A DNA stretch of 64,000 bases from Magallana gigas (taxonomy: Eukaryota), in NCBI RefSeq assembly GCF_963853765.1, contig NC_088855.1, positions 48,484,001 through 48,548,000 of the forward strand, read 5' to 3'. Positions 1 to 64,000 of the stretch are shown here, one piece after another. How positions within the stretch are numbered: the stretch's first letter is position 1; each line of letters opens with the position of its first letter. Under the pieces are notes generated by a model. The model was not told where the DNA came from. It made no database searches and worked only from the letters and a program-made list of their open reading frames with translations. The position numbers were made by a program, and so were the translations under genes.

Positions 1-13883: not shown

Positions 13884-13935
13884 ATGACTCAAAGAAGTTA
13901 CGCTGATCACGGATACGCCTGGGTTATACTAGGAG
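13884..13935 (+). CDS. Alternative first coding exon 1a of the SLC16 transporter (MTQRSYADHGYAWVILG)
   Basis: 52 bp from ATG to a phase-1 G|GTAGCT donor. It encodes the SLC16 N-terminal D-x-G-(W/Y)-x-W motif and is frame-compatible with exon 20369. Confidence 0.7.
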
Positions 13936-14546
13936 GTAGCTATATCTTGATTTATATCTATATTATTATAAATCTCAGCGATTCCACGAATATTGATTAT
14001 TTGTGTGCTCTGTCATTTGTTAGGACATTTGCATTTAATTAAAGGCCTTGCCTTTGTGTCAACATGAAACCTTTTTAAAAATAACTTCGGACTTTCCCCC
14101 AGACGATCGTATATTACCTTCGTACTTCCTTTTTCTAAAAATGACTTAGTTAGCGAATGTATGGTGAACAGTTCAACTATTAATTTAAGTAAAGAAATAT
14201 ATGTCTAACGTTACAGACAATTTTCTTAGTTAAATCTCTTTAAGTTAAAAAGACAATTCTCTAAGTTAGAAAGATATCTTTGTAAGTCAAAGAGACATTT
14301 CGAATTCTTTTAATTTAGAGGATGTCCCATAAGTTAGATTGGCATTTCTTTAAGTTATAGTAGAATAAAGAGACCGAAATTATTAATTGGGAGGAATACA
14401 GAGATCGAAGCTACAGTATATCATTTATATTGAGATGTATCTTTCAATTCTGATTAAATTGTGCACTTTCCTGTAATGAAGGTTGGTAGAAGTTTATCTT
14501 GCGGTCTTCAGATGAATCCATTGCAATGTGCAAGAAGGGATGGCAC

Positions 14547-14548
14547 AG

Positions 14549-14631
<83 letters not shown>

Positions 14632-14632
14632 T
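14547..14632. repeat. (GATA)n microsatellite, about 21 units
   Basis: Directly visible, with one GATA>AATA interruption. Confidence 0.97.
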
Positions 14633-15020
14633 TTTTTATTTCAAAATTAGGACCCTTTCAGGCATTACGAATAACAAGCACGATTGATACATGTACAATA
14701 ACAAAAGCACAAACATAATTATGATTGTATATAATATTCTGCATGTTTTTTTTTGTTTATGAAAGGTTGGAAAGTTCAAAACTAAATGCCATTTCTGAAC
14801 ATTTTACCCAGCTGTCATGATGTAACTTTTGAATTTACCGGGTGGCAGTGAATACAAAATTTACAACATTACACATGTATTTGTTAAAAATTTACATCAT
14901 GACACGGCTCTCCAGATGTATAGTATACTTGTAATGTGGGGGTCACACAATGTGACTTTTCCTCTTACTAAACTAAAATCGAACTGTATAACCACCGTAA
15001 AAGTTGGTGAGTTACTTTAA

Positions 15021-15793
15021 AGGGGATGTGCGGCCATCTTGTACATTTGAGGATAAGAGGGTATCCTATTTTTATCAGTCGGCATGGGATCTATTTTAGA
15101 AAAAGAAAAATGCAGTCTACACTTAGAACTCCTGTATCTATGGAGACACATTAACGTTTTATTTTCATGGAAAAAAAAATAAATGTCAAATCAAATCAAT
15201 CCGCGTTGAATTTGATATATACCTCTATACCTGTCCCATGTTTGCTTATAAAAGTTTTTCTTAGTTCTATAAGTATAAATTATAGTAAATTCTTTTTAGA
15301 GTGGGGTAGGGGTCCAAAAAGTGATTGTCTTAGCTTCAAAAAGTATACATTATATTTCAATGAAAATATATCTTCAATGTACCTCCATAGACACAGACAA
15401 AAATATCTTGTGGGAATTGATAGCTTTTGAAGCCAATTTTAAGAATAGGGTACCCGACTTTGAGAGAAAGTTACAACTTGAATAAGCAAGCTTAGACCTT
15501 TTCTCAACAAATGGTTGTAGAGCGGACACCAATAAACCTTCCTATTTTTCCAGATTTTTAAATCTTCAAAAAATCTTTAGCTGCACAGTTCGACAGCTGT
15601 TCTAAGGGATTAAAAAAGCATTGTCATATGTTCTTGTATGCATACTTTCTAAACAAAATGACATGTAGGACTTCATATTTATTGCTTTTGTATCTTTTGG
15701 AAACAGTTTTGGCAAGTTTTGGGCAGAAACTAGGCAGTTCAAGAACTGTTTACATTCTTATCCTCAAATGTACAAGATGGCTGAATATCCCCC
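15021..15793. mobile_element. 773-bp Kolobok-type non-autonomous DNA transposon
   Basis: TTAA at 15017-15020 and 15794-15797. 37-bp TIR AGGGGATGTGCGGCCATCTTGTACATTTGAGGATAAG matches the reverse complement of the right end at 33/37. Purine-purine termini with a TTAA TSD define Kolobok rather than piggyBac (which starts CC). Confidence 0.82.
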
Positions 15794-16997
15794 TTAATAT
15801 CGCCCAAGTCGAACAGAAATCGATTGCAAGATGTGGCCACATTTAGAGGCAAGTTATATCGCGATTTTTTTTTTTTTTAGAGGATAGTGAGTTGGTACGC
15901 TTCAGATGTGACTTAAAAACAACACGAAAAAAGTATGAACTACCTGGGGTTTGATTTGAATTAGGGTTACACAAACAAATACACTACACATATGAAAGCG
16001 CAGATGCATGTGAATGATGGAAAAATACTACTAGTATATTGTATGTCTTGGAGATATAATTGAAGATTAACCATATTTTATGAGAAAATAAAAAACCCTG
16101 TGTGATGTAATGCCAAAGTGTACCCAGGTGGACACAAACGTGTGAGTGTGCTGGTCCCAACACTGACGATGGCTGACAGACACTTGACTTGTTATAAAAC
16201 AGGACCACAATCACACACTCCTCCTCGTGTGTCCCGCGGCTTTTAATTATTCATGTTAAAGATTATTCAAAAACACGATTTATTTTTAAATCCCTAATAA
16301 AATCAAAATTTACAGAATATCGGACAGTGGAGTTTGTCAGGTAAGCTTCTAAAATAAATCAGATAAAATAAAACTCAGAAATGAAATACTCTTGGATGAT
16401 ATGCATGCAGGTAGTGTAATAATTGGAACGTTTTATTACGGCTGTGTAGCTCCCAGTAGATAGCAGTCCTCGAGTGCATAGATTAATTAACCAAGGAATT
16501 GTTACCCTAATGAAATGAAGAAGTTTATTACGTAATATATCATAAATGTATGGAACGCCACATTTGTCTTATGTGGTTATTTCATTAGAAGATTGTGCTT
16601 TATTATATAAAGATGGTGCTTCATTAATAAAAATAAATAATAAAAAGTAAGAAAAATTAACTAAATTATTCTTAATGTAAATCAGTGCGTTAGATAAAAG
16701 AAACAACCAAATGGTCTTCTATAGGAATTTGATTCTAACATCAGCATGATTATTTCTAGCTGCAACCTCTCCCGGTTTTTTTTCTCCAGTAAACATCAGA
16801 CATAAAAAAATCGGAGAGGGCTTCAGTATTGCATCTAGATTATTTTGTACAGCTATGATTGTACATTCAATTTCCGTAAGAACGCCTGATAGATGTGAAT
16901 ATATTTCAATGAATTGTTAAAGTGTCATGTTTTATCAACATGCACGTGTTTACTGTTATAAGTCACTGATTCCCCTTAATTTAAAGTGATAATTTCA

Positions 16998-18116
16998 ATT
17001 GTTATACTTTCATGTTAAATACTGAAATCTGATTGGTTAAGACGCAGTTAATAATATTTACTATTACCCTCAGCGTTAGCAACGCACTTGGCAACGGGTA
17101 ACATTATATAAATAGTGCCTGTTTGGGAGGGTAACAGTTGAAATTGACACCCCGAGAAAACCATTGTCAACCGACGCGAAGCGGAGGTTGACAATGGTTT
17201 TCGAGGGGTGTCAATTTCAACTGTTATCCTCCCAAACAGGCACTATTTATTTTGTTATACTGAATGTCTTTTTAAAAATTTTTAAGAAAATTTTACTGCT
17301 TTTATATAGGAATAACGTGAATTCTACAGCGAACCGTACGCGCATAATTTTCGCGCATGTAACATTTTTTAATGTTACCCGTTGCCAAGTGCGTTGCTAA
17401 CGCTGAGGGTAATAGTAAATATTATTAACTGCGTCTTAACCAATCAGATTTCAGTATTTAACATGAAAGTATAACAATATATAAATAGTGCCTGTTTGGG
17501 AGGGTAACAGTTGAAATTGACACCCCGAGAAAACCATTGTCAACCGACGCGAAGCGGAGGTTGACAATGGTTTTCGAGGGGTGTCAATTTCAACTGTTAT
17601 CCTCCCAAACAGGCACTATTTATTTTGTTATACTGAATGTCTTGTTAAAAATTTTTAAGAAAATTTTACTGCTTTTATATAGGAATAACGTGAATTCTAC
17701 AGCGAACCGTACGCGCATAATTTTCGCGCATGTAACATTTTTTAATGTTACCCGTTGCCAAGTGCGTTGCTAACGCTGAGGGTAATAGTAAATATTATTA
17801 ACTGCGTCTTAACCAATCAGATTTCAGTATTTAACATGAAAGTATAACAATAAAAAATGTTACATGCGCGAAAATTATGCGCGTACGGTTCGCTGTAGAA
17901 TTCACGTTATTCCTATATAAAAGCAGTAAAATTTTCTTAAAAATTTTTAACAAGACATTCAGTATAACAAAATAAATAGTGCCTGTTTGGGAGGATAACA
18001 GTTGAAATTGACACCCCTCGAAAACCATTGTCAACCTCCGCTTCGCGTCGGTTGACAATGGTTTTCTCGGGGTGTCAATTTCAACTGTTACCCTCCCAAA
18101 CAGGCACTATTTATAT
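16998..18116. mobile_element. Composite of three near-identical copies of a 373-bp non-coding element with a 143-bp terminal hairpin (two forward copies nested in one inverted copy)
   Basis: Segments a(16998-17105) - B(17108-17250) - C(17251-17370) - a'(17371-17478) - B(17481-17623) - C(17624-17743) - a'(17744-17851) - C'(17852-17971) - B'(17972-18114). B has 65-bp arms (62/65 paired) around a GCGAAGC loop. Confidence 0.88.
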
Positions 18117-18606
18117 AGTGGCATTTTTAAATCATGTATGGGGAAAGAAGTCGTCGAGCGGATAAGGCGATATCAATTGATAAAATAGTAAATTGTCAGA
18201 CTGAACTTATGACCTTAGCTGGCAAAAATAGAATTCTTAATGTCTTTTCTAACCACAAACTATTATTTAGTAGAGAAAAATTCGAGTATTATATTTATTT
18301 TCTTGTTGAGCAGTTCGGAAGTTACTATAGAAATCGATATATCATTTTCATCGTTGAATTACATTTATTGCTACAAAAAAGGAAGTCTGTCAAGCTAGAG
18401 ATATTTTTATGAATATTGATACCACCTGTAACCACGGATATTGCTCAAAATCGTTGTCGATGGATTAGTGTAAAATATACATACCGATATACGTATATGT
18501 ACTATTTATAATATCTATATATTTTTGTGTTGCGTGAACTCCTGTTCGACCATTGTTTTCTTTAAAATTCACAAGTCATGACACCTTTTGCTTGGTCTGG
18601 CAGAAT

Positions 18607-21600
18607 ATGGTTGCCATTCTTGATGTAGACAGAGGATACGCTTGGGTGATTTTGGGAGGTAACACAGTCCTTTTTAGTCCTCTGTTCGATTATCTTTATA
18701 TAAAAAATGACATCCCTATCACCATCACCCACCAACATACTTACGTGTCATTCTCTCTCTGCGTTTTCTCCCATGTATTACACACCGGTATATTGGTATA
18801 ATGATGTGTATCTATATTATCCCTAAAAATATATGAAATTGATACATGTACCTCATAAATTATGTCTGTTACTGCTACCTATATCAGTTTTGTACTGCAT
18901 TTATTACTGGATTCAAGTGAAACAAGAGGCCTACAGGTCTTATCGCTCACATGGGGGTTAATCCAATTACACCTTAATTCAAAGTAGCTCAACACACTTG
19001 AAATAGTTTCTCAAATCAGCAGAAAAATACTTGATTATGATAGATAACATGTAGCAGAAGAAATATACAAGTAAAAAACAGCAAAAGAAATACGCAGTTT
19101 TGGATTTTAAACAAAAATTTAATTCAGTAAATTTAAACAAAACCCTCAGACGGATTCGAATTGCTGACCTGCGAATTACAAGCCTGATACTATAACCACT
19201 GATCCATGATGATATTAAACCAAATCAATGGATACAACAATTCAACAAAACATTGCCATCATGTGACGCTGTGTCTTAAAAAAGTATGTCTTGATGTCTT
19301 GGGCTACCTTAAAGTCCTTTTATTTAGGAATGCTTTTTGGTTGACCATGTGATTCTTGAAAAAAGTCACAAACTGACAGACGTTAGTTAACATGTGATCA
19401 GAAAAACTGATTGAATTTTCAGCTCAGGTGAGCTATAAAGGGTCGGGTTAAAAAAATAATAACGAGATTGATAAAAACTAATAGTGTATCTATTATTTGT
19501 AATCTTTGTATCACAGTATCTTCATGTAACTCGCAGTGACTTGTAATACTGCTAACTTGTTCCCTACTGTAATTGGGACAGATATAGACTATATATTCAT
19601 GTTATCTAACTCTGCTTACTTCCTTACAAGTACAATACGCATGCGTTGTCGTTTGACTTGTTGTTTAAGCATGAAAATACACAGAACAAAAACGCCTTTT
19701 ATAGATTTTCTTTTGACCAAAATTATTTATATCTAAACAATAGAATGCTTTCTTTGGTAATTCATGCGGGAATGAAGGTAGCGACATTGCAGAAATAATA
19801 CATAACCCACGTTGACTAGCAGGTTATGTATTTTTTCTCAAATGATCGCTACCTTCATATTTTGCATGAATAATCAAAGACAGCATTTTATTGCATTTAT
19901 TGTAATAAACTATTGAATTAATCAAAAGTAGAAGGTAAAAGTAAGTGGATTGTTGTTCATGTACATCGGAACGCTGGATAAAAGAAATAGCAAAACCTTC
20001 GTATATGAGAATTTGAGTTTGGCATCATCAAGTTTTATTTTTGGTACAGTCCGTGATTTTTCTTACGTTGCTGAAGGTTTCGACCAATTGATAAACGATC
20101 GTGTAGATTTTAGCCCTGTCAGTTTCTATAGAGCTGTGAATTACAATCGGTTTTCTCTTGAAATGTAGGGAAAAAATACACAGGGGATGTAAAAATTCAT
20201 ATGTATACATAGTCTTCACTTCCTAACTCCTTAATCTCAGTAAATGTATGTTTTCATCTGTCTATCAATGTTCTAACTTACCTAAATGAAAGTCTTACCC
20301 TATTCTTTTTTTCAATCACTACCATGACTATGCACTTCCATGTTACGGCTGTTATTTTGTTTTTCCAGCTTGCTTCTTTATGTACATGCTGTTGCTGGGT
20401 TCCATCAAGTCTTTTGGAATCTTGTACTCGGAGATTTTGCTGACGACTGACAATGGAGCGGGGAGCACCGCACTGATCGGGAGTTCCGCCGGCTTCATCC
20501 AGTCACTGACCGGTAATAGAGCGCCGTAACTACTTAACTCCATCCCATGTTATTGTTCCCAGCAATTTTCACGATTTTTAAGAAGTACAATTGGAAGCGA
20601 TGAGAGAGATAAAATACAAGATTTCTTAATTGACACTTCTTTTATCTTTACCCGGATAAGTCCACACGAACAAACAAAAATTTCTTTAGGAGATTTATAA
20701 TGGGAAAAACTGACATCTTTTATCATTCGAAAGTCACTTGGATCACTTCACACAATTTTTCAACGTTATCATCCGGGTACTTTCATGGCAATGCAAATTC
20801 CTATTAGCTGATACACTCTAGGGGGGGGGGGGTTAAAGGGACTTGGACACGATTTGAGATCAAAAAAAATTATTTTTATTTTTTATGTATAAACTGGTTT
20901 ACTGGTGAATTTAAATGATTAATCAAAATATTGAATGTTAAAGTCAAGTTACAAACGAGATACAGAGGTAAGAATTGATTGTTATGTAAACAAAGCTCGA
21001 GTCTTATAGTTGTTTACAAAAAAATGAAATGTAGAGAATTACCATTTCTTTGACAAAATGACATGTAAACAACAATTCAAACTAACTCAATATCTCATAA
21101 ATACTATTATCAATAAAAGAAAGTTACATTTAATTGAAACTTACGCCAATACAACACATATGTAAAAAATGACAATATTCGAGTTTTGTTTACAAAACAA
21201 AGAATTATGAACTCCGTATCTTGCCTATAACTTGACATTTGGCTTTCAAATTTTGACATGATATTATAAACTTCTATATTTATCAATATAAACATTGAAA
21301 AGGGAAAAATAAATTTTGAAAATTTAAAGTCAAATCGTGTCTAAGTCCCTTTAAAGGGTCAAAAATTGTTTTTTCGATTTTAATGTTTACAATGCTTTAG
21401 TAAGGCATTTGGCCAAAATTTGAGTGTCATTTGATGAGTCGTAAGCGAGTTACAGAGCTTACAATTTTTCGCTGTGTAAACAAAGCGTTTGTTTACATTT
21501 TGAATGTTGAAGTGAAAATTCCAGTTTAAGACCTAAAATGAATGTGTTAATCGTTAGGAACTGTCATTTATGCTTAAAATGGATAATAAGATAGACAAAC

Positions 21601-23822
21601 CAGCTTTAAAAAGATTTTGTACTGGTATATTAAACCTATGAAAACAAAAACAGGGCACAAGCCTTGTTTACATGACGAAGAATTGTAAGCCCTGTATCTT
21701 GCTTAAAACTCAACGACTGGCAACCAAATTTCATTTGATCATTAGAAATGCATTGCAAGTAATAAAAACAGAAAAATAAAATTTGACCAAAATCGTGACC
21801 ATGCCACTTTAAAAGGGGGAAATCATGCATAAATATTCTGTGACAGAGTACAGTACAATCAATACCAATCTTTGCAAGCCAAAGATTCGGGTCCTTTCAT
21901 AGAGAAATTACAATATATATTCATGTTTGTGTACATGAAGGAGCATGTATCTTTTATGTATTTGGAAACCTAATTATAACTTTATATTCTGGATACTTTA
22001 CTTGTAGGTCCGTTTTCTATATTCCTGGCTGTTCGGTTCTCTTTCCGTTCGGTATGTCTCCTGGGCGGCGTGTTTCTGTGCCTGGGATACGTGACCAGTG
22101 CCCTCATCCACAATGTCTTGTACTGGTACCTGACGTACAGCGTCATCGCAGGTGAGCTTAAAGGCCCCCCAGACTCTATCGGTTACTGCTCAAAATATCT
22201 TTTATTAAACTTTTGTTTAAATTTATATCATTTTATGGCAGGATTCGGTTATGGCTTGGCATACGTCCCTTGCACTACACTGATCAACTACTACTTTGAG
22301 CGGAATCGAGCACTGGCCAATGGCATCGTTCTCTCAGCAAGCGGCGTAGGCGGCTTCCTGTTCCCACATATCTATCGGTTCCTTCTAGACCGCTACGCAC
22401 TTAGTGGTGCTATGATAATTCTTGGTGGTGTCATGTTGAATATTTGTGTGGCAGCTTCGTTTTTAAGACAACCACTTGAGTTCACTGGGTCTCAAAGTTC
22501 AACAAACAAGACAGGAAAATCACAAGAAGTTCCCAAGACTTGCAGAGAGCTTGTCTTTCGGAAGTTTTGTGTTTGTGGTAGCGATGTCTTAAGAGACCTG
22601 CGTTTCCTCTTCATTTCGATGGCCTTTTGCTTGACCGCTCTGAGCTATTCGGCCTATTTTTACACTTTCCCATCGTTTCTTGAATCGGAAAATGTCGGAA
22701 AATCCACCACTGTCTTCATCTTTTCGTTGACGGGTGTGTGCGAGATTTTTGCCAGGGTAGCCATGGGATGGTTCACAGATCTGAGGATTCTTTCGCCCAC
22801 GTGTATTTACGGAATCTGCATGGTCGTCAGTGGTGTTGCTACGCTAGCTGTACCTCTGCTCCATCAAACAACCATATACTATATCTACGCAGTAATAGTA
22901 GGAATATTCCCAGGGTCATTTTATGCATTGATGTCTGTGATAATACTGGAGACCATTGCTCTCAAGAATCTGCCGTCAGCATTTGCTATCATCACAATAT
23001 TCATTGCTGTCTTTTCCTTACTTGGAATACCTTGTCTAGGTAAGTAAATCAGGCATATTCGAGGAACACTCGGGTGCTTTTCTCTCGCTCTCCCTATGCC
23101 ATCCCCTACCCCCCCCCCTCTCTCTCTCTCTCTCGTGATTTCATAGACCTATGGATTTTAAAATTTTAAAGATGGTTTTAGTATCAGTGTATTTAAGGAA
23201 TATGGAATCATTCTTTGAGTATTTTGAGGTGATAATTTCGGGCTTTATTGGATATGACCACACTCCGACCGAAATTATCACCTCATAATATCCAAAGAAT
23301 GATTCCTAATTACTTATAATAATATTATTTCCAATTTGTATACTTTAAAACAACATTATTTTAAAACCACTATTTTTTTTAATGTAGCACATACTATGTA
23401 TTACAACGCGGCGCAGCCAATACCGCTTTGCGGTTATGCTGTAAGACACGCCCATTTTGTGTCAATCATGTTTTGTGAAGTTATTGGGTTTTAGGGTTCA
23501 AAATGGATTCGTAATGTTATCACAGGCAAAGACAGTTGAACATGTAAATATTTCAGTTTAAAAGTGTTTCGAAGCATGCCGAATTTTGTAGTCTGCTCAC
23601 CATTTCTTTACTTTAGGTTGGATTGAGGATTTGACGAAGAGCTGGGACAACGTGTTTTTCATCACAGGAGTTTTGCAATTATTGGCTGCCATGGTAGCAT
23701 TCTCTGTTTCCAGGTGTTTTGACACGAATACCAGTGACAATGACATAGTGATAGAACAGGGCAAGGCTGAGGCAGCAGACGATAAACTCTTGGGTGGAGA
23801 AAAAGAGGCAGGAATCGAATGA
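18607..23822 (+). CDS. SLC16/monocarboxylate transporter family member (MFS, about 12 TM), 447 aa
   Basis: Exons 18607-18658 (1b, MVAILDVDRGYAWVILG), 20369-20512, 22008-22151, 22242-23039 and 23617-23822 (stop TGA). All GT-AG with consistent phases. Motifs DRGYAWV, GSIKSFG and GFGYGLAY...YYFERNRALANG are SLC16 signatures. The exact orthologue cannot be assigned. Confidence 0.9.
18921..19437 (+). mobile_element. Old degenerate Helentron/HINE copy
   Basis: 5' motif AACAAGAGGCCTACAGG..TCGCTCAC at 18921. The 3' motif GTGATCAGAAAAACT...GCTCAGGTGAGCTA at 19394-19435 is homologous to the HINE end at 1712-1756. Confidence 0.6.
18982..19308 (-). mobile_element. Degenerate TTAA-type element with a tRNA-like module, nested in the HINE
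   Basis: Right end GGGCTACC|TTAA (19301-19312); left end degenerate (GTAGCTC). On the minus strand, A-box-like TGGATCAGTGG and B-box-like AATTCGAATCC lie at 19152-19206. Confidence 0.4.
19737..19893. mobile_element. Degenerate long-hairpin repeat element
   Basis: Arms GAATGCT..CTTTG..ATTCATGC..ATGAAGGTAGCGA..ATACATAACC and GGTTATGTAT..TCGCTACCTTCAT..GCATGAAT..CAAAG..AGCATT are reverse complements around a loop of about 14 nt. Confidence 0.65.
20581..20800 (+). repeat. Internal fragment homologous to the mariner-like element at 37402-37877
   Basis: Shared blocks such as GGAGATTTATAATGGGAAA and CACAATTTTTCAAC(G/A)TTATCATCCGGG are collinear with 37471-37695. Confidence 0.7.
20837..21350 (+). 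mobile_element. 514-bp Kolobok-type element, family 1
   Basis: TTAA at 20833-20836 and 21351-21354. TIR AGGGACTTGGACACGATTT versus AAATCGTGTCTAAGTCCCT (18/19). An inverted paralog lies at 30371-30979. Confidence 0.88.
21355..21808 (+). mobile_element. Kolobok-type element, family 2, abutting family 1 and sharing its TTAA; left TIR internally deleted
   Basis: Starts TTAA|AGGGTCAAAAATTG and ends TTTGACCAAAATCGTGACCATGCCACT|TTAA (21809-21812). The paralog at 42792 shows the full TIR AGGGGCGTGGTCACGATTTTGGTCAAAA. Confidence 0.82.
23194..23316. mobile_element. Long-hairpin repeat element in the last SLC16 intron
   Basis: GGAATCATTCTTTGAGTATTTTGAGGTGATAATTTCGG (23204-23241) pairs with CCGAAATTATCACCTCATAATATCCAAAGAATGATTCC (23269-23306). 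Confidence 0.75.
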
Positions 23823-25039
23823 AAAGAGCTTGAAGTTTAGGATTACTTGTACTATGTATCATAGTACTTCTACTATGAGACTTTAATAGGTGATGCGAAG
23901 TAGGCGATATCAGCAATGAATTCGTGTGTAAAACACAACTGTTATTCAATAGCATGTTGTTTAAGACACAACAACGAAATATTCATGAAATAAAATTCCA
24001 TTTATACCATTGCTTTATTTTTATGCTAAATTATCTCAATACACCCCCCCACACCCTTCCAAAAAAAAAAAAAGATCGAGAATCGGGGGTATTCTTTTCT
24101 AGTATAGCCTTATGTATGTTTGCCAAAAGTTCATAATTTTCTATATTACTTTTGAACCTTTTCAGGTGAACCCTTCCAGTTTGGAACACGTACGCATTTA
24201 ACTGTTATTAATTATAACCTTTAATTTCAACGAACATTTGCCCATTGGCTTGTCCATGATTAATGTTACACAAATGTATACTTGGGTTGAATGAACAATA
24301 ATCTTACGAGCTCCCTTGGTAAGAAATACTTGTATTGTCTAATATGGAGTAGAGGGTTAAATTTCCGTTCCAACTGGCTCACATAATCGATGTTGCCCAA
24401 AACAAATTCAATATTCGTTTTAATTAAAGAAGAATTTAAAACAAATTGCCACTATTTTGCTCTTTTCTGCCAAAAATAAATTCCTTTGGCCGCACAACTT
24501 CGGTGAATTGGCATGTACGAAACTCTAGACTGAACAACTGAATTCATTGGCGTGAAAAAGTTGGCCATATTTATTCATCTCTATGTGCACCGAAAGCTCG
24601 TAAAATCAAAATATGATCATTGATCTTGATCACATCACTGCTTGGTAGAATTGGGAGGATCTGTGTGAAACATATACATCTTTTTCCGTATAAGACGGAA
24701 ATTAATTAACTAAAATGTTTATTGGTGTAAACTTGTCACATAATACAGAATGTATAAACATATGCAGCAAAACTAGAAAGCACATAACACGTGACTGAAT
24801 CCAAAATGAGAATAGTGTATTAAAGTGAATGTTAAATATTGTAGTAATGGGATTGACCCTTTCTAGTATATACAGTTATATACCTACAGCTTTTAATATT
24901 AGCTGTAACATTAAATTTCGTTCCACTATAAATTTTAGACTTGTTAAAATTTATCTTGACCAGCAACCGATACTTCACATTGGCCTGACCATTAAGCATT
25001 CAGTTTGGTGAAGTAAGGACCTGTAATAACTTAGATACA

Positions 25040-25146
25040 GGACCTGCAACAAAAACTTTAACCAGGTCTGGACGCCGACGCGGGGGGTATACATGTAGCA
25101 TAAGCCCCCCCCCCCCCCCCCCGACTTCGTCTTGGTGAGCTAAAAA
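25040..25146 (+). mobile_element. Truncated HINE 3' end
   Basis: ...GGACGCCGACGCGGGGGGTATA...GACTTCGTCTTGGTGAGCTAAAAA carries the same GTGAGCTAAAAA terminus as 1747-1758. Confidence 0.55.
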
Positions 25147-36846: not shown

Positions 36847-39432
36847 ATGGCAGATAGACTGACCCAGCTTCAAGATGCAGTTAATCAGGTGAAATTAACT
36901 TAACAAGACATGTTGACCAGAATGAAAATTTGAAATGAATAATCTTATTTTGTTTCTCATTGACAATGAACGATCAGAACACTTTGAACAGCATTAGCAA
37001 TCAAATCTATACTGCTTATACTACTCTATTCAGTCTCTTGTATTTTTTATGGTTTATTAATAAGATGTTTATTATTTGTAATGTCTAGCTTGCTGACCAC
37101 TTTTGTAACAGTATAGGAGTATTACAACAGTGTTCACCACCCAGTAAGTTTGAGGGTTTTGACAAGCAACCTGGAAAGTCTCCTTCAGAAGTCCCACAGG
37201 AAGGTAATTAAACATTCACAGAGAGTTGGGTTTTTTTGGTTGTCAATGACCAAGATAATAAACATTGGTAATCTCATATGTGTTTCTGTGTATTGCACCA
37301 AAAAGTGTTCTGTAATGTACGATGAAGTGGTTTAAGCAGGTGTTTTGTTCAAAATTTTATCTTTTCTATTTTTAATGTTTACATTATGGTCAATGCTTTT
37401 ATAGTCTGTCCCAAGTTATTGCTTCCATCACTTTTTGATGATTTTTAATAAAAATACACATACCTGTGAAAGAAATACAATTGAAATCGATGAAAGGGAA
37501 TATATCCAAGATATCTTCATTGAACAATTATCCCTTTTCACTCATAAAATTTCACAGGAACGAAAACAATTTTCTTACGGAGATTTATAATGGGAAATGT
37601 TTACATCTTTTCTCCATTTGGAATACACTCGGAATACATCGCACAATTTTTCAACATTATCATCCGGGCTTATTAATGACTGATGCAATGCAAAATCTCC
37701 GTAGACTTTCAATTTTGGGATGTGTATTGAAACCTGAAGAGGTAGAGGGGGCGTTTCAAAACAGATAATCTGGACATTTTTCATATTAGTGGATGAACAT
37801 AGTTTGAGCACAAAGGTATTTACTATTATTGAAATATCAAGCAAAAAGTGGTGGAAGCAAAAACTCGGGACAGAGTATAATAGTTTGGCATTTCTATAAT
37901 AGATTTTGTCAACATTTTAAATGTTGAAAAGAAAATTTCAGGTTAGGACCTAAAGTAAATGTGACATACACTAAGAACCGTTTTAATGAGCAGAATTATA
38001 AATCAGGTTGAAAAAAAATGCCTAACAGTATATTAAACCAATATAAACAAAAACATGGCAATTATTAATGCATAAAAAAGAATTGTGATTAGAAATGCAT
38101 TGCTAAGGCATTGTAAACAATAAAACTAGTATGAGAGAAGGAATTTTAAAATTTTTGTTACATGTTGATTTCAATTGTTATTTATTTATATGTATGTGTG
38201 TTTATTAAGAAAATCAATAACGGGGGATGGTAACTTGGGGTGTATGTGTGTTTATTAAGAAAATCAATAATGGGGGATGGTAACTTGGGGCAGACTATAC
38301 ACTGATATCCCTAATCATTAGATAAGCCCTATGATTTTGATTTAATGAGGTCATATGATCACTGTTCAAGGGTTAAACTATCTTTGTCACAATTGTGTTG
38401 CCTAAAATACCTCTTGTTTCTTACAGATTATGCTTTAACTTTTGCAAAACTGATATCGAGAACAGCAAAAGATGTTGATACTTTGATAGATTCTCTACCA
38501 AGTGAAGAGTCTTCCCTCAAAGTTCAAGTAAGGTCAAAAGCTTGTTATTTTATGTGCATTTTAGATGCTTAACCACACCACAGAAATAATGAAATTTAAG
38601 TTATCTACATCTTGATTTGACAATGGGTCAGTTGACACAATGATACATGAAAATCTTTTTTATTCTGGTCCATGATTTTGGGCAATGTCACAGCTACTTA
38701 GGCCACACCAATATAATTTCTTGTCCATCGGACATCCAATGAAAGAAGGTATGAGCAGAAAAGCAATTAAATAATAAAATTATTTTTTGTAGGCAAAATT
38801 TTTAGGTGCTACATAAATAAATTTGTGCAGTAGGTTATAATTCTACTTGTTTCTGATTTATGAATTTAAACTATTTAAAAATAAGAAAAGTAGAGCAGAA
38901 ATACAACAAAAAACAGTGCATAATTTCCTGGATGTAGGAAATTAATAATTATCTTATGTGTATAGTTTTACTTAAATACGAGTGTGTGATAAACAAGAAA
39001 TTATATTGTTGTGGCCTAAGTTTGGTTTCATACAATAATATGAGAAAAGATAACTAGATATTCCCAATAAATACAATCTGATTAATATTGTATCCTTGAT
39101 ATTCCTGATTAATAGTGATATGCTGTCTATATCATTACTCTATATATCATTTATCGAGAGTATCAAATAACTGTATTTGATTTAATCAGTATGCCAATGA
39201 ATATTACATTAATATTATATATTATTTTGCAAATTATGTATGATTCAAAAGTGAATGGTTTGTTTATTAGTTGGAAAGCTTGAGACGTCTTGAGGCAGAA
39301 AATCAGGAGGAGGCCAGAAAACTTGAGGAGGTGGTCAGCCACGGACAGCATTTACTGGACCGTGTCCAGGAGGCCCTCAGAGACATCGCCCAGTGTCAAC
39401 TCCGGTGTCAAGCAATGGAAACAGATACCTGA
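36847..39432 (+). CDS. MED21: Mediator subunit 21 (SRB7), 139 aa
   Basis: Exons 36847-36888 ([14 protein letters not shown]), 37089-37203, 38427-38527 (..[17 protein letters not shown]..) and 39271-39432 (stop TGA). Phases are consistent. Candidate AATAAA at 39702-39707. Confidence 0.96.
37402..37877. mobile_element. 476-bp Tc1/mariner-type MITE with TA TSD in MED21 intron 2
   Basis: TA at 37400-37401 and 37878-37879. 36-bp TIR TAGTCTGTCCCAAGTTATTGCTTCCATCACTTTTTG matches at 32/36. Confidence 0.8.
38191..38290. repeat. 50-bp tandem duplication (49/50 identical) in MED21 intron 2
   Basis: TGTATGTGTGTTTATTAAGAAAATCAATAA(C/T)GGGGGATGGTAACTTGGGG occurs twice. Confidence 0.95.
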
Positions 39433-39827
39433 GTTTGACAGATTTTCTAAGAGAGACCCAGTGAATGGAGACTCAGTGGATGCGTCTCTGATGTACATTT
39501 TGTTCACTCTGAATGTGTGTTCCAAAGGGTTTTAGCAAGGATAATATGTGATTAATTCTGATAAAGACAGAACATATAACAATCACATTAAGAATGTGTA
39601 TTGAAAGATTTGATTTTCAATGTACAGTACTGTTATAAGCCTGTTATTGATGTCAAGTGCAATTATGACAATTATGATAGTTTTTCATGTATGTGTTTCA
39701 AAATAAAAATAAGTTAGTCATAGTAATTTCAAAAAGATGTTTTTGTAAAGAAACTTTATATAAGAAAATAAGGTTCTCTGCCCCTTGATTGATAAGATAT
39801 CAAAATGTTATTATCTTTCAATCTTAA

Positions 39828-40075
39828 GGATCCTTGACACCCAGGGACTTCTACTTTTTATAACAATACGTCACAACATGGCGATTTTAGCGCATTGTGA
39901 AACAGTTTATACCACCAAACTTTGTTGTATATCTCTGTGGCGCACTGGGTGTTTCTTCAATATACCAACTCGCAGGTCCCGAGTTCGAATACTGCAGAGG
40001 TTTTTATTTTCATGAACAGCGGTAAAATATTAAAAGTTGATGTTTTCCCGAAAAAGTGAAATTTGTGGAGGACCC
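39828..40075 (+). mobile_element. 248-bp TTAA-flanked element containing a tRNA-like module
   Basis: TTAA at 39824-39827 and 40076-40079; short TIR GGATCCTTGAC versus GGGTCCTCCAC (8/11). Internal CTCTG..TGGCGCACTGG (A-box)..GAGTTCGAATAC (B-box)..CAGAG at 39933-39999. Confidence 0.55.
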
Positions 40076-40583
40076 TTAAAGATATTGTCTGATCTTCATA
40101 TTTAGGGTAAATTAGAATCATATGAAAGAAGATGGGTGAATAAGGCATGTAAACTGCCCATATGAGGATAGATAAGATACTATAAAATTAAAATATCTTC
40201 AAATGCCATAATATCCTTCTGAATTATTGAAAACAATGTATATTTACCATAACATGGATTTATAACCCTTAGATATTTTAAACAATTAGAATAGGTTGAT
40301 TTAAACTGCCGTGTGCATGTCAAAACCTCCAAATAGTGTCATTTTTAGAACTTCAATGCCTTTCTTATATAGAGTGGGTCTGAGCTCCATATTTTTGTCA
40401 TAGTCTATATAAGGTTTAAAGGAAATGAAACTGACTTCAATCAGCGAAAACATGGAGAGATGACCCACTTTACTTTAGAAATGCCATTTTGTATTGCAAC
40501 AATTGAACATTTTAGAAAAATAATACAAGTCTTGAAATTTGTGTTTGAAGTTGAATATAGCATTTAACAATTAAGTTTGTTGT

Positions 40584-40670
40584 GACTGAAATGGCTCAGT
40601 GGTTGGAGCACCAGACATTAGGTAACATTATAGAGCTAGGGTTTTAGGTTGTGGGTTCGAGACCACCAAA
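40584..40670 (+). pseudogene. tRNA-like or SINE-head remnant (not a functional tRNA call)
   Basis: A-box TGGCTCAGTGG (40592-40602) and B-box GGTTCGAGACC (40654-40664). There is no clean anticodon arm or acceptor stem. Confidence 0.45.
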
Positions 40671-41851
40671 ACTTAATAATTTATTTATTTTTTAATATTC
40701 AAAACTGAATATAGTTAGAAATTGTGCCTTTGTAAACTTGAATTATAACACTAAACCAAATGGGCATTTGCGCTATCTTGTTCCCCCATCTTCTTTATTC
40801 TGGCATCCAGGAGTTAAATATTTACTTCTAATGAGTATTTTCTCATAAAATTCTTGAAAGAATTAACAATTCATTTTTCTTCATAATTTATAAAACAGTG
40901 GTTGATAGTTAAAATACTGGTAATATCAGTTTAAAAGCTAACTTTGTGATGTGTGCCAAGTTTAAAGATGTGTCAGATATCATTACATTACATGTTTGAT
41001 GAAATTGATAGAGAAAAATAAATGTTTCATTGAATATAAGTCATTCCAATCATCCATTTTTGACAGAAGTTGGAGGGTTAACTAGGTGGAAAGGAAATCA
41101 ATAGGCAATAGTGATGATATAAGGGACATTAATTCAGACATTGTTTTTCCAATTCATATGTTATTTATAATTGTATTAAAGTCTGGAAACAACAAAAGGT
41201 TTGCTAGTATTTTTATTTCTCTATTAGTCAAAGAAAGACTATTGTTGCTCAGTGGTCTAAGGAAGTTGAAACGCCAGAGTTAACATTGTGTTGAATTAGT
41301 TGTACTTGGACTAAGCACTTGACTTGAATGCCAGAGTCCACCAAGATCAACATTATTAGTGGATCGGTACCAAATTAATAGTTAACAGAGAGCTGAGGAC
41401 TTTCGACTTTGAGTAGAGCATTGATTAAAACAGTTTTCCGGTCAACTTTTCTTTCAATATACGTCGATCAATTGATAAATTATTAAATTTATTTCTTAAT
41501 TAAACCATTCTTATTTAGACAACGAACATGTAAATATATGGAGTTAAAAAAAATATCGTCCCATAGTTAATAAAAAATAATCTCGGCGAGATTCGTCGAG
41601 ACGGTCAATTTTTTCAGTATCGACTTACCGTAATTTTCAAAATCTCATTGTCTTTATCTCAGACAAAAACATGAATTAATGACGCTGCGATGGCACCTAT
41701 TTTTAATGTTTTAAAAATTTATAACCTTTTAAATTTTGTGTGAATTTTCAATCTGAATTAAAATTGTGATAAGGCAAATTTTGATTGCTCTTTTTTTATA
41801 ATCTTGAGAAAAGCGATGCATTATGTTAAATTACTTTTAGATCAACACTTG

Positions 41852-42374
41852 CAGGGGCGTAGCTTGACTTAAAAGTCTAGTGAGACAAACCCATTGTGGC
41901 CAAGGCCCCCAGCAGGCCAAGGGCGGAGTGCTGATGGGGGTTCAGGTGGACAAAGCCCCTTGACTTTGAGAGTTTTAAAATTTAAAAATCATATTAGTCC
42001 TTGACAGAAATTCGTAATTTTACCAATGGTTTTGTTTTAAAGACTCCAGCATGCATACCATACTTCATATTAATTTTAAAAGTATTAGAGTAATTAAAAA
42101 TGTTTACTTAAACTTCCAACACATTTAAATATGAATACACATTTTATTATTTTTTTTCTTTAAAACTTTATCCTCCCGAAGATATTGATATGAAAGTACA
42201 ACATTCTATAGATTTGTTTAAATGTAAAATAAAAGCCTTTAGTTTTAAAACAAATTAAATATTTTCTGCAAATATTTTCATAATTATCATGATTATAACC
42301 TTATATTGTAAAAGGATGGTGGTCAAAAAGTCTTAAGGCAGTGCCTCATTGCCACAATAGAAGCTACGCCACTG
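41852..42374. mobile_element. 523-bp hAT-like MITE with a 5-bp TSD (hAT5-like)
   Basis: TIR CAGGGGCGTAGCTT versus AAGCTACGCCACTG (13/14). Direct repeat ACTTG at 41847-41851 and 42375-42379; the 8-bp flanks do not match. Confidence 0.75.
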
Positions 42375-42396
42375 ACTTGCAGAAATGACTTGCTAT

Positions 42397-42556
42397 NNNN
42401 NNNNNNNNNNNNNNNNNNNNNNNNNNNNNNNNNNNNNNNNNNNNNNNNNNNNNNNNNNNNNNNNNNNNNNNNNNNNNNNNNNNNNNNNNNNNNNNNNNNN
42501 NNNNNNNNNNNNNNNNNNNNNNNNNNNNNNNNNNNNNNNNNNNNNNNNNNNNNNNN
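42397..42556. other. Assembly gap (160 N)
   Basis: Run of N. Confidence 1.
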
Positions 42557-42791
42557 AATTCATAGATTAAAATATTTTGCATTTTCATTTTGGATACATT
42601 TGTAGATATTTAGAAACCATATTTGAGGGAAACATATGCTAAAATATCAATAGTTAAACTATGATACCGTTAGAGGATATAAACTCTGAAGTGAAATAAG
42701 CAAATCAAACCAGCGACCTTAATTATTAGTCATGGGATTTTTTTTCAAGTCCATTTTTACAAAGTATCTTTGGATATTGAATTGATATTAA

Positions 42792-43263
42792 AGGGGCGTG
42801 GTCACGATTTTGGTCAAAATCTATTTTTATTTTTTCATAATTTACAATGCTTTAGGGATGCATTTCTAACAATCAGATGAAATTTGAGAGTGAGTCGTAG
42901 AGTTATAAGCAAGATACAGGGCTCGCTATTCTAGGCACGTGCCTTGTTTTTGTTAACATAGGCTCAATATACCGGTAAAATATATTTTTCCAGCTGATTT
43001 GTCTATCTTCTAATTCATTTTAAGCATAAATAAAAAGTTTCAAACGTTTAACACATTCATTTTAGGTATAAAACTGTCATTTCCACTTCAACATTCAAAA
43101 TGTAAACAAATGCTTTTTTTACATAGCAAAGAATTGTAAGCTCTGTAATTCGCTTATAACTCAACGACTGACACTCAAATTTTGGTTGCCTATTAAAATG
43201 CCATTTGTATTACAAACGTTAAAATCAGAAAAATAATTTTTTTTACCAAAATCGTGACCATGC
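42792..43263 (-). mobile_element. Kolobok-type element, family 2, inverted relative to 21355-21808; right end damaged
   Basis: TTAA|AGGGGCGTGGTCACGATTTTGGTCAAAA at 42788. It ends ACCAAAATCGTGACCATGC at 43263 without the final bases or TTAA. The interior matches the reverse complement of 21355-21808. Confidence 0.8.
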
Positions 43264-44128
43264 TGACTATGCCCTGGAAATGCGTTAATTTAAAAACGTA
43301 CCGTTAAATTCAAGTGCAAAAGTATTGCGATATTGCGCGAAAGTGTCGGCGTTTAATTTGTTTTGCGTTCATTCACGAAAGTTTTGCGTTTATTCGCAAA
43401 AATAATTTTTAGCTACGAAATACCTGCAATTCGGTGTGAAAAATTCGTTCCAGAACGTCTCAGCGCCAGGTGATCCTACAATCGCTTCCTCGCCTTCGCA
43501 ACTTCGCACTCTCGCAAATTTTAAATTCACCCTAATGATGAAAGTGCGACCGCCGAGTGGCCCCAACGGAACACCATATATAACCACCCTCCCCCAAACT
43601 TTATCTTGCAAGCACATGTATGCACCTGTAATTATTTATTCATGGCATAGGCCTATATATGATTTAAATATTCGTTATAACGTTCTCATGTTTAGGCTAC
43701 CCACAGTACTTTATTCTATATAAGATAACGTTACCTTGTTTTTTTTTGTTTTTTTTTTATATATATATTTATTTATTTAATTGAAAAGGTTAATTAAAGT
43801 TGCGATAGCGATTAGACACCCCCCCCCCCCCCCTTGCTCTGCTCTGTCACAGGTGAGTGCTTTCATCACATGATATTCCTGTTTGACCCGGAAATGATTT
43901 TTTTGAATGAATTATGTGACGTATGTTGTTGATGACATTCATACAAAAACATAGATCCTATAAATATATTTTTATTTAAGACAATTAATCGAGTACAAAA
44001 TTAAACATATCAGCGTATAAAATTTTGTAATGATATGCTATATGGTATCGCTTAACATCATAATTTTACTGATTTATTGACAAATGCGGATGAATATTGG
44101 AACTATTTTTATTCTCTTCACCCGGTGG

Positions 44129-44138
44129 CCGCCATATT
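44129..44138 (+). promoter_or_regulatory. YY1-like motif upstream of the clathrin start codon
   Basis: CCGCCATATT matches CCGCCATNTT and sits in a CpG-containing patch about 115 bp before the ATG. Confidence 0.35.
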
Positions 44139-44253
44139 GGCAGAACGTAAGGACGGTCACAGTACTAGCCACCGGTAGTAATTTATCTTTTTCGAAAAAC
44201 TTAGTGTAAGTTGGCGTGAAACAGGGAAACAAGTGATATATTGGCTACAGAAT

Positions 44254-55790
<11,537 letters not shown>

Positions 55791-56891
55791 CATTAAAATA
55801 ACTTCATAGTCATACCAAGTATTCCCAGCATCTGACATGGTGTATATTGTGAACAAGTGATATCATAGATGTGGAAGATTCAAAAGTTTGCCAGTGATGT
55901 GTTTTGATGCATTAGTTTGTAGAAGCTGTACAACAGGTCCTTGATGTTGAGTGCAATATTCTCTGTATGTAGTACATAGGGACTATTTAGGCAACCAATA
56001 ATTTTCAGATTTAATCATTTTCAAACAAATCTTACCGAACGCTTTACTGAACAGGATTTGTTGAATTTTAGTTAATTTTAAAAAATAATGATCAATGATT
56101 AATGAAAACTTATTGATCATCGCATGGCAGATTTTTGGAGAAGCCTTAGCTAAATCAATCATTAATTCCAAGGGACCTGTGAAATGTTATATCATTTTAT
56201 GAGATGTAAATTTTCTGTGATTTTAAGTTGTCAAGTATGTATGTATATATATATATTGAATTTAAGTTTAAAGTGCTTCAAATGCAGTTCATGCAGTGTT
56301 TTTGTTATTCATAAAATGAGGTCAAAATAGTAATTGTTACTAGATATAAATTTTGAATTGGCTTGATCATTAGAGCATGTTGTTTTTATTTTCATTTGTC
56401 ACATGGTTAATGATTAAATTAATGAATGTGTGGTATTTTGCACTAATCTTTCAAACCTCATATTGACATTTGATTTCAAGGAAGTTTTGAATTTGTAGAT
56501 AAGACAAATCATCAAATACGCTTTACTTTAAAGCATAGAAATTATTTATTTATAGCTATTTAAGAAAAATGTACTATAGACTAGCTTTTAATTGTTGCAC
56601 ATACTCAAATATATCACTGAAAGGAAACTACAATAGTGTATGAAGTTCCATAGCCAACTATATATATAGTTCATTTGAATTCAATGTTGTATAAAAGGAC
56701 ATTTGTAGAGGTTCACTTGAATATGTGACTGTGTGTTGTTGGTTTTCAGACTCTGCTATTAAGGTTCCAGCTAGTGAGCATTTCGACAATATTGTTGTCT
56801 ATTCTGTGGTCTAGATTGTTATCCGATGCTGTGATGACATTGGATTTTATCTATCAGTAGTAATGTACAAGTGTATTACACAAAGAACAAG

Positions 56892-56897
56892 AATAAA
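56892..56897 (+). terminator. Candidate clathrin polyadenylation signal
   Basis: AATAAA about 1.1 kb after the stop, followed by a T-rich tract near 56927-56938. Confidence 0.45.
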
Positions 56898-57892
56898 CTT
56901 CTATAGACAATATTGAAAACGGCAGTTATTTTTTTTATTCAAAAGGAAGCAATGTTTTGTAAGAGTTATCTCTCTTTTATTGACGCCACCTGAAGAACGG
57001 AAATGACTTCCTGAATGACCCGTAGTAGTAGACTCAATACAACATGTACTATGGCATCAGCAGGATAATGATTGACTCACTTCCTCCGATAAGAATACGT
57101 GAATCACTCTTTGTTCATTAAATTATCGAAGGAAAAAACGAAAAGATAAACTTTCTGCGGGACCTTGACTTGCGAGCTTAGGTTAATTTTTGACGCTGTT
57201 TTACACCGCGATAACTACTCTGTAGCTTCTAGCAAGTCGAAGAAAAGACGCAGTTTACATTACACTGTCGAATTAGTAGTTGTTATCAGTTTCAATATCA
57301 ATTATTAATAATTTGCCTCAAAATACAAGAACATGTGTGATAACCTTTGTATCAGGCGTATTTTTCACTTCGAAAACTTTTTGTTCTTTGTCTTAGTAAT
57401 TGAAAAGTTACAGTCATACTGTGGGGAAAACTGTAAATTGTAGTATACATAAATCTCTTTATCACAGCTAGATGTCGTAATTATGTTGACACTGAGTAAA
57501 GGGTATGCCACTCGCAAGGTGCGCGGTTACCTGTGACCCCATAAAATTAAGCATGGTCATGAATATTCATAAGTTCGCAGCTTATATAGTCTGACGGGTT
57601 TTCGCATCTTTAGTACTAAGATCTAACGAGAGAATAATTAAACATTAAATGAAAATATTTATACTATAGGTGTGAATCATTCGTTCTAGTTGGTGGCGGT
57701 AACTTTGAGAGTTTCCCCTTCATTCGGCGAGGCACTCGGATCGGCAGCAGTGGGGGAATTAAAACCTTAGCGCGTGGCAGTGTGTAGCAGACCTCGCGCA
57801 AACCAACAGCGCTGCTGAGGGGAGAAGGAACAGCATCTCACAAATCTTGTGGAAGTCGTAGCTTTCATTTTGTTTCTCGCTCAGTGATAGAC

Positions 57893-58133
57893 ATGATGGG
57901 GAAAAGTGGGCTTCTTTTGGTTGGATTTGTGTTGTGCGTGGTGTATTTCAGTGGGGCAGTTTCAGCTTTCAGGACTTGCGCCGAGGCCCGCTATTGCTGC
58001 CCGGGCCGAAATAATACATGCTTTGCTCATGGACCCCGAATGGATAATGACAATAAGCAAGAAAGATGTTTTTGTGACCAGGAATGTGTCACTATGGGCG
58101 ACTGCTGCATCGACTACACACAGACATGCTCAG
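57893..58133 (+). CDS. SBSPON: First coding exon of a somatomedin-B/thrombospondin-1 domain protein (SBSPON/RPE-spondin-like); remainder beyond the window
   Basis: Signal peptide (GLLLVGFVLCVVYFSGAVSA) followed by CAEARYCCPGRNNTC...CFCDQECVTMGDCCIDYTQTC, the SBSPON-type SMB pattern. It ends in a phase-1 G|GTAATT donor. No TSP1 (WSxWS) exon was seen up to 64000. Confidence 0.8.
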
Positions 58134-61100
58134 GTAATTTCTTACCAAAATATGTTGCCTAGCAACTTGTAGAATTATCAACATCTGTGCATGTAAGATA
58201 AAGCTAACCAAAAGCTCCTCAGATTAGCATTAAGATAATGATAGGCTACAGAAAGTAAATCTAGTGCCTTTTCCTACCATGGTACAATTTGTTTACCCAT
58301 TTCAAAGAATTTAATTATTGGAGAAATCTGAACCCAAAATTAAGAATTTTTCTGGAGGGCAAGTGAGGTCGGCAGTAGATTACCACACAAAGAGTGCTAA
58401 TTTAGAGGTTTATTACCGACAATCCTGACCCAGGGCTGTGTGTTTAGCTGGGCTGAGACTGGGGGCTGATCCTTGCCATTCAGAGACACTGGGGATGTCA
58501 CTGTTGTATGTATCAATACACACTGGCTTTGTGTGCCACATTCAACTTTCGCTGTGAAAAATATGATTATCCAGCAGGTTTGCTAATATTCACACGGGGT
58601 GGCTCTGTATTGATAGAGATTTAACTGCCCAGGTATAACCAACCCAGACCCTTTAATATATCCCTTGGCAATGGCTCCACTAGACTGGAATTATTTTGTG
58701 CGTCTTTTTAGGGTTTTTTTTTCTGACCTCCCCAACAATAGTAATTTTTCTTGTGTGTTCTTGAGGAAGGGGATTTGTAAAATGTGGAATTGGTCAACAG
58801 TTTAATGGTTGCCTGTTATCTACCCTTTCTTTGAACCAAGTACACTGTAAACATCATAAAATTTTTGTTTTAGTTCAAATACAAAGTGAAGAGGCATTTA
58901 TCATGCCAAGACTGCAGTAAGTCCAAAACCAGTTGTTATGTGCCCTGATCTCCTAAATTAAATGTCAAACTTGCACAAAAATCTCTTCTCTGCAATGTTT
59001 ACACTAGATAATTTTTTCTTCAATGTGTCTAACCTGTTACCTAACAATGAAATAATCCACACAAAGAAGTGTCTTCCCGTTTCTGTGATTATGCAGTGAA
59101 ATATTGCTTCCTCCAATTTCTAAAAAGGTTGAGTAATGGAACCAAATTCCTTAGATTTTTTTTTCTTTTCCTTGATTATGACGTAATCTATTGGCCACAA
59201 AAGTTCGAAGAATCTTATTAAACACTTGATTGATGGAGTGTGTAGCTGATTTTGGAAGGTTGCTCAGCTTGTTATAAAGCAAGAATCATTGACCCCCTAA
59301 CCAGTGCTGATAGAACCACCGACCCTGATAGTAGGGGGAGATCTCAGAGATGCTATTATCCTGACCATTCACCACAGAACTAGGCCATGTCTGTGTGGCT
59401 GTTTTTACTGATAGAGGAGCTGGTAACAGAGCAGTCAGAGAACTCTTTCACAGAGACCTGCCATGTTTTTTTTCTCCACACTGTTTTGAGATTCTTGTGT
59501 TTCAGACATGTTTGAAGAAGATTTTGATAAAAGATGAAAGTTCTAGGTCAATTTTTTCCTTCAAAATGTTCTGTATTAAGTCTTAATTGAAAAAAGAAAT
59601 AAACTATTAAAAATACATTAAATGCTGCCATGCTGTTGAAGATTTAGGATAGACACTATGCATATATTTTCTGTCAGACAGTCAAGACTAATTATGTTAA
59701 CCTGATTTGACAACTCAGTGACCCAAAGGATGAACAGTTGCAGTCTGGAGGGTAATTAAGGATCTTACGGTCTTTCACCAGGGTATCTATTAGAGGGGAA
59801 TCCATTTATTAGGTCAGATCGGGTGACTCTTTAATTATTTGCAATGATTCCAAGCCAGTAACTAAGCCGACCCTGTGATCTTCAGCACTATTATCTTACC
59901 TCACCGCCACCCCCTTCAGAGCATTTTCAGAATTTTGAAGTTGTTTTGCCAGGAGGGATAGATTGTCTGGCAATTGCTTTTTAATCATACACATTGTCTC
60001 TAAGCAGTATATTTTACCCATTCTTTATGACCCATGGTTCTCTATATAGTGGCTCAAAATTATTATGTTATGGACGGAAAGAATGTTGCGTTTTGGTCAT
60101 ATGCATTCATTTTTATGGCATGTTATAAATTTTTTTAAAAGATAATGTTTTAAAGTTCAAGTCAAGGCAAATGGATTAACATATGAATTCTTATTTGAAC
60201 CAGTCCTTCATGATGGCCTGTTAAATTGTCCACACTCTTGAAAGGGGGAGACATCATTATGGCCACAATTCAGATTTCTGGACTCAGGTGGCTTGTAATT
60301 TGAACATTCTTTTAATTTTATGTTAATAAACTGTCAGATTTTTATTTTCGAGTGTGATGAATGATGCGACCAGAGAACTTGATCAATTGAATTTTTTATT
60401 TTGAGCATCGCATGTATCTGATAAATGCGGTGTGTGTGGACAGATAAAAGTAAAGGGCCGAATGATGCCCCTTGGCTAACCTAATGATGGGCCTGAAAAA
60501 GATAGGCATCTCCCATCATGGTGACACCCTGTGTATAGAATAGCGATGGCAAATTGATTTCATTGCTGTGGGACGACCGCTTGGTCAAACTCTTTTTTTT
60601 ATTTTGACATTGAAGAGAAGGACTGGGTGTGTAATCAAATAGTTTGTGTTAACAGTTCTTGACTTCTGCCACTATCTGTCACTGCCAGGCTGGAATGAAG
60701 TCTAATGGATTCTTAAAGGACAAACACAAAGATAATGAGTCAATCTACATTAATTTATTAGTAAGGGGGAGAAATACAATTGAACCTTTGAGACCAACCT
60801 CTTAGATTTGGTTACCTTGGTCCTGAGTGGACACTTTAGTGCTGCTTTTCATCATGACTGTAGTATAATATAAATACTGACGAGACTGAAATACTGCCTT
60901 TCCTTTTAAAATCTTCCATCAATAACTTCTTTGTTTGAAAGAAATGTCACTTTTATTTTAACTATTTGGAAAGAATTTATTCTGAAACAAGAGATGTATA
61001 AAGAGTGAAAGTTCCCATAAATTATTTAAAATTTATAATCTCTTTAACAGTTGACTTTTTGTATCTTTACCCAAAAATCCAATCTATAATATCTTTTAGT

Positions 61101-64000
61101 GTGTTGTGCACCTGTTTAATGGTGAAACTAATTACCTAACAGATCACCTTGTGTAGTTCTGGGTAACAGAGGTAATGGTGTTTTTTAGTTAAATTAGGTG
61201 TCCGTGGTGATCTGGAATAATCAGGTGGTGCTTCTCACACCTGTTTGTTTTTTTGCAATAAACTGCATCATAAACCACATGACTAGTGGAGGAAAAGTTA
61301 TCAGTAGTGACGACTCAAGTTAAAAAAACTGAGGGCACCATGACTTCTGTTGTTGAAATAAAGTTGAATTCAGGGTGCATGGCTTTTGCAGATTGTCGTT
61401 TATGGCACAAGCAACAAGGATTAAAGGTTTATGAAATAAATCTTCCTAAAGCCAACCTCTATTGAGACAAACTGTCGTTTTACCTAACTATTGACCATAA
61501 ATAACATCATTCATCCTGCTTCCTTAGAAATAGTGCACAAAAAAAGATCAGGCCCCGAAGATTTGAGTCCTTCTGGTTGATTAGTCCCATCATTGTTCGG
61601 ACCCTCTCATCAGTGGGGGATATGTTCGGGGTAAGGTTCTGCGGGATCGGATTTTCTGTCTGACCAGGCTGCATTCATGAGGTGTTTTGTATGTTGTTAG
61701 ACCCCATGTTTGTCAGCTTGTTTGATGACTGTTCATATAATAATACAGCATGTCTGCCTATCAGCATAAAATGAAGTGAAGCATACATGGATAAAAACAG
61801 CATCAATGCTGAATGATTCTTACTTTAACTTGAATAGATATATCAGCATTCCAGCATTAGAAAATCAAGAGAGTAGGAATCAGGGTTAATAATTGACAAA
61901 GTAACGATATATGCTAAATAGTGCTAAATAGTGCTAAAAAGTAGATACAAGTAATTATAATTTGTACATGGATTTAAAGGTAAGAAAAACTGGAGTCACT
62001 GGTTGTTCTCCAATTCCAGCTGTTGCCATGATATGAATGGAGTGTGACTAGCGAGGAGTACTTGAGAGCATTAAGTAACTGTGTTTAATTGAGTCAATCA
62101 AGTCGGTTTGTACATGGACTGATCAGTCCTTTGTATACAAGTACTAGGTTATGATAATATTTGCTCAGGTCGTGTAAAAACAGCAGGCTCTGCTCGGGTT
62201 GTTGTTGGCAAAATCACAGGTTTCCTTTGAACTGTTCTGATTAATCCTTTTGTCTCCTTACCTAAACACACCTGTCTGTATTGGGGGTTATCTTAATGTC
62301 TTCTGTCGTGAACCCACTGTAACACAGGGTTATGCAGAAACGTGTCAAACTAGTACGCCCCTCAAAACAAAGCTCCCAAATTTTCCCTCCCTTGAATTGT
62401 TCCATCAGACTGTTCTATTTCTGTGTTTGCTTTCCTCTCATACACGCATCTTGAGACATTTTTAAGTAGAATAATGATGTATTATTGTCTGGCTTCTCTC
62501 CATTCCTTTTTTTTAAATTGGACATATCTGCACATCTGGATTAAGAATGATTCATTGCAGGAAAACTTAATGCATTTAACCTTGCAGTTGACCAGAAAAT
62601 CACTACCATTTTCTTCTTTCAGTCCTCTTTCAAAGGAGGGTATTGAGCATGACAAATCTAGCATAATGATAGCTAATCATGCCAGTGTGCCAGAATGGAA
62701 TTTCTCTGACCCCTACTTTAAAGTCAATCAGCTGTTAATTGTTTGAAAGCATGGGGTGGGAAAGCCAAGGGAAGGATAACTTAGCTGAAACAGGAGAGAA
62801 GCCTCAGATAAAAATGTTACCTTTGAAAAAAGGTTTGTTGATTGACAGATTCCCAGGAATGTTAAAAGCTAAAAGTAAAAATATAGAAATGTAGACATTT
62901 TCCAACATGTTTTATAAACTCTGAACATCCCCCCAAAAGAAAAAAAATCAAATCCATAGATATTCAAAATAACTGTCTGACTTTGAGAGATGGTTCAGGG
63001 TATATCTTTGTATTTTTCTAGACGAATTGAAATGAAATGAATTGCTTCTCAGTTTTCGTCTCCAATGTGCAATAATCTGTCACCTACTGGGCACATTCTT
63101 TTTTTCTTTGTAACTTGAGAATAACTTTTTGAATTGGAGTGAATTGCTGGCCATCTCAATGTTGGTGGTTAGATAATTGGCTTTCCCACAAACCTGCATT
63201 TTAAATGATATGCAGATATTTCAAAAATCAATGTATTGAGTCAAGATTCAGTAAATTTAAAATTGAAAGAGTTCAAAAGTTATAAAAAAAAAGAGACTCC
63301 TGACTAGGTTCAGGGTTTGCTATGGTGCCATAGTTTGGAACGAATACTCGTTAAACAACGTATTGTATTGTTTAGCCAGTTTAACTTAGTTGAAAACTGT
63401 AATGTCATATATAAGTTACAAGAAGTTCTTACTTCATTGAGTTGAAAATGTGAAGAGTTACTTCCCATTTTTAGGATTTTTCTAAAGACTCTTGCTGCAA
63501 TGGAAAGCCTAATATCTAATTATAAATTGTGAAATATTGAGAGAAGAATGTTAAACAAGGAATTTTGATTCCAATAGTAATGCAATAAAGTTGAAAATGT
63601 AGATACTTGTGCTCCTTGATTAGGATTTTCTTCCTTGAGCCAAAAGCCTCTTGCAGCAGTGTAAAACATGTTATCACCTCTGTTGTGTAAACACAGTGTA
63701 GGCCTTATCATGAAGGATTAACACCTCTATAGACTGTCAGTAGCAACTTTCATCAGGCGGTGGGAATTCTGCAAGTAAAAATTCCCAGACCTAAAAGTCA
63801 CTGATAAAAAGACAAGGAAATAAAATCCAAAAGTCCTCAGCCCTTCGTGAGCCCTTTGTTAGCCCTTGATGATCCTGCCGTACTGTCTCTGTCCTCTGAG
63901 ATTACGCTGTCCTCCAAGATTGTGGTCCACATTTAAAGGGTCTATGCTTCGTCAGATACAACACCTGTTTGGGTTATGTACCACAGTATAATGATTAGTT

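What the first reader, a model, noticed from the sequence alone, without database searches (positions are those of the whole stretch)
13884..18658. Two duplicated, mutually exclusive first coding exons in the SLC16 transporter
Seen: exon 1a (13884-13935, MTQRSYADHGYAWVILG) and exon 1b (18607-18658, MVAILDVDRGYAWVILG) are 4.7 kb apart. Both are exactly 52 bp with phase-1 donors and share GYAWVILG but differ in the first 9 residues. Only one copy of exon 2 (20369) exists. Strong unused donors at 13557 (CAG|GTAAAA) and 16341 (CAG|GTAAGC) could be separate 5'UTR exons. Inference: an exon-plus-promoter duplication gives two transporter isoforms with different cytosolic N-termini and tissue or stress regulation.
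Basis: partly seen in the sequence, partly recalled or inferred. Interest (0 to 1): 0.7.

Follow-up and report, generated by a model that had tools for sequence, protein, structure and literature searches.

The report
Two alternative start exons, oyster transporter
An oyster monocarboxylate-transporter gene carries two anciently duplicated versions of its first coding exon; one is used in every transcript sampled and the other is unseen in RNA here but clearly kept by selection, which is an ordinary way for a gene to make two N-terminal variants.

Summary
Two 52-nt ATG-to-donor segments (13884-13935 and 18607-18658) both end in GYAWVILG plus a phase-1 GT donor, and the window has one copy of exons 2-5.

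Exon 1a is real and dominant. All 12 spliced transcript contigs fetched run colinearly from 13474-13737 to 13935 and then join 20369. All nine full-length proteins listed for the cluster start with exon 1a.

Exon 1b was not seen spliced in this species. It still looks functional:
- The same distal and proximal exon pair exists in Crassostrea virginica, Saccostrea cucullata and S. echinata.
- NCBI isoform models use both exons in both Saccostrea species.
- Against the C. virginica copy, the last 10 codons of 1b differ at 6 synonymous and 0 non-synonymous positions (p=1e-5).

Exon 1b is an internal exon with a conserved AG acceptor, not a first exon. A non-coding block (16216-16291) conserved in four species, followed in each by an AG|GTAAG donor (16340|16341 here), is its likely leader exon. 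Nothing but 28 nt of coding sequence is shared between 1a and 1b, so a promoter duplication is not supported. The site at 13556|13557 lies inside the 1a leader and is unused. Tissue or stress regulation is untested.

This is a new member of a known kind, of modest interest.

The parts
13474..13935 (+). Exon 1a, a true first exon: an approximately 410-nt leader plus the coding tail
   Evidence: 12 spliced Logan transcript contigs are colinear from 13474-13737 to 13935 and then join 20369. Their 5' ends cluster at 13474-13562.
13884..13935 (+). Coding part of exon 1a (MTQRSYADHGYAWVILG, phase-1 donor GAG|GTAGCT)
   Evidence: The C. virginica isoform X2 starts at the equivalent ATG (MAPTRHYADQGYAWAILA).
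13848..13850 (+). In-frame upstream ATG giving the 459-aa ORF (MHAHRQVHFIVN-); this extension is not conserved
   Evidence: The C. virginica sequence upstream of the conserved ATG is unrelated.
13554..13562 (+). Donor-like CAG|GTAAAA inside the exon 1a leader, unused in the sampled transcripts
   Evidence: Every contig fetched that reaches this site reads straight through it.
16216..16340 (+). Candidate non-coding leader exon and core promoter for exon 1b. The conserved block is 16216-16291 and the strong donor CAG|GTAAGC lies at 16340|16341.
   Evidence: This is the only alignable non-coding segment of the 1a-to-exon 2 intron against C. virginica (83% over 64 nt). The block is shared by 4 species, each with an AG|GTAAG donor 45-60 nt downstream. 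Its use in RNA is not shown.
18604..18658 (+). Exon 1b, an internal cassette: acceptor GGCAG|AAT at 18603|18604, ATG at 18607, MVAILDVDRGYAWVILG, donor GAG|GTAACA
   Evidence: The acceptor AG is conserved in 5 species. Against C. virginica the last 10 codons show 6 synonymous and 0 non-synonymous changes. The exon is intact in a related oyster contig, L007.
20369..20512 (+). Exon 2 (common)
22008..22151 (+). Exon 3
22242..23039 (+). Exon 4
   Evidence: The 22151>22242 joint appears in RNA reads.
23617..24315 (+). Exon 5: the CDS ends with TGA at 23820-23822, and the 3' UTR reaches about 24315
   Evidence: The 23039>23617 joint appears in RNA reads.

Best explanation
This is a five-coding-exon SLC16/MCT-family transporter gene with two homologous, anciently duplicated alternative N-terminal coding exons. 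The arrangement predates the split of Crassostrea-type and Saccostrea oysters.

Shown: promoter 1 (transcript 5' ends at about 13.47-13.56 kb) drives exon 1a. Its donor at 13935 splices directly to exon 2 and skips exon 1b. This is the only form seen in the RNA sampled.

Inferred: exon 1b is an internal cassette with its own acceptor at 18603|18604. It supplies the first AUG, in a good context (A at -3, G at +4), to transcripts that begin at a separate, non-homologous leader exon. That leader ends at 16340 and lies behind a conserved core-promoter-like block. The product would differ only in the nine cytosolic residues before TM1.

Shown by reading the frame: if 1a and 1b are both included, the 1a frame stops at 18621-18623. 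Productive mRNAs therefore carry one exon or the other.

The main consequence is probably two separately regulated promoters for one transporter core. The N-terminal difference is likely secondary.
For: Exon 1a use:
- 12 of 12 spliced contigs from 12 runs carry it.
- All nine full-length proteins listed for the cluster start with 1a. Together they stand for about 140 contigs.

Ancient conserved pair:
- Distal and proximal exons are both present in C. virginica, S. cucullata and S. echinata in the same order. The distal exon lies about 2-2.5 kb from the virilizer gene in the window and in S. echinata.
- NCBI isoforms start with either exon in both Saccostrea species.

Coding constraint on 1b:
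- 6 synonymous and 0 non-synonymous changes against C. virginica, Fisher p=1.2e-5.
- 5 synonymous and 1 non-synonymous against S. echinata, p=8e-4.
- ATG, acceptor and donor are intact in another oyster, L007.

Acceptor: the AG is conserved in 5 species. The S. cucullata X1 and X2 proteins show upstream exons spliced into it.

Leader: a four-species conserved block, each with a consensus donor, and only one ATG (16253) before the donor.

Age: within the window, 1a and 1b are saturated at synonymous sites (pS 0.95). The duplication is old, with no recent gene conversion.
Against: - No 18658>20369 or 16340>18604 junction was seen in this species.
- None of the 12 contigs and none of the 15 listed cluster members has the 1b start. 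40 of the 296 cluster members were read.
- No 48-152-aa protein fragment with 1b spliced to exon 2 is in the protein collection. The only hit is an unspliced genomic ORF from a relative.
- In two RNA contig sets the 1b region is colinear with the genome across the donor. In two polyA raw-read samples sense depth on 1b is about 0, while exons 2-5 bins show depth about 2-4.
- That test was weak. Depth was low, and the contig runs were chosen by genomic words.
- In C. virginica the proximal exon has a GC donor and is not used in the annotated isoforms.
- Transcript support for the Saccostrea Gnomon models was not checked here.
Confidence: 0.65

Rival explanations
1. Exon 1b is an unused relic in this species. 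Only exon 1a makes protein, and 1b merely persists from an ancestral two-exon state that is still active in Saccostrea.
For: No spliced 1b form appears in 12 contigs, in the 15 listed cluster members, in the fragment search or in 4 laid runs. The C. virginica copy has a GC donor and no annotated isoform.
Against: The substitution pattern against C. virginica is 6 synonymous and 0 non-synonymous, with saturated synonymous sites. This is not expected of a neutral relic. ATG, acceptor and donor are intact here and in L007. The upstream leader-like block is conserved too.
Confidence: 0.17
2. A single promoter makes both forms. Transcripts from the 1a promoter reach exon 1b by alternative splicing (13556>18604, skipping the 1a ATG, or 13935>18604). 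No second promoter exists.
For: A CAG|GTAAAA site lies in the 1a leader. An S. cucullata model joins the distal exon to the proximal exon.
Against: All contigs that cover 13556 read through it. The 13935>18604 form puts a stop at 18621-18623. The conserved block plus conserved donor at 16.2-16.34 kb is better explained as a separate leader exon.
Confidence: 0.1
3. Exon 1b acts as a non-coding regulatory (poison) cassette. Its inclusion in promoter-1 transcripts introduces a premature stop and down-regulates the transporter.
For: Joint inclusion does create a stop at 18621-18623.
Against: A poison exon needs no conserved ATG-GYAWVILG reading frame. The purely synonymous divergence shows selection on the encoded peptide. 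Saccostrea isoforms start translation in this exon.
Confidence: 0.05

Closest known systems
Tandem exon duplication with alternative or mutually exclusive use (general phenomenon described by Kondrashov & Koonin 2001 and Letunic, Copley & Bork 2002; recalled, not read here)
   Same: Two adjacent homologous exons of equal coding length and phase, with one per productive mRNA. Including both breaks the frame.
   Different: The duplicated unit is the initiator-codon exon. One copy is a true first exon and the other is an internal cassette behind its own leader. Exclusivity therefore follows mainly from promoter choice, not from a dedicated splicing switch.
Variable first exons with individual promoters joined to constant exons (UGT1A, clustered protocadherins; recalled)
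   Same: Alternative 5' coding exons, each spliced to one shared exon 2 onward.
   Different: There are only two variants and each encodes just 17 residues. The variable part is a short cytosolic tip, not a functional domain.
Alternative non-coding 5' exons and promoters of mammalian SLC16A7/MCT2 and SLC16A1 (recalled; one search found no paper on coding first-exon duplicates in SLC16)
   Same: The same transporter family, with multiple promoters and leader exons driving one transporter core.
   Different: In mammals the alternative exons are non-coding. Here each alternative carries its own ATG and the start of TM1.
NCBI 'monocarboxylate transporter 12-like' isoforms of Saccostrea cucullata, S. 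echinata and Crassostrea virginica (XP_062568095-8, XP_061189835/6, XP_022340790, XP_078337699-701)
   Same: Orthologous locus with the same neighbours (virilizer upstream, malectin downstream) and the same distal and proximal exon pair.
   Different: In Saccostrea both exon types are in annotated isoforms. In C. virginica and in this window's species only the distal type is seen.

Membership tests
SLC16 / monocarboxylate transporter family (MFS) | Major-facilitator fold domain over the whole protein | tested here: met
   Pfam MFS_1 scores 108.7 bits against a cut-off of 33.4, covering residues 32-306.
SLC16 / monocarboxylate transporter family (MFS) | Closest solved relatives are MCTs, aligned end to end | tested here: met
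   Human MCT2 at E=8e-37 over query residues 20-418, followed by MCT1, MCT8 and MCT10.
SLC16 / monocarboxylate transporter family (MFS) | N-terminal signature [D/E]G[G/S][W/F][G/A]W opening TM1 | tested here: inconclusive
   DHGYAW (1a) and DRGYAW (1b) align to DGGWGW of MCT2. The position and the D, G and W residues are kept, but Y replaces W and A replaces G.
SLC16 / monocarboxylate transporter family (MFS) | TM1 lysine and TM8 acidic/arginine pair of the proton-coupled MCTs (recalled from the MCT1-4 literature) | tested here: inconclusive
   In the MCT2 alignment K aligns with K (siKsf / fpKav). TM8 reads cEifaR against vDmfaR, so E replaces D and R is kept. Substrate and coupling cannot be derived from this.
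Mutually exclusive tandem-duplicated exons | Homologous neighbouring exons of the same length and phase | tested here: met
   The coding parts are 52 nt each and both are phase 1. They share GYAWVILG, with 23 of 28 nt identical at the 3' end.
Mutually exclusive tandem-duplicated exons | Each mature mRNA contains exactly one of the two | tested here: inconclusive
   1a-only mRNAs are shown. 1b-only mRNAs are not seen in this species. Joint inclusion gives a stop at 18621-18623. An S. cucullata model contains both exons.
Alternative first exons with their own promoters | Each alternative exon begins a transcript | tested here: not met
   Exon 1a does, with contig 5' ends at 13474-13562. Exon 1b has a conserved upstream AG acceptor, and in S. 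cucullata it is preceded by other exons. The alternative first exon would be the leader ending at 16340, whose use is not shown.
Exon-plus-promoter duplication | Sequence similarity extending from the exon into upstream promoter DNA | tested here: not met
   blastn of +-1 kb around the two exons finds only the 28-nt coding match.

The most novel reading that the evidence does not exclude
The 1b isoform is a conditionally expressed form, limited to a stage, a tissue or a stress. It would be driven by a promoter conserved across at least two oyster genera, whose invariant core holds two inverted CGTG-containing motifs (CCTCGTGTGTC ... AACACGATT, 16221-16285). One transporter core would then be wired to a constitutive promoter and to an inducible one, each with its own start exon. 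The proximal exon would be the ancestral start, and the distal copy a later capture next to the virilizer gene.
Probability: 0.2. Interest if true: 0.45.

Novelty: new member of a known kind. Interest (0 to 1): 0.3.

Why it matters
The result gives a corrected gene model for an oyster SLC16 transporter:
- a long, uATG-rich exon 1a leader;
- an unannotated but selectively maintained alternative start exon;
- a candidate second promoter.

It shows that the two-start architecture is old in oysters, being shared by Crassostrea-type and Saccostrea species. MCT genes have been raised in bivalve work on salinity, heat and ammonia tolerance (titles found, e.g. PMC11939762). A promoter switch in one of them is therefore a concrete, testable regulatory hypothesis. 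It does not reveal a new mechanism.

Tried and rejected
- **Partial gene duplication relic.** Rejected. tblastn of the full protein finds no second copy of exons 2-5 anywhere in the window.
- **Chance ORF.** Rejected on motif identity and cross-species conservation.
- **13556|13557 as a leader-exon donor.** Rejected for the sampled RNA.
- **Conserved 16.2-kb block as a small RNA gene.** No Rfam match in 13000-24500 apart from three sub-threshold hits elsewhere.
- **Direct read evidence.** The single read-laying run (18200-24199) showed the exon 3>4 and 4>5 joints. No 18658>20369 joint was among the 15 joints printed (56 not shown), and sense depth on 1b was about zero. Depth was too low to exclude a minor isoform. 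The 0.64 word share of the runs is explained by the SNP at 18612 (T>G), not by an exon boundary.
- **Search for short 1b-exon 2 protein fragments.** One search returned only an unspliced genomic ORF of a related oyster (L007).
- **Exact look-ups of Saccostrea isoforms X2 and X3.** These failed because only the longest product is indexed. They were solved through cluster members.
- **L007.** It is too close (88-94% identity everywhere) to show local constraint.
- **Outgroup bivalves.** Not examined. The best non-oyster hit is only 39% identical, so orthology would be doubtful.
- **O. edulis.** Only one start exon lies within the 10 kb fetched upstream. A distal exon further away cannot be excluded.
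Full report
**Observation**

The two segments are exactly as described.
- 13884-13935 encodes MTQRSYADHGYAWVILG and ends G|GTAGCT.
- 18607-18658 encodes MVAILDVDRGYAWVILG and ends G|GTAACA.
- Both are 52 nt from ATG to donor and both leave phase 1. Exon 2 starts at 20369 behind a strong acceptor.

Nucleotide similarity is confined to the last 28 nt (23/28). One-kb flanks share nothing. A search with the full protein finds exons 2-5 only once in the window, so this is a duplication of the start exon alone.

There are three small corrections.
- The cited donor-like sites are at 13556|13557 and 16340|16341.
- An in-frame ATG at 13848 lengthens the exon 1a ORF to 459 aa.
- The transcribed exon 1a is far longer than 52 nt.

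**Gene model**

From the sequence and the spliced contigs, the model is:

| Exon | Coordinates | Note |
|---|---|---|
| 1a | about 13474-13935 | first exon, long leader |
| 2 | 20369-20512 | |
| 3 | 22008-22151 | |
| 4 | 22242-23039 | |
| 5 | 23617 onward | stop at 23820-23822, 3' UTR to about 24315 |

The product is 447 aa from the conserved ATG. It is a bona fide SLC16 relative: Pfam MFS_1 scores 108.7 bits, and the best solved relative is human MCT2 at E=8e-37, aligned from DHGYAW onto DGGWGW. Both start exons therefore end inside the family's TM1 signature.

**Exon 1a is used**

A search with exon 4 found a 296-member cluster of Logan-derived proteins that are 98% identical to the window. 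All nine full-length members listed begin with exon 1a joined to exon 2 (...MTQRSYADHGYAWVILGACFF). Together they stand for about 140 contigs.

Twelve contigs from 12 runs were fetched and mapped. Every one is colinear from 13474-13737 to 13935 and then joins 20369, 22008, 22242 and 23617. Every contig that reaches 13556|13557 reads through that site, so it is not a leader-exon donor in the sampled RNA.

The 12-codon extension from 13848 is not conserved in C. virginica, whose isoform X2 starts at the ATG equivalent to 13884.

**Exon 1b in RNA**

Exon 1b was not found spliced.
- No listed cluster member starts with it.
- A search for 48-152-aa fragments returned only an unspliced genomic ORF from a related oyster.
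- Runs that hold the 1b words hold them as genomic-type contigs crossing the donor (X2 18480-18694, X1 18522-18763). Their 0.64 word share is explained by the SNP at 18612.
- In two polyA raw-read samples the bins holding exons 2-5 have sense depth about 2-4, while 1b has about 0. The few reads over 1b in X23 lie in the opposite orientation.

This is weak negative evidence. Depth was low, only 15 of 71 joints were printed, and the contig runs were selected by genomic words.

**Comparative evidence**

Cluster look-ups gave named orthologues and their loci were fetched. The neighbours are shared across species: a virilizer gene lies upstream in C. virginica and S. echinata, and a malectin gene lies downstream in all four loci.

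| Species | Distal start exon | Proximal start exon |
|---|---|---|
| C. virginica | MAPTRHYADQGYAWAILA | MDAERGVDRGYAWVILG (GC donor) |
| S. cucullata | MAKLDVDRGYAWVILG | MGVRPVIDGGYAWVILG |
| S. echinata | MTKVDVDRGYAWVILA | MGVRPDIDRGYAWVILG |
| O. edulis | none within the 10 kb fetched | one exon, 1 kb before exon 2 |

In both Saccostrea species, NCBI isoforms start with either exon.

The window's 1b aligns to the proximal exons. The distal exon lies 2-2.5 kb from virilizer exons in the window and in S. echinata. The pair is therefore older than the split between Crassostrea-type and Saccostrea oysters.

**Selection**

Over the last 10 codons, 1b differs from the C. virginica proximal exon by 6 synonymous and 0 non-synonymous changes (pS 0.86, Fisher p=1.2e-5). 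It differs from S. echinata by 5 synonymous and 1 non-synonymous change (p=8e-4).

Within the window, 1a against 1b is saturated at synonymous sites (pS 0.95). This indicates an old duplication without recent conversion. The pattern argues that 1b is translated in the Crassostrea-type lineage even though it was not seen in the sampled RNA. ATG, acceptor and donor are also intact in a second related oyster, L007.

**How 1b is reached**

An AG lies 3-6 nt upstream of the proximal ATG in all five species. The S. cucullata X1 and X2 proteins carry residues from upstream exons spliced into that acceptor. One of these exons lies at L003 21554. The other is the distal exon itself, read in a shifted frame. 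So 1b is an internal exon, and exclusivity is not absolute in Saccostrea.

In the window, joining 13935 to 18604 puts a stop at 18621-18623.

The only alignable non-coding piece of the 1a-to-exon 2 intron against C. virginica is 16220-16283. Its core (CCTCGTGTGTC ... CACGATT) is shared by four species, and each has an AG|GTAAG donor 45-60 nt downstream. I read this as a conserved leader exon and core promoter feeding exon 1b. That reading is an inference and no RNA shows it. Rfam gives no RNA family there.

**Verdict**

- There are two homologous alternative start exons, and both are maintained by selection.
- 1a is the major form.
- Use of 1b in this species is inferred, not shown.
- No promoter duplication is visible.
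- Regulation by tissue or stress is untested.

The kind is well known: tandem exon duplication combined with alternative 5' exons. I found no report of it for SLC16. Interest is modest.

An exact look-up of the joined exon 1b isoform, or of a junction-spanning pattern, was left out.

Noticed in passing
window 16998-18116: The hairpin-rich repeated element (373-nt tandem copies plus 276-nt inverted arms) sits in the intron between the candidate leader and exon 1b. A related oyster's genomic contig (L007) runs from 16997 straight to 18113 without it, so it is a lineage-specific insertion.
   Followed up: partly
window 13474-13883: The exon 1a leader holds 8 upstream ATGs (13484, 13514, 13549, 13566, 13640, 13643, 13656, 13834). 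It also holds an in-frame ATG at 13848 and an out-of-frame ATG at 13852. Some alleles turn GTG 13821 into a further in-frame ATG (468-aa proteins P0018 and P0020). Translation of the major isoform may be uORF-limited.
   Followed up: no
window 18480-18955: RNA-run contigs cover this stretch colinearly (depth 7-10 in X2), while neighbouring intron bins are empty. In the stranded polyA run X23 the few reads over 18600-18799 lie in the orientation opposite to the gene's exons. This may be an unspliced or antisense transcript over exon 1b.
   Followed up: no
L005 15336-15362 (C. virginica); P0032, P0029: The C. virginica proximal start exon has a GC rather than a GT donor. C. virginica X3 and S. 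cucullata X4 isoform models start at MYMLLLG inside exon 2. These would lack the start of TM1.
   Followed up: no
L003 3191-3241 and 25730-25790 (S. cucullata): Isoform X2 (MPGSFLE-LTMGVRP...) is a model that joins the distal exon to the proximal exon. It uses an ATG in a shifted frame of the distal exon.
   Followed up: partly
window 23194-23316: A 48-nt inverted repeat lies in intron 4, with sub-threshold miRNA-family matches (mir-1891, 26.8 bits against a gathering score of 70) and very high read depth. It is most likely a dispersed repeat rather than a miRNA.
   Followed up: no
window 8235-11441 (-), 34845-35096 (-), 45500-55800 (+): The neighbours are virilizer-like exons upstream on the minus strand (conserved against C. 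virginica and S. echinata), a ribosomal protein P2-like exon, and the clathrin heavy chain gene.
   Followed up: no
window 19356-19522: About 167 nt present in the window are absent from the related oyster contig L007. This is an intronic indel.
   Followed up: no

What the first reader, a model, noticed from the sequence alone, without database searches (positions are those of the whole stretch)
16998..18116. Hairpin-capped element inserted as a head-to-tail dimer into an inverted copy of itself
Seen: define unit U (373 bp) = 143-bp hairpin + 120-bp spacer + 108-bp tail. The locus is one reverse copy of U split exactly at its spacer/tail junction, with two forward U copies in between. That junction is the loop of a small palindrome, GTAACATT-TTTT-AATGTTAC. 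The copies differ by about 1 base, so the event is very recent. There is no TSD and no TIR enclosing U. The hairpin apex is the exceptionally stable GCGAAGC mini-loop. Inference: precise tandem dimers without a TSD point to a circular or rolling-circle intermediate (tyrosine-recombinase Crypton-like or Helitron-like mobilisation) with self-targeting at an internal palindrome. The composite could extrude several cruciforms, about 0.5 kb upstream of SLC16 exon 1b.
Basis: partly seen in the sequence, partly recalled or inferred. Interest (0 to 1): 0.72.

Follow-up and report, generated by a model that had tools for sequence, protein, structure and literature searches.

The report
Self-targeting hairpin transposon nest in oyster
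The locus is a real, very recent pile-up of three copies of a small, non-coding, hairpin-ended jumping gene of an oyster. The element inserts without duplicating its target at a short mirror-symmetric site that it also carries inside itself and rebuilds at its own end, which explains both the nesting and the head-to-tail dimer.

Summary
Window 16999-18117 (1119 bp = 3 x 373) is one inverted 373-bp unit split at its internal small palindrome by two forward units in tandem. The rejoined outer unit is identical to inner copy 2, and inner copy 1 differs by one base.

- **Insertion polymorphism.** Contigs from two other oyster read sets join 16997/8 directly to 18117/8, so the whole composite is absent there. 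That empty site holds no TA, so there is no target-site duplication.
- **Copy number.** The unit has about 3,360 copies in the genome. I counted 87 head-to-tail junctions and 141 insertions into the same internal site (131 inverted, 10 direct).
- **Target.** 78 independent flanks give an asymmetric insertion point in a symmetric motif: TNAYAN | TATAWW | ATRTNA. The unit's own palindrome (GTAACAT|TAAAAA ATGTTAC) is a perfect instance. Its 3' end (TAACAA) rebuilds the left half-site after insertion.
- **Layout.** A terminal 10-bp repeat, its inverted partner, then a 143-bp stem-loop. This is the layout of non-autonomous Helentron/Helitron2 (HLE2, HINE) elements. Intact Helentron enzymes are abundant in this genome, but I found no partner sharing the termini.

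My best reading is a new variant of HINE with a giant end hairpin and site-specific self-homing (confidence 0.6). A tyrosine-recombinase mechanism is not excluded. Other reports of this scan describe what appears to be the same or a related family on other DNA.

The parts
16999..17104 (-). Outer (host) unit, tail part: unit positions 268-373 read on the minus strand. It starts with the terminal repeat TTGTTATACT (16999-17008) and ends with GTAACAT, the left arm of the split small palindrome (17098-17104).
   Evidence: Rejoined with 17851-18117 it gives a 373-bp unit identical to inner unit 2.
17105..17477 (+). Inner unit 1 (373 bp: TATATAAATAG...GTATAACAA). One private base at unit position 167 (window 17271, T instead of G).
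17478..17850 (+). Inner unit 2 (373 bp), head-to-tail with unit 1. The junction reads AACAA|TATATAAATAG.
17851..18117 (-). Outer (host) unit, hairpin plus spacer part (unit positions 1-267 on the minus strand). It begins with TAAAAAATGTTAC, the rest of the split small palindrome.
17108..17250 (+). 143-nt end stem-loop of unit 1. The two other copies are at 17481-17623 (+) and 17972-18114 (-). The tip is GCGAAGC (17176-17182) with two tandem GA/GA mismatches in the stem.
   Evidence: single-strand DNA fold -84.8 kcal/mol, z = -20
17252..17261 (+). Internal 10-bp repeat TTGTTATACT just after the stem-loop. It pairs with the terminal AGTATAACAA at 17468-17477. The same pair occurs at 17625-17634 / 17841-17850 and, inverted, at 16999-17008 / 17961-17970.
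   Evidence: 85 of 92 copies are perfect. The 3 copies ending AATAA all carry A instead of G at the third position of the partner; only one of them (TTATTATACT) stays fully paired.
17359..17378 (+). Intact internal small palindrome GTAACATT-TTTT-AATGTTAC of unit 1 (unit 2: 17732-17751). This is the family's preferred insertion site.
16998..18118 (.). Insertion boundaries. In the empty allele, base 16997/16998 is joined directly to 18117/18118 and reads ...TAATTTCAA|GTGGCATTT...
   Evidence: table 8: X16 record 11 and X5 record 18 run across the joint without extra letters.

Best explanation
The 373-bp unit is a very young, non-coding DNA transposon with about 3,400 copies and the architecture of non-autonomous Helitron-like-2 elements (Helentron/Helitron2 type, 'HINE').

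**Layout.** Read on the reverse strand it has a terminal 10-bp repeat (TTGTTATACT), its inverted partner (AGTATAACAA) about 220 bp further on, then a 143-nt stem-loop and a 2-nt tail.

**Insertion.** It inserts with no target duplication at one fixed phosphodiester: the left edge of the 6-bp AT-rich spacer of a symmetric motif, TNAYAN | TATAWW | ATRTNA. Only one product form is ever seen, which points to a single-strand cut-and-join. I infer that a Rep/helicase (HUH) enzyme of one of the many intact Helentrons does this, probably through a single-stranded or circular intermediate. In such an intermediate the two 10-bp repeats would extend the hairpin and leave the joint in a small bubble.

**How this locus formed.** The element's own small palindrome is the best target in the genome, and its 3' end TAACAA recreates the left half-site after insertion. 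So copies home into each other, mostly inverted, and next to each other, head to tail. The window locus would then have formed by one insertion at the genomic site, a second into the first copy's palindrome, and a third at the regenerated site.

**Shown:** boundaries, no TSD, the target motif, the hot spot, polymorphism.
**Inferred:** the enzyme class, the intermediate, and stepwise rather than one-step origin.
For: **Empty allele and element length**
- The empty allele in two other read sets shows a clean 1119-bp (3 x 373) insertion, and the empty site has no TA.

**Flanks**
- On the hairpin side the flank is always ...A-N-TA (A at -4 in 77/78, TA in 78/78, Y at -5 in 78/78).
- After AACAA the flank is TA in only 48/78.
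- L057 shows insertion at AACAT|TTTTT, where the TA is not host sequence.
- Distant positions are constrained: +8 is T in 72/78 and +9 is R in 73/78.
- The arms are mirror-symmetric only at a 6-bp spacing (mean 3.15 of 6 matches against about 1.4 at spacings 0, 2, 5, 7, 10 and 12, and 2.1-2.2 at spacings 4 and 8).

**Genome-wide counts**
- 3,358 copies, 87 tandem junctions, and 131 inverted plus 10 direct insertions at the internal palindrome.
- The 13:1 orientation bias equals the A:T ratio at target position +2 (61:5).
- The hosts of nested copies differ in age (78-99% identity) and in their private changes, so these are independent events.
- Dimers occur in 9/131 nested sites against 78/3227 elsewhere (Fisher p = 0.006).

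**Structure**
- The tandem junction folds into one long hairpin with the 10-bp repeats paired.
- There is one G-to-A / C-to-T change across that pair in an older subfamily.

**Match to the literature and to this genome**
- The layout and the lack of TSD match published HLE2/HINE definitions (PMC4067079, PMC11417382, PMC7492417).
- A short flank motif such as TNAT| is reported for Helitron2-type FoHeli, which also self-insert (PMC5148889).
- The genome holds at least 150 Helitron_like_N hits. Open frames of 2,600-2,900 aa carry DUF6570, PIF1 and Exo_endo_phos.
Against: - **No autonomous partner.** Two negative-context pattern searches at the ends found nothing (each about 42% sensitive and testing one breakpoint only). 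Five sampled 10-kb Helentron pieces share nothing with the unit and carry no long hairpin.
- **Short repeats.** The repeats are 10 bp, just under the 11-18 nt usually required.
- **Oversized stem-loop.** It is 143 nt against the usual 10-40.
- **Target dinucleotide.** The host dinucleotide is T|T in only 36/78 sites.
- **Site shape.** Two inverted half-sites around a 6-bp spacer, cut at the spacer's edge, is also the classic form of a tyrosine-recombinase core site.
- **No intermediate seen.** No circle and no single-stranded intermediate was observed.
- **Locus structure.** The internal structure of this one locus rests on the assembly alone.
Confidence: 0.6

Rival explanations
1. The same element and the same self-targeting, but mobilised by a tyrosine recombinase (Crypton-like, or a CTX-phage/integron-like reaction on a folded single strand). 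The circle junction TAACAA-TATATA-AATAG would act as an attP-like core and recombine with the look-alike genomic core TNAYAN-TATAWW-ATRTNA.
For: - The target has two inverted half-sites around a 6-bp spacer, and the insertion point is exactly at the spacer's edge.
- The deduced junction of joined ends mimics the target.
- There is no TSD.
- A long hairpin next to the joint would suit a folded single-strand substrate.
- Another report of this scan on a related family preferred this reading (s1-403227; unchecked).
Against: - Host spacers are often unlike TATATA: only 48/78 begin with TA, and this locus has TTGAAA. A classical two-step exchange needing spacer identity is therefore unlikely.
- A two-strand exchange with heterology should leave half the insertions with the host spacer on the hairpin side. 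That form was seen in 0 of 92 copies.
- Only a one-strand exchange variant survives these two points.
- The terminal-repeat plus end stem-loop layout is that of HLE2 elements, not of described Cryptons.
- I did not search for recombinase genes.
Confidence: 0.2
2. The head-to-tail dimer, or the whole 1119-bp composite, arrived in one step. Either a rolling-circle read-through or multimeric circle gave two units at once, or a composite built elsewhere was moved by the intact outer ends.
For: - The three units are nearly identical: 0 and 1 differences.
- No intermediate allele (outer unit only) was seen in the two empty read sets.
- Trimers exist, and at least 8 other loci combine nesting and a dimer.
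- Tandem Helitron arrays are attributed to rolling-circle events in the literature (PMC5148889, PMC8268682).
Against: - Read-through should not depend on the target, yet dimers are 3-fold enriched at the best target (p = 0.006).
- The regenerated site ACAA|TA....ATRT explains them without extra assumptions.
- The expected number of nest-plus-dimer loci from the two separate rates (3358 x 0.04 x 0.07, about 9) equals the number seen.
- The hosts of the two other nests I could read carry different variants from this one.
Confidence: 0.3
3. An ordinary cut-and-paste MITE (Tc1/mariner-like) with a TA target-site duplication. On this reading the tandem and nested copies are chance neighbours.
For: - The unit is flanked by TA on both sides in 48 of 78 copies.
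- The TA next to the hairpin is invariant.
Against: - The empty allele has no TA.
- 30 of 78 copies, including very young ones, lack TA on one side while the other side never varies.
- There are no terminal inverted repeats.
- The junction counts are far above chance, with 0 in the reversed controls.
Confidence: 0.03
4. An assembly artefact: collapsed or mis-joined repeat copies, with a single unit (or none) really present at this locus.
For: - The short-read contigs break inside the repeat, so no read set I laid spans the inner junctions at this locus.
Against: - The inserted length is exactly 3 x 373, with family-typical ends and a family-typical target on both outer flanks.
- The same junction types recur 87 and 131 times on all chromosomes of a 29-contig assembly.
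- X15 contigs stop in the element ends, and this run shows no empty-site contig.
Confidence: 0.03

Closest known systems
HINE / Cg_HINE: non-autonomous Helentrons (HLE2) of the Pacific oyster, mite and Drosophila (DINE-1). Sources: PMC7492417, PMC4067079, PMC11417382.
   Same: - Non-coding and high in copy number.
- No target-site duplication.
- One inverted repeat is terminal and the other subterminal, with a stem-loop between the subterminal repeat and the element's end.
- Insertion is mostly next to T.
- Forms tandem copies and nests.
- Intact Helentron enzymes are present in the same genome.
   Different: - The stem-loop is 143 nt (70-bp stem with a conserved GCGAAGC tip and GA/GA mismatches) instead of about 10-40 nt.
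- The repeats are 10 bp.
- It has no microsatellite and no internal tandem-repeat core.
- The target is a defined 18-bp symmetric motif rather than 'T-rich / TT'.
- It carries that motif inside itself.
- No partner Helentron was identified.
FoHeli1/2, Helitron2-type elements of Fusarium oxysporum (PMC5148889)
   Same: - Asymmetric terminal inverted repeats and end hairpins.
- A short sequence motif on one flank (TNAT|A there, AYAN|TA here).
- Self-insertions giving composite elements.
- Joined ends were detected by PCR there.
   Different: - FoHeli1/2 are autonomous elements of 6-11 kb in a fungus.
- No symmetric second half-site is reported.
- No internal hot spot is reported.
Cryptons (tyrosine-recombinase DNA transposons) and one-strand-exchange integration of folded single strands (CTX phage, integron attC). 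From my own knowledge.
   Same: - No TIRs and no true TSD.
- A core site with inverted half-sites around a short spacer.
- A folded hairpin next to the crossover point.
   Different: - Described Cryptons have no end hairpin or subterminal repeat layout, and no abundant short derivatives of this kind.
- No recombinase gene was linked to this family.
d(GCGAAGC) mini-hairpin (from my own knowledge)
   Same: The hairpin tip carries exactly this heptamer (17176-17182).
   Different: Here it is only the cap of a 70-bp stem. Its role was not tested. Another hairpin family in the fetched loci has the same cap.

Membership tests
HLE2 / Helentron-type non-autonomous element (HINE) | No target-site duplication | tested here: met
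   The empty allele ...TTTCAA|GTGGC... lacks the TA, and the inserted length is exactly 3 x 373. The flanks are asymmetric.
HLE2 / Helentron-type non-autonomous element (HINE) | Short inverted repeats (11-18 nt), one at or near the end and the other subterminal | tested here: inconclusive
   A perfect 10-bp pair, TTGTTATACT / AGTATAACAA, is found in 85/92 copies, with one G-to-A / C-to-T change across it in an older subfamily. This is one base short of the usual lower limit.
HLE2 / Helentron-type non-autonomous element (HINE) | Stem-loop between the subterminal repeat and the element's end | tested here: met
   The 143-nt palindrome starts 2-3 nt after the repeat and ends 2-3 nt from the terminus. 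It is far longer than in described families.
HLE2 / Helentron-type non-autonomous element (HINE) | Insertion between T and T | tested here: inconclusive
   The host dinucleotide is T|T in 36/78 sites and N|T in 58/78. The real determinant is AYAN|TA plus WTR at +7 to +9.
HLE2 / Helentron-type non-autonomous element (HINE) | Autonomous Rep/helicase(/endonuclease) partner sharing the termini | tested here: inconclusive
   Intact Helentron frames are abundant. No element with the unit's ends in another context was found (limited sensitivity). Five sampled pieces are unrelated.
Canonical Helitron (HLE1) | 5' TC, 3' CTRR with a short hairpin about 11 nt from the end, insertion between A and T | tested here: not met
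   The ends are TATATAAATAG... and ...GTATAACAA, and the host dinucleotide is never A|T on the unit's own strand.
Tc1/mariner-type MITE | TA target-site duplication and terminal inverted repeats | tested here: not met
   There is no TA in the empty site, the TA is missing on one side in 30/78 copies, and the two ends are unrelated.
Crypton (tyrosine-recombinase transposon) | Encodes, or depends on, a tyrosine recombinase; no TIR; no true TSD | not tested
   The structural negatives (no TIR, no TSD) are met. I did not search for a recombinase gene. The data allow only a one-strand exchange variant.

The most novel reading that the evidence does not exclude
This would be a eukaryotic transposon family with a defined, mirror-symmetric 18-bp integration site. 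It is cut on one strand at one fixed bond by an enzyme acting on a folded single-strand hairpin substrate: either a Helentron Rep with an origin-like specificity not described before, or a recombinase working like CTX or integron integration. Because the element carries the site internally and rebuilds it at its end, it homes into itself. That would give a direct, testable route from a dispersed transposon to tandem (satellite-like) arrays in oysters.
Probability: 0.3. Interest if true: 0.7.

Novelty: new variant of a known kind. Interest (0 to 1): 0.5.

Why it matters
- **Satellite-like arrays.** Oyster genomes are full of short tandem arrays tied to Helentron-type elements, and how those arrays arise is debated (PMC7492417, PMC8268682). 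This family gives a concrete, countable mechanism. The end of an inserted copy rebuilds its own preferred target, so copies stack head to tail (87 junctions) and nest in each other (141 cases).
- **Target definition.** It also gives an unusually sharp target motif and a proven TSD-free empty site for a Helitron-like element. Targets for this group are usually summarised only as 'TT'.
- **Ongoing activity.** The family is active or was very recently: copies are up to 100% identical, and this locus is present or absent among individuals. That makes the enzyme and the intermediate experimentally reachable.
- **Possible gene effect.** The insertion lies about 0.5 kb upstream of a putative SLC16 first exon, so it is also a candidate regulatory polymorphism. 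I did not test this.

Tried and rejected
1. **TA-TSD MITE reading.** This was my first hypothesis. It is rejected by the flank asymmetry and the empty allele.
2. **H and the rest as two separate TA-flanked MITEs fused together.** I dropped this because the 373-bp unit moves as one piece in nearly every copy sampled, and the 10-bp repeat is better explained as the subterminal partner.
3. **Amplification of one composite as the source of the 131 nested junctions.** Rejected. The hosts range from 78 to 99% identity and carry different private changes.
4. **Rolling-hairpin (head-to-head) replication as the origin of the inverted arrangement.** Rejected. Removing the inner dimer restores an intact 373-bp unit.
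5. **Search for the autonomous partner.** Two negative-context pattern searches found only indel variants, or nothing. Five Helentron pieces showed no similarity and no long hairpin.
6. **Literature.** Four terminal sequence strings occur in no held paper. The Cg_HINE supplement holds none of them apart from one unrelated TTGTTATAC, and its table of substructures is illegible in the stored copy. No 373-bp satellite appears in the C. gigas satellitome paper.
7. **Earlier findings by sequence.** This returned nothing.

Full report
**Observation**

- Tandem Repeats Finder reports a 373-bp period, 2.0 copies and 99% matches at 17099-17852.
- The repeat finder reports 276-nt inverted arms (17475-17750 / 17845-18120, 99%), 114-nt arms (16998-17111 / 17365-17478) and three 143-nt palindromes.
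- The exact parse is: outer inverted unit 16999-17104 plus 17851-18117, inner unit 1 at 17105-17477, inner unit 2 at 17478-17850.
- Rejoining the two outer pieces gives a 373-bp unit identical to inner unit 2. Inner unit 1 differs at one base.
- The split lies in the small palindrome (GTAACAT|TAAAAAATGTTAC on the + strand).
- GCGAAGC sits at the tips of the two forward hairpins (17176-17182 and 17549-17555); 18040-18046 holds the complement GCTTCGC on the + strand.

**The unit is a high-copy, young mobile element**

The window lies on contig C3 of a 564-Mb, 29-contig assembly. An earlier report of this scan on this window calls it an oyster genome.
- A search of the whole assembly gives dozens of copies at 99-100% identity on all large contigs.
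- A 47-mer of the left hairpin arm (up to 2 mismatches) occurs 3,358 times, against 0 for the reversed control.
- I took a sample of 60 exact-match copies in order along contig C1. Their identities run from 83 to 99.7%, most are 98-99.7%, and most are single full-length units.
- The unit has no meaningful open frame.

**Boundaries and the absence of a target duplication**

I compared the flanks of 92 copies, 78 of which have independent genomic flanks.
- On the hairpin side the flank is always ...A-N-T-A. TA is present in 78/78, A at -4 in 77/78, and a pyrimidine at -5 in 78/78.
- On the other side, after ...GTATAACAA, the next two bases are TA in only 48/78. The rest are AA, CA, TG, TC, AC, AT and others, and this includes copies more than 99% identical to the consensus.
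- A true TA duplication cannot be invariant on one side and variable on the other in copies this young.
- L057 has a unit inserted in direct orientation into another unit. The host there reads AACAT|TTTTTAATG, so the TA next to the hairpin is not host sequence.
- The decisive evidence is an empty allele. Contigs of two other read sets from two studies (X16 record 11, 1124 nt; X5 record 18, 1128 nt) lie on 16783/16860-16997 and continue without any extra letter at 18117-18900.
- The empty site reads TAATTTCAA|GTGGCATTT, with a one-base ambiguity from the shared A, and contains no TA. The missing piece is 1119 bp, which is 3 x 373.
- The unit is therefore 373 bp, TATATAAATAG...GTATAACAA, with no TSD, and the whole composite is an insertion polymorphism.
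- X15 contigs stop within the element's ends and show no empty-site contig.
- None of the read sets spans the inner junctions, so the internal order at this locus rests on the assembly.

**Target site**

With the TA assigned to the element, the host site has this consensus:
- Left arm: T(45/78)-N-A(51)-Y(78)-A(77)-N (T 48, G 13, A 9, C 8).
- Then the insertion point.
- Spacer: T(58)-A(61)-T(44)-A(40)-W-W.
- Right arm: W(76)-T(72)-R(73)-T(50)-T(43)-A(48).

The right arm is the reverse complement of the left arm. Complementarity between the two hexamers peaks only at a 6-bp spacing, with a mean of 3.15 of 6 against about 1.4 at spacings 0, 2, 5, 7, 10 and 12, and 2.1-2.2 at spacings 4 and 8. It is therefore a symmetric recognition motif rather than a strong hairpin at each site.

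Insertion is always at the left edge of the spacer, with the hairpin end next to the left arm. The outer unit of this window obeys the motif: TGCCAC|TTGAAA|TTATCA.

**Self-targeting**

The unit's own small palindrome is a perfect instance of the motif, with 8-bp arms: GTAACAT|TAAAAA ATGTTAC.
- The junction 'tail (inverted) | hairpin' occurs 131 times in the genome with up to 1 mismatch.
- The corresponding direct-orientation junction occurs 10 times.
- Together that is 141 of about 3,358 copies (4.2%). In the ordered sample it was 4 of 60.
- The 13:1 orientation bias equals the A:T ratio at target position +2 (61:5). The spacer reads TAAAAA on one strand and TTTTTA on the other.
- Host copies range from 78% to 99% identity, belong to different subfamilies (TTGGCAAC, TTAGCAAC and AACAC variants) and carry different private changes. 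These are repeated independent hits on a hot spot, not the spread of one composite.
- A rough estimate of the preference over an average TA in the genome is several hundred-fold. This is my own arithmetic from the counts.

**Tandem copies**

The head-to-tail junction AACAA|TATATAAATAG occurs 87 times, including trimers.
- The unit's last six bases, TAACAA, fit the left half-site TNAYAN.
- The right half-site of the original target is still 6 bp away after insertion.
- So an inserted copy rebuilds a good target at its own end.
- At least 9 of the 131 nested sites also hold a dimer, by matching coordinates. Elsewhere the figure is 78 of about 3,227 (odds ratio 3.0, p = 0.006).
- That enrichment is expected if dimers arise by re-insertion at a regenerated site, because the hot spot has the best right half-site. 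It is not expected from rolling-circle read-through.
- The product of the two rates predicts about 9 loci like this one, which is what is seen.
- A one-step origin (multimeric intermediate, or movement of a ready-made composite by its intact outer ends) is not excluded. The three units are nearly identical and no intermediate allele was seen.

**Anatomy and family**

The two ends are unrelated, so there are no TIRs.
- The 10 bases right after the hairpin (TTGTTATACT) are the reverse complement of the last 10 bases (AGTATAACAA). The pair is perfect in 85 of 92 copies.
- The three copies of an older subfamily that end in AATAA all have A instead of G at the third position of the partner, though only one of them (TTATTATACT) stays fully paired. 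This is probably a single event, and it fits selection on pairing.
- Folding the tandem junction as single-stranded DNA gives one continuous hairpin at -84.8 kcal/mol (z = -20). In it the two 10-mers extend the 70-bp stem and the joint lies in a small bubble.
- Read on the reverse strand, the unit is: terminal repeat, body, subterminal inverted repeat, stem-loop, 2-nt tail.
- That is the published layout of Helitron-like-2 elements (Helentron/Helitron2) and their non-autonomous HINE derivatives, which also lack TSDs and prefer T|T (PMC4067079, PMC11417382; for the Pacific oyster PMC7492417).
- The mirror layout, with the stem-loop at the 5' end, is also described ('HLE2-reverse'; PMC11417382).
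- Helitron2-type FoHeli elements have a short flank motif (TNAT|A), self-insertions and PCR-detectable joined ends (PMC5148889).
- The genome holds at least 150 Helitron_like_N matches, many in open frames of 2,600-2,900 aa.
- Four sampled frames carry Herpes_teg_N/OTU and DUF6570 upstream of the Rep domain, and PIF1 helicase plus Exo_endo_phos endonuclease downstream. This is the Helentron make-up, and DUF6570 is given as an HLE2 marker in PMC11417382.

**What does not fit, or is missing**

- I could not link the family to a particular autonomous element.
- The repeats are one base shorter than the usual minimum.
- The stem-loop is several times longer than in described HINEs.
- T|T holds for only 36 of 78 sites.
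- The target motif is far more specific than reported for this group.

**Mechanism**

Shown: the element is joined to the host at one fixed bond at the edge of the spacer. The alternative product, with the host spacer on the hairpin side, was seen in 0 of 92 copies, although host spacers often differ from the element's TATATA. A reaction with two staggered exchanges across a heterologous spacer should give both forms. The data therefore point to a single-strand cut-and-join whose product is fixed by replication.

Inferred: the enzyme is a Helentron Rep (HUH) acting on a single-stranded or circular intermediate (0.6). A tyrosine recombinase doing a one-strand exchange on a folded strand would fit the site geometry as well (0.2).

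**Earlier reports of this scan, on other DNA of this genome**

- One report calls a 143-base hairpin the 3' end signal of an abundant Helitron-type element (s1-366424).
- One describes a cap shared by several Helentron hairpin families (s1-359009).
- One, on a related family, describes TSD-free insertion at the edge of a mirror-symmetric AT-rich site and prefers a tyrosine recombinase (s1-403227).

I treat all three as leads. My own data reproduce the hairpin-end and symmetric-site statements, and they leave the enzyme question open.

**Verdict**

My best reading is a new variant of a known kind (HINE) with a giant end hairpin and site-specific self-homing. It is of moderate interest, mainly as a countable route from transposon to tandem array and as an active, polymorphic system in which the mechanism could be tested.

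No N stretches were involved. Read laying was given 2,601 letters.

Noticed in passing
L035:946-1110: A second, unrelated hairpin element of about 160 bp (tip GCGTAGC) sits inside the hairpin of a truncated copy of the unit. The unit sequence does not resume after it within the locus.
   Followed up: no
L036 and L037, reverse strand near position 1384: A third hairpin family (stem at least 65 bp) lies about 116 bp from a unit copy. Its tip, GGCGAG-GCGAAGC-CGAGCC, has the same tandem-GA plus GAA-triloop cap as the unit's hairpin. L036 and L037 are near-identical duplicates of one region.
   Followed up: partly
G000, many places (for example C10:11467812, C7:11823767, C6:3577817, C4:54317917); L091-L094: There are at least 150 Helitron_like_N matches, many in uninterrupted frames of 2,600-2,900 aa. 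These carry Herpes_teg_N/OTU, DUF6570, Rep, PIF1 and Exo_endo_phos, so they are apparently intact Helentrons. They belong to several families that are unrelated at the DNA level.
   Followed up: partly
window 16735-16821: Another short repeat with inverted ends (CCTCTCCCGG...CGGAGAGG) lies just upstream of the composite. Contig depth there is 60-100 times that of the flanks in three read sets.
   Followed up: no
window 16881 and 16441-16801, 18284-18852: The empty-allele individuals also differ from the reference by a 13-bp insertion after 16881 (X5) and several single-base differences. The filled and empty alleles therefore sit on different haplotypes.
   Followed up: no
window 18553-18801: An open frame here contains ...DRGYAWVILGG..., which looks like the start of a monocarboxylate-transporter (SLC16) first exon (judged from memory of the family). 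I did not check the gene model.
   Followed up: no
G000 C2:38115915-38116700, C3:47110460-47111600, C6:3055568-3055861: Judged by junction coordinates alone, these loci combine inverted nesting, direct nesting and tandem junctions of the same family within 1-2 kb, so they are multi-layer nests.
   Followed up: no
L042, L078, L055, L061: Older copies have often lost one hairpin arm or the tip (palindrome instability). They nonetheless keep the GTAACA...TGTTAC stem of the internal small palindrome with different loops.
   Followed up: partly
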